Below are positions 1-64,000 of a DNA stretch of 64,000 bases, one piece after another; position 1 is the stretch's first letter; the number at the start of each line of letters is the position of its first letter. Below the pieces are notes generated by a model. That model saw nothing but the letters and a program-made list of their open reading frames with translations. It made no database searches and was not told the origin of the DNA. The translations under genes were made by a program, and so were the position numbers. This stretch comes from Vicinamibacterales bacterium (GTDB lineage: Bacteria > Acidobacteriota > Vicinamibacteria > Vicinamibacterales > UBA8438). Location of the stretch: contig DASCQF010000126.1 of assembly GCA_036012905.1 (NCBI GenBank), forward strand, positions 13,165 through 77,164. Direction: 5' to 3'.

Positions 1-1
1 G

Positions 2-703
2 GCGATCGAGTCTGCCGCCCTCGCGCTCGAGGCCGGACTCGGCACCGACCAGGTCGTGATCTCCTGCAAGGTGTCGTCTCCGCGCGACCTGATCGCAATC
101 TACCGCGAGCTCGCCCGACAGACCACCCAACCGCTGCATCTCGGCTTGACCGAGGCGGGCATGGGACTCAAGGGCCAGATCTGGTCCGCCGCGTCGATGG
201 GCATCCTGCTCGACGAGGGCATCGGCGACACCATCCGAGTCTCCCTGACCCCCCAGCCGGGCGGGGACCGGCGCGAGGAGGTATACGCGGCGTGCGAGCT
301 GCTACAGTCGCTGGGGCTGCGTTCGTTCGCGCCAAGCATCACCGCCTGCCCCGGATGCGGCCGCACCACCAGCACGACCTTTCAGGAGCTGGCCGAACGA
401 ATTCAGCATCACGTCCGCGACATGATGCCGGTGTGGAAGACCCGCTACCACGGGGTCGAGGAGATGCGGGTCGCCGTCATGGGGTGCGTGGTCAACGGCC
501 CCGGCGAGTCCAAAGCGGCCAACATTGGCATCAGTCTCCCCGGCACCGGAGAGGAGCCCACGTGTCCGGTCTACGTCGACGGACGTCATGCGACCACGTT
601 GCGGGGTGCGTCTGACGAGCTGGCCGACGCATTCCGGCAGCTCGTCGACGACTACGTCGAGCAGCACTACCAGAAGAAGAGCATCGGGGCACATGTCACA
701 TGA
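2..703 (+). CDS. ispG: 4-hydroxy-3-methylbut-2-enyl diphosphate synthase IspG/GcpE, C-terminal part (5' end outside window)
   Basis: Frame is open from the window edge. Translation ...[20 protein letters not shown]...[25 protein letters not shown] carries the IspG Fe-S cysteine motifs. Confidence 0.9.
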
Positions 704-1559
704 CGCGCCAGCGGCCGACGCGATCCGCCTCATCGCGATCGACATCGACGGCACGCTGATCGACGGCGCCGGCCACCTGCCGGAAGCAAATCGCGAGGCG
801 ATCCTGGCCGCGGTGACCCGTGGTGTGGAAGTGGTGCTGGCCACCGGACGTAGCTTTCATCACGCGCGCCCGGTGGCCGAACGGCTCGGCGCCACGCTCA
901 CCCTGATCGTCAGCAACGGCGCCCTGGTGAAAACCGCGGACGGCAGCACGCTGGCCACCCGGCTCATACCGCGCGACCTCGCACGAGACGTAATTGTCGC
1001 CACCAGGCCGGTGCGCGCCGGTGCCGCGCTCATCTTCGACCGCCCCGACGCCCGGCAGTATGTGTACGAGCGCATCGACTGGTCCCACCCGCAGCGGCGG
1101 GGGTACTACGAACGCCACCACACTTTCATGACGGAGACCACGGCGCTCGACGCGGTACTGGGGGAAGAGCCGGCGCAGCTAGCGTTCAACGGCGGCGTGA
1201 CCGAGATGCGGGCCCTGGCCGCCTATGTGCGCGATCTCTCGTGCGCCGAGCACCTGACGCTCACCCTGACCGAATACGAGGACCGCGACTTCTCGCTCTT
1301 CGACATCACCGCGAGCGGCTGCTCGAAAGGCGTGACGCTGGCGGACTGGGCCGCGCGCCGCCAGGTAGAACCGCACGAGGTGATGGCGGTCGGCGACAAC
1401 CTGAACGACCGGGACATGCTGGAATTCGCGGGGCACCCGGTCGTGATGGGCAACGCCGTCCCGGAGCTCAAACAGTTCGGATGGCCGTTGACGGCCCGTC
1501 ACGACGAGGCCGGCCTGGCGCAAGCGATCGCAACGAAAGTGCTTGGCGACGACACGTAG
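693..1559 (+). CDS. Cof-type HAD-IIB family hydrolase
   Basis: ATG at 693 overlaps the ispG stop. [15 protein letters not shown] (DxDGT motif), ATGRS, and [25 protein letters not shown] are typical of Cof/HAD phosphatases. The longer ORF from 525 is Ser/Thr/Arg junk. Confidence 0.85.
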
Positions 1560-1588
1560 CCGATCCAGAGCGGAAGGAATGAAGCCGC

Positions 1589-2941
1589 TCAAACCGACGG
1601 CTCCCACGCGCGGGCGCGCGTCCACCACGCCGCGACGAGCACGATACCGACCAAGATCAGCCCGGTGCAGAGACCAACCCAGAGTCCCGAGACGCCCCAG
1701 CCCATCCAGAAGCAGAGCACATAGCCGACCGGCAGCCCGACGAACCAATGCCCTGCCAGGTTCCAGAGCATCGGGGTGCGCGTGTCACCGAAACCGCGCA
1801 GGACCCCGGTCGCCACCCCCTGGAGTCCATCAAAGAGTTGAAACACGGCGGCCACGAGCAACAGTGACACGCCGACCCGGGTCACTGCCGGATCGGCGGT
1901 GAACAACTCCAGAATCGCACGGGGTGCCAGAACGAACACCACCGCCGCGCAGCTCATGAAGCCGCCGCCAAGCAGGAGCGCCGCCCACCCGGCATGCCGG
2001 GCACCGGGCGCGTCGAGCCGCCCGACCGCGTGCCCGACCCGAACCGCGCCAGCCGACCCTACTCCGAGCGGCACCATGAACGTGACGCTGGCGACATTGA
2101 GCACGATCTGATGCCCCGCCAGGGTGGCCGGTTCGAGCCGTCCGGCCAGCGCGGTCACCACGGCAAACACACCGACCTCCAGGCTCACCTGGATGGCAGC
2201 CGGCAAACCCAAGACCGCCAGACGCCGCAAACGATCGAGCTCGAGCCGCCGCGGAACATGCCACAGACCGGTGCGATGCCGCCGATCGTGGCGCAGAATC
2301 GCCAGCGCCAGAAACAGGGCCAGATAGACGCGTGACAGGCAGGTAGCCCAGGCGGCGCCGTCGACTCCGAGACGTGGCGCGCCCAGATTGCCAAAAACCA
2401 GCAGCCAGTTGGCCAGCACGTTGATCAGGTTTGCGCTGACGAGCGCCATCATCACCGGAGTGGCCATGCCGACCGCCTGCAAGTACCGGCGGAACGCCGT
2501 GTAGAACAGCAGGGGCAGGATGCTCCAGAGAATCTTAGAGAAATAGGGCCCGGCCAGACGCTGGACACCCGGGTCGAGACCCCAGCGGTCGAGTGTTGCG
2601 ATTACCGCGGCCGTGACGAGCGTCAGCGGTACCGACAGCATCAGACCGAGCCAGACGCCGTGGAACAGCCAGCGGTGACACTCGTCGAGACGACCGGCGC
2701 CGTGGGCTTGGGCGATGAGCGGGTCGAGCCCCAGCAGGGCGCCGATTCCGAACACCACCACCGCGAAGAACAAGACGCTGCCGACCCCGACCGCGCCGAT
2801 CGCCTCGGGGCCGAGACGCCCCACCATCGCGACATCGACGACCCCCATCGCGATCCAGCCGAGCTCGGCGACCACGACGGGTACCGCGAGACGGACCATC
2901 GGCCCCAGCTCCCGACGAAGATTGGTCAGCGTGGCGGTCAT
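1589..2941 (-). CDS. MATE family efflux transporter
   Basis: 450 aa and polytopic. N-terminus LAVPVVVAELGWIAMGVVDVAMVGRLGPEAIGAVGVGS is typical of NorM/DinF-like MATE proteins. Confidence 0.85.
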   Translation of the reverse strand: MTATLTNLRRELGPMVRLAVPVVVAELGWIAMGVVDVAMVGRLGPEAIGAVGVGSVLFFAVVVFGIGALLGLDPLIAQAHGAGRLDECHRWLFHGVWLGLMLSVPLTLVTAAVIATLDRWGLDPGVQRLAGPYFSKILWSILPLLFYTAFRRYLQAVGMATPVMMALVSANLINVLANWLLVFGNLGAPRLGVDGAAWATCLSRVYLALFLALAILRHDRRHRTGLWHVPRRLELDRLRRLAVLGLPAAIQVSLEVGVFAVVTALAGRLEPATLAGHQIVLNVASVTFMVPLGVGSAGAVRVGHAVGRLDAPGARHAGWAALLLGGGFMSCAAVVFVLAPRAILELFTADPAVTRVGVSLLLVAAVFQLFDGLQGVATGVLRGFGDTRTPMLWNLAGHWFVGLPVGYVLCFWMGWGVSGLWVGLCTGLILVGIVLVAAWWTRARAWEPSV

Positions 2942-2984
2942 CTGTCGGTCGGTCGGCGACCGAATCCACGTCTACGCCCTCCGA

Positions 2985-3019
2985 GGCTACAGGCTTCAGA
3001 CATCGGACTTCAGGCGCTC
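2985..3019 (+). repeat. Heptamer-periodic intergenic array, GGCTACR variant (5 units: GGCTACA GGCTTCA GACATCG GACTTCA GGCGCTC)
   Basis: Read directly from the sequence. It lies in the spacer between the MATE start and the rseP stop. Same unit and same GGCGCTC terminus as the arrays at 44473-44500 and 44594-44642. Confidence 0.7.
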
Positions 3020-3069
3020 GCGGACGCGAGGGAAGAAGGCTGGAGACGAACGAGGGGAACGGGTCCGCG

Positions 3070-4389
3070 CTAGCGCCAGATCATGAGACGCTCGACCCAC
3101 TCGACTCGGGTGAGGTCGTTGTAGATCACCGTCACCATCAGGGACATCAGCACCACAAAGCCGGCGAGCAGCATGCGCTCTTTCAGCCGCACGCTGAAGT
3201 CCCGGCGCGAGACCCCCTCCATCGCCATGATGAAGATGTGACCGCCGTCGAGGATCGGGATCGGCAACAGGTTCAAGATGCCCAGGTTGAGGCTTATCAT
3301 CGACATGAGCCCGAATAACGTGACCCAGCCCACCTGCGCCGCATCGCCAGACAGCTGTGCGATGCCGACCGGCCCCACGAGCTGCGACGGTGACGTGTCA
3401 CGCGTCAAGAGCCCCCAGAGCGTCTGGAAGATCAGCCCGGACCACTCATAGTTCTGCTCGAGGCTCATCGTGAACGCTTCCACCGGCCCTGGCTCGATGG
3501 TGTGCAACTCGAACGGGTTGAGCGCCACCCCAATCACACCGACGTCATCCACCAGCTGAGGCGTGACCACGATGTTCTGCGGAACTCCGTCGCGGCGAAT
3601 CCGCAGCGTGACCGGCGTATCGGGGCTGGCGTTGATCAGCTCGACGAGCGTTTCCTGACTGACGTCGCGCCCCTCGACTGCCTCGATGACGTCGCCGATC
3701 AGGATGCCCGCGTCTCGGGCAGACGACGAGGTCGGGGACCAGGCGACCACTTGGGGAGACACATCCGGACCGACACCGAGGTCTCCCAGGTTGTACGAAG
3801 TCTGTGCCGCGGGTGTCACCTGGACGGTGCGGACGCCGCTCGCGTCCCGCAGCACGACATCGATCTCCTGGTCGGCGCGCGGCACGACGGCGTAGACGAG
3901 CTCATCCCAGGTGTCGACTTGCCGCCCGGCGACGCTGAGGATGCGATCCCCCAGACGGATGCCGGCCGCCTCTGCCGGCGAATCCTCGGCAACCGACCCA
4001 ACGACGGGCGGTTGATCCTCGTAGGCAGGTATTTGCGCCCCCTGATACAGCACGACCGTCATGACCACCACCGCGAGGATGATGTTCATGGCCGGTCCCG
4101 CGATCAGGATCTGAAACCGCTGCCACTTCGACTTGGAGAGGAACTCGTCGTCTTTGCCTTCGCGCTCGTCCTCCGGGCTCTCGCCGGCCATCTTGACGTA
4201 GCCACCTAGCGGTATCGCGCTGATGCAGTACACCGTGTCCCCGCGCTTGGTCTGCAGCAGCTTGGGTCCGAAGCCCAGCGAGAAGGTCAGACAGCGCACG
4301 CCGTGGCGCCGCGCCAGCAGGAAGTGCCCCAGCTCGTGCACGAACACAAGCACGCCGAGAACGAAGAGAAATGCCAGCAGCCCGTTCAT
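3070..4389 (-). CDS. rseP: RIP metalloprotease RseP (site-2 protease, M50 with PDZ domains)
   Basis: MNGLLAFLFVLGVLVFVHELGHFLLAR carries the HExxH motif. Internal PDZ-like segments are present, with a C-terminal LNLLPIPILDGGH. The ATG at 4389 overlaps the dxr stop (ATGA). The longer 546-aa ORF has an Arg/Gly-rich junk N-terminus overlapping dxr. Confidence 0.9.
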   Translation of the reverse strand: MNGLLAFLFVLGVLVFVHELGHFLLARRHGVRCLTFSLGFGPKLLQTKRGDTVYCISAIPLGGYVKMAGESPEDEREGKDDEFLSKSKWQRFQILIAGPAMNIILAVVVMTVVLYQGAQIPAYEDQPPVVGSVAEDSPAEAAGIRLGDRILSVAGRQVDTWDELVYAVVPRADQEIDVVLRDASGVRTVQVTPAAQTSYNLGDLGVGPDVSPQVVAWSPTSSSARDAGILIGDVIEAVEGRDVSQETLVELINASPDTPVTLRIRRDGVPQNIVVTPQLVDDVGVIGVALNPFELHTIEPGPVEAFTMSLEQNYEWSGLIFQTLWGLLTRDTSPSQLVGPVGIAQLSGDAAQVGWVTLFGLMSMISLNLGILNLLPIPILDGGHIFIMAMEGVSRRDFSVRLKERMLLAGFVVLMSLMVTVIYNDLTRVEWVERLMIWR

Positions 4390-5588
4390 CCCTGCGATTG
4401 TAACTCGTCCACGAGGGTCCTGGAAAACGCCCTGGCGCTGGCATCGACTCGACGCACGTCGTCCAGTGTCGTGAGGCTGCCGCCTCTGGACACGTCGCGG
4501 GCATCGGCATCGGCATGGTCTAGCGCCGCCGCAATTACGATCGGGATCGCCGAAAATGGCACCGCCTCGTCCAGAAATGCCTCGACCGCAACTTCGTTGG
4601 CGGCGTTGAGCGCCACCGGCAGCGCCGCCCCGCCGTCCAGCGCACGGTAGGCCAGTGCCAGACAGGGAAAACGCTCCATGTCCGGTCGACCGAAGTCGAG
4701 CCGGCCGCACGCGGCCAAGTCGAGCGCGGGCAGCTCGGTGTCCCAGCGATCCGGATACGAGAAGGCGTACTGAATCGGCAAACGCATGTCGGTGACACCG
4801 AGCTGCGCGATTTGCGACCCGTCGCGCAGCTCGACCAGCGAATGGACCACCGACTGCGGATGCACGACCACGTCAATCCGCTCAGCCGCCACTCCGAACA
4901 GCCACCGCGCCTCGATGACCTCGAGCCCCTTGTTCATCAGCGTCGCCGAATCGACGGTGATCTTCCGGCCCATGCGCCAGGTCGGATGTTCGAGCGCATC
5001 GGCCGGCGTGACACCGGCCAATCGTTCCCGGCTCCATTCGCGAAACGGTCCGCCCGACGCGGTCAGGATCAACCGCTTGATCTCGTCGTCCGACCGCCCG
5101 TGGAGACACTGATGGATCGCGTTGTGCTCGCTGTCGACCGGGATCACCGACACCCCGCGACGCCGGGCCGCCTCCATGACGAGCCCGCCGGCCATGACGA
5201 GCACCTCCTTGTTGGCAAGCGCAATCGTTTTGCCGGCGTCGATCGCGGCGAACACCGCGTCGAGCGCCGTGGTACCGGTGGTCGCGCACAGCACCAGGTC
5301 GACGTCGGGATCCGTGGCGACCGCAACCAGTCCCTCCGGGCCGGCGAGCGAGCGCTCGACCGAGCCACGGGTCATCTCGGACAACCTCGACAACACCGAC
5401 GCCAGGCCGTCTTCCGCCGCCATCGCAATGACACGCGGGCGATGGTGCTCGACCTGCTCGGCGAACCGGCTGACGTTGGCTCCGGCAGCCAGACCGACCA
5501 CCTCGACCCGGTCAGGATGGACCATCGCGACCGAGAGCGCACTGCACCCGATGGATCCGGTCGACCCGAGGATGGCGATGCGAAGCAT
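4386..5588 (-). CDS. dxr: 1-deoxy-D-xylulose 5-phosphate reductoisomerase
   Basis: MLRIAILGSTGSIGCSAL NADPH-binding N-terminus, IPVDSEHNAIHQCL, and NKGLEVIEA motifs. Confidence 0.95.
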   Translation of the reverse strand: MLRIAILGSTGSIGCSALSVAMVHPDRVEVVGLAAGANVSRFAEQVEHHRPRVIAMAAEDGLASVLSRLSEMTRGSVERSLAGPEGLVAVATDPDVDLVLCATTGTTALDAVFAAIDAGKTIALANKEVLVMAGGLVMEAARRRGVSVIPVDSEHNAIHQCLHGRSDDEIKRLILTASGGPFREWSRERLAGVTPADALEHPTWRMGRKITVDSATLMNKGLEVIEARWLFGVAAERIDVVVHPQSVVHSLVELRDGSQIAQLGVTDMRLPIQYAFSYPDRWDTELPALDLAACGRLDFGRPDMERFPCLALAYRALDGGAALPVALNAANEVAVEAFLDEAVPFSAIPIVIAAALDHADADARDVSRGGSLTTLDDVRRVDASARAFSRTLVDELQSQG

Positions 5589-5635
5589 ATCTAGTCGGGG
5601 CTACGCCCCGAACCCCACCCGAGCGCTGTCAGGAC

Positions 5636-6412
5636 TCATGCGAGTTGGAGAAACAGATAGAAGCCTGGTGCGGCGAACAACAGGCTGTCAATGCGGTCGA
5701 GCACACCGCCGTGTCCCGGGATCAGCCCGGACGCATCCTTGACTCCGGCCCCGCGCTTGAGCTGCGACTCGAAGAGATCTCCGGCGATACCGAGCCCGAC
5801 GATGGCGACGCCGAAGACGGCGCGCTCCGGGATGGTCGACTGTTCCAAGCCCGGGATACCGATGGCGAGCATCAGGGCGGTCCCGGCTACGAGACCGAAC
5901 AGTGCCCCCTCAACCGTCTTCTTCGGGCTGATCGCCGGCGCCAGTGGGGTCCGCCCGAGCCATCGGCCGCCGTAGTACTGAGCAGTGTCGCTGACCATGA
6001 TGGTCGCAAGCAGCAGGAGCACCGCCTCGCGACCGGCACTCAGCCTGACCGCGACAAGGGCACCGATCGGCAAGCCCAGATACAGTATCGGAAACAACGA
6101 GGAGCCAACGTCGAGCAGCATCGGAAGGCCACGTCGATCGGTAGCCAGGCTGACGATCCCGATGGTCAGCACCGAGGCCATCAGCACCACGACGGTGACA
6201 TCGAACGCGACGGCGGCCGCCGTCGCGGCCACACCGATCATGGTCACGCCCCCGAACAGCCTGGCGCCGTAGGCGGCGGCAAGCGCCGCGTATTCGCGGA
6301 ACGCCAGCAAGAGAACGACTTCCGCCAGGACCAGTGTCGCCAAGGGCGGCAGAAACCAGATGGTCCCGATGACCAACGGCAGGAGCGCCAGGGCGCTGAG
6401 CACACGGGCCAT
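5636..6412 (-). CDS. cdsA: phosphatidate cytidylyltransferase
   Basis: Membrane protein with SDTAQYYGGRWLGRTPLAPAISPKKTVEG and GDLFESQLKRGAGVKDASGLIPGHGGVLDRIDS (CdsA signature). Confidence 0.9.
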   Translation of the reverse strand: MARVLSALALLPLVIGTIWFLPPLATLVLAEVVLLLAFREYAALAAAYGARLFGGVTMIGVAATAAAVAFDVTVVVLMASVLTIGIVSLATDRRGLPMLLDVGSSLFPILYLGLPIGALVAVRLSAGREAVLLLLATIMVSDTAQYYGGRWLGRTPLAPAISPKKTVEGALFGLVAGTALMLAIGIPGLEQSTIPERAVFGVAIVGLGIAGDLFESQLKRGAGVKDASGLIPGHGGVLDRIDSLLFAAPGFYLFLQLA

Positions 6413-6442
6413 GTCTGGGCGGTTCGAGGCGCAGCCTGGCAG

Positions 6443-7291
6443 TCAGCGCCCAACGACGACCGGCTGCGTGATGCCGCCGTAGCGCCGATCGCGTTTCTGG
6501 TAGTCGAGGATCGCCTCGAGGAGGTGCCGGGCGCGGAAATCGGGCCACAGAGTCTCGGTCACCCAGATTTCCGCGTAGGCGATCTGCCACAACAGAAAGT
6601 TGCTGACGCGCATCTCGCCGCTGGTCCGGATGAGCAGGTCGGGGTCCGGCTGCCCTGCTGTGTAGAGCAGATCGCCGAACCGCTGCTCGTCGAGCTCGGA
6701 GGGCCGGAGTCCGGCCTCGATCGCGCTCCGCGCCGCCTCGACGATCTCCGCCCGCCCGCCGTAGTTGAGCGCAATGTTGAATCGCATGCCGCGGTTGCCG
6801 CTGGTCCGCGCCTGCCCAACGTCGAGCTCGTGCCTGACGTCTGCCGGCAGCTCATCTTGACGCCCGATGACCTGAAACTTGATGTCGTTGGCGAGCAGGT
6901 TCTCGAGCTCGAGCCGCAGATACCGCTTGAGCAACCCCATCAGGACGGAGACCTCGGTGGGCGGGCGCTTCCAATTCTCGACAGAGAACGCGTACAGCGT
7001 CAGCACGTCGATGCCGATGCGAGCGGATGTCTCCACGACGTCCCGTACGGCGTCGATGCCGGCGCGGTGTCCCTCGACGCGCGGCAAATGCCGCTGAGCC
7101 GCCCACCTGCCGTTGCCGTCCATGATGACCGCCACGTGAACCGGCAAACGCTCGAAGTTCAGCTGCCGTGCGAGTGCTTCTTCCCGCGAGCCGGCGGGCG
7201 CCCAGGTCAGCAGATCTTCGAAGCTCATTGGCGTGGCGTTTGGCTCGGCGAGAGCATGACTCAATCTCGCGACGGCGAGGGTCCAACGCAA
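6443..7291 (-). CDS. uppS: di-trans,poly-cis-undecaprenyl diphosphate synthase
   Basis: HVAVIMDGNGRWA, TLYAFSVENWKRP, and RTSGEMRVSNFLLWQIAYAE motifs. The start could instead be the internal Met at 7228. Confidence 0.9.
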   Translation of the reverse strand: MRWTLAVARLSHALAEPNATPMSFEDLLTWAPAGSREEALARQLNFERLPVHVAVIMDGNGRWAAQRHLPRVEGHRAGIDAVRDVVETSARIGIDVLTLYAFSVENWKRPPTEVSVLMGLLKRYLRLELENLLANDIKFQVIGRQDELPADVRHELDVGQARTSGNRGMRFNIALNYGGRAEIVEAARSAIEAGLRPSELDEQRFGDLLYTAGQPDPDLLIRTSGEMRVSNFLLWQIAYAEIWVTETLWPDFRARHLLEAILDYQKRDRRYGGITQPVVVGR

Positions 7292-7355
7292 ATCCTTGTT
7301 AACCGCTGATGGTACAAGCTGTTAGCGTCTCATTCAAGGATCGATGCACCCTCCG

Positions 7356-7398
7356 CCCTTCATCTGACTGCTGAATCCTGACTTCTGACTTCTCGAGC
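7356..7398 (+). repeat. Heptamer-periodic intergenic array (CTGACTG CTGAATC CTGACTT CTGACTT CTCGAGC)
   Basis: Read directly from the sequence, in the spacer between the uppS start and the truA stop. Confidence 0.75.
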
Positions 7399-7405
7399 AA
7401 CCGGC

Positions 7406-8176
7406 TCAGTAGTCCACCCGCATGAGAAACAGGCCGTGCGGTGGGGCCGTCTGGCCAGCCAGACTACGGTCTCTGGAGCGAAGTGCATGCTCGACCGCCA
7501 CGTGGTCCCTTCGTCCCCGACCTACCTCGACGAGCGTCCCGACGATGATACGCACCATGTGACGGAGAAACCCGCTGCCGCGCACCTCGATGATGGTCGG
7601 GGACGCGCCGGGGCCTCCATCAACGGACCACGGGTCACGCGGCACGCGGCTGACCGCCAGATCGAAGAGCGTCCGCACGGTCGAACGCGTCGAGCTCCCG
7701 GTTGCCTGAAAGGCCGCGAAGTCGTGCTCGCCGACGAGCACCCGCCCCGCGTCAGCCATCCGTTCGGCGTCGAGCGGCTCGCCGACGTGCCATCCGTAAC
7801 GGCGGTCGAACGGGCTCGAGACCGCGCCGTGCAGCAGGCGATACCGGTAGGTCTTGACGGTCGCATCGAACCGAGCGTGAAACAGGTCTGGGCCGACCTC
7901 TGCCGCCACGACGCGGATGTCAGGAGAGAGCTTCGCGTTGACGGCGCGCACGAGCGCGTCAGGGACAATCTCGTGCCTGAGCTGCAGGCTGGCCACCTGC
8001 GCGAGTGCATGCACCCCGGCGTCTGTCCGTCCCGCACCCACGACGGCGACCGCCTCCCCTTCGATCTCGGCGAGCGCCGCCTCGAGACACCCCTGAATCG
8101 ACGACCCCTTCGACTGCCGCTGCCAGCCGACGTAGGCGGCGCCGTCGTACGCAATGGTGAGCTTTAGGGTGCGCAT
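7406..8176 (-). CDS. truA: tRNA pseudouridine(38-40) synthase TruA
   Basis: MRTLKLTIAYDGAAYVGWQRQ and GAGRTDAGVHALAQV (catalytic Asp motif). Confidence 0.9.
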   Translation of the reverse strand: MRTLKLTIAYDGAAYVGWQRQSKGSSIQGCLEAALAEIEGEAVAVVGAGRTDAGVHALAQVASLQLRHEIVPDALVRAVNAKLSPDIRVVAAEVGPDLFHARFDATVKTYRYRLLHGAVSSPFDRRYGWHVGEPLDAERMADAGRVLVGEHDFAAFQATGSSTRSTVRTLFDLAVSRVPRDPWSVDGGPGASPTIIEVRGSGFLRHMVRIIVGTLVEVGRGRRDHVAVEHALRSRDRSLAGQTAPPHGLFLMRVDY

Positions 8177-8206
8177 CAGGATGCGCTTGCAGCCTGCTGA
8201 ACAGCC

Positions 8207-8797
8207 TCAGCCTGCCGGTCTGGAACCGGGCTTGGACACCGGCTCGCCACGGCCGCACATCGGGCATCCAGCCGACTCGTAGGCGGGCAAGGGAATCTGT
8301 ACCAAGGCATCGAACGGGACATCGAAGCGGACCGGCTCCTCGCCACGATCGATGATCGCCGCCGCGCCCACGACCGTGCCACCCGCTGCCTTGGCCACGT
8401 CGATCGTCTCGCGTGTGGACCCACCGGTGGTGACGACGTCCTCCACGACCAACACCCGCTCGCCAGGGTCGAGCCGAAATCCGCGGCGCAGCGTCAGGCG
8501 ACCGTCCCGGCGCTCGGCGAACAGGGCCCGGACACCCAGGGCCCGCGCCACTTCGTATCCGATGATGACCCCACCCAGTGCCGGTGACAACACGACACTC
8601 GGTTCGAGATGGACCGCCTGCGTGGCCAGAGCCTGCCCGAGCGCCGCCGCGTGTTCGGGGTGCTGCAGCACCTGCGCGCACTGGAGATAGCCACCGCTGT
8701 GGAGACCGGACGTGAGCTGAAAGTGCCCCTCGAGAAGCCCTTCGCACCGCCGAAACAGATCGAGCACCGCCGTCGAGTCCATGCTGATTGCTCGCAA
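8207..8797 (-). CDS. pyrE: orotate phosphoribosyltransferase
   Basis: GHFQLTSGLHSGGYLQCAQ and the PRPP-binding loop VLVVEDVVTTGGST. The start may be the Met at 8782. Confidence 0.9.
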   Translation of the reverse strand: MRAISMDSTAVLDLFRRCEGLLEGHFQLTSGLHSGGYLQCAQVLQHPEHAAALGQALATQAVHLEPSVVLSPALGGVIIGYEVARALGVRALFAERRDGRLTLRRGFRLDPGERVLVVEDVVTTGGSTRETIDVAKAAGGTVVGAAAIIDRGEEPVRFDVPFDALVQIPLPAYESAGCPMCGRGEPVSKPGSRPAG

Positions 8798-9055
8798 AGG
8801 ATGAACCCTTGCCGGTTGCCGAGCGGCTCAGCCGGCACGGTACAGGGCACGAGAAACCACGTTGGCGTTCCAGCCGAACGGGGTCGGATACCATCGGGCT
8901 AGGTTGTCGTCGCGGCCGATCCTCGGCCCGCGATCTCACAGTATACAATCGAAGGGAAGACAAACTTGTCTCGCCGCCGTTCCGTCTAAGAATCCAGCAG
9001 ACCGTCGTGAACGCCCCGCCCGCGCCCGTTCCTCACCTGTGTCGGGAGATCTCAG

Positions 9056-10696
9056 ATGCATAGCACACGAACCGTCGTCGCGATCCTCTTCGTCCTGTGC
9101 GTGCCGTCCGCCTGGTCCACGCCCGGTGTCGCGCAGACCCGTCCCGACCTCGGCGTCGCGTCCAACCTACGAGATACGCCGGTAACGGCGGGTGGAATCG
9201 TCCTCCCGGCCGCGGCGTTGCAGCCGGGCGGGGCGGCCGTGCGCCACCTCACGGTGGACGAGGCGGTCACGCTGGGACTCGAGCAGAACCTCGACCTGCG
9301 CGTGGAACGCCTCAATCCGCAGATCCAGGACCTGGGCGTCGCTGAGGCACGGTCGGTCTACACCCCGATGCTCTCGACGACCCTGCAGGGCAACAATCGC
9401 AACAGCCCCTCGAACAGCTTCCTGTCAGGCGGCGACCTCAAAGTCACCGACCGGCTGCTGAGCGACAGCGTGGATGTGGTGCAGGATGTGCCGTGGGCCG
9501 GGGGCCGGTACTCGGCGAGCTGGGACAACTCGCACTCGAGCACGACCAACATCTTCTCGTCGTTCGACCCGATTCTCCGGTCGAACCTGAACCTCAGCTA
9601 CACGCAGCCGTTGCTACGGAATCTGCGTATCGACGGCCCGCGCCAGCAGATTGCGATTACCCGGGCCAATCGGGAGATCTCCGACATCCAGCTCCGGCGC
9701 ACGATCGTCCAGACGGAGCGCAACGTCCGGAACGCGTACTGGGAGCTCGTCTTTGCGCAGTCGTTCCTCGAAGTGCAGCAGCAGTCGCTCGCTCTCGCCG
9801 AGGAATCGCTGCGCAACAACCGCACGCGGGTCGAGGTCGGCACAATGGCGCCGATCGACATCGTCGAGGCGGAGTCGGAGGTCGCGCGAAACGATGAGGC
9901 GGTCATCCTCGCCGAGGCCGGCGTGGCGCGCGCCGAGGACCAGTTGCGCACCCTCATCCTCGACCCGGACGCCCCCGACTTCTGGTCGACGCGGATCCAA
10001 CCCAGCGACAGCCCGGTGCTGCAGGCGCAGGCCGTCGACGTGGACGCCGCGGTGCGCCACGCGCTCGACACCCGAACCGACCTCGATACGCAGGACAAGA
10101 CCATCGAGACCACCGACACCAACATCCGCTACTACCGGAACCAGCGGCTCCCGGATGTCAACCTCCAGGTCAACTATGCGCTGAGCGGACTTGGTGGCAC
10201 GCGGCTGGTCCGCGGGGACGGATTTCCCGGACCGATCATTGGCCAGGAACAGACCTCGTTCGGCAGTGTCCTGGGCGACATCTTCTCGAACGACTTCCCG
10301 AACTGGACGGTCGGCGTGACCGTGGCCTACCCAATCGGCACCAGCCTCGCCGACGCCAACCTGGAGCGGGCCCGGCTGCTGCGCAACCAGGCGGAGCTGT
10401 CCCGTCGAAGTCTCGAGGTGCGGATTGCCTCCGAGGTCCGGGATGCGGGGCGCAACGTCACCACGAACCTGCAGCGGGTGGAGGCGACCCGAGCGGCGCG
10501 ACAGCTGGCCGAACGCCGCCTGTCGGCGGAGCAGCGCAAGTTCGAAGTCGGCCTGTCGACCACCTTCCTCGTCTTCCAGGCCCAGCGGGACCTGGCCTCG
10601 GCGCGGAGCAACGAGGAGCGGGCAATCCTCGACTACATCCGGTCGCTGGTCGACTTCAACGCGGTGCAGGAAATACCGCTGTTCGGGGCACCGTAG
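9056..10696 (+). CDS. TolC family outer membrane efflux protein
   Basis: Signal peptide MHSTRTVVAILFVLCVPSAWS, then two repeated coiled-coil/beta halves with typical TolC/OEP composition (LTLDEAV-like LTVDEAVTLGLEQNLDLR). Confidence 0.8.
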   Translation: MHSTRTVVAILFVLCVPSAWSTPGVAQTRPDLGVASNLRDTPVTAGGIVLPAAALQPGGAAVRHLTVDEAVTLGLEQNLDLRVERLNPQIQDLGVAEARSVYTPMLSTTLQGNNRNSPSNSFLSGGDLKVTDRLLSDSVDVVQDVPWAGGRYSASWDNSHSSTTNIFSSFDPILRSNLNLSYTQPLLRNLRIDGPRQQIAITRANREISDIQLRRTIVQTERNVRNAYWELVFAQSFLEVQQQSLALAEESLRNNRTRVEVGTMAPIDIVEAESEVARNDEAVILAEAGVARAEDQLRTLILDPDAPDFWSTRIQPSDSPVLQAQAVDVDAAVRHALDTRTDLDTQDKTIETTDTNIRYYRNQRLPDVNLQVNYALSGLGGTRLVRGDGFPGPIIGQEQTSFGSVLGDIFSNDFPNWTVGVTVAYPIGTSLADANLERARLLRNQAELSRRSLEVRIASEVRDAGRNVTTNLQRVEATRAARQLAERRLSAEQRKFEVGLSTTFLVFQAQRDLASARSNEERAILDYIRSLVDFNAVQEIPLFGAP

Positions 10697-10710
10697 AACG
10701 AGTGCGCCCC

Positions 10711-10747
10711 AGGAGTCAGAAGGCAGAAGGCAGGAGGAAGAGGGTGG
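10711..10747 (-). repeat. Heptamer-periodic intergenic array (CTGMCTY units, read on the minus strand)
   Basis: The plus strand reads AGGAGTCAGAAGGCAGAAGGCAGGAGGAAGAGGGTGG. It lies between the tolC-family stop and the GT2 start. Confidence 0.75.
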
Positions 10748-10759
10748 TACACTCTCGCC

Positions 10760-11509
10760 GTGCCGGAGCTGTCGGTCGTCGTGATCACGCTGAACGAAGC
10801 GGCGAACATCGACGACGCGCTCGCGTCGGTCGCGTGGGCTGACGAAATCGTGGTCGTCGACTGTGGCAGCACCGACGACACCGTCGAGCGGGCGAGGCGC
10901 CACACCGACCGCGTGAGCCATCGGGACTGGACGGGCTACGGCGCCCAAAAGGACCACGCGACGGAACTGGCCACGCACGATTGGGTGCTCTCGCTCGACG
11001 CCGACGAACGGATCTCTTCGGAGCTCGCCGCCGAGATCCGCAGCGTGCTCGCACAGGACCCACCCAGTCGCGGGTACCGTATTCCGCGCAGCACCTGGTA
11101 TCTGAACCAATGGATCCGGACGACCGACTGGTACCCAGACCCTCAACTGCGTCTGTACGACCGCCGGGTCGCCGGCTGGAGCTCGAGCCCCGTGCACGAG
11201 TCGGTACGGGTGGACGGCCCTGTCGGTCGGCTCCGCCACGACATCCGTCATTACGCGTTTCGCGACCTCTCGAGCCACGTGGAGACAATCGACCGCTACA
11301 CGACGCTGGCGGCGAAACAGATGCTTGACGCCGGACGGCGGGCCGGACCGCTCGACGTCCTGGTGCACCCGCCAGTAGCGTTCGTCCGGAACTACCTGCT
11401 CCGGCGCGGCTGCGTGCAGGGCATCCCGGGTTTCGTCGTCTCGGTGATGAACGCCTACTACGTGTTCCTCAAATACGCGAAACTATGGGAGCTGCGACAG
11501 CGTGATTGA
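10760..11509 (+). CDS. glycosyltransferase family 2 protein
   Basis: LSVVVITLNEAANIDDALASVAWADEIVVVDCGSTDDT is a typical GT2 N-terminal nucleotide-sugar binding fold, followed by a DADE motif. Confidence 0.8.
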   Translation: MPELSVVVITLNEAANIDDALASVAWADEIVVVDCGSTDDTVERARRHTDRVSHRDWTGYGAQKDHATELATHDWVLSLDADERISSELAAEIRSVLAQDPPSRGYRIPRSTWYLNQWIRTTDWYPDPQLRLYDRRVAGWSSSPVHESVRVDGPVGRLRHDIRHYAFRDLSSHVETIDRYTTLAAKQMLDAGRRAGPLDVLVHPPVAFVRNYLLRRGCVQGIPGFVVSVMNAYYVFLKYAKLWELRQRD

Positions 11510-11545
11510 CCCGCGCGGGTCAATCATCGTTCTGAAGCGGAAGCC

Positions 11546-11603
11546 GGCGAAGCCATCCAGCTTCCTTCTGCCTTCTGACTTCTGACTTCTGCCTTCTACG
11601 CTC
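11546..11603 (+). repeat. Hairpin-head plus heptamer array element (GGCGAAGCC..GCTTC then CTGCCTT CTGACTT CTGACTT CTGCCTT CTACGCT)
   Basis: Read directly from the sequence, between the GT2 stop and the GT4 start. Confidence 0.8.
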
Positions 11604-11616
11604 CAAAGCTCCCGCC

Positions 11617-12747
11617 ATGTTCTCCCTGCACGTCGACACCGCGCGGACCTGGCGCGGCGGCCAGAACCAGGTCCTGCTGACCGTCCTCGGGCTCCGCGCC
11701 CAGGGTCACCGAACGGCGCTGGTGGCGCATCCCGGCGGCGAGCTGCGCCGACGCGCGGCCGAGGGCCTGGACCTGATCCCGATCGCGTCGTCAGGCGAAA
11801 TGGACTTGCGGGCGGCCTGGCAGCTGTCGCGGGTGCTGCGGTCGCTCGGCCCGACGGTGGTGCAGGCGCACGATGCGCACGCCGTTGCGATGGTGGCGCT
11901 CGCCCGTTCGCTCGGCCGGCTCGACCCGTTGCCACGCTTCGTGGTATCGCGGCGCGTCGATTTTCACATTCGCCGCAATGCGTTCTCCCGGTGGAAATAC
12001 GGGCAGGTCGACATGTTCCTGTGCGCGTCGGATGCGATTCGGACGATGCTCGTCGCCGACGGCGTGCCGGCGGAACGGACAACGACGGTGCATGACGGCA
12101 TCGACCTCGACCATGTCGCGGCGGCGCCGCGACTCGACGTCCAGGCCGAGCTTTGGCTGCCGAGCGGCGCTCCGATCGTCGGCAACGTGGCGGCCCTGGT
12201 GCCGCACAAAGGCCACCGGTATCTGATCAAAGCGGCGGCCGAAGTGGTGCGTCAGGTCCCCGATGCCCGCTTCGTGATCGTCGGCGAGGGCGAGCTCGAG
12301 TCGGCGCTGCGCAAGCAGATCAAAGACCTGCACCTCGCGCGCCATGTCCTGCTCGCCGGGTTTCGCCCGGACGCGCTCTCGCTCCAGAAGGGGTTCGACC
12401 TCTTCGCGATGAGCTCTGTGACAGAGGGGATGGGCTCGGTCCTGCTCGACGCGATGGCGATCGGGCAGGCGATCGTCGCCACCCGGGCAGGCGGTATCCC
12501 CGAGGTGGTCATCCACGACCAAACAGGCGTGCTGGTGCCCACCCGCGATGCCCAGGCGCTCGCCGCTTCGATCGTGACTCTCCTCGGCGACCCGGCCCGG
12601 CGGGCCGAGCTCGGCGCGGCCGCTCGCGAGCGGGTGCAAGCGTCGTTCAGCGTCGAACGAATGGTCCAGGCGACGCTCGACGCCTACGCCCGGTTGGTCG
12701 ACACACCCCTCGCAACGGGCACCGATCGTCCCGCTGTGGTCGGTTGA
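11617..12747 (+). CDS. glycosyltransferase family 4 (GT-B, RfaG-like)
   Basis: C-terminal half FAMSSVTEGMGSVLLDAMAIGQAIVATRAGGIPEVV is the EX7E-type GT4 motif region. Confidence 0.8.
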   Translation: MFSLHVDTARTWRGGQNQVLLTVLGLRAQGHRTALVAHPGGELRRRAAEGLDLIPIASSGEMDLRAAWQLSRVLRSLGPTVVQAHDAHAVAMVALARSLGRLDPLPRFVVSRRVDFHIRRNAFSRWKYGQVDMFLCASDAIRTMLVADGVPAERTTTVHDGIDLDHVAAAPRLDVQAELWLPSGAPIVGNVAALVPHKGHRYLIKAAAEVVRQVPDARFVIVGEGELESALRKQIKDLHLARHVLLAGFRPDALSLQKGFDLFAMSSVTEGMGSVLLDAMAIGQAIVATRAGGIPEVVIHDQTGVLVPTRDAQALAASIVTLLGDPARRAELGAAARERVQASFSVERMVQATLDAYARLVDTPLATGTDRPAVVG

Positions 12748-13564
12748 ACCCACACGCGTCCATCATCCCCAGATGACACATCGCGAAGTCGTAGCGCACC
12801 GGGTCCTCTGGGTCCAGACGCCGTAACGACTCGGTAATTTCGCTCGCCATTCCCCAACCCGGACTCCGATACCCCGTCAGACCGAGACAACGCCCCACCC
12901 GAATTACGTGCGTGTCGAGCGGAACGACCAGCTTGGACGGGCTCAACCCCGACCAGACACCGAGGTCGACCGCGTCCCGTCGCACCATCCATCGGAGAAA
13001 CAGGTTGAGACGTTTGCACGCGCTGCCTGCGTCGGGCCGGGGAAAGAAGTAGGTCACCCCGCGCCGGCCGTCGTGGCTGCCATACACCTCCTCGAGGTCG
13101 ATCGCACGTGCCCGGGCCGCGAACCCTGTCAGGGCCGGCCCTACGTCCGGGTCGGACGCCACGTGGCCGTCGAGAAAGAACCGCTCGATCGACCCCGACT
13201 CGGCGATCATCCGACGCAAGATCCAGAGAAGCGCGATCAGATCCACGCCCCGAATCCAACGGTGCCCGAGCGGGCGCAGGCGACCGCCGTCTCGCGCGGG
13301 GTCGAAGTCTCTGACGAAAGCGGCCGGTCGGTCTCCCAGCACAGCGAGCAGCGAGCCGACCGCGGTCAGTACGCTCGCGACCCGACCAAACGCCAGTCCC
13401 GCCGCGCAGAACGCCACCACTTCCCGGTCGGCAGGGGTGGTGTAGCGACGAACGACCTGCACCGGGTCGACCGCCGATTCGGTGTGGTTGAACGTGTCGT
13501 ACAACCGGTCCAGTGGCGCCTTGAGACGGAGCAGCGTGGATGACGACGGCCGACGTCTAGCCAT
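12647..13564 (-). CDS. TIGR02757/DUF2400 family protein
   Basis: LFLRWMVRRDAVDLGVWSGLSPSKLVVPLDTHVIRVGRCLGL and a C-terminal Cys cluster match my recollection of this family. Recognition is from memory only. Confidence 0.6.
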   Translation of the reverse strand: MARRRPSSSTLLRLKAPLDRLYDTFNHTESAVDPVQVVRRYTTPADREVVAFCAAGLAFGRVASVLTAVGSLLAVLGDRPAAFVRDFDPARDGGRLRPLGHRWIRGVDLIALLWILRRMIAESGSIERFFLDGHVASDPDVGPALTGFAARARAIDLEEVYGSHDGRRGVTYFFPRPDAGSACKRLNLFLRWMVRRDAVDLGVWSGLSPSKLVVPLDTHVIRVGRCLGLTGYRSPGWGMASEITESLRRLDPEDPVRYDFAMCHLGMMDACGFNRPQRDDRCPLRGVCRPTGRRRRASPGPFVRR

Positions 13565-13585
13565 GTGCCGAGTGCCGTGACCGGC

Positions 13586-14917
13586 TCATGCGGGCTGCTC
13601 GAATGCGCTCGCCCCGGCCACTGCTTCATTCACGTAGACGGTGCGTCCACCAATCATCGTGGCGGCCACACCGCCGCGCAGACGCCATCCGTCGAACGGG
13701 GTGTTCCGCGCAAGAGACCGAAACGCCGCCGCCTCGACCGTCACCGCGAGCTCTGGCGCCAGGACCGTGACGTCGGCCAGCGCACCGGCGGCCAGGTCGC
13801 CTCCCGGCACGCCGAGGATTCGCGCCGGGTTCACCGCCAGCAGCTCGACCAATCGGCTCAGCGAGACCTGCCCGGCGTGCACCAGCCGATCGAGACAAAT
13901 CGACACAGCCGTTTCGAGGCCGACGATGCCGAACGGCGCGCGGTCGAACTCCACAAGCTTCTCGTCGTAGTGATGCGGCGCGTGGTCGGTCGCGATGCAA
14001 TCGATGGTGCCGTCTCGCAACCCGTCCAGCAACGCCTCGACATCGGCCGTCTCTCGCAGCGGTGGGTTCATCTTGAAATTCGTATCGTAGCCGGCGAGCC
14101 GCTCGTCTGTCAGCGTGAAGTGGTGCGGTGTCACCTCGCAGCTCACCCGGATACCCCGTTCCTTCCCGGACCGGACCGCGCGCAACGCGCCCCGCGCGCT
14201 CATGTGCGCGATGTGTACCGGCGACCCGGTGAGGCCGCTCAACGTCACATCGCGCGCCACGACGATCTCCTCGGCCGCCGCCGGCACTCCGCGCAACCCC
14301 AGGACCGCAGCCTGATGTCCTTCATGGGCGACACCGTCCCCCATGAGCGAGGCATCCTCGCAGTGGTCGATGACCGGCATGTCGAACATCGCCGCGTACT
14401 CGAGCGCACGCCGCATGACCGACGCGCTGGCCACAGGACGCCCGTCATCGGACACCGCGACGCAGCCGGCAGCACGCAGCTCGCCGATCTCGGCGAGCTG
14501 CTCACCCGCTTGGCCCTTGGTCACCGCCCCGACCGGATAGACTCGCGCAAGCCCGGCTTCGGCCGCCTTGCCGAGAATCAGCCTGGTGATACCGGCGTCG
14601 TCGTTGACCGGGTCGGTGTTCGGCATACAGGCGACGGCCGTGAACCCGCCGGCCACCGCAGCGGCCACGCCCGTCGCCACCGTCTCCTTGTGCTCGTGCC
14701 CCGGCTCACGCAGATGGACGTGCATATCGATGAACCCGGGGCACACAACGCAGCCCGGTGGCACGTCGATGACGACGATGCCTGGCTCGATCGCAAGGTC
14801 CGGTCCGACCCGGGTCACACGACCCTGGTCGATCAGCACGTCCGCCGACCCATCGACACCGTTGACCGGGTCGACGACGCGCCCGCCCTTGAGCATCGTC
14901 CTGACGCTTTTCGTCAC
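13586..14917 (-). CDS. pyrC: dihydroorotase (multifunctional-complex type)
   Basis: PGFIDMHVHLREPGHEHKET metal-binding HxH motif, and a DHAPH motif later (IATDHAPHH). Confidence 0.9.
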   Translation of the reverse strand: MTKSVRTMLKGGRVVDPVNGVDGSADVLIDQGRVTRVGPDLAIEPGIVVIDVPPGCVVCPGFIDMHVHLREPGHEHKETVATGVAAAVAGGFTAVACMPNTDPVNDDAGITRLILGKAAEAGLARVYPVGAVTKGQAGEQLAEIGELRAAGCVAVSDDGRPVASASVMRRALEYAAMFDMPVIDHCEDASLMGDGVAHEGHQAAVLGLRGVPAAAEEIVVARDVTLSGLTGSPVHIAHMSARGALRAVRSGKERGIRVSCEVTPHHFTLTDERLAGYDTNFKMNPPLRETADVEALLDGLRDGTIDCIATDHAPHHYDEKLVEFDRAPFGIVGLETAVSICLDRLVHAGQVSLSRLVELLAVNPARILGVPGGDLAAGALADVTVLAPELAVTVEAAAFRSLARNTPFDGWRLRGGVAATMIGGRTVYVNEAVAGASAFEQPA

Positions 14918-14943
14918 CTGAGCTCCAGCTCGATCCGCAACTG

Positions 14944-15966
14944 CTAGTCCTCCTGGGCGCCGGCCAGCAGATACAGCACCGCCATGCGTACGGCGACACC
15001 GTTTGCCACCTGCTCGAGGATGACCGAATAGGGTCCGTCGGCGACCTCCGACGCAATTTCGACTCCCCGGTTCATCGGACCGGGATGCATGATGATGACG
15101 TCCGGCTTCGCGCCCCGCAGACGCTCGGCCGTCATCCCGAAGATCTGAAAGTACTCGCGCAGCGACGGGAAGAAGTAGCCACGCATCCGCTCCAGCTGAA
15201 TCCGGAGCAACATGATCACGTCGGCGTCCTCGACCGCCTCATCGACCGAGGTGGTCGCGCGCACACCCAGTCGAGCCATGTCGGACAGCATCAAGGTCGC
15301 CGGCCCGCAGGCGCAGACCTCCGCCCCAAGCGCGCGTAGCAGCAGCACGTTCGACCGCAGCACGCGGCTGTGGAGCAGGTCACCGATGATAGAGACCTTC
15401 AGCCCGCCGAACCGGCCCTTGCGTTCTCGAATGGTCAGCGCGTCCAGCAGCGCCTGGGTCGGATGCTCGTGCATGCCGTCGCCCGCGTTGATGACCCGGG
15501 CGCGACAGAGACGTGCCGCCAGATGACCGGCCCCCGCCGAGGCATGGCGCACCACCACCATGTCTGGAGCCATCGCCTCGAGATTGAGTACCGTGTCTGC
15601 CAGGCTCTCACCCTTCGCCACACTCGAACCGGCGGCAGACACGTTCAGGGTGTCGGCGCTCAACCGCTTCTCGGCGATCTCGAAGGAAGTGCGGGTCCGG
15701 GTGCTGGCCTCGAAGAACAGATTCACCACGGTCTTGCCCCGCAGCGTCGGCACCTTCTTGATCGTTCTGGTGCCGACCTCCTTCATCGCTTCGGCCGTAT
15801 CGAGGATGAGCAGTATCTCGTCGGGTGACAGATCGTCGATGCTCAGCAGGTCTTTCGCACGCAGCCCGGCCGGAGTCTCGAGCGCCGGGGAGGCACCCCG
15901 CAATCCCCCACCCGCGGAAAGGGGAACATCGGCGTCGTGACGCGCGCCGTCAGTGGTCGGAAGCAT
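14944..15966 (-). CDS. pyrB: aspartate carbamoyltransferase catalytic subunit
   Basis: [19 protein letters not shown] (STRTR motif), HPTQALLD, and HPGPMNRG. The ~35-aa N-terminal extension suggests the start may be later. Confidence 0.9.
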
Positions 15967-16492
15967 CTTCTATCACCACCTCATCCGTCCCCTCGACCTC
16001 GTCCAGCCGTACCTGGACACTCTGGCGAAGCGAGGTCGGCAGGTTCTTGCCGACGTAATCAGCCTTGATCGGCAACTCGCGGTGTCCCCGGTCCACGAGG
16101 ACGACAAGCTCGATCGAGCGGGGTCGACCGAAGTCGATGAGCGCATCGAGCGCCGCGCGAATTGTGCGACCGGTATACAACACGTCGTCGACCAGCAAGA
16201 TCCGACGGTCGTCGATCGAAAAATCGATCTCGGTCTTGCGGAGCAGCGGTTGCGGCCCCACCGCCTGACGCATGAGATCGTCCCGATACAGCGTGATATC
16301 CAGCACGCCGGTCGGCACGGACACGCCCGTAATGTCGAGCAGAACGTCCGAGAGACGCCGTGCGATCGGCACGCCGCGCGTCCGGATACCGACCAAGGCC
16401 AGATCGTCCGGCGTGCTATTGCGCTCGACGATCTCGTGTGCAATCCGCGTAATGGTCCGCGCGACCTGATCCGCGGCCATTACGACAGGCAC
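15950..16492 (-). CDS. pyrR: bifunctional pyrimidine operon regulator / uracil phosphoribosyltransferase PyrR
   Basis: [27 protein letters not shown], and [21 protein letters not shown] are collinear with B. subtilis PyrR. The start is either GTG at 16492 or ATG at 16480. Confidence 0.9.
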
Positions 16493-16609
16493 GGCAACTC
16501 CACAGAGATCGCCGTCGGCCAGCGAGTCATCACGGTCGGAACTCCGCGACGAGACAGACTGCAGCAGGGTGAAATGGGTGAAAGGTGTCTGGATTGGCGC
16601 ACGGTCAGA

Positions 16610-16677
16610 CCTCTTTGCGGCCTCTCTGGGCCGACATTAAAGAGACGGGTTGATCATAGTGCACGGTCCATCTCTTT
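16610..16677 (-). promoter_or_regulatory. PyrR-binding RNA leader (attenuator-like) upstream of pyrR
   Basis: The minus-strand RNA reads ...AAAGAGAUGG..CCCGUCUCUUUAAUGUCGGCCCAGAGAGGCCGCAAAGAGGUC. The core CCCAGAGAGGCCGCAAAGAGG is close to the PyrR binding-loop consensus (UCCAGAGAGGCU.GCAAGG). UCUCUUU can pair with either flanking AAAGAGR segment. Confidence 0.7.
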
Positions 16678-16728
16678 GCCAAGCCGTCTGCCCGGCCCCA
16701 CGATGGCCTTCAGGTATACTCGCCGGGT

Positions 16729-17550
16729 ATGCCGGTCGACGTGGACGCCGTCGTCGTGTCCAATTCCCAACTGACGAACGACTACAACGTGCTGTCGCTG
16801 ACCGCCCCCGCGCTCGCGTCTCAGGCGCAACCTGGACAGTTCGTGATGGTCAAGGCGGGCACTGGCGACAATCCGCTCCTCCGCCGACCATTCTCGGTGT
16901 TCGAGGTGCAGCGGGACGACGCACGGCACGTCACCGGGTTTTCGCTGCTGAACAAACGGATCGGCGTGACCACGCGGATACTGTTCGCGCTGAAACCGGG
17001 TGACCGGGTCCGGTGTCTTGGTCCGCTGGGTCGGCCGTTCTCCGTAGCGGAGCCACCCGAACGAGCCTGGATGGTTGCCGGAGGCGTCGGGCTGGCGCCG
17101 TTTGCAACGCTCGCCGCGGCCCTCAGGCAACGGGACGTTGAGACCACCCTGTTCTACGGCGGCCAGCGCGCGAGCGACTTGTTTCATCTCGACGAGTTTC
17201 GCCAGCTGGGCGTCAGCCTGGAGCTGTCCACCGACGATGGCAGTCGTGGGCACCATGGCAATGTCACCGTCCCACTCGCGCACGCCCTCGAGGCAACGAA
17301 CCGGGCCGAGCCGGTCCGCGTCTATGCCTGTGGCCCGACTCCGATGATGCGTGCCGTGACGGAGCTGACGGCGTCTCACGGACGCGCGACCGAAGTATCG
17401 CTGGAGCAGGTGATGGGCTGCGGTCTCGGCGGTTGCTACAGCTGTGTAGTACCGATACGACGCGACCGCGGTCCCGCTCACTTCGTGCGTTCGTGTGTCG
17501 ACGGGCCGGTTTTCGATGGGCGCACCGTGGTCTGGGAGCAATTGGGATGA
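16729..17550 (+). CDS. pyrK: dihydroorotate dehydrogenase electron transfer subunit PyrK
   Basis: FAD/NAD ferredoxin-reductase-like fold (RRPFSV, GGVGLAP) and a C-terminal 2Fe-2S motif MGCGLGGCYSCVV. Confidence 0.9.
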   Translation: MPVDVDAVVVSNSQLTNDYNVLSLTAPALASQAQPGQFVMVKAGTGDNPLLRRPFSVFEVQRDDARHVTGFSLLNKRIGVTTRILFALKPGDRVRCLGPLGRPFSVAEPPERAWMVAGGVGLAPFATLAAALRQRDVETTLFYGGQRASDLFHLDEFRQLGVSLELSTDDGSRGHHGNVTVPLAHALEATNRAEPVRVYACGPTPMMRAVTELTASHGRATEVSLEQVMGCGLGGCYSCVVPIRRDRGPAHFVRSCVDGPVFDGRTVVWEQLG

Positions 17551-18476
17551 GCGTCGACCTGTCGGTCGACATCGGCGGTTTGCGGCTGACCAATCCGGTC
17601 ATCGCTGCAAGCGGGTGTTTTGGCTACGGCGTGGAATACGCCGACCTGGTGGATCTGTCTACACTCGGCGGCATCGCCGTCAAGGGCCTGTTTCTCGACG
17701 AGCGGGAAGGTCACCCTCCGCCCCGGATCGTGGAAACGCCGAGTGGGATGCTCAACGCGGTCGGGTTGCAGGGCATCGGCGTGCGGCGATTCGTGGCCGA
17801 GAAGCTACCGGTGCTCCGTGCGCACGGCGCTGTCGTTATCGTCAACATCTGTGGCTCGACGGTCGACGAATACGTAGAGGTCGCGCGGATCCTCGACGAC
17901 GCAGACGGCGTCGACGCGCTGGAGCTGAACATTTCCTGCCCGAACATCAAGAAGGGCGGAATGATGTTTGGCTGCTCACTGCAGGGCACGCACGACGTCG
18001 TCGCCGCGGTGCGCCGGGTAACCCGGCGTCCCGTCGTCCCGAAGCTCACACCAAACGTGACCGACGTCGCTTCGTTCGCCACCGCGGCACAGGACGCCGG
18101 GGCGGACGCCGTCTCGCTCGTCAACACGTTCCTGGCCATGGCGATCGATGTCGAGACACGCCGCCCCAAGCTGTCGAACGTCATGGGTGGACTGAGCGGC
18201 CCGGCCATTCGACCGATCGCGGTCCGCATGGTCCATGAGTGCCGGCAGGCGGTGGATGTGCCCATCATCGGCATGGGCGGCATCATGACTGCCGAGGATG
18301 CACTGGAGTTCATCATCGCCGGCGCCACCGCCGTGCAGGTAGGAACGGCGAATTTCGTGGATCCGCTTGTCTGGGACAAGCTACTGACTGGCATCACCGA
18401 CTATATGCAGCGCCACGGTCTCACCAAGGTATCCGACCTCGTCGGCAGCTTCATCACACCAGGGGACGCGGTGTGA
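17547..18476 (+). CDS. pyrD: dihydroorotate dehydrogenase 1B catalytic subunit
   Basis: [34 protein letters not shown], and [12 protein letters not shown] motifs. The ATG at 17547 overlaps the pyrK stop (ATGA). Confidence 0.9.
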
Positions 18477-19171
18477 ATCAGCTCCTCGTGGCACTCGATG
18501 TCGACACCAGTGAGCGGGCGATCGAGCTGGCCGACCTGCTGCGCGGCACCGCGGGTGGTTTCAAGATCGGAAGCCGGCTCTTTACGAGCGAAGGGCCGTC
18601 GATCGTCTCGGCGCTCGCAGACCGCGGCGACCGGGTGTTCCTGGACCTCAAGTATCACGACATTCCGACAGTCGTGGCAGAGGCGGTGCGGGCGGCGGCC
18701 CGTCTCGGGACCTGGATGCTCACTGTCCATTCCGCCGGTGGACCAACCATGCTGGAGGCCGCGGCCGACGCGGCGCGTCAGGCCAGCCGGCCGCCGCTCG
18801 TGGTCGGAGTAACGGTGTTGACCAGTCTCGGCGACGCGGAGCTCGCGCGCATCGGCGTGAGCCGCGCGCTGGCCGACCAGGTGGAAGCACTGGCCGACCT
18901 GGCAACCGGCGCCGGTCTCGATGGTATCGTGGCCTCACCTCGCGAGGTCGGGCGGCTGCGCGCCCGCCTGGGCTCGGGGCCGATACTCGTGACGCCCGGC
19001 ATCCGTAACGGCGCTGGTACCGGCCAGAGCGGCAGCGACGACCAGGTGCGGACGCTCAGCGCGGCTGAAGCCCTCTCGGCCGGCTCCAGCTATCTCGTGG
19101 TCGGACGCCCCATCATCGCGTCCCCGGACCCTCTGACGGCGGCCCGGGCGATCGCCGAGCAGCTCAAATGA
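18473..19171 (+). CDS. pyrF: orotidine 5'-phosphate decarboxylase
   Basis: [22 protein letters not shown], and YLVVGRPI motifs. The GTG at 18473 overlaps the pyrD stop (GTGA). The longer ORF from 18239 is out-of-context Arg/His junk overlapping pyrD. Confidence 0.88.
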
Positions 19172-19176
19172 AGGCT

Positions 19177-19234
19177 GGCGTAGGCCTCCGGCTTCCTTCT
19201 GCCTCCTGCCTCCTGACTTCTGCCTTCTAACTCC
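19177..19234 (+). repeat. Hairpin-head plus heptamer array element (GGCGTAGGCCTCCGGCTTCC then CTGCCTC CTGCCTC CTGACTT CTGCCTT CTAACTC)
   Basis: Read directly from the sequence, between the pyrF stop and the glutaredoxin-like gene start. Confidence 0.8.
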
Positions 19235-19245
19235 TTGAGCGCCAC

Positions 19246-19491
19246 ATGCATCTAACCCTCTACACCCGTCCCGGGTGCCATCTCTGCGACGACCTGAAGA
19301 CAACGTTGCTCCGGATCCGGCCCCAGCAGGCGTTCGAGCTGTCCGAGGTCGACATCTCGCGCGAGCCGGCGCTCAAGCGGCGGTATGGCCGCGCCATCCC
19401 GGTGCTGCTCATCGACGGCGTCGAGGCCGCACGGCACCGGATCGCAGAAACCGATCTCAGGCGAAGATTGGAGCAGAAACAATCAGGCTGA
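19246..19491 (+). CDS. glutaredoxin-like small protein (DUF836-type)
   Basis: 81 aa. MHLTLYTRPGCHLCDD has the CxxC motif in a thioredoxin-fold context. Confidence 0.75.
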   Translation: MHLTLYTRPGCHLCDDLKTTLLRIRPQQAFELSEVDISREPALKRRYGRAIPVLLIDGVEAARHRIAETDLRRRLEQKQSG

Positions 19492-19494
19492 GCA

Positions 19495-19523
19495 GCGTGT
19501 GCGGGGGGCACCCCCGCACACGC
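19495..19523. terminator. GC-rich 13-bp perfect hairpin between convergent genes (putative bidirectional terminator, no U-tract)
   Basis: GCGTGTGCGGGGG-GCA-CCCCCGCACACGC lies immediately after the glutaredoxin-like stop. A second 7-bp hairpin (CCGGTCG-GG-CGACCGG) at 19536-19551 abuts the pal stop. Confidence 0.5.
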
Positions 19524-19552
19524 GCTCCAACGATGCCGGTCGGGCGACCGGT

Positions 19553-20125
19553 CTACTTGGCCGTGACGACGAAGTGCCCGCGCCGGTTGCGCGACCAGCA
19601 CCCTTCGTGCGAATCGGTACAGAAGGGCGACTCCTCGCCCCGGCTCACCGTCGCGATACGGTTCGTGGGAATCCCGAGACTCACCAGGTAGTCCCTGACC
19701 GCAGCCGCGCGACGCTCGCCGAGCGCGAGATTGTACTCGTTGGTGCCACGCTCGTCGCAGTGGCCCTGCACCGTCACCCGGGTGGCACCCCACTGGCGCA
19801 TCCAGTCGGCGTTGCGCTGCAGCGCAGCCCGCCCGTCGGGCAGCAGCTCAGATTGATCGAGCTCAAAGAATACCGGGTCGAGCGGCGATGTGCTGTTCAG
19901 CTCCTCCAGCGACATCCGCGCGAATAACTCCTCGGGCGTCAACGGCGCTGGTGGCGGCGGCTCCGGTGGCGGTGGCGGCGGTGGTGGTGGCGGTGGCGGT
20001 GGTGGCGGTTCCGCCGGCGGCGGCGGCGGCGGCTCAGGCGGTGGGTTGTCAGCGCACCCCACCGCACCGAAACCGAGCACCAAGCTCAGGCATACGGCGA
20101 GCAGATAGCGATAAGCGGACTTCAT
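19553..20125 (-). CDS. pal: peptidoglycan-associated lipoprotein (OmpA/Pal family) with a poly-proline linker
   Basis: Lipoprotein signal MKSAYRYLLAVCLSLVLGFGAVGC. A ~40-residue Pro-rich linker follows. The OmpA-like domain reads TVQGHCDERGTNEYNLALGERRAAAVRDYLVSLG. Confidence 0.88.
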   Translation of the reverse strand: MKSAYRYLLAVCLSLVLGFGAVGCADNPPPEPPPPPPAEPPPPPPPPPPPPPPPEPPPPAPLTPEELFARMSLEELNSTSPLDPVFFELDQSELLPDGRAALQRNADWMRQWGATRVTVQGHCDERGTNEYNLALGERRAAAVRDYLVSLGIPTNRIATVSRGEESPFCTDSHEGCWSRNRRGHFVVTAK

Positions 20126-20209
20126 GTGCGGCGTCTCCTGTCTCCGCGCTCCAGATCGGGCCTTATTCACCCTCTGGTTCAAGTGCCGTATCCGAACGGA
20201 GCGCCCGTG

Positions 20210-20255
20210 TGGCCAGAAGTGCAAACCTTGCATGGCCAGAAGTGCACAGCTTACA
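20210..20255. repeat. Tandem 23-bp direct repeat (TGGCCAGAAGTGCAMASCTTRCA x2, 19/23 identical)
   Basis: Read directly from the sequence, 85-130 nt upstream of the pal start codon in a 233-nt non-coding spacer. Confidence 0.7.
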
Positions 20256-20358
20256 GAGGAACAGCGAAATCTGTCAATTCGCAGTATTTCCAGACACTTC
20301 CGCACTTCCAATCCGGTGTTCGAAGAGGCTGTCGTCAGCATGCTCGAGCAGGTCCCCG

Positions 20359-20577
20359 TCAATCCCTCTCGTCATTCTCGTCGTCGTCAGCCGCATCTTC
20401 GCCCGCCGGCTCCTCGAAGTCGCTCGCCGATTCGTCATCGGCCAGCACGAGCGCGAGCGGCGACAGCTCGGACACCACCAGGGTGGCGCCACACTCGAAA
20501 CAGCTCAGCTGGTCACCACGGTCGACATCGAACTCGTCAACGTCGACTTCGGCCTCACACTCGCTGCAGATCGCCAT
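20359..20577 (-). CDS. LysW-like zinc-ribbon protein with an acidic C-terminal tail
   Basis: 72 aa: MAICSECEAEVDVDEFDVDRGDQLSCFECGATLVVSELSPLALVLADDE... It has two CxxC pairs and the L-V-V-S-x-x-P-L pattern seen in the LysW/ArgW amino-group carrier proteins. The tail ends ENDERD rather than EDWGE. Confidence 0.6.
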   Translation of the reverse strand: MAICSECEAEVDVDEFDVDRGDQLSCFECGATLVVSELSPLALVLADDESASDFEEPAGEDAADDDENDERD

Positions 20578-20825
20578 ATCCTCTTCGCGCCTCCAAACTG
20601 GACCCCGTCGCATCCACACTGATGCGAGTGCAATGACCGGCAGCCCAGACCGCAGGATGGCGGAGGTCGACCGGCGGAATTGTAGCGAGAACCGACGCTG
20701 GGCCGCAACGCGCGCCATCGCCGGCATCTCACTATCACCGCGACCCCGAAACACCGGTAGCATACGAGGAGCGTGGGGTGCGGGCCCGACATTCCAGCGT
20801 GACAACATCGAAGGACATCTGCCAG

Positions 20826-21554
20826 ATGACCACCTCCGCCGCCAGTTCCAGAACGGTGCTGATCGCCTCCGCCGAGACCGATCTCCGGAGCCGCTTTGCC
20901 GAGGCGCTCCAGCAAGCCGGTCACCGGACGCTCGAAGCGGCGCGGACATCGGACCTGCTCGGCTTGGTCGACAACGACCAGCCCGGCGTGGACCTGTTGC
21001 TGCTCGACCTCGGTCTGGCCGGTAGCGAGGGCGTGGCACTCGTACGGCGTGTGCGTGACGACGCCGGCAGTCTGCCGATCATCGTCTTCAGCGGGTCGGT
21101 CAGCAGCGCTGACGAGGTTCCAGAGCTGGCGGCGCTCGGGGTCACTGGGTATGTGAACGAGCATAGCGAGGCCCAACAGATCCTGCCGTCGCTCGCGCCG
21201 CATCTGTTTCCGGACAGCTTCAACCGGCGCAGCAGCCCGCGGGTCGTGCTGGCGATCCCGGTGTCCTACCGGGTCGACAACACGATCGCTGGCGCTCTCA
21301 CCCTGAACATCAGCAAAGGCGGTTTGGCCATCCGCACCATGAGCCCGCTTGCAGTCTCCACCAAGGCCAACGCGCGCTTCCGCCTCCCAGGCTCGAACCG
21401 CGAAATCAGCGCCGATGCACGGGCAGTCTGGAGCGACCGACGCGTCGGCATGGGCCTCCAGTTCGAACAGATGGATGCCGGCGACCAGACCGCTGTGGAC
21501 GAATTCGTCGACCTGCATGACGAGAGCGACCCCGATGCGTCACGGCTGATATGA
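20826..21554 (+). CDS. response-regulator receiver domain / PilZ domain protein
   Basis: The N-terminal receiver is CheY-like (VDLLLLDLGLAG phospho-Asp context). The C-terminal PilZ has RRSSPR (RxxxR) and NISKGG (D/NxSxxG) c-di-GMP motifs. Confidence 0.8.
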   Translation: MTTSAASSRTVLIASAETDLRSRFAEALQQAGHRTLEAARTSDLLGLVDNDQPGVDLLLLDLGLAGSEGVALVRRVRDDAGSLPIIVFSGSVSSADEVPELAALGVTGYVNEHSEAQQILPSLAPHLFPDSFNRRSSPRVVLAIPVSYRVDNTIAGALTLNISKGGLAIRTMSPLAVSTKANARFRLPGSNREISADARAVWSDRRVGMGLQFEQMDAGDQTAVDEFVDLHDESDPDASRLI

Positions 21555-21725
21555 GTTGACACCGTTTCGGCACTACCGCTAGGTTTTGTAGACTCTTCAG
21601 ACGTCTTTCGAGCGGACGCAGCGTCTAATCATCATCTGCGGCCGGTCGACGGCGTGTCGGAGAAGCAGGACACTGGCGGGTAACAGCACGACGCCTGCGC
21701 GTCAGCTTTTGGGAGGAACCGCATC

Positions 21726-22754
21726 GTGGTCGAAGTGCAACACGTGACCAAGCGATATGGGTCACTGACAGCGGTCGATGACATCAGCTTCCGGGTCGAG
21801 CGGGGGGAGATACTGGGTTTCCTGGGACCAAACGGCGCGGGCAAGACGACGACGATGCGGATCCTGACCGGATATCTGCCGGCGACCGAGGGCCTGGCGC
21901 GCGTCGCCGGTTTCGACGTCTTCGAGCAGTCGGTCGAGGCGAAGCGCCGGACGGGCTACTTGCCGGAGACACCGCCACTCTATCCCGAGATGACCGTCAT
22001 CGAGTATTTGCGGTTCGTCGCGCGGATCAACGGCGTGCCGGCGAGTGACCGACAGACCCAGATCGGCTTGGCCATGGAGCGCACCAACGTCGCAGACATG
22101 GCCGACCGCTACTGCGGCACGCTGTCGAAGGGCTACCGGCAACGTGTCGGTCTGGCGCAAGCGATCCTGCATAACCCGGAAGTCCTGATCCTCGACGAAC
22201 CGACAGCGGGACTGGACCCGAGACAGATCATCGAGACACGCAAGCTGATCGCCGAGCTGGCGGGCGACCACACCATCATCCTCAGTACGCATATCCTGCC
22301 AGAGGTCTCGCAGACCTGTCAGCGGGTCATCATCATCAACCGGGGCCGGGTGGTCGCGGTCGACACCCCCGGCAACTTGACCGCACGACTGCAGGGGTCA
22401 CAGACGCTGTATCTTCAGGTGGACACACAGGGCGCCGACCCGATCTCGTCGCTCGAAGGCGTCGCCGGTGTCGTGAGCGTCACAGTGGCCGCTCAGCAGG
22501 ACGGGGTGGCGGGATATCACGTGGAGAGCGGCAGCGGCGACGACGTCCGCCGCGAGGTGTCCCGGACGATCGTGGCGAACGGCTGGGGTCTGCTGGAGCT
22601 GCGGCCGCAGCAGATGAGTCTCGAAGATGTCTTCCTGCACCTGACGACCGAGGACGAAGCGGCCGGCGGGAGCGAGGCGGCAGAGGATGCGACGCTCTAC
22701 GGCCCCGATGAGGACGCCGGGGAGACGGCAACGGAGGAGCGCACCGATGGGTAA
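21726..22754 (+). CDS. ABC transporter ATP-binding protein (GldA-like)
   Basis: GTG start preceded by GGGAGGA. Walker A GPNGAGKTT, signature LSKGYRQR, and Walker B LILDEPTAGLD. Confidence 0.9.
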   Translation: MVEVQHVTKRYGSLTAVDDISFRVERGEILGFLGPNGAGKTTTMRILTGYLPATEGLARVAGFDVFEQSVEAKRRTGYLPETPPLYPEMTVIEYLRFVARINGVPASDRQTQIGLAMERTNVADMADRYCGTLSKGYRQRVGLAQAILHNPEVLILDEPTAGLDPRQIIETRKLIAELAGDHTIILSTHILPEVSQTCQRVIIINRGRVVAVDTPGNLTARLQGSQTLYLQVDTQGADPISSLEGVAGVVSVTVAAQQDGVAGYHVESGSGDDVRREVSRTIVANGWGLLELRPQQMSLEDVFLHLTTEDEAAGGSEAAEDATLYGPDEDAGETATEERTDG

Positions 22755-23514
22755 CATCATGGCGCTGGCGCAAAAAGAGCTGCGGGCCTACTTCGTGTCG
22801 CCCATCGCCTACGTCGTGCTTGGGCTGTTCGCGGTGCTCTTTGGCGTGTTCTATGTGGCGAGCCTCAATCTGATGGTGCAGCTGAGCATGGGGCAGTTCG
22901 GCGCGGGCGGACCGCAGGTCGTCAACATCAACGAGTTCATGATCCGTCCCCTGTTCGGAAACACCTCGGTGGTGCTTCTGTTCATGCTGCCGATGCTGAC
23001 CATGCGGTCCTACGCCGAAGAGAAGCGGTCCGGCACCATGGAGCTGCTGCTGACGTCGCCGCTGACCGACCTCCAGATCGTCATGGGCAAGTTTCTTGGC
23101 GCCATGGCGCTCTACGCACTGATGCTGTCGCTCACCCTGATTCACATCGGGGTCCTGTTCTGGTACGGCGAACCGGAGTGGGCCCCGCTGCTGAGCGGCT
23201 ACCTGGGGCTGCTTCTGATGGGCGGCTCGTTCATCTCGATCGGCCTGGCCATTTCGAGCATGACCAAGAACCAGATCGTCGCCGGTGTCGCCACCTTCGC
23301 CGTGCTCTTGCTGTTCTGGGTCATCAACTGGATTGGCGACGCCTCCGGCACCACGACGCAGGCGGTGCTGGCGTATCTGTCAATCCTCGAGCACTTCGAC
23401 GACTTCTCCAAGGGTGTCATCGACACGACACATCTGACCTACTACGGCAGCTTCATCACGCTCGGGCTGTTCCTGACCGCGAAGTCGATGGACAGTGAAC
23501 GCTGGAACGGATGA
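22747..23514 (+). CDS. ABC-2 type transporter permease (GldF-like)
   Basis: Start overlaps the ATPase stop. MGNIMALAQKELRAYFVSPIAYVVLG is typical of the ABC-2/GldF family. Six predicted hydrophobic spans. Confidence 0.85.
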   Translation: MGNIMALAQKELRAYFVSPIAYVVLGLFAVLFGVFYVASLNLMVQLSMGQFGAGGPQVVNINEFMIRPLFGNTSVVLLFMLPMLTMRSYAEEKRSGTMELLLTSPLTDLQIVMGKFLGAMALYALMLSLTLIHIGVLFWYGEPEWAPLLSGYLGLLLMGGSFISIGLAISSMTKNQIVAGVATFAVLLLFWVINWIGDASGTTTQAVLAYLSILEHFDDFSKGVIDTTHLTYYGSFITLGLFLTAKSMDSERWNG

Positions 23515-23556
23515 ACCGCTCAACGACGTTCTAACAGCACTAGCGACTGACACCCG

Positions 23557-25158
23557 ATGTTAAGCAGACTCCTCGGCTCGATCGGCTGGCTTGGCTCCAT
23601 ACTGGTATTCACGGCGGTCGGGGTCTGGTTCGTCCGCCCAGACATGGAAACGCTACGTCGTGTGCTCGCGTTCGCCGGTCTGGCGTGCATCCTGCTCTAC
23701 GGTGCCGGTCAATGGCGTCAGGTCGCACGGTCGTTCGAACGACGGCAGACGCGGTATGGCACGTTGGCGGGCACCGGCATGGTGCTCGTGCTCGGCATCA
23801 TCGTGGCGCTCAACTACATCCTCTCTTGGCAAAACACGCGCTGGGACCTGACGTCGGCGCAACAGTATTCCCTGTCGGACCAGACGAGGCAGATCCTCAC
23901 CGCCTTGACGGCGCCGGTCCGGGTCATCGTGTTTGCTCGCGAGCCGGAATTCCCAGGGTATCGGGACCAGATCGGCGAGTATGCCTATCTGTCGAACCAG
24001 GTCACGGTCGACTACGTCGACGTGGACAAGCAGCCGCTGATGGCCCGCCAGTACGAGGTGCAGTCGTATGGCACGGTCGTGTTCGAACATGAAGGGCGTG
24101 TGGAACGGGTCCTGTCGACCGCCGAGCAGGATCTGACCAATGGCCTGATCAAAGTCGTCGAGGGCGTGGAACAGACGGTGTACTTTCTCCAGGGCCACGG
24201 CGAGAAAGAGCACACGGGCTCGGACCGAGACGGCTACTCCACCGTCTCCGGCGCCCTGGGTCTCGACAACTTCGAAGTCGAATCCCTGGTGCTCGCACAA
24301 CAGAGCGCCGTGCCCGACGACGCCACCGTCGTGGTCGTTGCCGGACCGCAGACCGACCTGCTTCCGGGCGAGATCGACGCGCTCGGCGCCTATCTGGATC
24401 AGGGTGGCAAACTGCTCGTGTTGATCGACCCGGCACCCGACGGCGACACACCGGCGCCCGAGGGATTGCTTGGGGTCTTGCGCGCGTGGGGCATCGAGCC
24501 GGGCCCCGGCGTGGTGGTCGACGCGAGCGGGATGGGGCAACTGCTGGGCGCCGACGCCTCGGTCCCGGTTGTGGCCAACTACCCGTTTCATCCGATCACC
24601 GATCGGTTCAACCTGCTGACCGCCTACCCACTGGCCCGGTCGGTACACGCCGCTCCCGGGAGCCTCGACGGCCGTGTCGCCCAGTCGTTCCTCGAAACAA
24701 GCGCCCAGAGCTGGTCGGAAGCAGACATCGAGGCGCTGGCAACCGGTCAAGTCGAGCTGAACGAGGAGGCTGGCGACCAACCCGGACCGGTAGCAATCGG
24801 CATGGCGGTGTCGGCGCCGGCGCCGTCCGCCGAGCCGGCGGTGTCCGAGACCGGTGCGCCGGACGACGACGATGAGGCCGCGGCCGCACCGCCCGAGACC
24901 CGTCTGGTCGTGATCGGCGATTCCGACTTCGCTACCAACGGCGTTGTCGGCATCCAGGGCAACCGCGACATGTTCCTGAACACCATCAACTGGCTCGCGC
25001 AGCAGGAGGACCTCATCTCGATTCGCGCGCGAGAACCGGAGGATCGCCGTCTCACGCTGACTGCCGACCAGCAACGGCGGGTGTTCGTGCTGTCGTTGTT
25101 CCTCGTGCCGGGGATCGTACTTGGCACCGGCGTCTACACGTGGTGGCGGAGACGCTAA
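23557..25158 (+). CDS. GldG family ABC-transporter auxiliary protein
   Basis: N- and C-terminal TM anchors flank a large extracytoplasmic domain. Position after the GldA/GldF-like genes and motifs such as VYFLQGHGE fit the GldG family. Confidence 0.75.
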   Translation: MLSRLLGSIGWLGSILVFTAVGVWFVRPDMETLRRVLAFAGLACILLYGAGQWRQVARSFERRQTRYGTLAGTGMVLVLGIIVALNYILSWQNTRWDLTSAQQYSLSDQTRQILTALTAPVRVIVFAREPEFPGYRDQIGEYAYLSNQVTVDYVDVDKQPLMARQYEVQSYGTVVFEHEGRVERVLSTAEQDLTNGLIKVVEGVEQTVYFLQGHGEKEHTGSDRDGYSTVSGALGLDNFEVESLVLAQQSAVPDDATVVVVAGPQTDLLPGEIDALGAYLDQGGKLLVLIDPAPDGDTPAPEGLLGVLRAWGIEPGPGVVVDASGMGQLLGADASVPVVANYPFHPITDRFNLLTAYPLARSVHAAPGSLDGRVAQSFLETSAQSWSEADIEALATGQVELNEEAGDQPGPVAIGMAVSAPAPSAEPAVSETGAPDDDDEAAAAPPETRLVVIGDSDFATNGVVGIQGNRDMFLNTINWLAQQEDLISIRAREPEDRRLTLTADQQRRVFVLSLFLVPGIVLGTGVYTWWRRR

Positions 25159-26498
25159 TGCGCGGTCTGCGATCGACGCTGATGCTCCTGGCGGTGGCGC
25201 TCGGGCTGGCTGCCTACATCTACCTCGGCGAGTCGGACCGTTCGGCGGTCGGGACACCAGAGCCACGAGACACGGTGTTCGACTTCGACTCGAACGACAT
25301 CAACCGGCTCTCGGTCACCGCGGAGAACGGCGAGCGCACCGTGCTCGAAAAGACCGACGACCGGTGGCAGCTGGCCGAGCCGTTGGTGACCGCCGTCGAC
25401 GTCACCGAGGTCGTCTCGCTCGCCTCTAGTTTCGCAACGCTCGAGATGCAGCGCGTGGTCGCCGAACCCGACGACGCTCCCGATCTGGCAGCGTTCGGGC
25501 TCGATGATCCGCGCATCGAGGTGGCTGCCACGACGACCACCGGCGCCGACACACGACTGCTGATCGGGGAACAGACGCCGACCGGAGGCGATCTGTATGC
25601 CACGCTCGCCGGTTCGAACCGGGTGTTCCTGATCTCGGGCTTTCTGGACGGCACCTTCAACCGGACCACGTTCGAGCTTCGCGACAAGACCATTCTCGAC
25701 TTCACACGTGACCAGGTCGACTCGCTCGAATTCGCCGGTCCCGATCTAGCCATCCGACTCGGGAAAGGGGACAACCGCTGGTCGCTGGTCAGCCCGTTCG
25801 CAGCCAACGCCGACTTCGGCGTCACCGACGGTGTCGTCGGGCGACTCAGCACCGGACAGATGTCTGCCATCGAGGCGGAGCAGACCGACGAGCTGGATCC
25901 GTATGGGCTCGACACCCCACGGCTGACGGTAACCGTGGGGCTTGGCAGCTCGGCGGCAACGTTGCTGGTCGGCGACACGGCGCCGGCCGGCACCGTATAT
26001 GCTCGGGACACCGCACGCGATCTGGTGTTCACGGTCGACGCGGCGCTCGTGACCGAGCTCGAGCAAGGAGTCGATGAGTACCGCCGGATCAACCTCTTCG
26101 CATTCCGACCGTTCAATGCGACGGCGCTCGAGCTCGACCACAATGGCGAACGCTGGGCGTTCGAACAGGTTGCGGCGACGTCCGACGCTGAATCAGACCA
26201 GTGGCGACGCACCGCGCCGGAGGCTGGTGCCGTTGACACCAGCGCGATGGACGACCTGCTGGCCAAGCTGTCGAACCTGCGCGCAGAGTCTTTCGTCGCG
26301 TCTCGGGACGGCACGGGGCTCGACGCGCCGGCCTCGACCATTCTCGTCACCTTTGACGAAAATGGCGAGCAAGAACGGGTGGTCGTGGGTCGCGTCGGCG
26401 ACGACGTGTTCGCCGTGAACGGCAACGAGCCGGGGGCGGCGCGCCTCAACACCAGAGCCTGGGACGATGCGCTGGAGGCACTGGACGCGCTTGAATGA
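25158..26498 (+). CDS. DUF4340 domain-containing protein
   Basis: TAATG overlap with the gldG-like stop. N-terminal anchor MRGLRSTLMLLAVALGLAAYIYLG, then repeated beta-rich modules. This is the usual fourth gene of the gldA/F/G cassette. Confidence 0.65.
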   Translation: MRGLRSTLMLLAVALGLAAYIYLGESDRSAVGTPEPRDTVFDFDSNDINRLSVTAENGERTVLEKTDDRWQLAEPLVTAVDVTEVVSLASSFATLEMQRVVAEPDDAPDLAAFGLDDPRIEVAATTTTGADTRLLIGEQTPTGGDLYATLAGSNRVFLISGFLDGTFNRTTFELRDKTILDFTRDQVDSLEFAGPDLAIRLGKGDNRWSLVSPFAANADFGVTDGVVGRLSTGQMSAIEAEQTDELDPYGLDTPRLTVTVGLGSSAATLLVGDTAPAGTVYARDTARDLVFTVDAALVTELEQGVDEYRRINLFAFRPFNATALELDHNGERWAFEQVAATSDAESDQWRRTAPEAGAVDTSAMDDLLAKLSNLRAESFVASRDGTGLDAPASTILVTFDENGEQERVVVGRVGDDVFAVNGNEPGAARLNTRAWDDALEALDALE

Positions 26499-28119
26499 CC
26501 CCCGCGCTGGGTTGCGTTGGCGCCGGGCGGGCTTGGTAGCAAGGGCCTTCAGGCCCGCAGGGCCCGCGGCGCAATCGTCAACACCAGTGCGCCGCGGGAT
26601 TAGTGGCCCGCGCGGCTGGCAGGCCCTTATTCCGGTCTTGCTCTGTCTGGCTTTTGGCGCCTGCGCCACCGCCCGCCCACCCCGTGCTGGCGCCACCCCG
26701 TCCGATCGCCCCCCCCACGCTCTGGCTAACAGGCTGACCGCGCTCCTGGAGACCACGGCGGCAGAACCGGCGCTCTGGACGGTGTTCGTGCGGTCACTCG
26801 ACACCGGCGACGTGCTGTTCGACCATCGAGGCGATCGGCTCGTGATGCCGGCCTCCACGATGAAGATCGTGACGCTTGCCGTGTCGGCTGAACGACTTGG
26901 GTGGAATTATCGATTCGAGACCAGGCTGCTGTCAGCCGCGCCGGTGGTCGACGGGGTGCTGCGCGGCGACCTGATTGTGCGTGGCAGCGGCGACCCGACG
27001 ATCAACTCCGACGCCAGACGGGCCGTGCCGGCGTTCGACGCCTGGGCGTCAACGCTCCTCGAGGCCGGCATCACTGCCATAGACGGGCGTGTGATCGGGG
27101 ATGACGATCTGGTCGAGGACGCGGCGCCGGGGTACGGCTGGTCCTGGGATGACCTGCCCTACGGCTACGCGACGCCGGGCGGGGCGTTGCAGCACCGCGA
27201 CAACGTCGCACTCTTGACGGTGCATCCGGGCAGCGTCGCCAGCGAGCCGGTGGTGATTGATATTGATGTCGAGCTGCTGGCAATCGGTGCGCATGTGGTG
27301 AACCGGGTCGAAACGGTGTCCCCGAACGGCGAGACCGAGCTCACCTTGAAACGGATGCCGGACGGCGACCTCGAGGTGCTCGGCACCGTCCCGGCGAACG
27401 CGGCTCCGGTGTATCGCACCGCGTCGGTACAGAACCCCACCGTCTTCTTCGTGCGCGACCTGAAACAGGCGCTCACGGCCCGTGGCATCAACGTCTCGGG
27501 TGACGCGGTCGACCTCGACGAAGTCGATGCCACCGTCATCGACGACGATCTCAGGCTGCTCGCGACCCACTGGTCGCCACCACTCTCGGTTATCGCACAC
27601 ACCCTCATGGGGGTCAGCCAGAACCTGTATGCGGAAACGCTGCTCCGCACGCTGGACCAGCAGCGTCGGCCACGAACGGCCGCGGCCGGACGGGGCATCA
27701 TACGGGAGGTGCTGGCATCTTGGGGTGTCGACTCATCCCGAGTCATCGTCGCCGACGGCTCCGGGCTGTCAAGATACAACTACGTCACGGCGCGCACGCT
27801 TGTCGACGTCCTCGAACGGATGCACGACGACCCTCGGCACGCGACGCCATTCCGGGCGACCCTTCCGGTGGCCGCTCGCAGCGGCACACTCGAAACGAGA
27901 TTGACGGGAACGGCGGCCGCCGGCAACGTGCACGCCAAAACCGGGTCGATGTCGAACGTGAGTGCCCTCTCTGGCTACGTGACGAGCGCGGATGGTGAAG
28001 CCTTGGCCTTCGCCGTATTGGCCAACAACTTCGCTGGCGCCGCCGGACCAATCCTCGGCATCATCGACCGTCTCGTCGACGAGTTCGCGTCGTCGACGCG
28101 GTCCGACAGCGGACGTTGA
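26467..28119 (+). CDS. dacB: D-alanyl-D-alanine carboxypeptidase/endopeptidase (PBP4, peptidase S13)
   Basis: SxxK motif PASTMKIVT, SGLSRYN (SxN) and KTGSMSNV (KTG). The true start is probably the GTG at 26587, ahead of the hydrophobic signal WQALIPVLLCLAFGAC. Confidence 0.88.
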   Translation: MRWRHWTRLNDPRAGLRWRRAGLVARAFRPAGPAAQSSTPVRRGISGPRGWQALIPVLLCLAFGACATARPPRAGATPSDRPPHALANRLTALLETTAAEPALWTVFVRSLDTGDVLFDHRGDRLVMPASTMKIVTLAVSAERLGWNYRFETRLLSAAPVVDGVLRGDLIVRGSGDPTINSDARRAVPAFDAWASTLLEAGITAIDGRVIGDDDLVEDAAPGYGWSWDDLPYGYATPGGALQHRDNVALLTVHPGSVASEPVVIDIDVELLAIGAHVVNRVETVSPNGETELTLKRMPDGDLEVLGTVPANAAPVYRTASVQNPTVFFVRDLKQALTARGINVSGDAVDLDEVDATVIDDDLRLLATHWSPPLSVIAHTLMGVSQNLYAETLLRTLDQQRRPRTAAAGRGIIREVLASWGVDSSRVIVADGSGLSRYNYVTARTLVDVLERMHDDPRHATPFRATLPVAARSGTLETRLTGTAAAGNVHAKTGSMSNVSALSGYVTSADGEALAFAVLANNFAGAAGPILGIIDRLVDEFASSTRSDSGR

Positions 28120-28121
28120 CG

Positions 28122-28832
28122 CTAGCGTGCGGGGTCTGCCGGCAGCGCGGGATCGACGACACCAGTCTCAGCAAACCCGCGGGCACGCAGCTGACAACTG
28201 TCGCAGCGCCCGCAAGGGCGTCCGTCCGAGGTGGGTGCGTAGCAGCTATGGGTCAACCCGTAGTCGAGGCCCAACTCGAGCCCGCGTGTGATGATCTCAG
28301 CCTTCGACCAGTGGATCAGCGGCGCGTGGACGCGGAACCGGGCACCCTCGACGCCTGCCTTCGTGGCCAGGGCAGCCAGCTGCTCGAACGCGGTGATGTA
28401 TTCAGGGCGACAATCGGGATACCCGGAATAGTCGAGCGCGTTGACACCGATGAACAGGTCGGTGGCACCGAGGACCTCGGCCCAACCGAGTGCCATCGCC
28501 AGCAGCACGGTGTTGCGCGCCGGGACGTAAGTCGGCGGAATCTCGGCACGGTCCGGAGACCGGTCCGTCGGCACCTCGCCGTCACCGGTCAATGCCGATC
28601 CGCCGAGCGCCGCCAGGTCGACCTCGCACTCGAGATGACGCGCCACGCCCAGCGCGCGGGCCACCCGACGCGCCGCGTCGAGCTCACACGCATGACGCTG
28701 CCCATAGTGGACCGTCAGGGCAAACAAGGTGAACCCCTGGGCACGTGCGACTGCCGCGGCCGTGTACGAGTCGAGCCCCCCGCTCAGCAACACGACCGCC
28801 CTCCGGGCCGAAGCCTCAGTCCTCTCGGACAT
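28122..28832 (-). CDS. queC: 7-cyano-7-deazaguanine synthase
   Basis: [17 protein letters not shown]-loop, and a C-terminal Zn cysteines cluster CGRCDSC. The start at 28832 (MSERTE...) avoids the junk N-terminus of the 333-aa ORF. Confidence 0.9.
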
Positions 28833-28849
28833 CGTGCTCCCAACGATCT

Positions 28850-28906
28850 GGCGAAGCCCACCTGCCACCTTCTGACTTCTGCCTTCTGACTCCTGACTTC
28901 TCGAGC
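28850..28906 (+). repeat. Head plus heptamer array element (GGCGAAGCC.. then CTGACTT CTGCCTT CTGACTC CTGACTT CTCGAGC)
   Basis: Read directly from the sequence, in the queE-queC intercistronic spacer. Confidence 0.8.
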
Positions 28907-28914
28907 ATCCTCCG

Positions 28915-29556
28915 CTATACGCCGCGAGTCTCCGCGCCCCACAGATACTTGTGTAGCTGGATCTGCACACGCACCGGCAGATGGTCGCCAAGCACCCACT
29001 CGCCCAGCCGCGCTGGCGGCAGCGCGTCGTGAACCGGCGAGAACAGCACCGCCCCGCACCGCGTCGCGAGCGTGTGCCGCCGCACCACGTCTCGTGCGAA
29101 CTCGTAGTCGACGCGATCGGCAATGATGAACTTGACCTGGTCGCGGTTTGTCAGCCTCTCGAGGTTGCCCCAGACGTTCCGGCCAGACTCTGCGCTCCCG
29201 GGACACTTGATGTCCATGACCTTGATGACCGACGTGGGCACGCGGCCCACGTCCAGCTGCCCGCCGGTCTCCAGCAGCACGGTGGCGCCGTCGGCCACCA
29301 GCCGGTCCATCAAGGGATAGACGTCCTCCTGCAACAGCGGTTCGCCCCCGGTGATCTCGACCAGGTCGCACCGGTACTGCCCAACCTCGGCGATGACGTC
29401 CGCCACCTCGAGCGCGCGTCCATCGCGAAAGGCATACGGGGTGTCACACCAGACACAGCGCAGGTCGCAACCAGTCAGCCGTACGAAGACGCACGGCCGC
29501 CCGCTCTGGTCGGATTCGCCCTGAATCGAGTAGAAGATTTCGTTGACGGTCAGCAT
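28915..29556 (-). CDS. queE: 7-carboxy-7-deazaguanine synthase (radical SAM)
   Basis: [39 protein letters not shown] (QueE Cx14CxxC-type cluster motif). Confidence 0.9.
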
Positions 29557-29620
29557 CCCAGATGGCCTACATGGGGAAGCACCCACGCCCATTCTACCCG
29601 TGGCCTACACGACGCACCGG

Positions 29621-30337
29621 TCACTTCCCTACCTTGACCACGCCGATTTGCGGACACAAGGTGGATATGGCGCACCGGCCACAAACCGGGTAGACCGGCT
29701 TACAGACGTTTTGTCCCCAGGTCACCAGATACAGGTTGAGGAGCGGCCACCAGCGGCGCGCCGCTACCTGGTAGAGCGCCTCCTCCGTCTCCGCCGGCGT
29801 CTGTGTCTCAACCCACCCCAGACGGTTCGAGATCCGATGCACGTGGGTGTCGACACAGATGTTCTCCTGGCTCCGGAGCGCCACGATTAGCACCAGATTG
29901 GCGGTCTTGCGGCCAACCCCCGGCAGTTCGAGCAGCTCCGCCATCGTCGTCGGCACCTGTCCGCTGTGCCGAGCGAGCAGCAGCCGGCAGGTCTTCTTGA
30001 GGTGCCGCGTCTTGTTCCGGTAGAAGCTGACCGGATATATCAGCTTCTCGATGGTGGCCACCCGCAGCCCAGCCATCTCGCGCGGTGTCTCGGCTCGGGC
30101 AAAGAGCCGGGTCGAGGCCGCTAGCGTGACCGGGTCCCGCGTCTGGGCCGACAGCATCGTGGAGATCAGCACCTTGAACGGGTCGGATTGCTCTTCCTCG
30201 GCGATCTTCTCGACCGCCGGCTCGGCCATCTCGCCCATCGCGGCCCGCAGCCGGGGCATCACCCGGGCGACGTGACGACGAGTGGATGCCGCCGGGGACC
30301 CAACGGCACTGGCTGCTCTGTTCTTCGCTTTGCTCAT
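29621..30337 (-). CDS. nth: endonuclease III
   Basis: HhH-GPD: LISTMLSAQTRD and LPGVGRKTANLVL, then VDTHVHRISNRLG. C-terminal 4Fe-4S loop CKPVYPVCGRCAISTLC. Confidence 0.9.
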   Translation of the reverse strand: MSKAKNRAASAVGSPAASTRRHVARVMPRLRAAMGEMAEPAVEKIAEEEQSDPFKVLISTMLSAQTRDPVTLAASTRLFARAETPREMAGLRVATIEKLIYPVSFYRNKTRHLKKTCRLLLARHSGQVPTTMAELLELPGVGRKTANLVLIVALRSQENICVDTHVHRISNRLGWVETQTPAETEEALYQVAARRWWPLLNLYLVTWGQNVCKPVYPVCGRCAISTLCPQIGVVKVGK

Positions 30338-30370
30338 TACTGGATTCTTGCGAGCTGCGAACCAGATGTT

Positions 30371-30430
30371 GGCGAAGCCCTCCAGCTTCTCCTGACTCCT
30401 GCCTCCTGACTTCTGACTCCTATCGAGCGC
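30371..30430 (+). repeat. Hairpin-head plus heptamer array element (GGCGAAGCCCTCCAGCTTCTC then CTGACTC CTGCCTC CTGACTT CTGACTC CTATCGAGCGC)
   Basis: Read directly from the sequence, between the 2-hydroxyacid dehydrogenase stop and the nth start. Confidence 0.8.
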
Positions 30431-30433
30431 TCT

Positions 30434-31405
30434 TCAGAGGGCCACCGGCGTCACCGCCGGCCGCCCACTCACGACCTCCACCACGTTGCGCACGGCGAGC
30501 TCGGCCATCGCCGTACGGGTTTCACGGGTGGCGCTCCCCAGGTGCGGCGTCAGACAGACGTTCTCCCGGCCAACCAGCTGAGGGTGCACACCCGGCTCCC
30601 CCTCGTACACATCGAGACCGGCGCCGGCAATCAGACGCGCATCAAGGGCCCAGGCAAGGGCGCCGTCGTCCACCACTCCCCCACGCGACGTGTTGATCAA
30701 GAACGCCGATCGCTTCATGCGCGCCAACGTCCGCCGGTTGATCAGGTGTCGGGTGTCCTGGGTCAACGGCACGTGCAACGACACGACGTCAGATGTCAGC
30801 AGAAGTTCGTCGAGCGATACCACCGCATGGTCGGTCGCGGCATTCTCGGCGCCAGCACCGGTCCGCGCAGCGAAGACCGCACGCATCCCGAACGCCGGCG
30901 CAACGGCGGCCACGGCGCGACCGATCCGTCCGGCGCCGACGACCCCGAGCTGCTTGCCCCGTAGCTCGGCGCCCAGGAGGAAATCGAAGGCCCAACCCTT
31001 CCAGGCGCCGTTCCGGACCACCCGCTCGCCCTCACCGATGCGGCGCGTCACCGCCAGAATCAACGCCCACGTGAATTCCGCCGTTGCGCCCGTCAGGATG
31101 TCGGGCGTGTTCGTCACCACGATCCCCCGCGACGCGGCGGCCGCGACATCGATGTTGTCGAATCCGACCGCGACGGTCGCGACCACCTTCAGCTGGTCTC
31201 CGGCGGCGATCGCCGACTCTTCGATCCGATCGTTGAACATGCAGATGAGGCCCTGCTTCCCACCCACACGCGCGCATAGCGCGTCGTGCGACAGCGCGTC
31301 AGAGTGGTCGTGCAGGTCGATGTCGCAGACGACTTCGAGCTGGGCGAGCACGGCAGACGGCATCCGCCGTGTGACGAGCACGGACGGCTTAGTGGCCCCG
31401 GTCAT
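30434..31405 (-). CDS. D-isomer-specific 2-hydroxyacid dehydrogenase (glyoxylate/hydroxypyruvate reductase-like)
   Basis: NAD-binding GVVGAGRIGRAVA, catalytic-region NTSRGGVVD, and HLGSAT. The start is ambiguous. ATG 31405 lies inside the inverted-repeat element, and an in-frame GTG at 31381 is the alternative. Confidence 0.85.
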   Translation of the reverse strand: MTGATKPSVLVTRRMPSAVLAQLEVVCDIDLHDHSDALSHDALCARVGGKQGLICMFNDRIEESAIAAGDQLKVVATVAVGFDNIDVAAAASRGIVVTNTPDILTGATAEFTWALILAVTRRIGEGERVVRNGAWKGWAFDFLLGAELRGKQLGVVGAGRIGRAVAAVAPAFGMRAVFAARTGAGAENAATDHAVVSLDELLLTSDVVSLHVPLTQDTRHLINRRTLARMKRSAFLINTSRGGVVDDGALAWALDARLIAGAGLDVYEGEPGVHPQLVGRENVCLTPHLGSATRETRTAMAELAVRNVVEVVSGRPAVTPVAL

Positions 31406-31583
31406 AAATACGGTCGCATTCGGCCGCCGATGCATCCCACCAGGCGCGGCGCTGGGCTTCGGCTCAGCGGGGTCGACTGCTGCCGGTCTGCTCCCTCCTC
31501 GCGCCTACCGCGAGCTGTGTGCGGCATCCGTCGAGTCGGCCCTCGATGCGTGACCGTATTTTTGACCGGGACCACTCGGACGG
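31388..31583. mobile_element. ~195-bp element with 25-bp terminal inverted repeats, copy A (MITE-like or structured RNA)
   Basis: Left arm AGTGGCCCCGGTCATAAATACGGTC (31391-31415) matches the reverse complement of the right arm (31552-31576) at 23/25 positions. About 80-85% identical by eye to 62305-62500. It is flanked by the direct repeat CGGACGG (31381-31387 and 31577-31583). Confidence 0.7.
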
Positions 31584-31595
31584 AGCCGTGGGGGG

Positions 31596-31868
31596 TCAGT
31601 CGACCAACCCGTTGGGGTCGACGATGCCGACGAGCGCGGCATCCACCGGGGCCGCGCGACGACCGAGGGCGGCGCCGGCGGCCCGCCCCTCGAGGACGAG
31701 CAGCACCAGTTCGCCGACGCCGGCGCCAACGGCGTCGACCGCCAGCTGGGTCGCACCCATCGGTCGGCCGTCACGGTCCACCGGCTGCGTCAACAGCAGC
31801 TTCGCCCCCTCGAGAGTACGGTCCTTCTTTGTCGCCACGACGGAGCCGATGACCCTGGCGATCCGCAT
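31596..31868 (-). CDS. BMC vertex protein, EutN/CcmL family (BMC-P), paralog 3 in the operon
   Basis: MRIARVIGSVVATKKDRTLEGAKLLLTQPV...AVDAVGAGVGELVLLV...PVDAALVGIVD is collinear with EutN/CcmL. Confidence 0.9.
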   Translation of the reverse strand: MRIARVIGSVVATKKDRTLEGAKLLLTQPVDRDGRPMGATQLAVDAVGAGVGELVLLVLEGRAAGAALGRRAAPVDAALVGIVDPNGLVD

Positions 31869-31875
31869 CTCCCGG

Positions 31876-32196
31876 CTACCCCCCGGTGGAACGACGACGT
31901 GAGGCGCGGCGTGACGGCGTGGTCGCGACAGCCTCGGTGCTCCAGTGGTCGCAGATGCCGGTGACGCTCGCGTCGGTCGGAACCACTCGAGGGTGAAACG
32001 GGAAGGCTGCCTCTCGGCCGCGAACGAAGAACACGTCTTCGCCAGCGCCGGCTCCGACTGAATCGACCGCCACCAGCGGCGCTCCCACCTTCTCGCGCGC
32101 CGCGGACAGCGGCTGCAGCACGAGTAGCGTGCATCCGGCCAGACCGGGGTCCTTCGCGGTCGAAACGACGTTGCCGATCACCCGTGCGAGCTGCAT
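31876..32196 (-). CDS. BMC vertex protein, EutN/CcmL family (BMC-P), paralog 2, with a basic C-terminal tail
   Basis: MQLARVIGNVVSTAKDPGLAGCTLLVLQPL...AVDSVGAGAGEDVFFV. It carries an extra 23-aa tail HWSTEAVATTPSRRASRRRSTGG. Confidence 0.85.
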   Translation of the reverse strand: MQLARVIGNVVSTAKDPGLAGCTLLVLQPLSAAREKVGAPLVAVDSVGAGAGEDVFFVRGREAAFPFHPRVVPTDASVTGICDHWSTEAVATTPSRRASRRRSTGG

Positions 32197-32225
32197 CGAT
32201 GCGTGCTACCTGGAGGACTCAGCGG

Positions 32226-32501
32226 TCAGGCCGCGTCATCGGTATCGACCGCGTCGACGATACCGACAATCGCCGCGTCGATCGGACGGTCGGTGAGCCC
32301 AGCGGCCATTCGCGCCGAGCTGCCGCTGACCACCAGCACCGTTTCGGCGGCACCTGCGTCAACCGTGTCGACCGCCACCAGCGAGGCCCCATGCGCTTCA
32401 CCATCGGGTGACACCGGCTGCACGAGCAACAGCTTGCTCCCGACCAGCCGGTCGTCCTTGCGGGTCGCGACGACGGTGCCTACCACCTTTGCGAGGATCA
32501 T
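32226..32501 (-). CDS. BMC vertex protein, EutN/CcmL family (BMC-P), paralog 1
   Basis: MILAKVVGTVVATRKDDRLVGSKLLLVQPV...AVDTVDAGAAETVLVVSGSSAR...PIDAAIVGIVD. An upstream Met at 32525 is an alternative start. Confidence 0.9.
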   Translation of the reverse strand: MILAKVVGTVVATRKDDRLVGSKLLLVQPVSPDGEAHGASLVAVDTVDAGAAETVLVVSGSSARMAAGLTDRPIDAAIVGIVDAVDTDDAA

Positions 32502-32572
32502 GACGTCTAGATAGGAACGTGTCACACGAAGACGGCGCCCTCGCGTGGTGCGACGGCGGCCTGTCGGGCACG

Positions 32573-32860
32573 CTACTTACCCGTGCTCTTGCCGATCGGC
32601 AGGGCGTCTTCGACGTTGGCGTGGGGTCGCGGGATTACGTGCACCGCCACGAGTTCGCCGACACGACGCGCGGCAGCGGCGCCGGCGTCGGTGGCCGCCT
32701 TCACGGCCGCCACGTCTCCCCGCACGATCGTGGTCACGAGGCCCGCGCCGATCTTTTCCCAGCCGACCAGAGTCACCTTGGCGGCCTTGACCATGGCGTC
32801 CGATGCTTCGATCATCGCGACGAGTCCCTTGGTCTCCACCATTCCCAGCGCCTCGCCCAT
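32573..32860 (-). CDS. BMC shell hexamer protein (BMC-H, PduA/EutM/CcmK family)
   Basis: [80 protein letters not shown] is near-collinear with PduA. A GGAGG sits 6 nt upstream of the ATG. Confidence 0.95.
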
Positions 32861-32873
32861 TCCATGCCTCCAA

Positions 32874-33794
32874 CTACTGCAACTGCTTCACGGCATCTGC
32901 GATCAGTGCCGTCAGCTCGCGGTATGTTAATCGAATTTCCTCATCCGAACCTAGCAACCCGGAACCAAGGTCCAATGGCTGACGACCGGAACCGCCATGG
33001 GATTCATCACTGGCGTCCCGCGTTCCGGCCCGACTGGAATCGACCGCCTGCGTGTCGACCACCTGCTCGCCAGGCTGCGCCGGCGCCTCGAGCGTTTGGC
33101 AACTGAGGTCGGGGCCGTTTTCCGGGTCCGTCGGGCAGATCGGCGCCGGTGCCGCGATGCCGTAGCGATCCCGAAGGTCCTGCAGCCGGTTCACCTCTTC
33201 TCGCGATAGAAGCCGCTCTCGGCCCAACTGTCTGGCCACGAGGCTGATCCGTGCGAAGTGCTCCACCGTTTCCATCTTGTAGTAGGCCGCAAACAGCTCA
33301 TCCGCAACCGTCAGGGCGCCATGATTGGCGAGCAACAACCCGTCGTGCGCGCGGATGTACTGCCGCACGGCATCGGCCAGCTCGCTGGTGGAGGGGGTGC
33401 CGTAATCGGCGATCGGAATGCTGCCCAGCGTGGTGACCACCTCCGCCAGCACCGCGCGATCGAGCGGAATCCCAGCGACGGCAAACCCGGTCGCGGTCGG
33501 CGGGTGCGCGTGCACGACGGCCTTGATCTCCGGCCGGTTCTCGTAGACCGCCAGGTGCATGAGGATCTCGGACGACGGCTCGCGCTCACCGGTGAGCTTG
33601 CCCCCGGCGAGGTCGGTCGTGACCATCATGTCCGGCGTCATGAAGCCCTTCGACACGCCGGTCGGCGTCGTCAGTAGCCGGTCGCCTTCGAGGCGGACAC
33701 TGATGTTCCCGTCGTTCGACGCGACAAAGCCGCGCTCGTGCAGCCGACGCCCGACTTCGACGATGTCGGCCCTGAGCCGCTCTTCAGTCTGCAT
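32874..33794 (-). CDS. class II aldolase (fuculose/rhamnulose-phosphate aldolase family) with a ~90-aa C-terminal extension ending in an amphipathic helix
   Basis: Catalytic motifs are [19 protein letters not shown] and LLANHGALT (Zn His triad plus Glu, as in FucA). Residues ~217-306 are extra. They form a Pro/Gly/Ser/Asp linker, then [22 protein letters not shown]. Confidence 0.9.
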
Positions 33795-33807
33795 CTACTG
33801 ACCCGAA

Positions 33808-34077
33808 TCAGACGCTCGGTGCTCGCTTCCCCTGCTGAAACGCCGCGCGACAGTCTTCCGAGCAGAAATGGTGCACCTCGCCCCGACGACGCGTGGTCAG
33901 GGCACGCGACTGGTCGATGTAGGTGCCGCACACCGGGTCACGGACCAACCTGACCCTCTCTGCGGGAGGCACCTGCGGCCGGCTGGCTGCTCCTTGAACG
34001 AGACCGCCGAGAAACTTCCAGACGAGCCGCACCAGCAGCATCACGACCAGGAACCGGATGAGCCAGCCAAATACCAT
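33808..34077 (-). CDS. membrane-anchored YHS/TRASH-domain protein
   Basis: N-terminal TM MVFGWLIRFLVVMLLVRLVWKFLGGLV, then DPVCGTYIDQSRALTTRRRGEVHHFCSEDCRAAF (YHS/TRASH cysteine pattern). Its stop is 13 nt from the aldolase start. Confidence 0.7.
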   Translation of the reverse strand: MVFGWLIRFLVVMLLVRLVWKFLGGLVQGAASRPQVPPAERVRLVRDPVCGTYIDQSRALTTRRRGEVHHFCSEDCRAAFQQGKRAPSV

Positions 34078-34109
34078 GAGATAGCGGCAGGCAATGCGCG
34101 ATCGTGCCG

Positions 34110-34697
34110 CTAGTGCGCGGCGCGAAGGCGTTCCATGGCGTCGGCAGCGGCCAATGCCTCAGGGGTGCCAGGAGCAACGCGTAGAACCTCTTCCCAGGCC
34201 TCGAACGCGCCATCGAGGTCCTGATTACCAAAGGCGCGCACGATGCCGAGGCTCAAGATCGTCTTGGCATGCGCCGGGTCGACCTCGAGGGACCGGGCGA
34301 GCTGGGCCAACGCGCGTTCGGTGTCGTCGAGGTAGAAGTAGGCCACGGCGAGATCGGTGCTGACGTCGACCGCCTTCGGGTCGAGCGTGAGTGCCTCCTC
34401 GAACCACGGGATCGCATCCTCGAACTGTTGCGAGTTGAAATAGAGGTTGCCGAGATCGACGCGCACCTGGACGTCGTCCGGCGCACCCTCGGCGGTCTCA
34501 CGCAACTGGGCCGCCCGCGTCTCATCGAGCGGCGGCGGCTCGGGCGCCGGCGGGACCGGGGCGGGGGGGAGCGGGGACGACGACGACGCGATCGCCTCAA
34601 CCGGCTCCGCCGGCCGCTGGCTCCACACAATCCAGCCCATCAGACCGGCGGCGAGCACTAGCGAGGCGAGGAGTGGGATGGTCTCAGTACGATTCAT
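34110..34697 (-). CDS. membrane-anchored tetratricopeptide repeat protein
   Basis: N-terminal TM, a Pro-rich linker, then TPR-like repeats (LGNLYFNSQQFEDAIPWFEEALTLDP, LAVAYFYLDDTERALAQLARSLEVDP). Confidence 0.7.
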   Translation of the reverse strand: MNRTETIPLLASLVLAAGLMGWIVWSQRPAEPVEAIASSSSPLPPAPVPPAPEPPPLDETRAAQLRETAEGAPDDVQVRVDLGNLYFNSQQFEDAIPWFEEALTLDPKAVDVSTDLAVAYFYLDDTERALAQLARSLEVDPAHAKTILSLGIVRAFGNQDLDGAFEAWEEVLRVAPGTPEALAAADAMERLRAAH

Positions 34698-34772
34698 CAG
34701 ACGTGTCGAGTCCCTTCGTGCCGATCATAGCAACGCTGCCGGAACAGCGTCCAGCGGGGCACACCGGCGGCA

Positions 34773-35480
34773 TCAACCAAGTAGGGCGATCATCTCCCGA
34801 ACCGCGCGTTCGAGACCAACCAGCACCGCGCGGGAGACGATGCTGTGACCGATGTTCAGCTCGACGATCTCCGGAATGGCGGCGACCGGCTTGACGTTGG
34901 TGTAGGTCAACCCGTGACCGCCCAGCACCTCGAGCCCCTCCTCGTGGGCCTTGCGAGCCGCCTGCTGAACCCGCGCGAGCTCCACCGTTCGGCCTTCGGG
35001 GTTGGCGTCGGCGTAAGGACCCGTGTTTATTTCGACCGCGGTAGCGCCCGTCGTACGTGCCAAGGCGATCTGGTCGGGCGCCGCGTCGATGAACAGGCTG
35101 GCAGCGATGTCCGCCGTCTGGAGCCGACTCACGACATCGGCGATCACCGTCTGGTGCCGCCCGATATCGAGCCCACCGGTCGTGGTCACCTCGTTGGGAT
35201 GCTCCGGAACCAATGTGACCTGGTCCGGTGTCAGCTCGGTGGCAATCGCGACCATCGCGTCGGTCGCCGCCATCTCCACGTTGAGTCGGGTCGACACCAT
35301 CTCACAGAGGAGCCGCAGGTCGCGGTCCTGGATGTGCCGCCGATCACCGCGTAGATGTATGGTGATGCCGTCGGCGCCGGCCAACTCTGCCAGTGCCGCC
35401 GCCGTCACCGGCTCCGGTTCGCGCGCGCGGCGCGCTTGTCGGATAGTCGCCACGTGGTCGATGTTGACACCCAGCCGCAT
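34773..35480 (-). CDS. pdxJ: pyridoxine 5'-phosphate synthase
   Basis: [27 protein letters not shown], and EINTG / HGL motifs. An upstream Met at 35504 is an alternative start. Confidence 0.9.
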
Positions 35481-35514
35481 GATCCCTCCATCACGGTCAG
35501 ACATTAGAAGTGGT

Positions 35515-35571
35515 GGCGAAGCCCACAGGCTTTCTCCTGTCTCCTGCCTCCTGTCTCCCGACTTCTAGAGC
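35515..35571 (+). repeat. Hairpin-head plus heptamer array element (GGCGAAGCCCACAGGCTTTCTC then CTGTCTC CTGCCTC CTGTCTC CCGACTT CTAGAGC)
   Basis: Read directly from the sequence, between the glmM stop and the pdxJ start. Confidence 0.8.
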
Positions 35572-35578
35572 ATTCGTC

Positions 35579-36928
35579 CTACCCGAGCTCTGCCCGCACG
35601 CGTTGCTCAATCGTCTCGGCGAGACCCTCGATCGCTGCCTGATCAGGTCCTTCTACCATGATCCGCACAAGCGGCTCTGTTCCCGAGTAGCGGACGAGTA
35701 CTCGACCCTCCCCCTCGAGATCGCGCTCGGCCCTCTCGATGAGCTGTGACACCTCCGGGAGCTCCGCCAGCGCAGTCCGCCGTCGCACCCGCACGTTCAC
35801 CAGCACCTGGGGCAACGGCACCAGGTCAGCAGCCAGGTCGGCCAGATCCCGTCCGGTCTCGATGACCGCCCGCGCAACTATCAAGGCGGTGGCCAGCCCG
35901 TCTCCGGTCGCCAGGTGGTCGGCGAAGATGATGTGCCCAGACTGCTCGCCACCGAGCGCGAGGCCGCGCCGGGTCATCTCTGCCCACACCAGCCGGTCCC
36001 CCACCGAACACCGGTGGACGGTAATGCCATCGGCGCGCAGGGCGTGCTCGAGCCCGATATTGCTCATCACAGTCGCCACCACCGCGCGTTGAGGCAGCCG
36101 CCCCTCCGCTGCCAGCCAGCGGGCCCCGATCAGCAACACCGCATCGCCATTGACCACCGCGCCGCGATGGTCAACAAATACCACCCGGTCGCCATCACCG
36201 TCGAAGGCGGCTCCCAGCCGGCATCCCCGCTCGACCACCGCCCGCGCCAACCGCTCGGGGTGTGTGGAGCCGCAGTCGAGATTGATGTTCCGACCATCCG
36301 GCGCATCGTGCAGCACGATCGGATCCATCCCCAGCCGACGCAACACGGCCGGCGCGATCTGGCTGGTGGCACCGTGTGCGCAGTCGACGGCGATGCCCAG
36401 GTCCGCTGGTGCCTGCACGCCGTCAAACAGCCGACTGGTGTGCACGATGTAGGGCTCGCCGCACGCGACGGTCTTGGGCGACGGAACCGGCGAATCCGGC
36501 ACCACCCAGGTCTGGTCGGCGACCAGCGCCGCGATCCGCGTCTCGAGGCCATCGTCCGCCTTCTCGCCGCTTCCGGTAATGACCTTGACCCCGTTATCCT
36601 GAAATGGATTGTGCGAGGCAGAGACGACGATGCCGGCATCGAACCCGCCGTCACGGGTGAGAAAGGCGATTGCCGGTGTCGACAGGAGGCCGCCATTTGT
36701 GATGCTCGCCGCCTCGGTCGCCAATCCGCGCGCCAACTGGCCGGTGATCCACTCACCCGACTCGCGCGTGTCGCGACCGATGAGCACGCGCAGGGAGCCA
36801 TCCGGACGTCTGCAGGTCCTGGCGATCGACGCACCAAGCCGTGCAAGGGTGCGCTTGTCGAGTGGAAACTCGCCGGGCGTGCCCCGAACGCCATCAGTCC
36901 CGAACAATCTGGCGGAGGAGAGGTTCAC
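35579..36928 (-). CDS. glmM: phosphoglucosamine mutase
   Basis: Active-site GIVVSASHNPFQDNGVK, FDGDGDR metal loop, and GGEQSGH sugar-binding loop. Confidence 0.95.
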   Translation of the reverse strand: MNLSSARLFGTDGVRGTPGEFPLDKRTLARLGASIARTCRRPDGSLRVLIGRDTRESGEWITGQLARGLATEAASITNGGLLSTPAIAFLTRDGGFDAGIVVSASHNPFQDNGVKVITGSGEKADDGLETRIAALVADQTWVVPDSPVPSPKTVACGEPYIVHTSRLFDGVQAPADLGIAVDCAHGATSQIAPAVLRRLGMDPIVLHDAPDGRNINLDCGSTHPERLARAVVERGCRLGAAFDGDGDRVVFVDHRGAVVNGDAVLLIGARWLAAEGRLPQRAVVATVMSNIGLEHALRADGITVHRCSVGDRLVWAEMTRRGLALGGEQSGHIIFADHLATGDGLATALIVARAVIETGRDLADLAADLVPLPQVLVNVRVRRRTALAELPEVSQLIERAERDLEGEGRVLVRYSGTEPLVRIMVEGPDQAAIEGLAETIEQRVRAELG

Positions 36929-37842
36929 CGAAGCCCGACCTGCACCGTTTGCGGCTCGACCTGGGTGACTTCAAACGCGCGGTGGGCCTCGACTGTCACC
37001 GACTGATTGTAGGTGCCGACCCCCAAACCGGCAAGATCGACAAAGGCGCCGACCGCGTTGTTGTCGAGCCCGCGCATCTGGTCTGGGGGGCCATGCACGG
37101 TGACGGTGACAGACGCTGGTGTGACCGTGACAGACACACCGGACGCCACGTTGCGCACACGCACCGGCACCTCAACCAGCGTGCGCTCCACGGGCGCTCG
37201 AACGATCTCCACCGTGACCCGCGCGGCGCGTGGCGTCTCGAGCCGCAGATTCGGGTCCTCCACACCGACCGTGACCACTTGCTCGACCGGCACCGCCAGG
37301 TTCGTCACGTCGATTGGCTCGGTAATCGCTTCGGTCAGCTGCCGTAACCGGCTCAGCGGGCCGACGACCGCCACGGTCGCAGGATCGGCGACGATCCGGG
37401 CGACGACGAACCCGGGGGCCGGCTCCCCTTTCACCGCCGGAAAGACCGGCACCATGCGGGGCGCCCCTTCCACCTCGAGCGTCAACGTCACTGTCGACGG
37501 GATCACCTGGGTGACCTCGACACCGAGCGGCGCACGGATGCGGCCAGCCGCCATATCGAACAGCCGCGTTCCTGGACGCTCAGCGCCCAGGTCGATGATC
37601 GCCGCCACTTCACCCGCCTCGAGACGCCGCAGCACCGCCGACGAGCCGCGCAACCGGACTTCCACCGTCTCCGGCAAATCCCCCAGGATCTCCACCGAGT
37701 CCGACAGATTCTCGAATTCCAGCGGAATCTGCAGACCCCGCTCCGAGATCGGCTCCCCGGCGACCGTCAGCCAGAGCAGCACGGCCAACGCGATCGCGAA
37801 CACCTTCAGCCCGAGGTCCCGAAAAAATGGAAGCGCCATCAT
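36925..37842 (-). CDS. cdaR: YbbR-domain protein (CdaR-like regulator of diadenylate cyclase)
   Basis: N-terminal anchor, then repeated YbbR-like beta modules (V.V.V.G.P..G). It overlaps both the cdaA stop and the glmM start, which is the conserved cdaA-cdaR-glmM order. Confidence 0.75.
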   Translation of the reverse strand: MMALPFFRDLGLKVFAIALAVLLWLTVAGEPISERGLQIPLEFENLSDSVEILGDLPETVEVRLRGSSAVLRRLEAGEVAAIIDLGAERPGTRLFDMAAGRIRAPLGVEVTQVIPSTVTLTLEVEGAPRMVPVFPAVKGEPAPGFVVARIVADPATVAVVGPLSRLRQLTEAITEPIDVTNLAVPVEQVVTVGVEDPNLRLETPRAARVTVEIVRAPVERTLVEVPVRVRNVASGVSVTVTPASVTVTVHGPPDQMRGLDNNAVGAFVDLAGLGVGTYNQSVTVEAHRAFEVTQVEPQTVQVGLR

Positions 37843-38657
37843 GCGTCGAGCGGTCTCGCCTCCTCACGAGGCTTCAGTCGTGCACGGTGCAACATCAGCG
37901 CCTCGAGCCGATAGCGTAGCCGTTCCAGCTCGAGATCCTGCTCTATCTGTCCGTCGAGCACCAATGAGAGACGGCCGGTCTCTTCCGAGACCACGAGCGC
38001 AACCGCATCGGTTTCCTCGCTCAACCCGATGGCCGCGCGGTGACGTGTGCCCAGATCTCTGCTGACTCGGGGATTGACCGTCAGCGGGAGAAAACAGGCG
38101 GCGGCGGCGACCCGATCCTGCTGGATGACGACCGCGCCATCGTGCATCGGCGCACCCGGGCGGAAGACACTGACCAGCAGGTCGTAGCTGACGGCCGCAT
38201 CCAGCGGAATGCCACTCTCGACATAGTTGCGCAGCCCGATCTCTCGTTCGATCGCAATGATGGCACCCACGCGCTGCTCGGCCAACATCCGCAAGGCTAC
38301 GACGATTTCCTCGATCGTCTCGTCGGTCGTCTCCGGACGATTGAGATAACGAAAAAACGGCGCCCGCCCGAAATGCACGAGGGCGCGCCGGATATCCGAC
38401 TGGAACAGCACGATCGCTGCGAAGACGATGTAGCCGAACATGTCGCGGATCAACCAGTCGAGCGTCTGCAGCGGAGTGAACTGCGACGCGTAGTACAGCA
38501 CGACGATCACACCGCCACCAATGAGAATCTGTACCGCGTGCGTGCGACGGACCAGCTTCAAAAGCTCGTAGATCAGCAGTGAGACAATCGCGATATCGAG
38601 CAGGTCCCACCATCCGACCCGGTTCAGCCGCACCACGCTGGTCAGACTCTCAATCAT
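37839..38657 (-). CDS. cdaA: diadenylate cyclase CdaA (DisA_N domain)
   Basis: Three N-terminal TM helices, then GAPMHDGAVVI, and GTRHRAAIGLSEETDAVALVVSEETG (DGA and RHR motifs). The ATG at 38657 overlaps the folP stop. Confidence 0.9.
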   Translation of the reverse strand: MIESLTSVVRLNRVGWWDLLDIAIVSLLIYELLKLVRRTHAVQILIGGGVIVVLYYASQFTPLQTLDWLIRDMFGYIVFAAIVLFQSDIRRALVHFGRAPFFRYLNRPETTDETIEEIVVALRMLAEQRVGAIIAIEREIGLRNYVESGIPLDAAVSYDLLVSVFRPGAPMHDGAVVIQQDRVAAAACFLPLTVNPRVSRDLGTRHRAAIGLSEETDAVALVVSEETGRLSLVLDGQIEQDLELERLRYRLEALMLHRARLKPREEARPLDA

Positions 38658-39550
38658 TGCGCGTGTCCTGCCTCCTGCGAGCCACTCGGCGCGGTCCCAT
38701 TCGCCCGGATTCGATCCGCCACCTTCACCACCTGCGCCATCTCGCGCACCCGATGCACGCGTACGATGTGCGCGCCACCCAGGACCGCTGCCGTGACGGC
38801 GGCCGCAGTTCTCCACTCGCGGTCGTCCGCGCCGCCACCGCCATCCTCGACCAAGAACGACTTTCGCGAGGGACCGACCAGCATCGGGCGGTCCAGCGGC
38901 GCCAGGCGGTCAAGGGCCGCCAGTGCCGCGTAGGTGTGTTCAGCACGCTTGGCGAACCCGAGACCGGGATCGATGATGATCCGGGAACGGTCGACGCCGG
39001 CGTCTATCGCCGCGTCGATCCGACCACCGAGCTCAGCGGCCACCTCTACGCCGACATCGTCATACTCGGCCTCACGGTACATATTGCGCGCTCGTCCCCG
39101 ATTGTGCATCAGGACCAGCGCAGCGCCACGCGCTGCCACCACCGGTGCCAGCGCGGGCTCGTAGAGCAGCCCCGATACGTCGTTGACGATCACCGCGCCA
39201 TGATCGAGCGCAACACGCGCGACCTCGGCTTTGTAGGTGTCGATCGACACCGGCACCCGCACTCGCCCCATTAGCTGGTCGAGCACCGGCACCACGCGCG
39301 CGAGCTCTTCCTCGACCGACACCGCGGAGGCTCCGGGCCGGGTCGACTCGCCCCCGATGTCCAGCAGATCGGCGCCGTCGGCCTCCATGTGCTGCGCGTG
39401 CTCCAGGGCGCGACTCGGGTCCAGGCACAGCCCGGCATCGGAGAACGAGTCCGGGGTCACGTTGACGATCCCCATCACCAGCGTCCGGCCGCCGAGGTGG
39501 AGCGGGGCCATCGCCGGCAGCGGCACCGTGTAGTGACGTCGAGAAGACAT
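38654..39550 (-). CDS. folP: dihydropteroate synthase
   Basis: MGIVNVTPDSFSDAG, DIGGESTRPG, and a PGLGFAK-like DPGLGFAKR. Confidence 0.92.
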   Translation of the reverse strand: MSSRRHYTVPLPAMAPLHLGGRTLVMGIVNVTPDSFSDAGLCLDPSRALEHAQHMEADGADLLDIGGESTRPGASAVSVEEELARVVPVLDQLMGRVRVPVSIDTYKAEVARVALDHGAVIVNDVSGLLYEPALAPVVAARGAALVLMHNRGRARNMYREAEYDDVGVEVAAELGGRIDAAIDAGVDRSRIIIDPGLGFAKRAEHTYAALAALDRLAPLDRPMLVGPSRKSFLVEDGGGGADDREWRTAAAVTAAVLGGAHIVRVHRVREMAQVVKVADRIRANGTAPSGSQEAGHAQ

Positions 39551-39559
39551 GACGGGTCC

Positions 39560-39626
39560 CTAGAGACCACCCCAATGGAGGCAGGAGTCAGGAGGCAGGA
39601 GACGGGAGAAGCCGGGGGGCTTCGCC
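39560..39626 (-). repeat. Hairpin-head plus heptamer array element (minus strand: GGCGAAGCCCCCCGGCTTCTC then CCGTCTC CTGCCTC CTGACTC CTGCCTC)
   Basis: Read directly from the sequence, between the ftsH stop and the folP start. Confidence 0.8.
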
Positions 39627-39654
39627 GTCCTCTGGTCCGGCCTGGATGGGACCA

Positions 39655-41559
39655 CTATGCCTGAGGCAATGGCTTGCCGAGCGACGGCACGACCGGCGGT
39701 CGCTCCGTCTCCGGGCTGATGGGCTGGTCCGACGCGACCGGCACCGCCTGGACCGGCACAGCCTCCTCCAGCGGCAGACCCGAGACGATCCGCGTAACCT
39801 GCTTGCCAGTGAGCACCTCGCGGGTCAGCAACTCCTCGGCGACCTGCAGGAGCTCGCTCTTCTTCTCCTTGAGAATGGTGCGGGCGCGGTCGTAGTTGTC
39901 GGTGACGATCCGCTTGATCTCCTGGTCGATCCTGTTCGCGGTTTCCTCGCTGTGGTCCTTGTGCTGCGTGAAGTCACGCCCCAAGAAGACCTGCTCCTCC
40001 TTCTTGCCGAAGGTCACCGGCCCGACGGCCTCGCTCATGCCCCACTCGCAAACCATTTTGTGGGCGAGGTCGGTGACTCGGTCGAGATCGTTGCCCGCAC
40101 CGGTCGTCACCGTCGTGTTGGTGATCTCTTCGGCGATCCGGCCACCAAGCAGCACCGCGACCTGGTCATGCAGATACTCGGCCGAGTAGCTGTGCTTGTC
40201 GTCGACCGGCAGCTGCTGCGTGACACCGAGCGCCTGGCCTCGCGGGATGATCGTAACCTTGTGGACCGGGTCGGAATGCTCCAGCACGACGCCCAACAGG
40301 GCGTGACCCGCCTCGTGGAGCGCCGTCACCTGCTTCTCCTCGTCGCTGATGACAAGTGACCGGCGCTCCGAGCCCATCATCACCTTGTCCTTGGCGAACT
40401 CGAAGTCCTGCATCATGACGGTCTTCTGGTTGAAGCGCGCCGCGTTGAGCGCCGCCTCGTTGACGAGGTTCGCCAGATCCGCGCCGCAGAAGCCGACCGA
40501 GCCCCGCGCCACCACGTGGAGGTCCACGTCGTCGGCCAGCGGGATTTTGCGGGTGTGGACCCCGAGAATACCCTCCCGGCCCTTGACGTCCGGTCGGTTC
40601 ACGACGATCCGCCGGTCGAAGCGTCCCGGCCGCAGCAAGGCCGGGTCCAGGACGTCGGGACGGTTGGTCGCCGACACGAGAATGACCCCTTCGTTCGACT
40701 CGAACCCGTCCATCTCGACCAGGAGCTGATTCAGGGTCTGCTCCCGCTCGTCGTGGCCGCCGCCCAGACCGGCGCCTCGATGCCGGCCCACGGCGTCTAT
40801 TTCATCGATGAACACGATACAGGGCGCATTCTTCTTCCCCTGTTCGAACAGGTCGCGGACCCGCGAGGCGCCGACACCGACGAACATCTCGACGAAGTCC
40901 GACCCGCTGATGGAGAAGAACGGCACGTTCGCTTCACCGGCGACAGCCCGTGCGAGCAACGTCTTGCCGGTTCCCGGAGGCCCCATCAGCAGGACGCCTT
41001 TCGGAATACGGCCACCCAGCTTCTGGAACTTCTGCGGCTCTCGGAGAAACTCGATGACCTCCTCCAACTCCTCCTTCGGCTCGTCGACACCGGCGACGTC
41101 CTTGAAGGTCGCCTTCTTCTGTGTGCTCGACGACAACTTCGCCCGGCTCTTGCCGAACGACAGCGCCTTGTTGCCGCCGCTCTGGACCTGCCGCATGAAA
41201 AAGATCCAGAACCCGATAATCAACAGAATCGGCGCCCAGGCATACAAGAGGCTTGCCCAGGGACTCGGGGCTGCCTCCTTCGCGTCAACCATGACGTCGC
41301 GCTCGAGGAGCGTGTTGACCAACCCTTCGTACTGAGGAGGAGCATATGTGGTGAACTGCTGGCCGCTCGAGTCGGTGCCGGTGATCTCGTTCCCGGTGAG
41401 CTCGACCCGGTCGACCTGACCTGTATTCACCCACTGCATGAACTCGCTAAAGCTCACCGGGGAATCTCCGTTCCGGAGCTGTGACGAGAGGTTCCAGATC
41501 AGGGCCACCACGACCACCAGAACCATCCAGAAGAGCAGACTGCGCGTCGTCGAGTTCAC
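39655..41559 (-). CDS. ftsH: ATP-dependent zinc metalloprotease FtsH
   Basis: Walker [15 protein letters not shown] region, and Zn motif HEAGHAL. Confidence 0.97.
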
Positions 41560-42977
41560 GAGTTATCTCCCAAAGTTCTCACTCTCAAGATTAGCACGCT
41601 TGCCGCAGCACCCGTGACCCGAAATTCGTCACTGACCGCCTGACCCACGACCCAGACGATGCGGTTCCTGTCATCGAGCACCAGCGGGATCCGAGACCGA
41701 TCGACGCGGCTCACCTTGCGGTCGACAAACAGATCCTGGAGCTTTTTCCGGTGCCCGCGGAGTCCGAGCGGCCGAAATCGGTCCCCAGGCCGCCAGTTCC
41801 GCACCGCGAGCGGACCTGCCGCCGCCACCGCGACCGTCCGCTCGAACGCCGGGTTTCCGCCTGTTTTCGGCCACGCGAATGGCACACTGAGGCCCATTTC
41901 GGCCGGCTCCGCGCTTATCGTCACACCGGCCTCTGGAACCGACACCTCTCCGGGCACATCGAGCCGATAGGCAAACGACTCGGCCCTGTCGACCGTCCCC
42001 CGACCGGCCCGGGCAGTCAGGCGGATGATACTCTCGAGCCGGTCGGCCCGGCACCCCGGAAAATCGACCCGTCCTGTCACCGCCGTGGCCAGTCGGCGGA
42101 GCCGCTCGATGTGGTCAAAGCCGACAGAGCGACCCGAGACCAGACCCAGCACATTGCGCGCGACCCGCCTCCCCAGCGCCGGATGCAGCGCCGCCAAGCC
42201 GGCCGCGTCGACCTCCACACCCGTCTTGGTACTTTTGACGAGACCGGAGCTCATTTCGTTTGCGGCATGGGCGAGCCATTCGGCCTCGGCCCGTGCGATC
42301 TCGGCTTCCCGCGCCAGCACCTCGACGACACGGGGCGAATACCCCTGAAGATGTGGGATCAGATCGTGCCGGATCCGGTTTCGCGGCACCCGGCGGTCGA
42401 GATTGGATGCGTCTTCGCGGAATGACACTTCCCTCGCCGCCAAATATGCACGCAACTCCGCGCGCGTCACCCTCAACAGCGGGCGCACGACCTTGCCCGC
42501 ACGGGGTCGGATGGCCGACAACCCCTCGGTACCGGCTCCACGCAGCAGCCGCAGCAGAAAGGTCTCGGCCTGGTCGTCGATCGTGTGGCCAAGCGCCACT
42601 CGGCACGCATCAAGGCGGTCGGCTGCGCGGTCGAAGAACGCGTACCGCGCGCGGTGACCGGCATGCTCGACGGAGATCCGCTCGGAACGCGACAACTCGG
42701 CCACATCGGCCGACTCGACAACGCACGGCACGTCGAACCGGCTTGCCAGGTCCCGGCACAAACGCTCGTCTTCATCGGATTCCCGCGACCGCAACCGGTG
42801 ATTGAGATGCGCCACACCGGCCAGCGTCAGGGCGTTCCGTTCGGCCAGCTCGGCGAGCAAATAGAGCAGCGCGACCGAATCTCCGCCGCCCGACACCGCG
42901 GCCAGCACCCGTCCGCCAGGCGGGATCAGCGCCTGTCGACGAACGAACACGAGCACACGCTCAGCAAGTGGGTCCAT
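41556..42977 (-). CDS. tilS: tRNA(Ile)-lysidine synthetase
   Basis: PP-loop [15 protein letters not shown]. Its length and its position upstream of ftsH are typical of tilS. Confidence 0.88.
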
Positions 42978-42991
42978 GGGTCTACGTTCTT

Positions 42992-43081
42992 GGGATTTGG
43001 GGTTCGGGATTCGAGGTGGTTGGCGCCCCGCTCCGTCTCGGGCGCCATCAATTCCAGCCCGGATCCCGATTCCCGTATCCC
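42992..43081. repeat. Composite element: GGGATTY heptamer array, 7-bp GC hairpin, inverted GGGATTY array
   Basis: 42992-43019 reads GGGATTT GGGGTTC GGGATTC GAGGTGG. The hairpin GGCGCCC-N11-GGGCGCC is at 43022-43046. The reverse complement of 43058-43081 reads GGGATAC GGGAATC GGGATCC GGG. The element lies between the tRNA and the tilS start. Confidence 0.75.
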
Positions 43082-43173
43082 AGTGTCAGGCAGGCTGTGC
43101 GCGCTTCAGCAGCCTGCGTCGGATGGCGGCCCGGCCTGCGCGCGGGCCGGTTCGACCCCGGTGGCGAGCGAGA

Positions 43174-43250
43174 TGGTGCCGGTGCAGGGACTTGAACCCC
43201 GGACAACGCGGATATGAGCCGCGTGCTCTAACCAACTGAGCTACACCGGC
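43174..43250 (-). tRNA. tRNA with CAU anticodon (elongator Met, or Ile2 lysidine substrate), CCA encoded
   Basis: Hand-folded cloverleaf. Acceptor GCCGGTG/CACCGGC, D stem GCTC/GAGC, anticodon stem CGCGG/CCGCG with loop CUCAUAU, T arm CGGGG-TTCAAGT-CCCTG, discriminator A, then CCA. G1-C72 excludes the initiator. Confidence 0.9.
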
Positions 43251-43387
43251 GAAGCTAGATGTATTGTATCAACTCCGAGCTTCGGGCCTCTGGGCCTTCG
43301 GAGGACCGCGGACGGGCTCCGCCGTCCAGGCAGGCTGGCTGTGACCGAGGAGCAACGCAGCCCAGGCGGGCGCCTCGCCAGGAAAAC

Positions 43388-44434
43388 CTAGAGAATAAGC
43401 ATCGCGTCGCCATAGCTGTAAAAGCGGTAGTCTCGGTGGACCGCTTCGGCGTAGGCCGCCAGCAGAGGCTCCCGTCCGGCGAAGGCGCAGGCGAGCATCA
43501 GCAACGACGACCGTGGCAGATGAAAGTTGGTGAACAGGGCCCCAATGACCCTGAATGTCACGCCGGGAAACAGATACAGGTCGGTGACCCCGACGCCGGC
43601 AGACAGACGACCGCCCCCCTTCCGAACCGCCGTTTCGAGCGTGCGGCACGTAGTGGTGCCAACCGCCACGATCCGTCGTCCCGAATCGAGCGCTCGGTTG
43701 ACCGCGGCGGCGGTGGCCGCCGGCACATCGTATGCCTCCGGCTCGACACGGTGCTCCTCGACCCGCTCCACGCGGATCGGCTGAAACGTGCCATACCCAA
43801 CGTGCAGAGTCACCCGTTCGACCTCGATCCCCCGCTTCCGGAGACGCCTCAGCAGGGCGTGGGTCAGATGGAGTCCGGCTGTCGGCGCCGCCACGGAGCC
43901 GCGGACCGTCGCATACACGGTCTGGTACCGCTCGCCGTCGATCGTGTCGTCCGGTCGCTTGATGTAGGGTGGCAGTGGCACGTGTCCGAGCCTGTCGATT
44001 GCCGATTCGACCGAGGTCCCGTCCTCTACCCAGAGCCGGACAGTGCGCCGCCCGTGAAACCGGCGCTCGAGCACCTCGCCGCGCAGCCGGAGGCCGTCGG
44101 TTTCGAACACGACAGCGGCGCCAACCCGCAGCTTCTGCCCAGGATGCATCAGGGCGTCCCACCGCTCGTCGTCGATTCGAGCAAGCAGCAGACACTCGAC
44201 CGCCCCGCCACTCGGCACACGATGGCCGAGCAGCCGCGCCGGAAACACCCGTGTGTCATTCACGACGACTAGATCGCTCGGCGACAGCAATTCGGGCAGA
44301 TCGGTGACCGTCCGGTGCGACAGCACGCCACTGCCGCGGTCGAGGACCAGCAACCGCGCCGCCTCCCGGTCGGACGTCGGCGATTGCGCAATCCGATCCG
44401 CCGGCAGCTCGAAATCGAAGTCGGAGACGAGCAT
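43388..44434 (-). CDS. queA: S-adenosylmethionine:tRNA ribosyltransferase-isomerase
   Basis: MLVSDFDFELPADRIAQSP N-terminus, VPLPPYI, and AAPTAGLH motifs. The upstream part of the 396-aa ORF covers repeat DNA and is rejected. Confidence 0.92.
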   Translation of the reverse strand: MLVSDFDFELPADRIAQSPTSDREAARLLVLDRGSGVLSHRTVTDLPELLSPSDLVVVNDTRVFPARLLGHRVPSGGAVECLLLARIDDERWDALMHPGQKLRVGAAVVFETDGLRLRGEVLERRFHGRRTVRLWVEDGTSVESAIDRLGHVPLPPYIKRPDDTIDGERYQTVYATVRGSVAAPTAGLHLTHALLRRLRKRGIEVERVTLHVGYGTFQPIRVERVEEHRVEPEAYDVPAATAAAVNRALDSGRRIVAVGTTTCRTLETAVRKGGGRLSAGVGVTDLYLFPGVTFRVIGALFTNFHLPRSSLLMLACAFAGREPLLAAYAEAVHRDYRFYSYGDAMLIL

Positions 44435-44472
44435 GGGAACGAAACGCGGATCCAGGCTCTCCGCATCACTCA

Positions 44473-44500
44473 GGCTACGGGCTACAGGCTTCAGGCGCTC
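44473..44500 (+). repeat. GGCTACR heptamer array (GGCTACG GGCTACA GGCTTCA GGCGCTC)
   Basis: Read directly from the sequence, in the queA 5' leader. It is the inverted partner of 44594-44642. Confidence 0.75.
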
Positions 44501-44593
44501 TTGGGGTGCGCTCGACACGGCACAACTGCGCCGGATGTAGCCGACCCCACACCGGTCGCCCGGCCAGGCGGCGCGCACGCAGCCGACTGGCCA

Positions 44594-44642
44594 GAGCGCC
44601 TGTAGCCCGTAGCCTGCAGCCTATTGCCCGTAGCCTGCAACC
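44594..44642 (-). repeat. GGCTACR heptamer array, 7 units, inverted orientation
   Basis: The plus strand reads GAGCGCC TGTAGCC CGTAGCC TGCAGCC TATTGCC CGTAGCC TGCAACC. It lies between the fabH stop and the queA leader. Confidence 0.75.
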
Positions 44643-44655
44643 AGGTGTACGTCGC

Positions 44656-45693
44656 TCAATATGCCCACCGTAGCAGCACGGCACCGACGGTGAACCCGGC
44701 GCCGACCGAGGCGAGCAGCACGAGGTCGCCCTTCTTCAGCCGACCGGCTGCAAGCGCGTCGGCCAGGGCCAGCGGAATGGTGGCGCCGGTCGTGTTTCCG
44801 AAGCGGTCGATATTGATGACCACCTTCTCCTCCGGAAGGCCGAGCTGGTCGGCAGCGGCCATGATGATCCGCCGGTTCGCCTGATGCGACACGAAGAGAT
44901 CCACATCGCTCGCCTGCAACCGATTTCGGTCGAGAATTCGACGGCTGATCTCGCCGGTCTTCCGCACCGCAAACTTGAATACCGCCGCACCGTCCTGATG
45001 CACGTAGTGCAGCCGCTGGTCGACCGTCTCGTGTGAGGCCGGCAACCGGCTGCCCCCAGCCGGCATACGCAGCGCCTGACCGCCGCTACCGTCCACCTCG
45101 TGGGCGAAATCGATGACACGCAGCGCCGGGTCCACCGCGGGCGACACGACAACCGCTCCCGCACCGTCACCGAAGATCACACAGGTCGTGCGATCTTCGT
45201 AGTTGATGATCCGAGACATGACGTCGGCCCCGATGGCCAGCGCATGGTCGTGCGCCCCGGCGGCCACCATCTGGACAGCGGTGGTCAGCGAGTAGGTGAA
45301 CCCGGAGCAGGCGGCGCCCAGATCGAATCCCCAGGCCCCCTTGGCACCGATCTTGTCCTGGACCAAACAGGCGGTGCTCGGGAAGAACGTGTCTGGCGTG
45401 GTCGTCCCGACCACGAGAAACTCGATGTCAGTCGGTGTCAGGTGCGCCTGTTCTATCGCGCCCTGCGCCGCCTCGGCCGCCAGATCCGAGGTCGCCACGT
45501 CGTCGTCGGCGATATGGCGCTCTCGAACACCGGTGCGCTGCAGGATCCACTCGTTCGACGTGTCGACCATTCGCTCGAGGTCGGCGTTGGTCAGCACCCG
45601 CGGTGGCACACAGGTGGCCAGCGAGGAGATCTGCACGCGCCGAAGCACCCGCGACCGACCGTCATCGGTTGGGCTCATGACCGCGTCGCTCAT
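44656..45693 (-). CDS. fabH: beta-ketoacyl-ACP synthase III
   Basis: Active-site Cys context LGAACSGFTYSL. His/Asn regions are FVSHQAN and GNTTGATIPLAL. Confidence 0.92.
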   Translation of the reverse strand: MSDAVMSPTDDGRSRVLRRVQISSLATCVPPRVLTNADLERMVDTSNEWILQRTGVRERHIADDDVATSDLAAEAAQGAIEQAHLTPTDIEFLVVGTTTPDTFFPSTACLVQDKIGAKGAWGFDLGAACSGFTYSLTTAVQMVAAGAHDHALAIGADVMSRIINYEDRTTCVIFGDGAGAVVVSPAVDPALRVIDFAHEVDGSGGQALRMPAGGSRLPASHETVDQRLHYVHQDGAAVFKFAVRKTGEISRRILDRNRLQASDVDLFVSHQANRRIIMAAADQLGLPEEKVVINIDRFGNTTGATIPLALADALAAGRLKKGDLVLLASVGAGFTVGAVLLRWAY

Positions 45694-45734
45694 TTCTGCC
45701 GCATCATCCTTTCTTCAGACACGCGACCACGGTA

Positions 45735-46766
45735 CTACCAGAGCCGGCTCTCGCGGTCTGGCACCGGCATACCGAAGTAATCGTAGGCGCGGGCGGTCGC
45801 CACCCGCCCACGGGGAGTCCTATCGAGGAATCCAATCTGGATCAGAAACGGCTCGTAGATATCCTCGATCGCCTCCTTCTCCTCGCTGATGGCGGCGGCA
45901 ATGCTGTTCAAGCCGACCGGTCCACCCCCGAACTTGTCGATGATGGCCCGGAGCAGCCGCCGGTCCGCTTCGTCGAATCCGTTGGTATCCACCTCGAGCA
46001 ACTCCAGCGCCCGCAACGCCACCGGCCGGGTGATGGCGCCATCAGCCCGCACCTGGGCGAAGTCTCGCACGCGGCGCAGCAGCCGGTTGGCCACCCGCGG
46101 GGTGCCGCGCGAGCGACGGGCGAGCTCGGCGGTGGCATCGTCGTCGATCGGCACGCCGAAGATCCCGGCCGAGCGCCGGACAATCTCCTGGAGGTCCACG
46201 TCGCGGTAGAAATCCAGCCGATGGACGATACCAAATCTGGCGCGTAGCGGCGACGTGAGCAGCCCGGCGCGGGTCGTCGCCCCGATTAAGGTGAACCGCT
46301 GCACCGGCACCTTCACCGAGCGCGCGCTCGGTCCCTGGCCGATGATGATGTCGAGCTCGTAGTCCTCCATCGCCGGATAGAGGATCTCCTCGATCACCGG
46401 GCTCATCCTGTGAATCTCGTCGATGAAGAGCACCTCGTGCTCTTTGAGATTCGTCAGGATGGCGGCCAGGTCACCGGGCTTCTCCAGCACGGGCCCTGCC
46501 GTCGTCCTGATCGGCACGCCGAGCTCGTTGGCAATGACATAAGCCAGGGTGGTCTTGCCGAGCCCAGGCGGGCCGTAGAGCAGGACATGGTCGAGCGCTT
46601 CGCCACGCTGCCGTGTGGCCGCGATGGAGACCTCGAGGTTCTCGCGCAGTCGCTCCTGGCCGACATAGGTGTCGAGGCTCCGAGGGCGCAACCCCTCCTC
46701 GAACTGGTCGTCGTCACCCAGCCTGACCGAGCTGACCACACGACTTGGCGAGTCCTCGTCGGTCAT
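45735..46766 (-). CDS. ruvB: Holliday junction branch migration helicase RuvB
   Basis: [12 protein letters not shown], Walker [12 protein letters not shown], and LFIDEIHR. Confidence 0.97.
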
Positions 46767-47359
46767 CGCGCGAGCTCTTTTAGCGCCCGTCTGAGGGTTT
46801 GCTCAAATGCGCCGTCTCCCGCCGCGAGTGCCGCATCCACGGCCCGTTCGGCCAGCGGCCGGTGGTAGCCGAGATTGAGGAGCGCCGACAGCAGGTCGCC
46901 TCGCATGTCGGTCTCGCCCACGTCGATGTCCGGGCCGTCGCGCTCGAGGTCGAGCGTCGCCGGCAGTCGGTCCTTCAGCTCCAGCCCGATCCGCTCGGCG
47001 GTCTTCTTGCCAACGCCCGGAATGCCAGTCAGCCGCACGACGTCCCCCTGACGCACGGCCCGGACGAGGTCGGCGGACTCGATCCCGGACAGGACCGCGA
47101 GCGCGAGCCGCGGACCGATACCGGTGATGCCGATCAGCTGCTCGAACAGCTTGAGCTCGAGCAGGGTCGCGAAACCGAACAGCGCGAGCGTGTCCTCCCG
47201 CACATGGGTATGCACGCGAAACACGACGTCGCCCCCCGGCTCACCCAGCCCGTAGAAGGTGGACAACGGGACCTGCACGTCGTAGCCGACTCCCTGGACG
47301 TCGACGATGACCCGGTTCGGCTGTTTCTCGACCAATCGGCCGCAAAGGCGCGCAATCAT
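46763..47359 (-). CDS. ruvA: Holliday junction DNA-binding protein RuvA
   Basis: [24 protein letters not shown], and HhH motifs GIGPRLA and [12 protein letters not shown]. Confidence 0.95.
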
Positions 47360-47362
47360 CCC

Positions 47363-47908
47363 TCACCCTTGCGGACGAAAATGGCGCCAGCTCCGCGGAC
47401 CGACGGTGTGGCCGGTCTCACCGGCGCGTGTCTGCGGAGACGACGCCGTGTGGGCATGGCAGACCGCGATGGCCAGCGCATCCGACACATCGTACGGGGA
47501 CGGCGCCTCCTCGAGTCCAAGCAGTAGCGCAATCATCTGCTGGACCTGACTCTTGTCCGCCCGTCCATACCCCACGACCGCCGATTTGACCTCGGTTGGC
47601 GCATACTCCGCCACCGGCAGGCCGGCCTTGGAGGCGGCCAGGATCGCCACTCCCCGGACGTGCCCCAACTTCAGCGCGCTGCGCGCATTTCGGGCGTAGA
47701 AGACATCCTCGATCGCAACCCACTCCGGACGATGCGCGGCCAACAGCGAGGCCAGCTCGTCGTATATCCGAGTCAGCTTATCTGGAAACGGGGTGCGGGC
47801 AGACACCGCGATGGCGCCGCACACTACGAGGCGGCATCGGCTGCCATCGGTATCGATACAGCCATACCCGGTGCACGCGGAGCCGGGGTCGATCCCGAAA
47901 ATCCTCAC
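47363..47908 (-). CDS. ruvC: crossover junction endodeoxyribonuclease RuvC
   Basis: MRIFGIDPGSACTGYG, and the catalytic acidic residues context EDVFYARN. Confidence 0.95.
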   Translation of the reverse strand: MRIFGIDPGSACTGYGCIDTDGSRCRLVVCGAIAVSARTPFPDKLTRIYDELASLLAAHRPEWVAIEDVFYARNARSALKLGHVRGVAILAASKAGLPVAEYAPTEVKSAVVGYGRADKSQVQQMIALLLGLEEAPSPYDVSDALAIAVCHAHTASSPQTRAGETGHTVGPRSWRHFRPQG

Positions 47909-48654
47909 GCCAGCGAGGCCTCGATCTCCTTCTCGCTGACGTCGAAGTTCGACCAGACGTGTTGGACGTCGTCCAGATCCTCGAGCGCGCCCATCAACTT
48001 CAGCATCTGCTGGGCCGGCTTCCCTTCCAGCGTGACGTAGTTCTGCGGCAGCATGGCGACCTCAGCGGTCGTCGTCTCGACCCCGAGCGCCCGGACCGCC
48101 TCGGCCACCGCATCGAATGTGTCGGGCGAGCTGATGATCTCCCACTTCCCGTCCTCGTCGCGGAAGTCGTCGGCGCCGGCGTCGATGGCGGCCGTCATCA
48201 GCGCCTCTTCGTCGGCGGCGGTCTTCTCGACCAGGATGTAGCCCCGCTTGTCGAACATCCAGGCCACGCTGTTCGACGAACCGAGGTTCCCGCCATGCTT
48301 GGTCAGCAAGTGGCGTATCTCGCCGACGGCGCGGTTCTTGTTGTCGGTCAGCACGTCGAGCAGCAGGGCGACACCGCCCGGCCCGTAGCCCTCGTAGGAG
48401 GTCTTCTCGTAGTTCACCCCGGGCTCCTCGCCGGTCCCCCGGCGAATCGCGCGTTTGATGTTATCGGCCGGCATGTTGGCCGCCTTGGCGTCGGCGACCA
48501 CCGTCCGCAACCGGGGGTTCATGTCCGGATCGCCTCCGCCGTGACGGGCGGCAACGGTCAGTTCCTTGATGATGCGGGTGAACACCTTGCCGCGCTTGGC
48601 GTCGGCCGCACCCTTCTTGTGCTTGATCGAGTGCCACTTGGAATGGCCGGACAT
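47905..48654 (-). CDS. yebC: YebC/PmpR family DNA-binding transcriptional regulator
   Basis: MSGHSKWHSIKHKKGAADAKRGKVFTRIIKE is an essentially invariant family N-terminus. Confidence 0.95.
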   Translation of the reverse strand: MSGHSKWHSIKHKKGAADAKRGKVFTRIIKELTVAARHGGGDPDMNPRLRTVVADAKAANMPADNIKRAIRRGTGEEPGVNYEKTSYEGYGPGGVALLLDVLTDNKNRAVGEIRHLLTKHGGNLGSSNSVAWMFDKRGYILVEKTAADEEALMTAAIDAGADDFRDEDGKWEIISSPDTFDAVAEAVRALGVETTTAEVAMLPQNYVTLEGKPAQQMLKLMGALEDLDDVQHVWSNFDVSEKEIEASLA

Positions 48655-48782
48655 CGGTAGGACTCCGTGAGTGTGCTACGCGAAAACGTGGCAAATTCTA
48701 CCACGATTCACCAGCCTCCCATCCCCGTGGCGCCGGTGTGTGGGAGCCGACTCGTGGCTCGCCGGTGGGGCGGTGGCGATGT

Positions 48783-49556
48783 CTACCGCGGCTTTCTGGC
48801 CAGCACGATCCAGGTGTCGGCCTCGGGGTGCCACGCTCCACCTCGGTAGTCGCCGGACACCGCCTCGATCGTGAACCCGGCGCGGCGCAGTCTTCCGGTC
48901 ATCTGGCGCACCGACAGCGTGCGAAAGACCAGCGAGAACCGGTGTGTGGTCCGCGCGCGGCCGCGCCGCTCGACAAACTCCTGGTCGAAGATCGTCAACC
49001 GTTTGGCCCGGTCCTGCCTGACCGACTCGATGAGGCTGATCCGTGTCGCGCCGCCGCGACGGCGTCCACGCAGGCTGACGCGACGGTCGTATTCGCGCCA
49101 GCTCTGGAGGTCCGGCACGAGGTCGATCGCGAACGTCCCGCCACGTCGGAGCACACCCAGGACCGACGTCATCGTGGCTCGCATGTCGCGGTCGCGCAAC
49201 AGCGACTGCAGCACCCCATAGGGCGCCATCACCAACTGGAACCGGCTCGCCGCCAGGAACGGCAACGACCGGACATCTCCCCGGACGAGACGCAGGCTCC
49301 CGTCCACCCTGCCTCGCCGGACCCGGCGGCGAGCCTGCCGAAGCATCGCGTCTGACCGATCGAGACCGACGACATCGTCTACCGACCTGGCAACCGGTAC
49401 CGAGACGCGCCCGGTCCCGCATCCCAGCTCGAGCACCGGTCCGCCGCAGCGCTCGGCCAGACCCTGCCAGAAACGGATGTCGCGACATCCGACCGTCCGC
49501 GCGTTCTCCCAGTCATAGAACGGCGCGTAGTCGTCCCACCCCTGCCAACCTTCCAT
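48783..49556 (-). CDS. class I SAM-dependent methyltransferase
   Basis: Motif I VLELGCGTGRVSVPVA. The start at 49556 (MEGWQGWDDYAPFYDWE) is chosen over the longer ORF. Confidence 0.8.
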   Translation of the reverse strand: MEGWQGWDDYAPFYDWENARTVGCRDIRFWQGLAERCGGPVLELGCGTGRVSVPVARSVDDVVGLDRSDAMLRQARRRVRRGRVDGSLRLVRGDVRSLPFLAASRFQLVMAPYGVLQSLLRDRDMRATMTSVLGVLRRGGTFAIDLVPDLQSWREYDRRVSLRGRRRGGATRISLIESVRQDRAKRLTIFDQEFVERRGRARTTHRFSLVFRTLSVRQMTGRLRRAGFTIEAVSGDYRGGAWHPEADTWIVLARKPR

Positions 49557-49621
49557 GTCGTGCGACTTCTCCCGATAGCGGCTCCTCGGGGAAGGCGAGG
49601 TATTATACGGGCTTCGCTGAC

Positions 49622-50113
49622 ATGTCCTTTCTTCCAGCCTGGGCGCCCAACCTGCACCCGCTCCTGGTGCACTTTCCAGTCTCACTCCTGATCGGCGCCG
49701 CGGCGGTGGACATGATGAGTCTGCTGATGCCGACCAGACCGGCCGTTCGAGACGCCGCCACGCTCTTCTACTGCGCCGGGGCGCTCATGGCGATGACCGC
49801 GTATTTCAGCGGGCTGAGCGCCGCCCAGCACATGGCGGTGTCCCCCGAAGCGAGCACGGCGCTGACCGCCCACTTCACCTGGGCGGATCGGACCACGTGG
49901 TTTTTCGTCTTTTTCGCCTCGTTGCGCATCGCGCTGTCCTACATCTGGCGCCCGACTGCCCACTGGGCGGCGATCGCGGCGTTCGTGGTGGCGCTGGCCG
50001 GCCTCGGGATGCTGGCTGTGACCGCCGACCGGGGAGGACGGCTCGTGTTCCGCCACGGCCTCGGTGTCGCCAGCGTGCCGTCGTCCAGCGGACAACCCTG
50101 GACCCTACCTTAG
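49622..50113 (+). CDS. DUF2231 domain-containing membrane protein
   Basis: LHPLLVHFPVSLLIGAAAVD N-terminal motif and four hydrophobic spans. Confidence 0.65.
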   Translation: MSFLPAWAPNLHPLLVHFPVSLLIGAAAVDMMSLLMPTRPAVRDAATLFYCAGALMAMTAYFSGLSAAQHMAVSPEASTALTAHFTWADRTTWFFVFFASLRIALSYIWRPTAHWAAIAAFVVALAGLGMLAVTADRGGRLVFRHGLGVASVPSSSGQPWTLP

Positions 50114-50211
50114 CAGTCGAGGAAACCGGGCAATCGCCGGGCCGCTTTCGTGGGGCAGGGCTTCAGCCCCGCCTCGCAGGCCTGCAAGGCCTTCGACACG
50201 GGCTACATCTG

Positions 50212-50694
50212 TCAGACGGGGTCGGGCTCCAGCTGATGCGCCATCGGGATGAAGACGATTCCGTTGACCGACCGCTCGGGACCGGTCTGCCGAAACCCGA
50301 GTCGCTCGTAGATCGGCACTCCGAACCTGGACGAGTTGACCGTCACCCGGTCGAGACCCGGTTTGGCGGGACGAGCCACCGACAACGCGCGCGTGAGCAG
50401 CTCCCGTGCGATGCCCTGCCGCTGAAACCGGCCGTCCACGAACAGCAGCGACACGTGGTCGTTGTCACGCAGCTCGATAACCCCAGCAGGGCGGTCAGCG
50501 GACATCGCCACCAGCACGAAATGATTCGACCGCGACCGGTCGACCAGCGCCGCCGGCTGGACATACTTCGTGAACTCGGCGCGGCCTGCGTCTGAATACT
50601 CCTCGGCGATGAACTCGGTGTAAGCGTCGACGATCAGTCGCGACACCGCGTCGGCATCACCCGCCTCCATCGCGCGATAGACGATCGACTCCAT
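50212..50694 (-). CDS. GNAT family N-acetyltransferase
   Basis: The acetyl-CoA binding segment LFVDGRFQRQGIARELLTRAL (Q/RxxGxA motif). Confidence 0.8.
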   Translation of the reverse strand: MESIVYRAMEAGDADAVSRLIVDAYTEFIAEEYSDAGRAEFTKYVQPAALVDRSRSNHFVLVAMSADRPAGVIELRDNDHVSLLFVDGRFQRQGIARELLTRALSVARPAKPGLDRVTVNSSRFGVPIYERLGFRQTGPERSVNGIVFIPMAHQLEPDPV

Positions 50695-50824
50695 CTAGCG
50701 AAACTCCGCCTCGAGACAATTGACGTGGTCAGACATTGCACATGGCTCCGTTTCGCCAGGCAGCTTCCATCACAGCTCCGCTACGCGGGGGCGCCGCCCC
50801 TCGAGTCGGCCGCTTCACGTGCCC

Positions 50825-51259
50825 TCATCGGCCAGATAGCGTCTTCAGATAGTTGACCAGATGCCAGATGTCCTCGTCGTTCATCCGGTTCGAGTAGGGC
50901 TGCATATCGGCGGTCACCCCGTCTCTGATGACCAGAAAGATCTCGCCGTCGCTCGGCCCGTGCAGCCACACGTCGTCGGTGAAGTCCGGCATGTTGCCGC
51001 CCGCATGCGCCATGTCGCCGTCCCCGATGCCGCGATTGCCGTGACACTCTCGGCACATGAACACGTAGCGCTGGCGACCGGTCGCCACCGAGTCCGAACT
51101 CGAGGGAACCGGGTTCTCGAGCGCCTGACCCTCGGCGTGCCGGTGCGGCTCGGGGGGATGCGTCTGGATGGCGGTGGCGACGGGGACGAGAAGACCGGCG
51201 AGAAAACCTAGCGCGACCAGCCACATCACGTTGTACCTGTTCATCACCGTCATGATCAT
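50825..51259 (-). CDS. membrane-anchored class I c-type cytochrome
   Basis: N-terminal hydrophobic anchor, heme motif CRECHG, and a distal Met region ADMQPYSNRM. Confidence 0.75.
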   Translation of the reverse strand: MIMTVMNRYNVMWLVALGFLAGLLVPVATAIQTHPPEPHRHAEGQALENPVPSSSDSVATGRQRYVFMCRECHGNRGIGDGDMAHAGGNMPDFTDDVWLHGPSDGEIFLVIRDGVTADMQPYSNRMNDEDIWHLVNYLKTLSGR

Positions 51260-51290
51260 GGGCCGGCTCCGCTCGCTCTGCTCAGTCCGT

Positions 51291-51839
51291 TCACTCTTCC
51301 GGTGCGTCGAAATTCTCCCACATGTACTCGGGCTGATAAGCGTGGAGATACAGGAAAACCTCGTGCACGAGGTTCACGACCCGGTTGACGCCATACTCGT
51401 GGTGATTCCGTGTCGCCACCAGTTCGAGCGACATGGCGCCCCGGGACAGGACGCACCGCACCCGGGCGCGACGGCGGTCGACCCGCCGGTGCGCCGGCAG
51501 CTTCGGTGAGGCGCGACCGGCGACGAACGCCTGCAGGTCGCGATGCAGTGGCGAGCGCGCCCGCACATTCGGCAGCAGATTCCGGAACACGAAGGCCCCG
51601 GTCCCGGGCGTGTAGCCCAGGGCCAGCGGCTTGGTCCCGAGCCATGAGAATCGGAACCGGTGTCGACTGGCGGTCGACGCCTGCTCGCTGAATCCACGAA
51701 ATACGCCGCGGTCGGCGTAGCCCTGGAGCCGTTCCCGAACCACGGCCAACGACTGGGTCGCCGTCAGCCGAGGTCGGGACGCCGGCCTTGACTTGCTGCT
51801 TTGTCCTGCCTTCTGCCTTCTGACTTCTGACTTTTTCAA
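51291..51839 (-). CDS. hypothetical protein (start uncertain)
   Basis: Long ORF with ordinary composition in its C-terminal ~150 aa. The first ~20 codons (MKKSEVRRQKAGQ...) are a translation of a heptamer array. The real start is therefore probably a downstream GTG/TTG near 51,74x-51,76x. No family recognised. Confidence 0.5.
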   Translation of the reverse strand: MKKSEVRRQKAGQSSKSRPASRPRLTATQSLAVVRERLQGYADRGVFRGFSEQASTASRHRFRFSWLGTKPLALGYTPGTGAFVFRNLLPNVRARSPLHRDLQAFVAGRASPKLPAHRRVDRRRARVRCVLSRGAMSLELVATRNHHEYGVNRVVNLVHEVFLYLHAYQPEYMWENFDAPEE

Positions 51840-51845
51840 GCGCTC
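51782..51845 (+). repeat. Heptamer array element (CTGCCTT CTGCCTT CTGACTT CTGACTT ..AAGCGCTC)
   Basis: Read directly from the sequence, just downstream of the ThDP-enzyme stop. Confidence 0.8.
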
Positions 51846-51846
51846 G

Positions 51847-53778
51847 TTAGTGGTAGTACGACATCACACCCGGCTCGATCTTGCCAAGGAATCCAGGCGC
51901 GTACTGATCCCGCAGCCAGAATTCCTTCTTCGCCTGCACGTTGATGACCGACGGTCGGCTCTCGTCGAGCGCCACCTGATAGGCCCGTTCGAGTGCCGGT
52001 CGGAACTCGCCAGGCTTGGTCACATACTCGCCATGCGCACCGAGAGCCTCGCCCATCTTGTCGTAGCGCAGGTTTTCCTGGAACAGGTGGACCGGCAACC
52101 CGACCGCGTTGTTGACCTGTCCGTTCCAGGTGCCCCAGGCGTTGTTGTTGTAGACGATGACCACGGCGGGTAGCCGGTACTTGGACAGCGTCTCCATCTC
52201 CATGCCCGTGTAGCCGAAACCGGCGTCGCCGGTGATGCCAATCACCGGATGGCCCTTGTACTCCGCCTGCGCCCCCGCCCCCTGTTTGACCGCCGCGGTC
52301 ACTCCGACGGTGTAGCCGACGTCGGGTCCAATCGCGCCGTATTGATAGGCACCGTTCATGATCTGCCCTGGCCGATACGCGCGCAGATACCGGCGCGTGT
52401 AGCGCGCGATGCCATAGCCACCCTGGGCGATCGTGGTCCGGTCCTGCGGCAGATTGCCAGAGTGCAGGAAGTCAGCCAGCTCCTTGCCGATGACCGCTGG
52501 GTGCACCGCGTCGGTGTAGCCCAGCCCGGTCTGGTAGTACTGCTCGTTTTCGGCTTCGAACTCGTTGCGCGCGGCCGCCACTTCGGCGACCCAGGCCTGG
52601 TGCCGCATCCGCGGGACGGCGTCGGCCAGCGCTTCGAGCGCGGCTTTCTCGTCGCTGACGATACCGAGATCGATCGGCAGGTTCCGCCCAATGTCCTCGG
52701 CCGCTGGATCGATCCGGATGTATTTCGCATCGGGACCAAACGCGAACTCGCCCAGCGTCGGCATGCAGTACTGCCCGACGAGCAGCACCAGGTCGGCGCT
52801 GGCCAGCGCGCCGGGCGCCGTATTGGCAGACAGCTCGTGGTCGGCCGGAAACTGCCCTTTGGTCGCACCCGACTCGACCACCGGAATCTGAGCCCGCTCG
52901 GCCAGGCGACGCAACGCATCCCACGCGCGGCTATGGAAGACCCCATTGCTCGATACGATGATCGGGCGCTCGGCGGCGCGCAGCAGCGCGACCGCCTGGT
53001 CGATCGCACGCGGGTCCGGATGCGGTTTGGTCTCGGTTCGATACTTCGTCTTGTCGTAGAAGTACTCGACGTCGCTGGCGTCCTGGAACCGGGCGCCGGC
53101 GATTTCGGCCGGGAAGTCCAGATGCACCGGCTTGGGCACGCCGCTCCGAAGCTGTCTGAACGCGTAGCCGGCATACTCGTGGATGCGCTCCGGCGTGATC
53201 AGCCGTTTCCCGTATTTGCGCATGCCCTCGGTGGTCGGCTGCTGATAGGCGTCCTGGATGCCGCGCTCGGTGTCTTCGGCGAAGATCGTCTTGTTGCTGG
53301 CCAGCACCAACACCGGCGACCGTGCCGAGTTCGCGGTCGCGATCCCGCAGATCATGTCGGTGAACCCAGGTCCCTCGGTGCCCGACGTGGCGGCGATCTC
53401 CCCGGTCACCCGGGTGAATGCATCGGCGGCATGGCAGAGCGCCCCCTCGTGGCGTCCGCCGTAGGTCGGGATGCCGGTGTCGGCAATCGCGTGGACCACG
53501 TTGTAGTTCCCGGGACAGCAGAACAGCGCTGCCACCCCTTCCTCCTTGCAGGCCCGCGCGAACACCTGCGCGCCCGTCATCGGAAAGTCAACATCCGGCA
53601 GCGGCGCATTCTTCGAGGCTTCGAATTCAGACGGCACGGTGATCGGATTCGCGTCGTCGTCCTCCGCCGCCGTCAGCCCGGCCGTGCCGGCGCCCAGCGT
53701 CGCCGCGGTCGCGCCCGCGCCAAGTACCGCCTGTTTCATGAACCGCCGCCGCGAACTGCCATGTTTGGAAGGTTTCAT
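51847..53778 (-). CDS. thiamine diphosphate-dependent enzyme (acetolactate synthase/glyoxylate carboligase superfamily) with a twin-arginine signal peptide
   Basis: [41 protein letters not shown] has SRRxFxK, a hydrophobic stretch, and AxA. The ThDP N-domain reads [15 protein letters not shown]. The ThDP-binding motif is [33 protein letters not shown]. Confidence 0.85.
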
Positions 53779-53856
53779 TGTCTGGCTCCCTCTTGTTCCC
53801 CATGCAGAGAATCGCATGTTGGCGCCTGCAAACGCAAGCGCCGTCGCGAGACTCCC

Positions 53857-54681
53857 CTACTGGGCCACGGCCGCCGGCACATCGCGGGCGCACCGCACAC
53901 CGATATTGCTCGTCTGACCGGTCTGTGAAAACGGCAGACGGACCGATGTCCGTAATGCTCCCGGGAAGTTCAGCCACGACCCGCCGCGGACGATCCGAGC
54001 GTAGCCGGTCGCCGCGCCGGGTGGATTGATCGGCGGCGACGACGCGTAATAGTCATTGTCGAGCCAACCGTCAACCCATTCCCAGACGTTGCCCGCCATG
54101 TCATAGAGACCGAAATCGTTGGGCGGGAAGGACCGGACCGGCGCCGTGTTCAGCCACTCATCCGCGCCACCGGTCGCGCCGGCGCAGCACTGGTCGGCGC
54201 CATAGTTCACGACGTCCCTGGACAGCTCGTCGCCCCATCCACCGTAGACCAGGCCCGGCCGATCTCCCCGGGCGGCATATTCCCACTCCGCCTCGGTGGG
54301 CAGACGGCCCCCGGCCCAGGCGCAGAATGAGGCCGCATCGTCCCAACTGACCAACACGACCGGATGCCGTGCACTCTGGCGATAGTCCGGTTCCGGTGGC
54401 GGCCGATGCCGCGTATCGAAAACGAACCGGGCATACTGCCTCGCCGTGACTTCGGCAGCCATCAGCTCGAACGGCACGACGAACGTGATCTCGTGACGCG
54501 GCCGCTCGTTGTCGAGGCAGGCGCTGTCAGCCTCGACGCAACCCATGAGGAACGTGCCGGACGGCACCCGGACCCAGCCGAGTTCCGGGGCGACCTGCGC
54601 CGCTGAAGCCAACAGCGGAGCGCCGCCGGCCGGCCGGACGACACCCAACATCAGCACGGCCACGACCGCCACAGCTCGCAT
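53857..54681 (-). CDS. formylglycine-generating enzyme family protein (FGE-sulfatase/SUMF1 domain), secreted
   Basis: Signal peptide, then ERPRHEI, WDDAASFCAWAGGRLPTEAEWEYAARG, MAGNVWEW, and RGGSW motifs. Confidence 0.85.
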   Translation of the reverse strand: MRAVAVVAVLMLGVVRPAGGAPLLASAAQVAPELGWVRVPSGTFLMGCVEADSACLDNERPRHEITFVVPFELMAAEVTARQYARFVFDTRHRPPPEPDYRQSARHPVVLVSWDDAASFCAWAGGRLPTEAEWEYAARGDRPGLVYGGWGDELSRDVVNYGADQCCAGATGGADEWLNTAPVRSFPPNDFGLYDMAGNVWEWVDGWLDNDYYASSPPINPPGAATGYARIVRGGSWLNFPGALRTSVRLPFSQTGQTSNIGVRCARDVPAAVAQ

Positions 54682-54690
54682 CAGTCGACG

Positions 54691-54730
54691 CTCTCCGTTT
54701 CTCTGCCTTCTGACTTCTGACTTCTAGAGC
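54691..54730 (+). repeat. Heptamer array element (CTGCCTT CTGACTT CTGACTT CTAGAGC)
   Basis: Read directly from the sequence, between the GGT stop and the FGE-family start. Confidence 0.8.
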
Positions 54731-54738
54731 TAAGGACC

Positions 54739-56604
54739 TTACCACCCGATCGCATACATCATCCGGCGCGGGTCGGCGCCCGCCATCATGGTGTCGGTCT
54801 CCGGGTTCCTCAGGATCCCCTGCATGTTCCCCATGGAATACTCACGGGCCAGCTCCGCGTCGTGTCCCATCTGGCGTAACCGGTCAATGACACGCGGCGC
54901 CACGCGGCGCTCGACGCGCAGTGTGACGTCGGCGCCCGGCAGGTAGAAGCTCGGGTCGGCGGCAAGCGAGATCCGCGGCGCCTCGATCGCCTCCTGGATG
55001 CCCATGCCGAAGTCAATCACGTTCAGCAGCACCTGGAACTGGGTCTGCCCGATCGTCTCCCCTCCCGGGGTCCCGAGCGCCAGGAAGAACTCTCCATCCT
55101 TCATGACCAGTGTCGGCGAGTTGTTCAGAATCGGGATCTGACCGCCACGCACGTAGTTCACATCGTCCGGGTAGGGCGAGGTCGAGCCGATCCGTGTGCC
55201 GTTGTTGAAGAACAATCCGGTGCTCCCCACCACCACCCCGGTGCCCCACAGGCTGCCGAGGGTCGGGGTGGCAACGACCACGTTCCCCTGGCGATCGACG
55301 ATCGAGAAGCTGGTCGTGCTGCCTGGGTATGTGGCTTCGCGCAGCATCGGTCCGGTTTCCGCTGCCGACGAGCCGAGCGATGCCGACGTCAGTTGGGCTC
55401 CAGGAGGCGCGCCATGGTCGGGGTAGGGCTTCGCCTGATCGGGCGCGATCAGCGCGCGCCGCGTGTCGGCGAACGGTTTGGAGGTCATGCCGTCTGTCGG
55501 CATGTCGGCGTGCTCCGGGTCAGTCACGAAGTGATAGATGTCCGATTTGGCGACCTTGATCGACTCGGCGACGAGATGCAGCGTCTCGGCCGAGTTGTGC
55601 CCGAGTGAGGCCACGTCGAAACCCTCGATCAGATTGAGCTGCATCACGACCTCCAGCCCACCGCGTGATGTCGTGGGGCTGGAGTAGACGTCATAGCCGC
55701 GGTAGGTCGTGTGAACCGGCTCCGCCCAGATCGGCTCGTAGGCGGCGAAATCGTCGCGCGTGAACAGACCGTCGTTCCGCTGATAGAACCTGGCCATGTC
55801 GCGGGCGATGTCTCCGCGGTAAAAGCGGTTGAATGCGGCCCGGAGACCGGACTCGCGAGACCCCCCGTCGAGTCTCGCGGTCTGCTCGGCCTCCACCAGC
55901 TTGTGGAACGTCCTGGCCAGATCGGGGTACGTGAAGAGCTGCCCTTCGACCGGTGGCTCGCCGTCCGGCATGAAGACCGCCATCGTCGACGGGTACTGCT
56001 CGAACAGCTCGCGCGACCGGGTGAGGGAGCGGCTGACGTAGCCCGCCATCGGATGGCCGCGCTCGGCGTACTCGATCGCCGGCTCGAGCACCTGCCCGAG
56101 CGTCATCGTGCCGAACCGCTCCAGCATGGCGACCCACCCACCAAGCAACCCCGGCACCACTCCGGCCTTCATGCCGCGATTCAGCTCTTCAGGCGTGATC
56201 TCGCCGGCGTCGAGCGCCTTGGGCGCCGCCCCGGTCGCGTTCAGCGAATAGACGCGGTCGGTCGCGGCGTCATAGATCGTCATGAAGCCGTTGCCACCGG
56301 CGCCCGACATCATCGGCTCGACCTGGTTCAAGGTGGCCAGCACCGCCACGGCCGCGTCGGCCGCCGTGCCGCCCTGCATCAGGATTCGCATGCCGGCCAT
56401 CGACGCCAGCGGATGACCGGCTGTCACGAGCCCGTGCACGCCTGGCACGGCGGGGCGATGCGCCACGAGCCCGTCTGTGATCGGCTCGGCGCTCAGCTCG
56501 GGCGCGACGTCGGCGGCCTCTTCGACCGCCGCCTCGCCACCAGAACAGCCAGCCGTCAGGACCACAACGAACAGGAAGGCCAGAGATTTCTGAAACTGCG
56601 TCAT
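54739..56604 (-). CDS. ggt: gamma-glutamyltransferase family lipoprotein
   Basis: Lipobox VVLTAGC. Autoprocessing/nucleophile Thr context GSTTSFSIVDRQGNVV. GGxxIxQ-like TPGGETIGQTQ. Confidence 0.9.
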   Translation of the reverse strand: MTQFQKSLAFLFVVVLTAGCSGGEAAVEEAADVAPELSAEPITDGLVAHRPAVPGVHGLVTAGHPLASMAGMRILMQGGTAADAAVAVLATLNQVEPMMSGAGGNGFMTIYDAATDRVYSLNATGAAPKALDAGEITPEELNRGMKAGVVPGLLGGWVAMLERFGTMTLGQVLEPAIEYAERGHPMAGYVSRSLTRSRELFEQYPSTMAVFMPDGEPPVEGQLFTYPDLARTFHKLVEAEQTARLDGGSRESGLRAAFNRFYRGDIARDMARFYQRNDGLFTRDDFAAYEPIWAEPVHTTYRGYDVYSSPTTSRGGLEVVMQLNLIEGFDVASLGHNSAETLHLVAESIKVAKSDIYHFVTDPEHADMPTDGMTSKPFADTRRALIAPDQAKPYPDHGAPPGAQLTSASLGSSAAETGPMLREATYPGSTTSFSIVDRQGNVVVATPTLGSLWGTGVVVGSTGLFFNNGTRIGSTSPYPDDVNYVRGGQIPILNNSPTLVMKDGEFFLALGTPGGETIGQTQFQVLLNVIDFGMGIQEAIEAPRISLAADPSFYLPGADVTLRVERRVAPRVIDRLRQMGHDAELAREYSMGNMQGILRNPETDTMMAGADPRRMMYAIGW

Positions 56605-56624
56605 CGGGGTCCTCGTCGTGGCGG

Positions 56625-56670
56625 GGCGAACGAAATCAGAAGTCAGAAATCAGAATTTGATGTAGCGCTC
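56625..56670. repeat. Heptamer array element, AT-richer variant (GGCGAAC GAAATCA GAAGTCA GAAATCA GAATTTG ..GTAGCGCTC)
   Basis: Read directly from the sequence, between the 542-aa ORF stop and the GGT start. The array is inverted relative to the head and tail, compared with the other copies. Confidence 0.7.
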
Positions 56671-56728
56671 ATAAGCTTACATCCGCGCGACGCCATCGAA
56701 CGACCGCGACGACCAGCTTCGGCGTCGG

Positions 56729-58357
56729 TCACGAACCGGAGGGTCGTAGCCGCTCGCCCTCCAGCTCGCTGGTCAGCGCCATGAAGTGCTCGGCCGCGAC
56801 GGCGCCGGTGCCGGTGTGTCGGGTGATCTGGATATCGGCCAGGTCGTACACGCTCTCGACCACAACTATCCCCACACCTTTCGGTGCCAGGAACCGGGCC
56901 GCGTCCGGAAAGATCGCGTCAATCGTCTGAAAGCAGGTCCCGTGCGGCGGCACGACACCCTCGGCCCGTACTCGATCACCCTGCTCGTTCAGCAGGGTCG
57001 CGGTGAACGGCGCCTCGTCAGCATAACGTCGTTCGTTGCCGCAGTTGGTGATGCAAAGCTGGGTCTCGAGGGGTGGACGGCACCAGACACGGCTAAAGGC
57101 GCCGTAGGGCACGCGGCCCCGGACAGCCGCCCGCTGTGGCGAATTCCATTCGTCGCTCCAGCCCATGACCCGTGCTGTCCCACGAACGGTTCGATACTCG
57201 AGCAGGGCCTGGAGCACACGTGGATAGACCGGCCGGTCTTCACGCGTGAAGGCCAGGGTGACGTGGCCAACGAACGGGCGTGTCGGGTCCGGCAACAGCT
57301 CCGCAATATCCCCGCGGGCGAGGCCGTGACGTGTCGCGGCCAGCCAGCGCGGCCGCTCGGCCACCAGCGTGCCGACTTCATCGTAGAGATACGCATCGAC
57401 CGAGAAGTCCTCATCAAAATCGGGCGGCCCGTGGCTGTTGAAGATGTTGACGGTGGTCGTCAGATCGTCGCGATGCACTGCGAACATCGGATTGATGCGG
57501 CCGCGGTCCAGAAACCGCTCCGCGAACGCGCCTATCGGTGCCAGATCGCTGTAGACGTCGCCCCCATGGTAGCCGGACAGCCCGGACATAAATGCCCCGC
57601 TGGTCATCACGTAAGGACGGATAAACAGACCGGTGGAATCGAAGTGCCCTGAAACGGTCAGATGCCGGCCGCCACTGAAGCCCACTGCATCGGGAAACAG
57701 CTCGCTTACCCGGAGTCGAGTCGCGGTGAACGGTCGCATCGGCCGGAGGTGGCGCGCCGTCCGTGTGGCGCCGAGATGGTTGCGTAGCTCCAGCGAGACC
57801 GCCCCAGCCGGCTGTTCATCCGGACCGTTGAGCACGACCAGGTAGCTTTTCTGCTCCGACGTCTCCTCGACCACGATCTCTGTGAAGTGATTCCGATAGG
57901 GCGCCTGCACGACCGCCTGGTCGCTGTGCAACCCACAGATCGACCCATCCGACTCATCGTCCGCGTACCAGTCGATGAGGCCATACAGGCGCTTATATGC
58001 GTCGCCATCGGGGCCATCAAGGCGAGCGGCGGCACCGACGCCGCCATCTGGGGCCGAGACGAATACAGCTAGCACTCCCTCGGCCACGGGCTCGGCTGCC
58101 GCCACTGCGTCCGGTGGGTGCTTGGAGTCGATCAGGAACACCTGATCTTCAACTGGCTCCACCTGCCACGAGGCAACCCGACGCCCGTCGTCGAACAGCA
58201 TGAACCGGAGGGTGACGCCTTCGAGACGGGCGTATTCTTTCCAATAGATTGAGACCAGCGTGTGAAGGTTGCCGGTTTCCCGCCACCAGTACAGATCGGC
58301 ACCCAGCGTGTCGGCCGGGAGCTCGAGCGGGTTGGGCACAAGGCTCCTATCAGGCAA
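56729..58357 (-). CDS. hypothetical protein, 542 aa
   Basis: Long ORF with balanced, non-shadow amino-acid composition and no signal peptide. No family recognised by eye. Confidence 0.6.
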   Translation of the reverse strand: MPDRSLVPNPLELPADTLGADLYWWRETGNLHTLVSIYWKEYARLEGVTLRFMLFDDGRRVASWQVEPVEDQVFLIDSKHPPDAVAAAEPVAEGVLAVFVSAPDGGVGAAARLDGPDGDAYKRLYGLIDWYADDESDGSICGLHSDQAVVQAPYRNHFTEIVVEETSEQKSYLVVLNGPDEQPAGAVSLELRNHLGATRTARHLRPMRPFTATRLRVSELFPDAVGFSGGRHLTVSGHFDSTGLFIRPYVMTSGAFMSGLSGYHGGDVYSDLAPIGAFAERFLDRGRINPMFAVHRDDLTTTVNIFNSHGPPDFDEDFSVDAYLYDEVGTLVAERPRWLAATRHGLARGDIAELLPDPTRPFVGHVTLAFTREDRPVYPRVLQALLEYRTVRGTARVMGWSDEWNSPQRAAVRGRVPYGAFSRVWCRPPLETQLCITNCGNERRYADEAPFTATLLNEQGDRVRAEGVVPPHGTCFQTIDAIFPDAARFLAPKGVGIVVVESVYDLADIQITRHTGTGAVAAEHFMALTSELEGERLRPSGS

Positions 58358-58369
58358 TGTCAGGACACC

Positions 58370-58410
58370 GGCGAAGCCGACCGGCTTCTCCTGCCTCCTG
58401 CCTCCTAAGA
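58370..58410 (+). repeat. Hairpin-head plus heptamer array element (GGCGAAGCCGACCGGCTTCTC then CTGCCTC CTGCCTC CTAAGAA)
   Basis: Read directly from the sequence, between the RidA stop and the 542-aa ORF start. Confidence 0.8.
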
Positions 58411-58412
58411 AC

Positions 58413-58877
58413 TCACGATCCCACCGCGATGCCCATCACTTCGAAGCGCGCACCGCGCAGGAGGGGCCCGGCACCGAGAAACGCCCTGGCGGGCGGGTCG
58501 CTCGTGAAGTAGTCGGTGTAGACGGCGTTGAAGTCGGCATAGAAAGCCACGTCGGAGCAGAACACCTGGACGCTGACCAGATCGTCCATCGTCATACCGG
58601 CCTCCTCGAGCACCGACCGGATCCCGTCCAGCACATTCCGCGCTTCTTGCCGCGGCTCGGCGGGGGGCTGCCCCGTCGCCGGGTCCATGCCGAGTCGACC
58701 GGACAGATACAGCGTGTCACCCGCCAGGATGGCGTCGCTGAACGGCGCCTGTGTGGTGCGCCCCGGCAGATTGATCGCGCGTCGCTCCGGCTGCGCCGAC
58801 ACCGACCCGAGCGCGCCGATCACCACACCACCTAGCACGAGCCCTGCAACGAAGATGCGCATCGATTTCATACTCAT
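58413..58877 (-). CDS. RidA/YjgF family protein with an N-terminal signal peptide
   Basis: MSMKSMRIFVAGLVLGGVVIGALGSVSA, then FSDAILAGDTLYLSGRLG, and a C-terminal PARAFLGAGPLLRGARFEVMGIAV. Confidence 0.85.
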   Translation of the reverse strand: MSMKSMRIFVAGLVLGGVVIGALGSVSAQPERRAINLPGRTTQAPFSDAILAGDTLYLSGRLGMDPATGQPPAEPRQEARNVLDGIRSVLEEAGMTMDDLVSVQVFCSDVAFYADFNAVYTDYFTSDPPARAFLGAGPLLRGARFEVMGIAVGS

Positions 58878-58888
58878 GCTGTTTGCTC

Positions 58889-59869
58889 CTACCCCTCCAT
58901 CATCAGCACCGTCGAACCGGTCGTCTTCCGCGCTTCCAGGTCACGATGCGCCTGCGCCGCGTCTTCGAGCGGGAACACCTGGCTCACCTCCACCTTGACG
59001 GCTCCACTTTGCATGACGTCGAACAGATCGGTCGTGGTTGTGTCGAGCTCCTCGCGGGTCTTGATGTAAGTCGCCAGCGTCGGCCGGGTCAGAAACAGGG
59101 AGCCCTTTGCCGCCAGGACCCCCGGGCTGAACGGCTCGACCGCTCCCGACGAGTTGCCATAGCTGACCATCAGCCCCCGTGGCTGCAGACAGTCGAGCGA
59201 CGCCATGAAGGTGTCCTTCCCGACCGAGTCGAACACCACCGGCACGCCGGCGCCGTCAGTGAGCGCCTTGACTCGCTCGGGGACGTTCTCGCGGGTGTAG
59301 ACGATGGCGTGGTCGCACCCGTGGGCTCTCGCCAGCTCCGCCTTTTCGTCGCTGCCGACCGTTCCGATGACCGTCGCCCCGAGATGCTTCGCCCACTGAC
59401 AGGCGATGAGCCCGACGCCCCCGGCGGCGGCATGGAGCAGTATGGTGTCCCCGGGCTTCACCGGGTAGATTCGTCGGATGAGGTACTGCACCGTGCACCC
59501 CTTGAGCATCATCGCGGCCGCCTGCTGGTCGGTGATGGCATCGGGCACTCTGACGAGCCGTGCCGCATCCACCACGCGCTGCTCGGTATAACCACCCAGA
59601 CTCATGCTGTAGGCCACCCGGTCGCCCACGCCGAGCTCTGTGACACCGTCCCCCACTGCCTCCACCACACCGGCACCTTCGTTGCCGATGACGGCCGGCA
59701 TCGCCGGCACCGGGTAGAGACCGGTGCGGTGATAGACGTCGATGAAGTTCAGACCGGCCGCCGTCTGTCGAATCAGTGCCTGGCCTGGTCCCGGCGTCCC
59801 CGGGTCCACGTCGTCCAGGCGCAACACTTCGGGCCCGCCATGCTCATGAATGCGAATCGCTTTGGCCAT
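58889..59869 (-). CDS. qor: NADPH:quinone oxidoreductase (zeta-crystallin/MDR family)
   Basis: MAKAIRIHEHGGPEVLRLDDV, and the nucleotide-binding AAAGGVGLIACQWAK. Confidence 0.88.
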   Translation of the reverse strand: MAKAIRIHEHGGPEVLRLDDVDPGTPGPGQALIRQTAAGLNFIDVYHRTGLYPVPAMPAVIGNEGAGVVEAVGDGVTELGVGDRVAYSMSLGGYTEQRVVDAARLVRVPDAITDQQAAAMMLKGCTVQYLIRRIYPVKPGDTILLHAAAGGVGLIACQWAKHLGATVIGTVGSDEKAELARAHGCDHAIVYTRENVPERVKALTDGAGVPVVFDSVGKDTFMASLDCLQPRGLMVSYGNSSGAVEPFSPGVLAAKGSLFLTRPTLATYIKTREELDTTTTDLFDVMQSGAVKVEVSQVFPLEDAAQAHRDLEARKTTGSTVLMMEG

Positions 59870-59965
59870 TGATAGCTCCGATTACTCCGCGTGTGCTCCG
59901 AACTTCTGGTCGTAGCCCACACCGCAGTGGGCCCGGGAATCATACTGCGGCTTCAAGACCACTCC

Positions 59966-60004
59966 AAGGAGACAGGGGGCGGGAGAAAGTCGGAGGGCTT
60001 CGCC
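59966..60004 (-). repeat. Degenerate head plus heptamer element (minus strand: GGCGAAGCCCTCCGACTTTCTC CCGCCCC CTGTCTC C)
   Basis: Read directly from the sequence, in the divergent qor / glcF spacer. Confidence 0.6.
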
Positions 60005-60062
60005 AGCATTCGCTCTGCAACAGGGTGACAAGGCGGGTCGATTTTCGGCAGACTGTCACGGC

Positions 60063-61373
60063 ATGACGCGTTCCGCCTTCGACTCGCACCACCCACCGGA
60101 CCCGGCGCTGGTCGCCGACTGCGTGCACTGCGGGTTCTGTTTGCCAACCTGCCCGACCTATATGTTGTGGGGAAAGGAGACCGACTCGCCGCGGGGCCGA
60201 ATAGTGCTCATCAAGGGCGGGCTCGCAGGCGAGACGGGCATCACCGACCCTCTGGTCCGTCACTTCGACACCTGTCTGGGCTGCATGGCCTGCGTGACGG
60301 CCTGCCCGTCAGGCGTGCAATACGACAAATTGATCGCGGCCACGCGGCCACAGATCGAGCGACAGGCGCACCGGCCGCTGGGCGACCGGCTGTTCCGGTG
60401 GCTGATTTTCGCGCTCTTCCCCTATCCGACTCGTCTGCGTCTGGTCGCCGGGAACCTCTGGGCCTATCAGCGGCTCGGTCTGCAGCAACTGGCACGCGCG
60501 ACTGGGTTACTGCAGCTACTACCGGCTCCACTGCGCGCCATGGAGGCCGTGCTGCCGCCGGTGTCACTCGGCGGGGCCTGGTCGACCGCGCCCGTCCGCG
60601 TGCCAGCCATCGGTGAACGGCGCCGCAAGGTCGGGATGCTGCTCGGCTGCGTGCAGCGGGTCTTCTTCGACAAAGTAAATGCCGCGACGATCCGGGTGCT
60701 GGCTGCCGAGGGCTGCGAGGTTGTCATTCCCCGCACCCAGGGCTGTTGCGGAGCATTGATGATGCACGCCGGTCTCGAGGCGGACGCTGCAGACATGGCG
60801 CGTCGCTTCATCGACGCGTTCGAAACGGAGGCGGCCGACGTCGAGACCATCGTCATCAACGCCGCCGGGTGCGGTTCGACGCTGAAGGAGTACGGCCACC
60901 TGCTGCGGGACGACCCGGCGTATGCCGGTCGAGCGCAGGCGCTGGCCGACAAGTGCAAGGACATCTCGGAGCTGCTCGCCGAGCTCGAACCGCGAGCACC
61001 GCGGCACCCGGTGCCGCTCCGCATCGCCTACCACGACGCCTGCCACCTGCAGCACGCCCAAGGTGTGACCGCGGAGCCCAGACGGGTGCTTGGCACAATC
61101 CCAGAGTTGGAGCTGCGCGAGATTCCTGAGGCGGGCATCTGTTGCGGCTCAGCCGGAATCTACAACCTGGTCGAGCCGGACACCGCCGACGACCTCGGAG
61201 ACCGGAAGGCTCGGCACATCCTGACGACCGGCGCCGAGGCCGTCGTCTCGAACAACCCCGGGTGCCTGTTGCAGATCGCGAGTCGACTGGAGCAGGCGGG
61301 CAAGCCAACGCGCACCTACCACATGGTGGAGCTGGTGGATGCGTCGATCCAGGGAGTGGCATTGACGCGATGA
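60063..61373 (+). CDS. glcF: glycolate oxidase iron-sulfur subunit
   Basis: CVHCGFCLPTCPTY...SPRGRI and CLGCMACVTACPSGV ferredoxin motifs, followed by two CCG domains (GCCG..., CCGSAG). Collinear with E. coli GlcF. Confidence 0.9.
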   Translation: MTRSAFDSHHPPDPALVADCVHCGFCLPTCPTYMLWGKETDSPRGRIVLIKGGLAGETGITDPLVRHFDTCLGCMACVTACPSGVQYDKLIAATRPQIERQAHRPLGDRLFRWLIFALFPYPTRLRLVAGNLWAYQRLGLQQLARATGLLQLLPAPLRAMEAVLPPVSLGGAWSTAPVRVPAIGERRRKVGMLLGCVQRVFFDKVNAATIRVLAAEGCEVVIPRTQGCCGALMMHAGLEADAADMARRFIDAFETEAADVETIVINAAGCGSTLKEYGHLLRDDPAYAGRAQALADKCKDISELLAELEPRAPRHPVPLRIAYHDACHLQHAQGVTAEPRRVLGTIPELELREIPEAGICCGSAGIYNLVEPDTADDLGDRKARHILTTGAEAVVSNNPGCLLQIASRLEQAGKPTRTYHMVELVDASIQGVALTR

Positions 61374-61565
61374 AGGTTTGGCTGGGGTCTGTGAGCGCCG
61401 CTCATTTGGGGCCTCTACTTGCGACACTGGGACCAGCAGACTTACAGCCCCTGTCGAACAGCGTGGGTTCAGGGTCCGTGTCCCGCCACCCCGCGTCGGA
61501 GCTCGCCGTGAGCCGATTTGTCCCTCTGGGGCGTGTCGGCACGAACTAGCCCCTCAGTTCGGAGA

Positions 61566-62270
61566 ATGAAGGCACGAACAGCGTCGACAAGGCTTCTCGA
61601 CAGGCTCAAGAAACTGTGGATCCGTGTGCTAACTGGAGACTGTTTGAGGAAAACCAGGTTGCATACCTATTCGGGCAATTTGATCGATCTTCGCGGCATG
61701 CGGTACCTGCCGTCGTCGATGTGGTCAGTTTTTCTTTTGAAAGCTTTTGGATATCGTCTTCGCGTTCCCTGGCTTGGGTACCGCGCAGTGACGCATCTCG
61801 GCCATCTCGTGCGCCCGAATTGGAAGGTGCTCGAGTTCGGCTCTGGCATGTCTTCACTGTTCTTTGCGCGAGCGTGTTCTAACCTCGTTTCGGTGGAGTC
61901 TGACCAGAGCTGGCACGATCGCATGCAAGAAATGTTTTCAGAGGAGGGGATGAACAACATCGACTACAGGCTTTGCGATCCTGACTCCTACAATTCACAT
62001 CCTGACCTCCCGATCAACCACTTCGACTTGATCGTGATTGACGGAATGGCAAGAGACGTGTCGGCGCAAGTTGCGATTCAATTAGTGCGTCCGGGGGGGT
62101 ATATTTTTTACGACAATAGCGATGTTCCGTGGGAAGAGTACAGGAAGGCTCGCAACCTCTTGACCGCAGCAGCCGAGTCAAACGGAGTGACAATCTTCAA
62201 TGACTTCACTCCATTTCAAATCCAGGTAAACGAAAGCATGCTGGTCAAAATCAGTAAGCGGCAGCACTGA
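61566..62270 (+). CDS. putative class I SAM-dependent methyltransferase-like protein on a low-GC islet
   Basis: VLEFGSGMSSLFFA (motif I-like) and DLIVIDG. Local G+C is visibly far below the flanks, with runs such as TTTTTCTTTTGAAAGCTTTTGGATATCG. The start is set at MKARTAS. Confidence 0.55.
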   Translation: MKARTASTRLLDRLKKLWIRVLTGDCLRKTRLHTYSGNLIDLRGMRYLPSSMWSVFLLKAFGYRLRVPWLGYRAVTHLGHLVRPNWKVLEFGSGMSSLFFARACSNLVSVESDQSWHDRMQEMFSEEGMNNIDYRLCDPDSYNSHPDLPINHFDLIVIDGMARDVSAQVAIQLVRPGGYIFYDNSDVPWEEYRKARNLLTAAAESNGVTIFNDFTPFQIQVNESMLVKISKRQH

Positions 62271-62304
62271 GACCTTGGCGATGGCCATAGAGGTCAAGCC
62301 ACAC

Positions 62305-62500
62305 CTTAGTGGCCCCGGTCATGAATACGGTCGCATTCGGCCGCCGATGCATCCCACCCAGGCCGGCGTTGGGCTCTTGCTCAGCGGGGTCGAATACTGC
62401 CGGTATGCTCCCTCCTCGCGCCTACAGCGAGCCGAGCGCGGTATCCGCCGACTGGGCCCTCGTTGCGTGACCGTACTTATGACCGGGACCACTGAGAACG
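62305..62500. mobile_element. ~195-bp element with 25-bp terminal inverted repeats, copy B
   Basis: Left arm AGTGGCCCCGGTCATGAATACGGTC (62308-62332) matches the reverse complement of the right arm (62469-62493) at 22/25 positions. About 80-85% identical by eye to 31388-31583. It begins 8-15 nt downstream of the glcE stop. Confidence 0.7.
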
Positions 62501-62507
62501 GTCGTTC

Positions 62508-63791
62508 TCAATATCCGCCTGGTCCACGACCACAATTCAGCGTACCGGTCGGGTCAAAGCGACGCTTGACCTCCTGCATGGTCCGCAGACCGTCGCCAAC
62601 CGGACCCCACACGTCGACCAGCGCCTTCAGCTCGGGGTCGGTCCGCTGGATCACGGCACTACCCCGGCCGACCGGGAGCCGGTTGCGCAGCGCGGTGACC
62701 AACGCCGCCTGTTCAGGCACCGGGCCACTGAACCCAAGATACAGCACACCGAGACCGGCGCGGCCGGTCACCCGGTAGTCGAGCCGGCGCGTGCTCGTAG
62801 CGTCGTCTAGCCAGGCGAGGGTCGACGTCAGCTCGGCCGGCAGAACCACCAGCTTCACAATCGTGCCTTCCTGGTCGAACAGACGGGCATCGTGCGCGCG
62901 CCAGGCGGCGGTCTCTTCGTCACCCGTCAGGATCGTCGGTGTGCCACCTAGGCCCTTGGCCAGCGTGGCCGCCTGCTCCGCCTGCTCGAGCACAACCGCC
63001 TCGACCGACTCGAACCGGACGAGCATCGTCGTCGGCGGCAGCGCTAACTCCAGCGCGGTTGGCGTGGCGGCGTGGGCCAGGAGATCGTCGACGAACGGGC
63101 CGCACAGCGCGGCGTCTGAAAACTCGACCGCCACGGACCGCGAGGCCTCAGCCAGCGGCGCCAGCTTGAAGGTGGCGGTCAGGATGACGCCGAGACACCC
63201 GAACGAGCCGGTCATCAGCCGCGCCAGGTCATAGCCGGCTACGTTCTTCACGACGATACCGCCGGTCTTTGCCAACAGACCGTCGGCCCGCGCCAGGGTC
63301 ATGCCGATTATCAGGTCACGCGGCGCGCCGTGACGTTGGCGACGCGGCCCGCTGTCGTTGGTGGCGACAATCCCGCCAATGGTGGCTCGGTCGCCCCATG
63401 GCGGATCCAGCGGCAACCATTGACGGTGCCGGCTCAACACGGCATTCGTCTCGGCGAGCGTCGCGCCAGCCTGCACCGTGGCGGTCAGATCGCCGTGTCG
63501 ATGCACGTCCACGGCGTTCATTGCCGCGGTCGACACCACGAGGTCCACGGACTCGGGTGGTGGCCCCCAGCTCAACTTCGTACCGCCGCCCTGCACCAGT
63601 ACGGTCCGCCCGGTTTCGGTCGCCCAGGCGAGCATCGTCGACACCTCAGGAGCGTTCTGCGGTGTCGCGACGATGCCCGGTACGACACCGTCTATTGCGT
63701 CAGCCATCGACCCCGGTCGGGCAACCGCCGCACCGACTCGCGCGTCCACCTCGGCCACGAGGTCGTCGGGTGTGGATGACTGGCTCGGCAT
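62508..63791 (-). CDS. glcE: glycolate oxidase FAD-binding subunit (GlcE-like FAD-binding oxidoreductase)
   Basis: The FAD_binding_4-type N-terminal half has VLVQGGGTKLSWG. Its position directly after a GlcD C-terminus fits glcE. Confidence 0.8.
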   Translation of the reverse strand: MPSQSSTPDDLVAEVDARVGAAVARPGSMADAIDGVVPGIVATPQNAPEVSTMLAWATETGRTVLVQGGGTKLSWGPPPESVDLVVSTAAMNAVDVHRHGDLTATVQAGATLAETNAVLSRHRQWLPLDPPWGDRATIGGIVATNDSGPRRQRHGAPRDLIIGMTLARADGLLAKTGGIVVKNVAGYDLARLMTGSFGCLGVILTATFKLAPLAEASRSVAVEFSDAALCGPFVDDLLAHAATPTALELALPPTTMLVRFESVEAVVLEQAEQAATLAKGLGGTPTILTGDEETAAWRAHDARLFDQEGTIVKLVVLPAELTSTLAWLDDATSTRRLDYRVTGRAGLGVLYLGFSGPVPEQAALVTALRNRLPVGRGSAVIQRTDPELKALVDVWGPVGDGLRTMQEVKRRFDPTGTLNCGRGPGGY

Positions 63792-63818
63792 CGGTTATCC
63801 AGGAGTGCCCGGCACGTG

Positions 63819-64000
63819 TCAGAAGCGTTCGGCGAGACCGGCAATCTCCGCCGGGTGGGCGCGATACGGCCCGGGAACCTCTCCACACAGACGTGGGGTC
63901 GGAAACACCTTCCCGGGGTTGCAGAGCTGGTCGGGGTCGAACGCGACTCGAACGAGCTGCATCGTCTCCAGATCCTCGGCACTGAACATCTTCGGCATGT
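63819..64000 (-). CDS. glcD: glycolate oxidase subunit GlcD, C-terminal 59 codons (5' part outside window)
   Basis: Hand translation of the minus strand gives PKMFSAEDLETMQLVRVAFDPDQLCNPGKVFPTPRLCGEVPGPYRAHPAEIAGLAERF-stop. This is the conserved GlcD/D-lactate dehydrogenase C-terminus (NPGK.FP). Confidence 0.8.
   Translation of the reverse strand, partial: MPKMFSAEDLETMQLVRVAFDPDQLCNPGKVFPTPRLCGEVPGPYRAHPAEIAGLAERF

Follow-up and report, generated by a model that had tools for sequence, protein, structure and literature searches.

We report that the window, a stretch of 64,000 nucleotides from a Vicinamibacterales bacterium, very probably contains the main locus of a microcompartment (BMC) of the ACI type, and that the C-terminal 92 residues of its class II aldolase would, judging from the sequence, form an encapsulation extension. 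This reading of the tail is supported and has already been published as a bioinformatic assignment (Sutter et al., 2021); since the catalogue of that year contains both the ACI microcompartment and the encapsulation peptide (EP) of the aldolase, little of the biology is new. What goes beyond the published ACI description is a conserved Cys motif within the extension and a block of frozen nucleotides in the coding sequence of its terminal helix. The tail also provides a case in which reading the sequence by itself suffices to recognise a microcompartment cargo signal.

The Shell-Gene Locus and Its ACI Counterpart

All genes of the locus lie on the minus strand, and the aldolase (306 aa, 32874..33794) is followed by a set of shell genes. 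The first encodes a BMC-H shell hexamer protein of 95 aa (32573..32860; Pfam PF00936, E=4e-29), which starts 13 nt past the stop codon of the aldolase, carries the standard interface motifs (KAAK/KAAN and PRPH) and has an EutM-like NCBIfam match above cutoff. It is followed by a triplet of BMC-P (EutN/CcmL) pentamer genes (32226-32525, 31876-32196 and 31596-31868; Pfam PF03319, E=1e-26 to 1e-30), three paralogs with a mutual identity of 47-55%. Beyond these lies a D-2-hydroxyacid dehydrogenase (30434..31435; Pfam PF02826 and PF00389), glyoxylate-reductase-like with an NCBIfam glyoxylate reductase match that stays below cutoff, whose true start is probably Met12, at the ATG at 31402. On the other side, the aldolase is preceded by a small Cys protein of 89 aa (33808..34077; Pfam YHS, E=1e-7, and a weak NCBIfam match to the PP0621 family), whose N-terminal helix is very hydrophobic and is joined through a Pro-rich linker to a YHS-like domain containing three Cys, and this in turn by a syntenic TPR-repeat protein (34110..34697; Pfam TPR families).

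When the species of GTDB were scanned, each represented by one genome, 80 orthologous loci with 62-92% protein identity were retrieved, and across them the gene order TPR protein, small Cys protein, aldolase, BMC-H and three BMC-P is kept. BMC-H directly downstream of the aldolase and the small Cys protein directly upstream are both found at 80/80 loci, the TPR protein lies upstream in 79 of the 80, and almost every locus that extends far enough also has the BMC-P triplet. The dehydrogenase is missing in 8 of 72 loci of sufficient length. Among the orthologous loci BMC-H is 88-97% identical, and residues C50, C72 and C76 of the small Cys protein are conserved in the orthologs. The dehydrogenase had been described as free of any comparable extension at either end, and this holds both in the window and in the orthologs, where homology runs from 5-15 residues off the N-terminus through to the C-terminus. 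The whole cluster is flanked by housekeeping genes, namely pdxJ, glmM, folP, ftsH, tilS, nth and queE. Beyond the locus itself we found no further shell genes, either with Pfam on ten large ORFs of the window or with tblastn using the shell proteins as queries.

Vicinamibacterales belongs to Acidobacteriota, and a database protein identical to the aldolase is labelled as an Acidobacteria MAG, a relative at 92% as Vicinamibacterales. Nearly all of the 80 loci likewise carry the labels Vicinamibacterales, Vicinamibacteria or Acidobacteria; the few other MAG labels among them (Woeseiaceae, Acidimicrobiia, Bifidobacteriaceae) probably reflect errors in binning.

The ACI type was defined from 125 loci, confined to Acidobacteria and coming mainly from subdivisions 4 and 6 (Sutter et al., 2021, Nat Commun 12:3809). 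The catalogue assigns a C-terminal EP to the pfam00596 aldolase of this type, places a pfam00389/02826 hydroxyacid dehydrogenase on the main locus as well, and also lists a "protein with 3 conserved histidines" (Sutter et al., 2021). It further describes a protein of ~80 aa with an N-terminal helix, three conserved Cys and an assigned EP, and an aldehyde dehydrogenase that sits on a satellite locus and has an EP near its C-terminus (Sutter et al., 2021, Supplementary Data 2). The window matches this description in its aldolase, dehydrogenase, BMC-H, BMC-P triplet and three-Cys protein and in its acidobacterial host. The match extends to what the main locus lacks: like its ACI counterpart it has no aldehyde dehydrogenase, and none was found among the ten large window ORFs scanned with Pfam. 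The window copy differs from the ACI description in nothing essential; what it has in addition is a MITE-like insertion that separates the dehydrogenase from the third BMC-P gene.

An Aldolase Core with a Long C-Terminal Extension

The catalytic core of the aldolase occupies residues 1-214 (33153..33794, minus strand), as determined from a Pfam match to PF00596 (E=2e-49) together with an alignment to solved FucA chains. Pfam places the Aldolase_II domain at residues 10-184, and the solved FucA chains, which are 200-222 aa long, match residues 6-212 to within a few residues of their own C-termini and end there. The core contains the motifs NDGNISVR (27-34), PSSE (73-76), VVHAHPP (93-99) and ANHG (156-159), of which PSSE, HAH and NHG are conserved against solved FucA. 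Thus the fold and the metal and catalytic motifs are common to the aldolase and to free-standing FucA (PDB 1FUA, 4C24), the difference being that FucA measures 200-222 aa without an extension, whereas the window aldolase measures 306 aa with a tail.

Since the solved FucA chains stop at query residue ~212, residues 215-306 represent a true C-terminal extension of 92 residues. The earlier note, made from the letters of the DNA, had put the end of the core near residue ~215 and an extension of ~90 residues behind it, at 32877-33146. Both placements agree with the comparison to solved chains, in which the fold ends at ~214 and the FucA chains at query 212, and that interval, which corresponds to residues 217-306, is without a counterpart in the solved FucAs. 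The letters of the core motifs, of the linker and of the final 22 residues (32877-32942) are also as that note gave them.

With regard to function, the aldolase is a member of the class II aldolase superfamily whose substrate, to judge from profile scores, need not be fuculose phosphate, because it scores below every NCBIfam equivalog cutoff. Its top NCBIfam match, to 3-oxo-tetronate-4-phosphate decarboxylase, scores 140 bits where the cutoff is 250, and the best FucA model reaches 122 bits of the 264 that its equivalog cutoff demands. In the published catalogue, the ACI aldolase is placed nearest to the HO/MIC3 aldolases and not to those of PVM (Sutter et al., 2021, Supplementary Data 2).

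Three Parts of the Extension

Conservation was measured on an alignment of 81 species-level sequences, and it divides the extension into three parts. The first, residues 215-246 (33057..33152, minus strand), has the form APAPIC220P...C232Q-x-L-x-A-P-S-x-P-G-x-x-L-V, in which C220, C232, Q233, A237 and P238 are invariant among 44 homologs and reach a column conservation of at least 0.9 among the 81 orthologs. Distant relatives that bear an extension likewise have Cys-rich motifs directly after the core, and this Cys motif is an element separate from both the linker and the helix. The second part, residues 247-284 (32943..33056, minus strand), is a hypervariable linker of varying length, recognised from conservation, pLDDT and composition. 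It is rich in Gly, Asp, Ser, Pro and Gln, and its columns are mostly gapped in most of the 81 orthologs, which measure 273-334 aa overall because residues are gained and lost in the linker. The third part, residues 285-306 (32877..32942, minus strand), is the C-terminal amphipathic helix and putative encapsulation peptide, delimited by conservation, AlphaFold2 (AF2), hydrophobic moment and synonymous variation. Its conserved core spans residues 287-305, beginning with (I/V) and ending with (A/E)DAVKQL.

Across the 81 orthologs, mean column conservation is 0.85 in the core (1-222), 0.34 at residues 223-284 and 0.85-0.88 in the tail, and the 120 closest database proteins give the same pattern. 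This pattern is the strongest evidence that the tail exceeds chance. The stretch between core and helix had previously been described as a low-complexity linker, a description that is apt for residues 247-284 but does not extend to 215-246, where the conserved motif with its five invariant residues lies. The extension is thus conserved over its first ~30 residues and variable only behind them, up to the helix, which is a caveat with respect to the linker expected of an EP.

A second set of sites speaks to the level at which the tail is conserved. At codons 292-305 synonymous variation is free and the residues are fixed, with third-position entropies of 0.8-1.7 bits; across the orthologs L294 is written with 5 different codons, L297 with 6 and A301 with 4. 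Free synonymous variation under fixed residues shows that selection therefore acts on the tail peptide, and it rules out conservation of the tail at the DNA level only.

The Terminal Helix as a Putative Encapsulation Peptide

The terminal helix had been proposed from hydrophobic spacing, and prediction bears it out. AlphaFold2, run with an alignment of 44 sequences, predicts a helix at residues 291-305 with pLDDT ~80 and leaves residues 237-282 at pLDDT <50, so that the tail is predicted as helical and the linker is of low confidence. Over the last 20-22 residues the hydrophobic moment reaches 0.48-0.50 and is highest at 90-100 degrees per residue, the periodicity of an alpha-helix. Compared with 20,000 shuffles, the tail lies ~2 SD above them, the fraction of shuffles reaching its moment being 0.019-0.025 for windows of 20-22 residues and 0.06-0.08 for windows of 18 residues; the terminal helix is accordingly amphipathic as the earlier note had it, at p ~0.02-0.08 by window. 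Several helices of the catalytic core exceed the tail in hydrophobic moment, and the amphipathicity of the tail is moderate.

An amphipathic helix at the very terminus is also what membrane-targeting sequences such as those of MinD and FtsA look like, and one of this kind would take the aldolase to the inner membrane; the neighbouring 89-aa protein, with its very hydrophobic N-terminal segment and weak PP0621 match, might lend a transmembrane-like N-terminus to such an arrangement. This reading is nevertheless very improbable: the helix has a net charge of about -1 and is without the typical cationic face, and the strict linkage of the gene is to shell genes.

EPs offer a closer comparison. 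Those at the C-terminus of BMC class II aldolases consist of a helix of 12-17 aa behind a non-conserved linker of 23-81 aa, and the linkers are unusually Cys-rich, at 5.5% (Aussignargues et al., 2015, Commun Integr Biol 8:e1039755). The window aldolase shares enzyme family and terminus with these proteins, and its own linker comprises ~60 residues with two invariant Cys, so that linker and helix are both of a length within the published ranges. The N-terminal EPs of PduP, PduD and EutC and the C-terminal EP of CcmN show the same architecture, a flexible linker joining a short amphipathic helix to a cargo protein whose gene lies beside shell genes, and the mechanism proposed for them is alike, namely binding to shell tiles combined with aggregation of cargo. 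Their enzymes and sequences differ from those considered here, and both their necessity and their sufficiency for targeting were shown by experiment, whereas the ACI tail is a bioinformatic assignment; in a survey of full-text literature that covered few subscription journals, we found no encapsulation experiment on the ACI BMC or on the aldolase tail. Viewed against the features by which EPs are recognised (Kinney 2012; Aussignargues et al., 2015), the extension is absent from solved FucAs and from the closest extension-less relatives, all outside BMC loci, ends in a predicted amphipathic helix, contains a variable linker and is encoded together with shell genes.

By analogy with the EPs of PduP, PduD, EutC and CcmN, we propose how the tail most likely works; both the docking of the helix and its partner are inferred from those systems. 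The tether at ~247-284, flexible and fast-evolving, would present the conserved amphipathic helix of ~19 residues (287-305), with the linker supplying reach. During assembly, the helix face made up of I287, L289, L294, L297, I298, A301, V302 and L305 would dock on BMC-H, either on the surface facing the lumen or at the interfaces between tiles. EPs on other cargo may be further partners of the helix, which would thereby nucleate an enzyme core, and the aldolase tetramer would in this manner become enclosed in the shell.

In the proposal of the earlier note, the aldolase was the encapsulated cargo. As one cargo it is supported by the conserved helix, the linkage to shell genes at 80/80 loci and the ACI catalogue; as the sole cargo it is not, for the catalogue also places EPs on the small Cys protein and on the satellite aldehyde dehydrogenase. 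The same catalogue entries bear on the question of what the helix binds. It is possible, albeit the less probable case, that the helix mainly glues cargo to cargo, with the satellite aldehyde dehydrogenase or the small Cys protein as examples of partners and no direct binding to the shell, and that the shell then coats a pre-formed aggregate. Published models do give EPs a dual role in which aggregation of core proteins is the first step of assembly, the catalogue gives EPs to two or more further ACI proteins, and a near-invariant tail fits a specific protein partner; however, BMC-H is also very conserved, at 88-97% identity, and a shell partner is equally compatible with the data. Such gluing modifies the main explanation and does not truly compete with it. 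EPs in general share properties and not sequence, whereas the ACI tail is nearly invariant within its clade, and a conservation so far above that of usual EPs could point to an additional or a different partner. If the encapsulation reading is validated, the compact and conserved EP together with a minimal shell set, one BMC-H and three BMC-P, could make a convenient engineering module.

The Extension and Shell Genes across Relatives

Whether relatives without BMC genes carry the same extension had been named as a point on which the encapsulation reading could fail. Searching 1.8 billion cluster representatives without a profile retrieved relatives at 42-58% identity, which fall into two groups. 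Members of the first are 207-232 residues long and have no extension. Those of the second have 40-110 extra residues, in which a Cys motif directly behind the core is followed by a variable stretch and, at the terminus, by an amphipathic helix, and in several of them the tail is clearly homologous to the helix of the window (ITLTRGELTRLIEDAVRTLRG, ITLTRQQLVELIAESVELL, LVLTREELIRLVADAVEQL, ITLTRDRLVELIADAIRSIRS). Where the tail is ITLTRGELTRLIEDAVRTLRG or LVLTREELIRLVADAVEQL, a BMC-H gene and three BMC-P genes again follow.

The genomic surroundings of these relatives separate largely along the same line. Three proteins without the extension (P0124, at 57% identity, P0163 and P0153) have no shell genes nearby, and a fourth (P0134) has none on its short contig; these nearest extension-less relatives thus lie off shell loci. 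Among those with the extension, P0128 and P0135 adjoin a BMC-H and three BMC-P genes each, and P0133 adjoins two BMC-H genes and a phosphotransacylase. Two others, P0136 and P0147, have the extension and no shell gene on their contigs, which are 4-16 kb long, and two more (P0129 and P0125) were left out of the comparison on account of contigs of 1.0 and 1.7 kb. The extension therefore tracks shell genes. Tailed orthologs are paired with adjacent shell genes in 80/80 cases, and the exceptions are the distant P0136 and P0147 on their short contigs, which may be genuine counter-examples or may come from loci that are fragmented or are satellites.

FucA-family enzymes use their C-terminus in catalysis, and in E. 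coli FucA a short C-terminal tail acts on the active site. This catalytic role, together with a tail that is as conserved as the core, gives some ground for regarding the helix as an intramolecular or oligomerisation element unrelated to encapsulation, such as a lid or an autoinhibitory helix on the active site. We consider this improbable. A hypervariable tether of 40-110 residues and changing length suits a precise lid poorly, solved FucAs function without any extension, and the extension is found beside shell genes and is absent from free-standing relatives.

A Frozen Nucleotide Block at the Start of the Helix

The first codons of the helix follow a rule that differs from that of codons 292-305. 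Codons 286-291 (32922..32939, minus strand) form an invariant block, GAA-nTT-CGn-yTA-ACA-TAC, which was detected from synonymous-site conservation. Third positions are fixed in 81/81 orthologs at codons 287, 289 and 290 and in 79 of the 81 at codon 291; Leu289 is always CTA or TTA, Thr290 always ACA, and Val, where it occurs at 287, always GTT. Only 4 of the 306 codons have a third-position entropy below 0.1, and 3 of these are in the block. No other A/T-ending codons are fixed in the gene, which has a GC3 of ~0.8 and comes from a genome of 66% GC. As an observation that runs against the EP reading, nucleotide conservation at codons 286-291 goes beyond what the peptide accounts for.

These invariant synonymous positions and rare A/T-ending codons are what would be expected if the conservation of the tail belonged to an overlapping nucleic-acid element, for instance a promoter inside the gene or an RNA site serving the shell genes, and not to the peptide. 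As an account of the tail this is very improbable, and the synonymous-site data largely refute it: the block covers only 6 of the 22 codons, codons 292-305 vary synonymously under fixed residues, and distant relatives retain the peptide motif without the nucleotide block. The latter is seen in a distant BMC aldolase, from which the block is absent.

Several candidates for what the block itself might be were tried and rejected. A consensus scan for a sigma-70 promoter or an intrinsic terminator at the junction of aldolase and BMC-H was blank at the block, and no conserved -35 element is possible because the sequence upstream of the block is the variable linker. For an RNA hairpin, no conserved complementary 9-mer that could pair with the TAACATAC block lies within 400 nt on either side, and a 3-bp stem around TTCG fails on covariation, ATT being often paired with CTA. 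An overlapping ORF in the +1 frame that ends at the embedded TAA has only 7 codons in many loci. Rfam families matched nowhere over 31300-34800 at E<=1, and a tblastn search of the window with the last 25 residues matched the aldolase alone, so that no second tail-like protein was found there.

It is conceivable, though rather unlikely, that the block is a second signal at the nucleic-acid level, whether an internal promoter of the -10-only kind, a site of RNA processing or a programmed pause in translation. An RNA processing site, if that is what it is, would uncouple the dosage of the shell genes from that of the enzyme, and a translational pause would precede the emergence of the targeting helix; with any of the three, the coding sequence of the EP would also serve to control stoichiometry when the microcompartment assembles. 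The hexamer TAACAT within the block fits TANNNT, and the distance from the block to the start of BMC-H is variable, ranging from 13 to >100 nt.

A Frozen Nucleotide Block in the Aldolase Tail

The C-terminal tail of the FucA-like aldolase contains a short block, GAA-nTT-CGn-yTA-ACA-TAC (codons 286-291; window 32922-32939, minus strand), in which the synonymous third positions are invariant among 81 species-level orthologs. The block uses rare A/T-ending codons in a genome of 66% GC, and the tail codons flanking it vary freely in the same species-level comparison. Because synonymous sites are frozen, the codons are rare and the neighbouring tail codons are variable, this pattern implies a constraint on codons 286-291 at the nucleic acid level.

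Cysteine Motifs in the Aldolase and Its Upstream Neighbour

The “linker” that follows the catalytic core is also conserved over its first ~30 residues, with the pattern APAPIC220P...C232QxLxAPSxPGxxLV (residues 215-246; window 33057-33152, minus strand), which includes two invariant cysteines. CxxC-type clusters directly after the core were likewise found in distant BMC-associated aldolases, whereas the relatives without the C-terminal extension mostly lack them. From this distribution, together with the conservation of the motif itself, the segment may be a second binding motif or a site for metal or redox chemistry.

Directly upstream of the aldolase lies a gene for a small cysteine protein of 89 aa (window 33808-34077, minus strand), which is kept in 80/80 of the orthologous loci collected from one genome per GTDB species. 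Its N-terminus was labelled an encapsulation peptide (EP) in the 2021 catalogue of BMC types (Sutter et al., 2021). The segment in question, VFGWLIRFLVVMLLVRLVWKFLGGLV, is hydrophobic nearly throughout, and so resembles a transmembrane helix more closely than it does an amphipathic EP. The remainder of the protein matches Pfam YHS and, weakly, the NCBIfam PP0621 family.

Variation around the Shell Genes

The spacer between aldolase and BMC-H is only 13 nt in the window, but measures from 50 to >100 nt in many orthologous loci (L008, L011, L013, L015-L018, L020, L024, and L025). Some of these long spacers hold GC-rich inverted repeats, candidate attenuators that could set the enzyme:shell ratio. 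The second BMC-P paralog (window 31876-32196, minus strand) carries an Arg/Pro/Ser-rich basic C-terminal tail of ~20 residues (EAVATTPSRRASRRRSTGG), and its orthologs keep the basic character but not the sequence of this tail.

The 2-hydroxyacid dehydrogenase is missing from its usual site after the BMC-P triplet in L029, L033, L034, L038, L040, L065, L071, and L078, and is separated from the triplet by several kb of extra genes in L043, L049, and L051; it is therefore not a fixed component of the ACI locus.

A MITE-Like Element and Other Genes in the Window

Two copies of a MITE-like element of ~186 bp, 89% identical to each other, are present in the window (31391-31576 and 62305-62493); the element is bounded by terminal inverted repeats of 25 nt that are 92% complementary. 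The first copy separates the dehydrogenase from the third BMC-P gene and overlaps the first codons of the dehydrogenase ORF, and the 92%-related locus L001 has the element at the same place; fragments occur at other places in L003, L004, L010, and L031. Adjoining the second copy is an ORF of atypical composition (window 61518-62270, plus strand) that carries a SAM-methyltransferase-like motif, LEFGSGMSS, and fails the GC3 filter by which the other genes of the window are recovered; it may have been horizontally acquired.

Since the BMC dehydrogenase is glyoxylate-reductase-like, a GlcF-like gene (CCG + 4Fe-4S; window 60063-61373, plus strand) and a GlcD/E-like gene (FAD_binding_4; window 62508-63791, minus strand), both ~30 kb away from the BMC locus, may be relevant to it.
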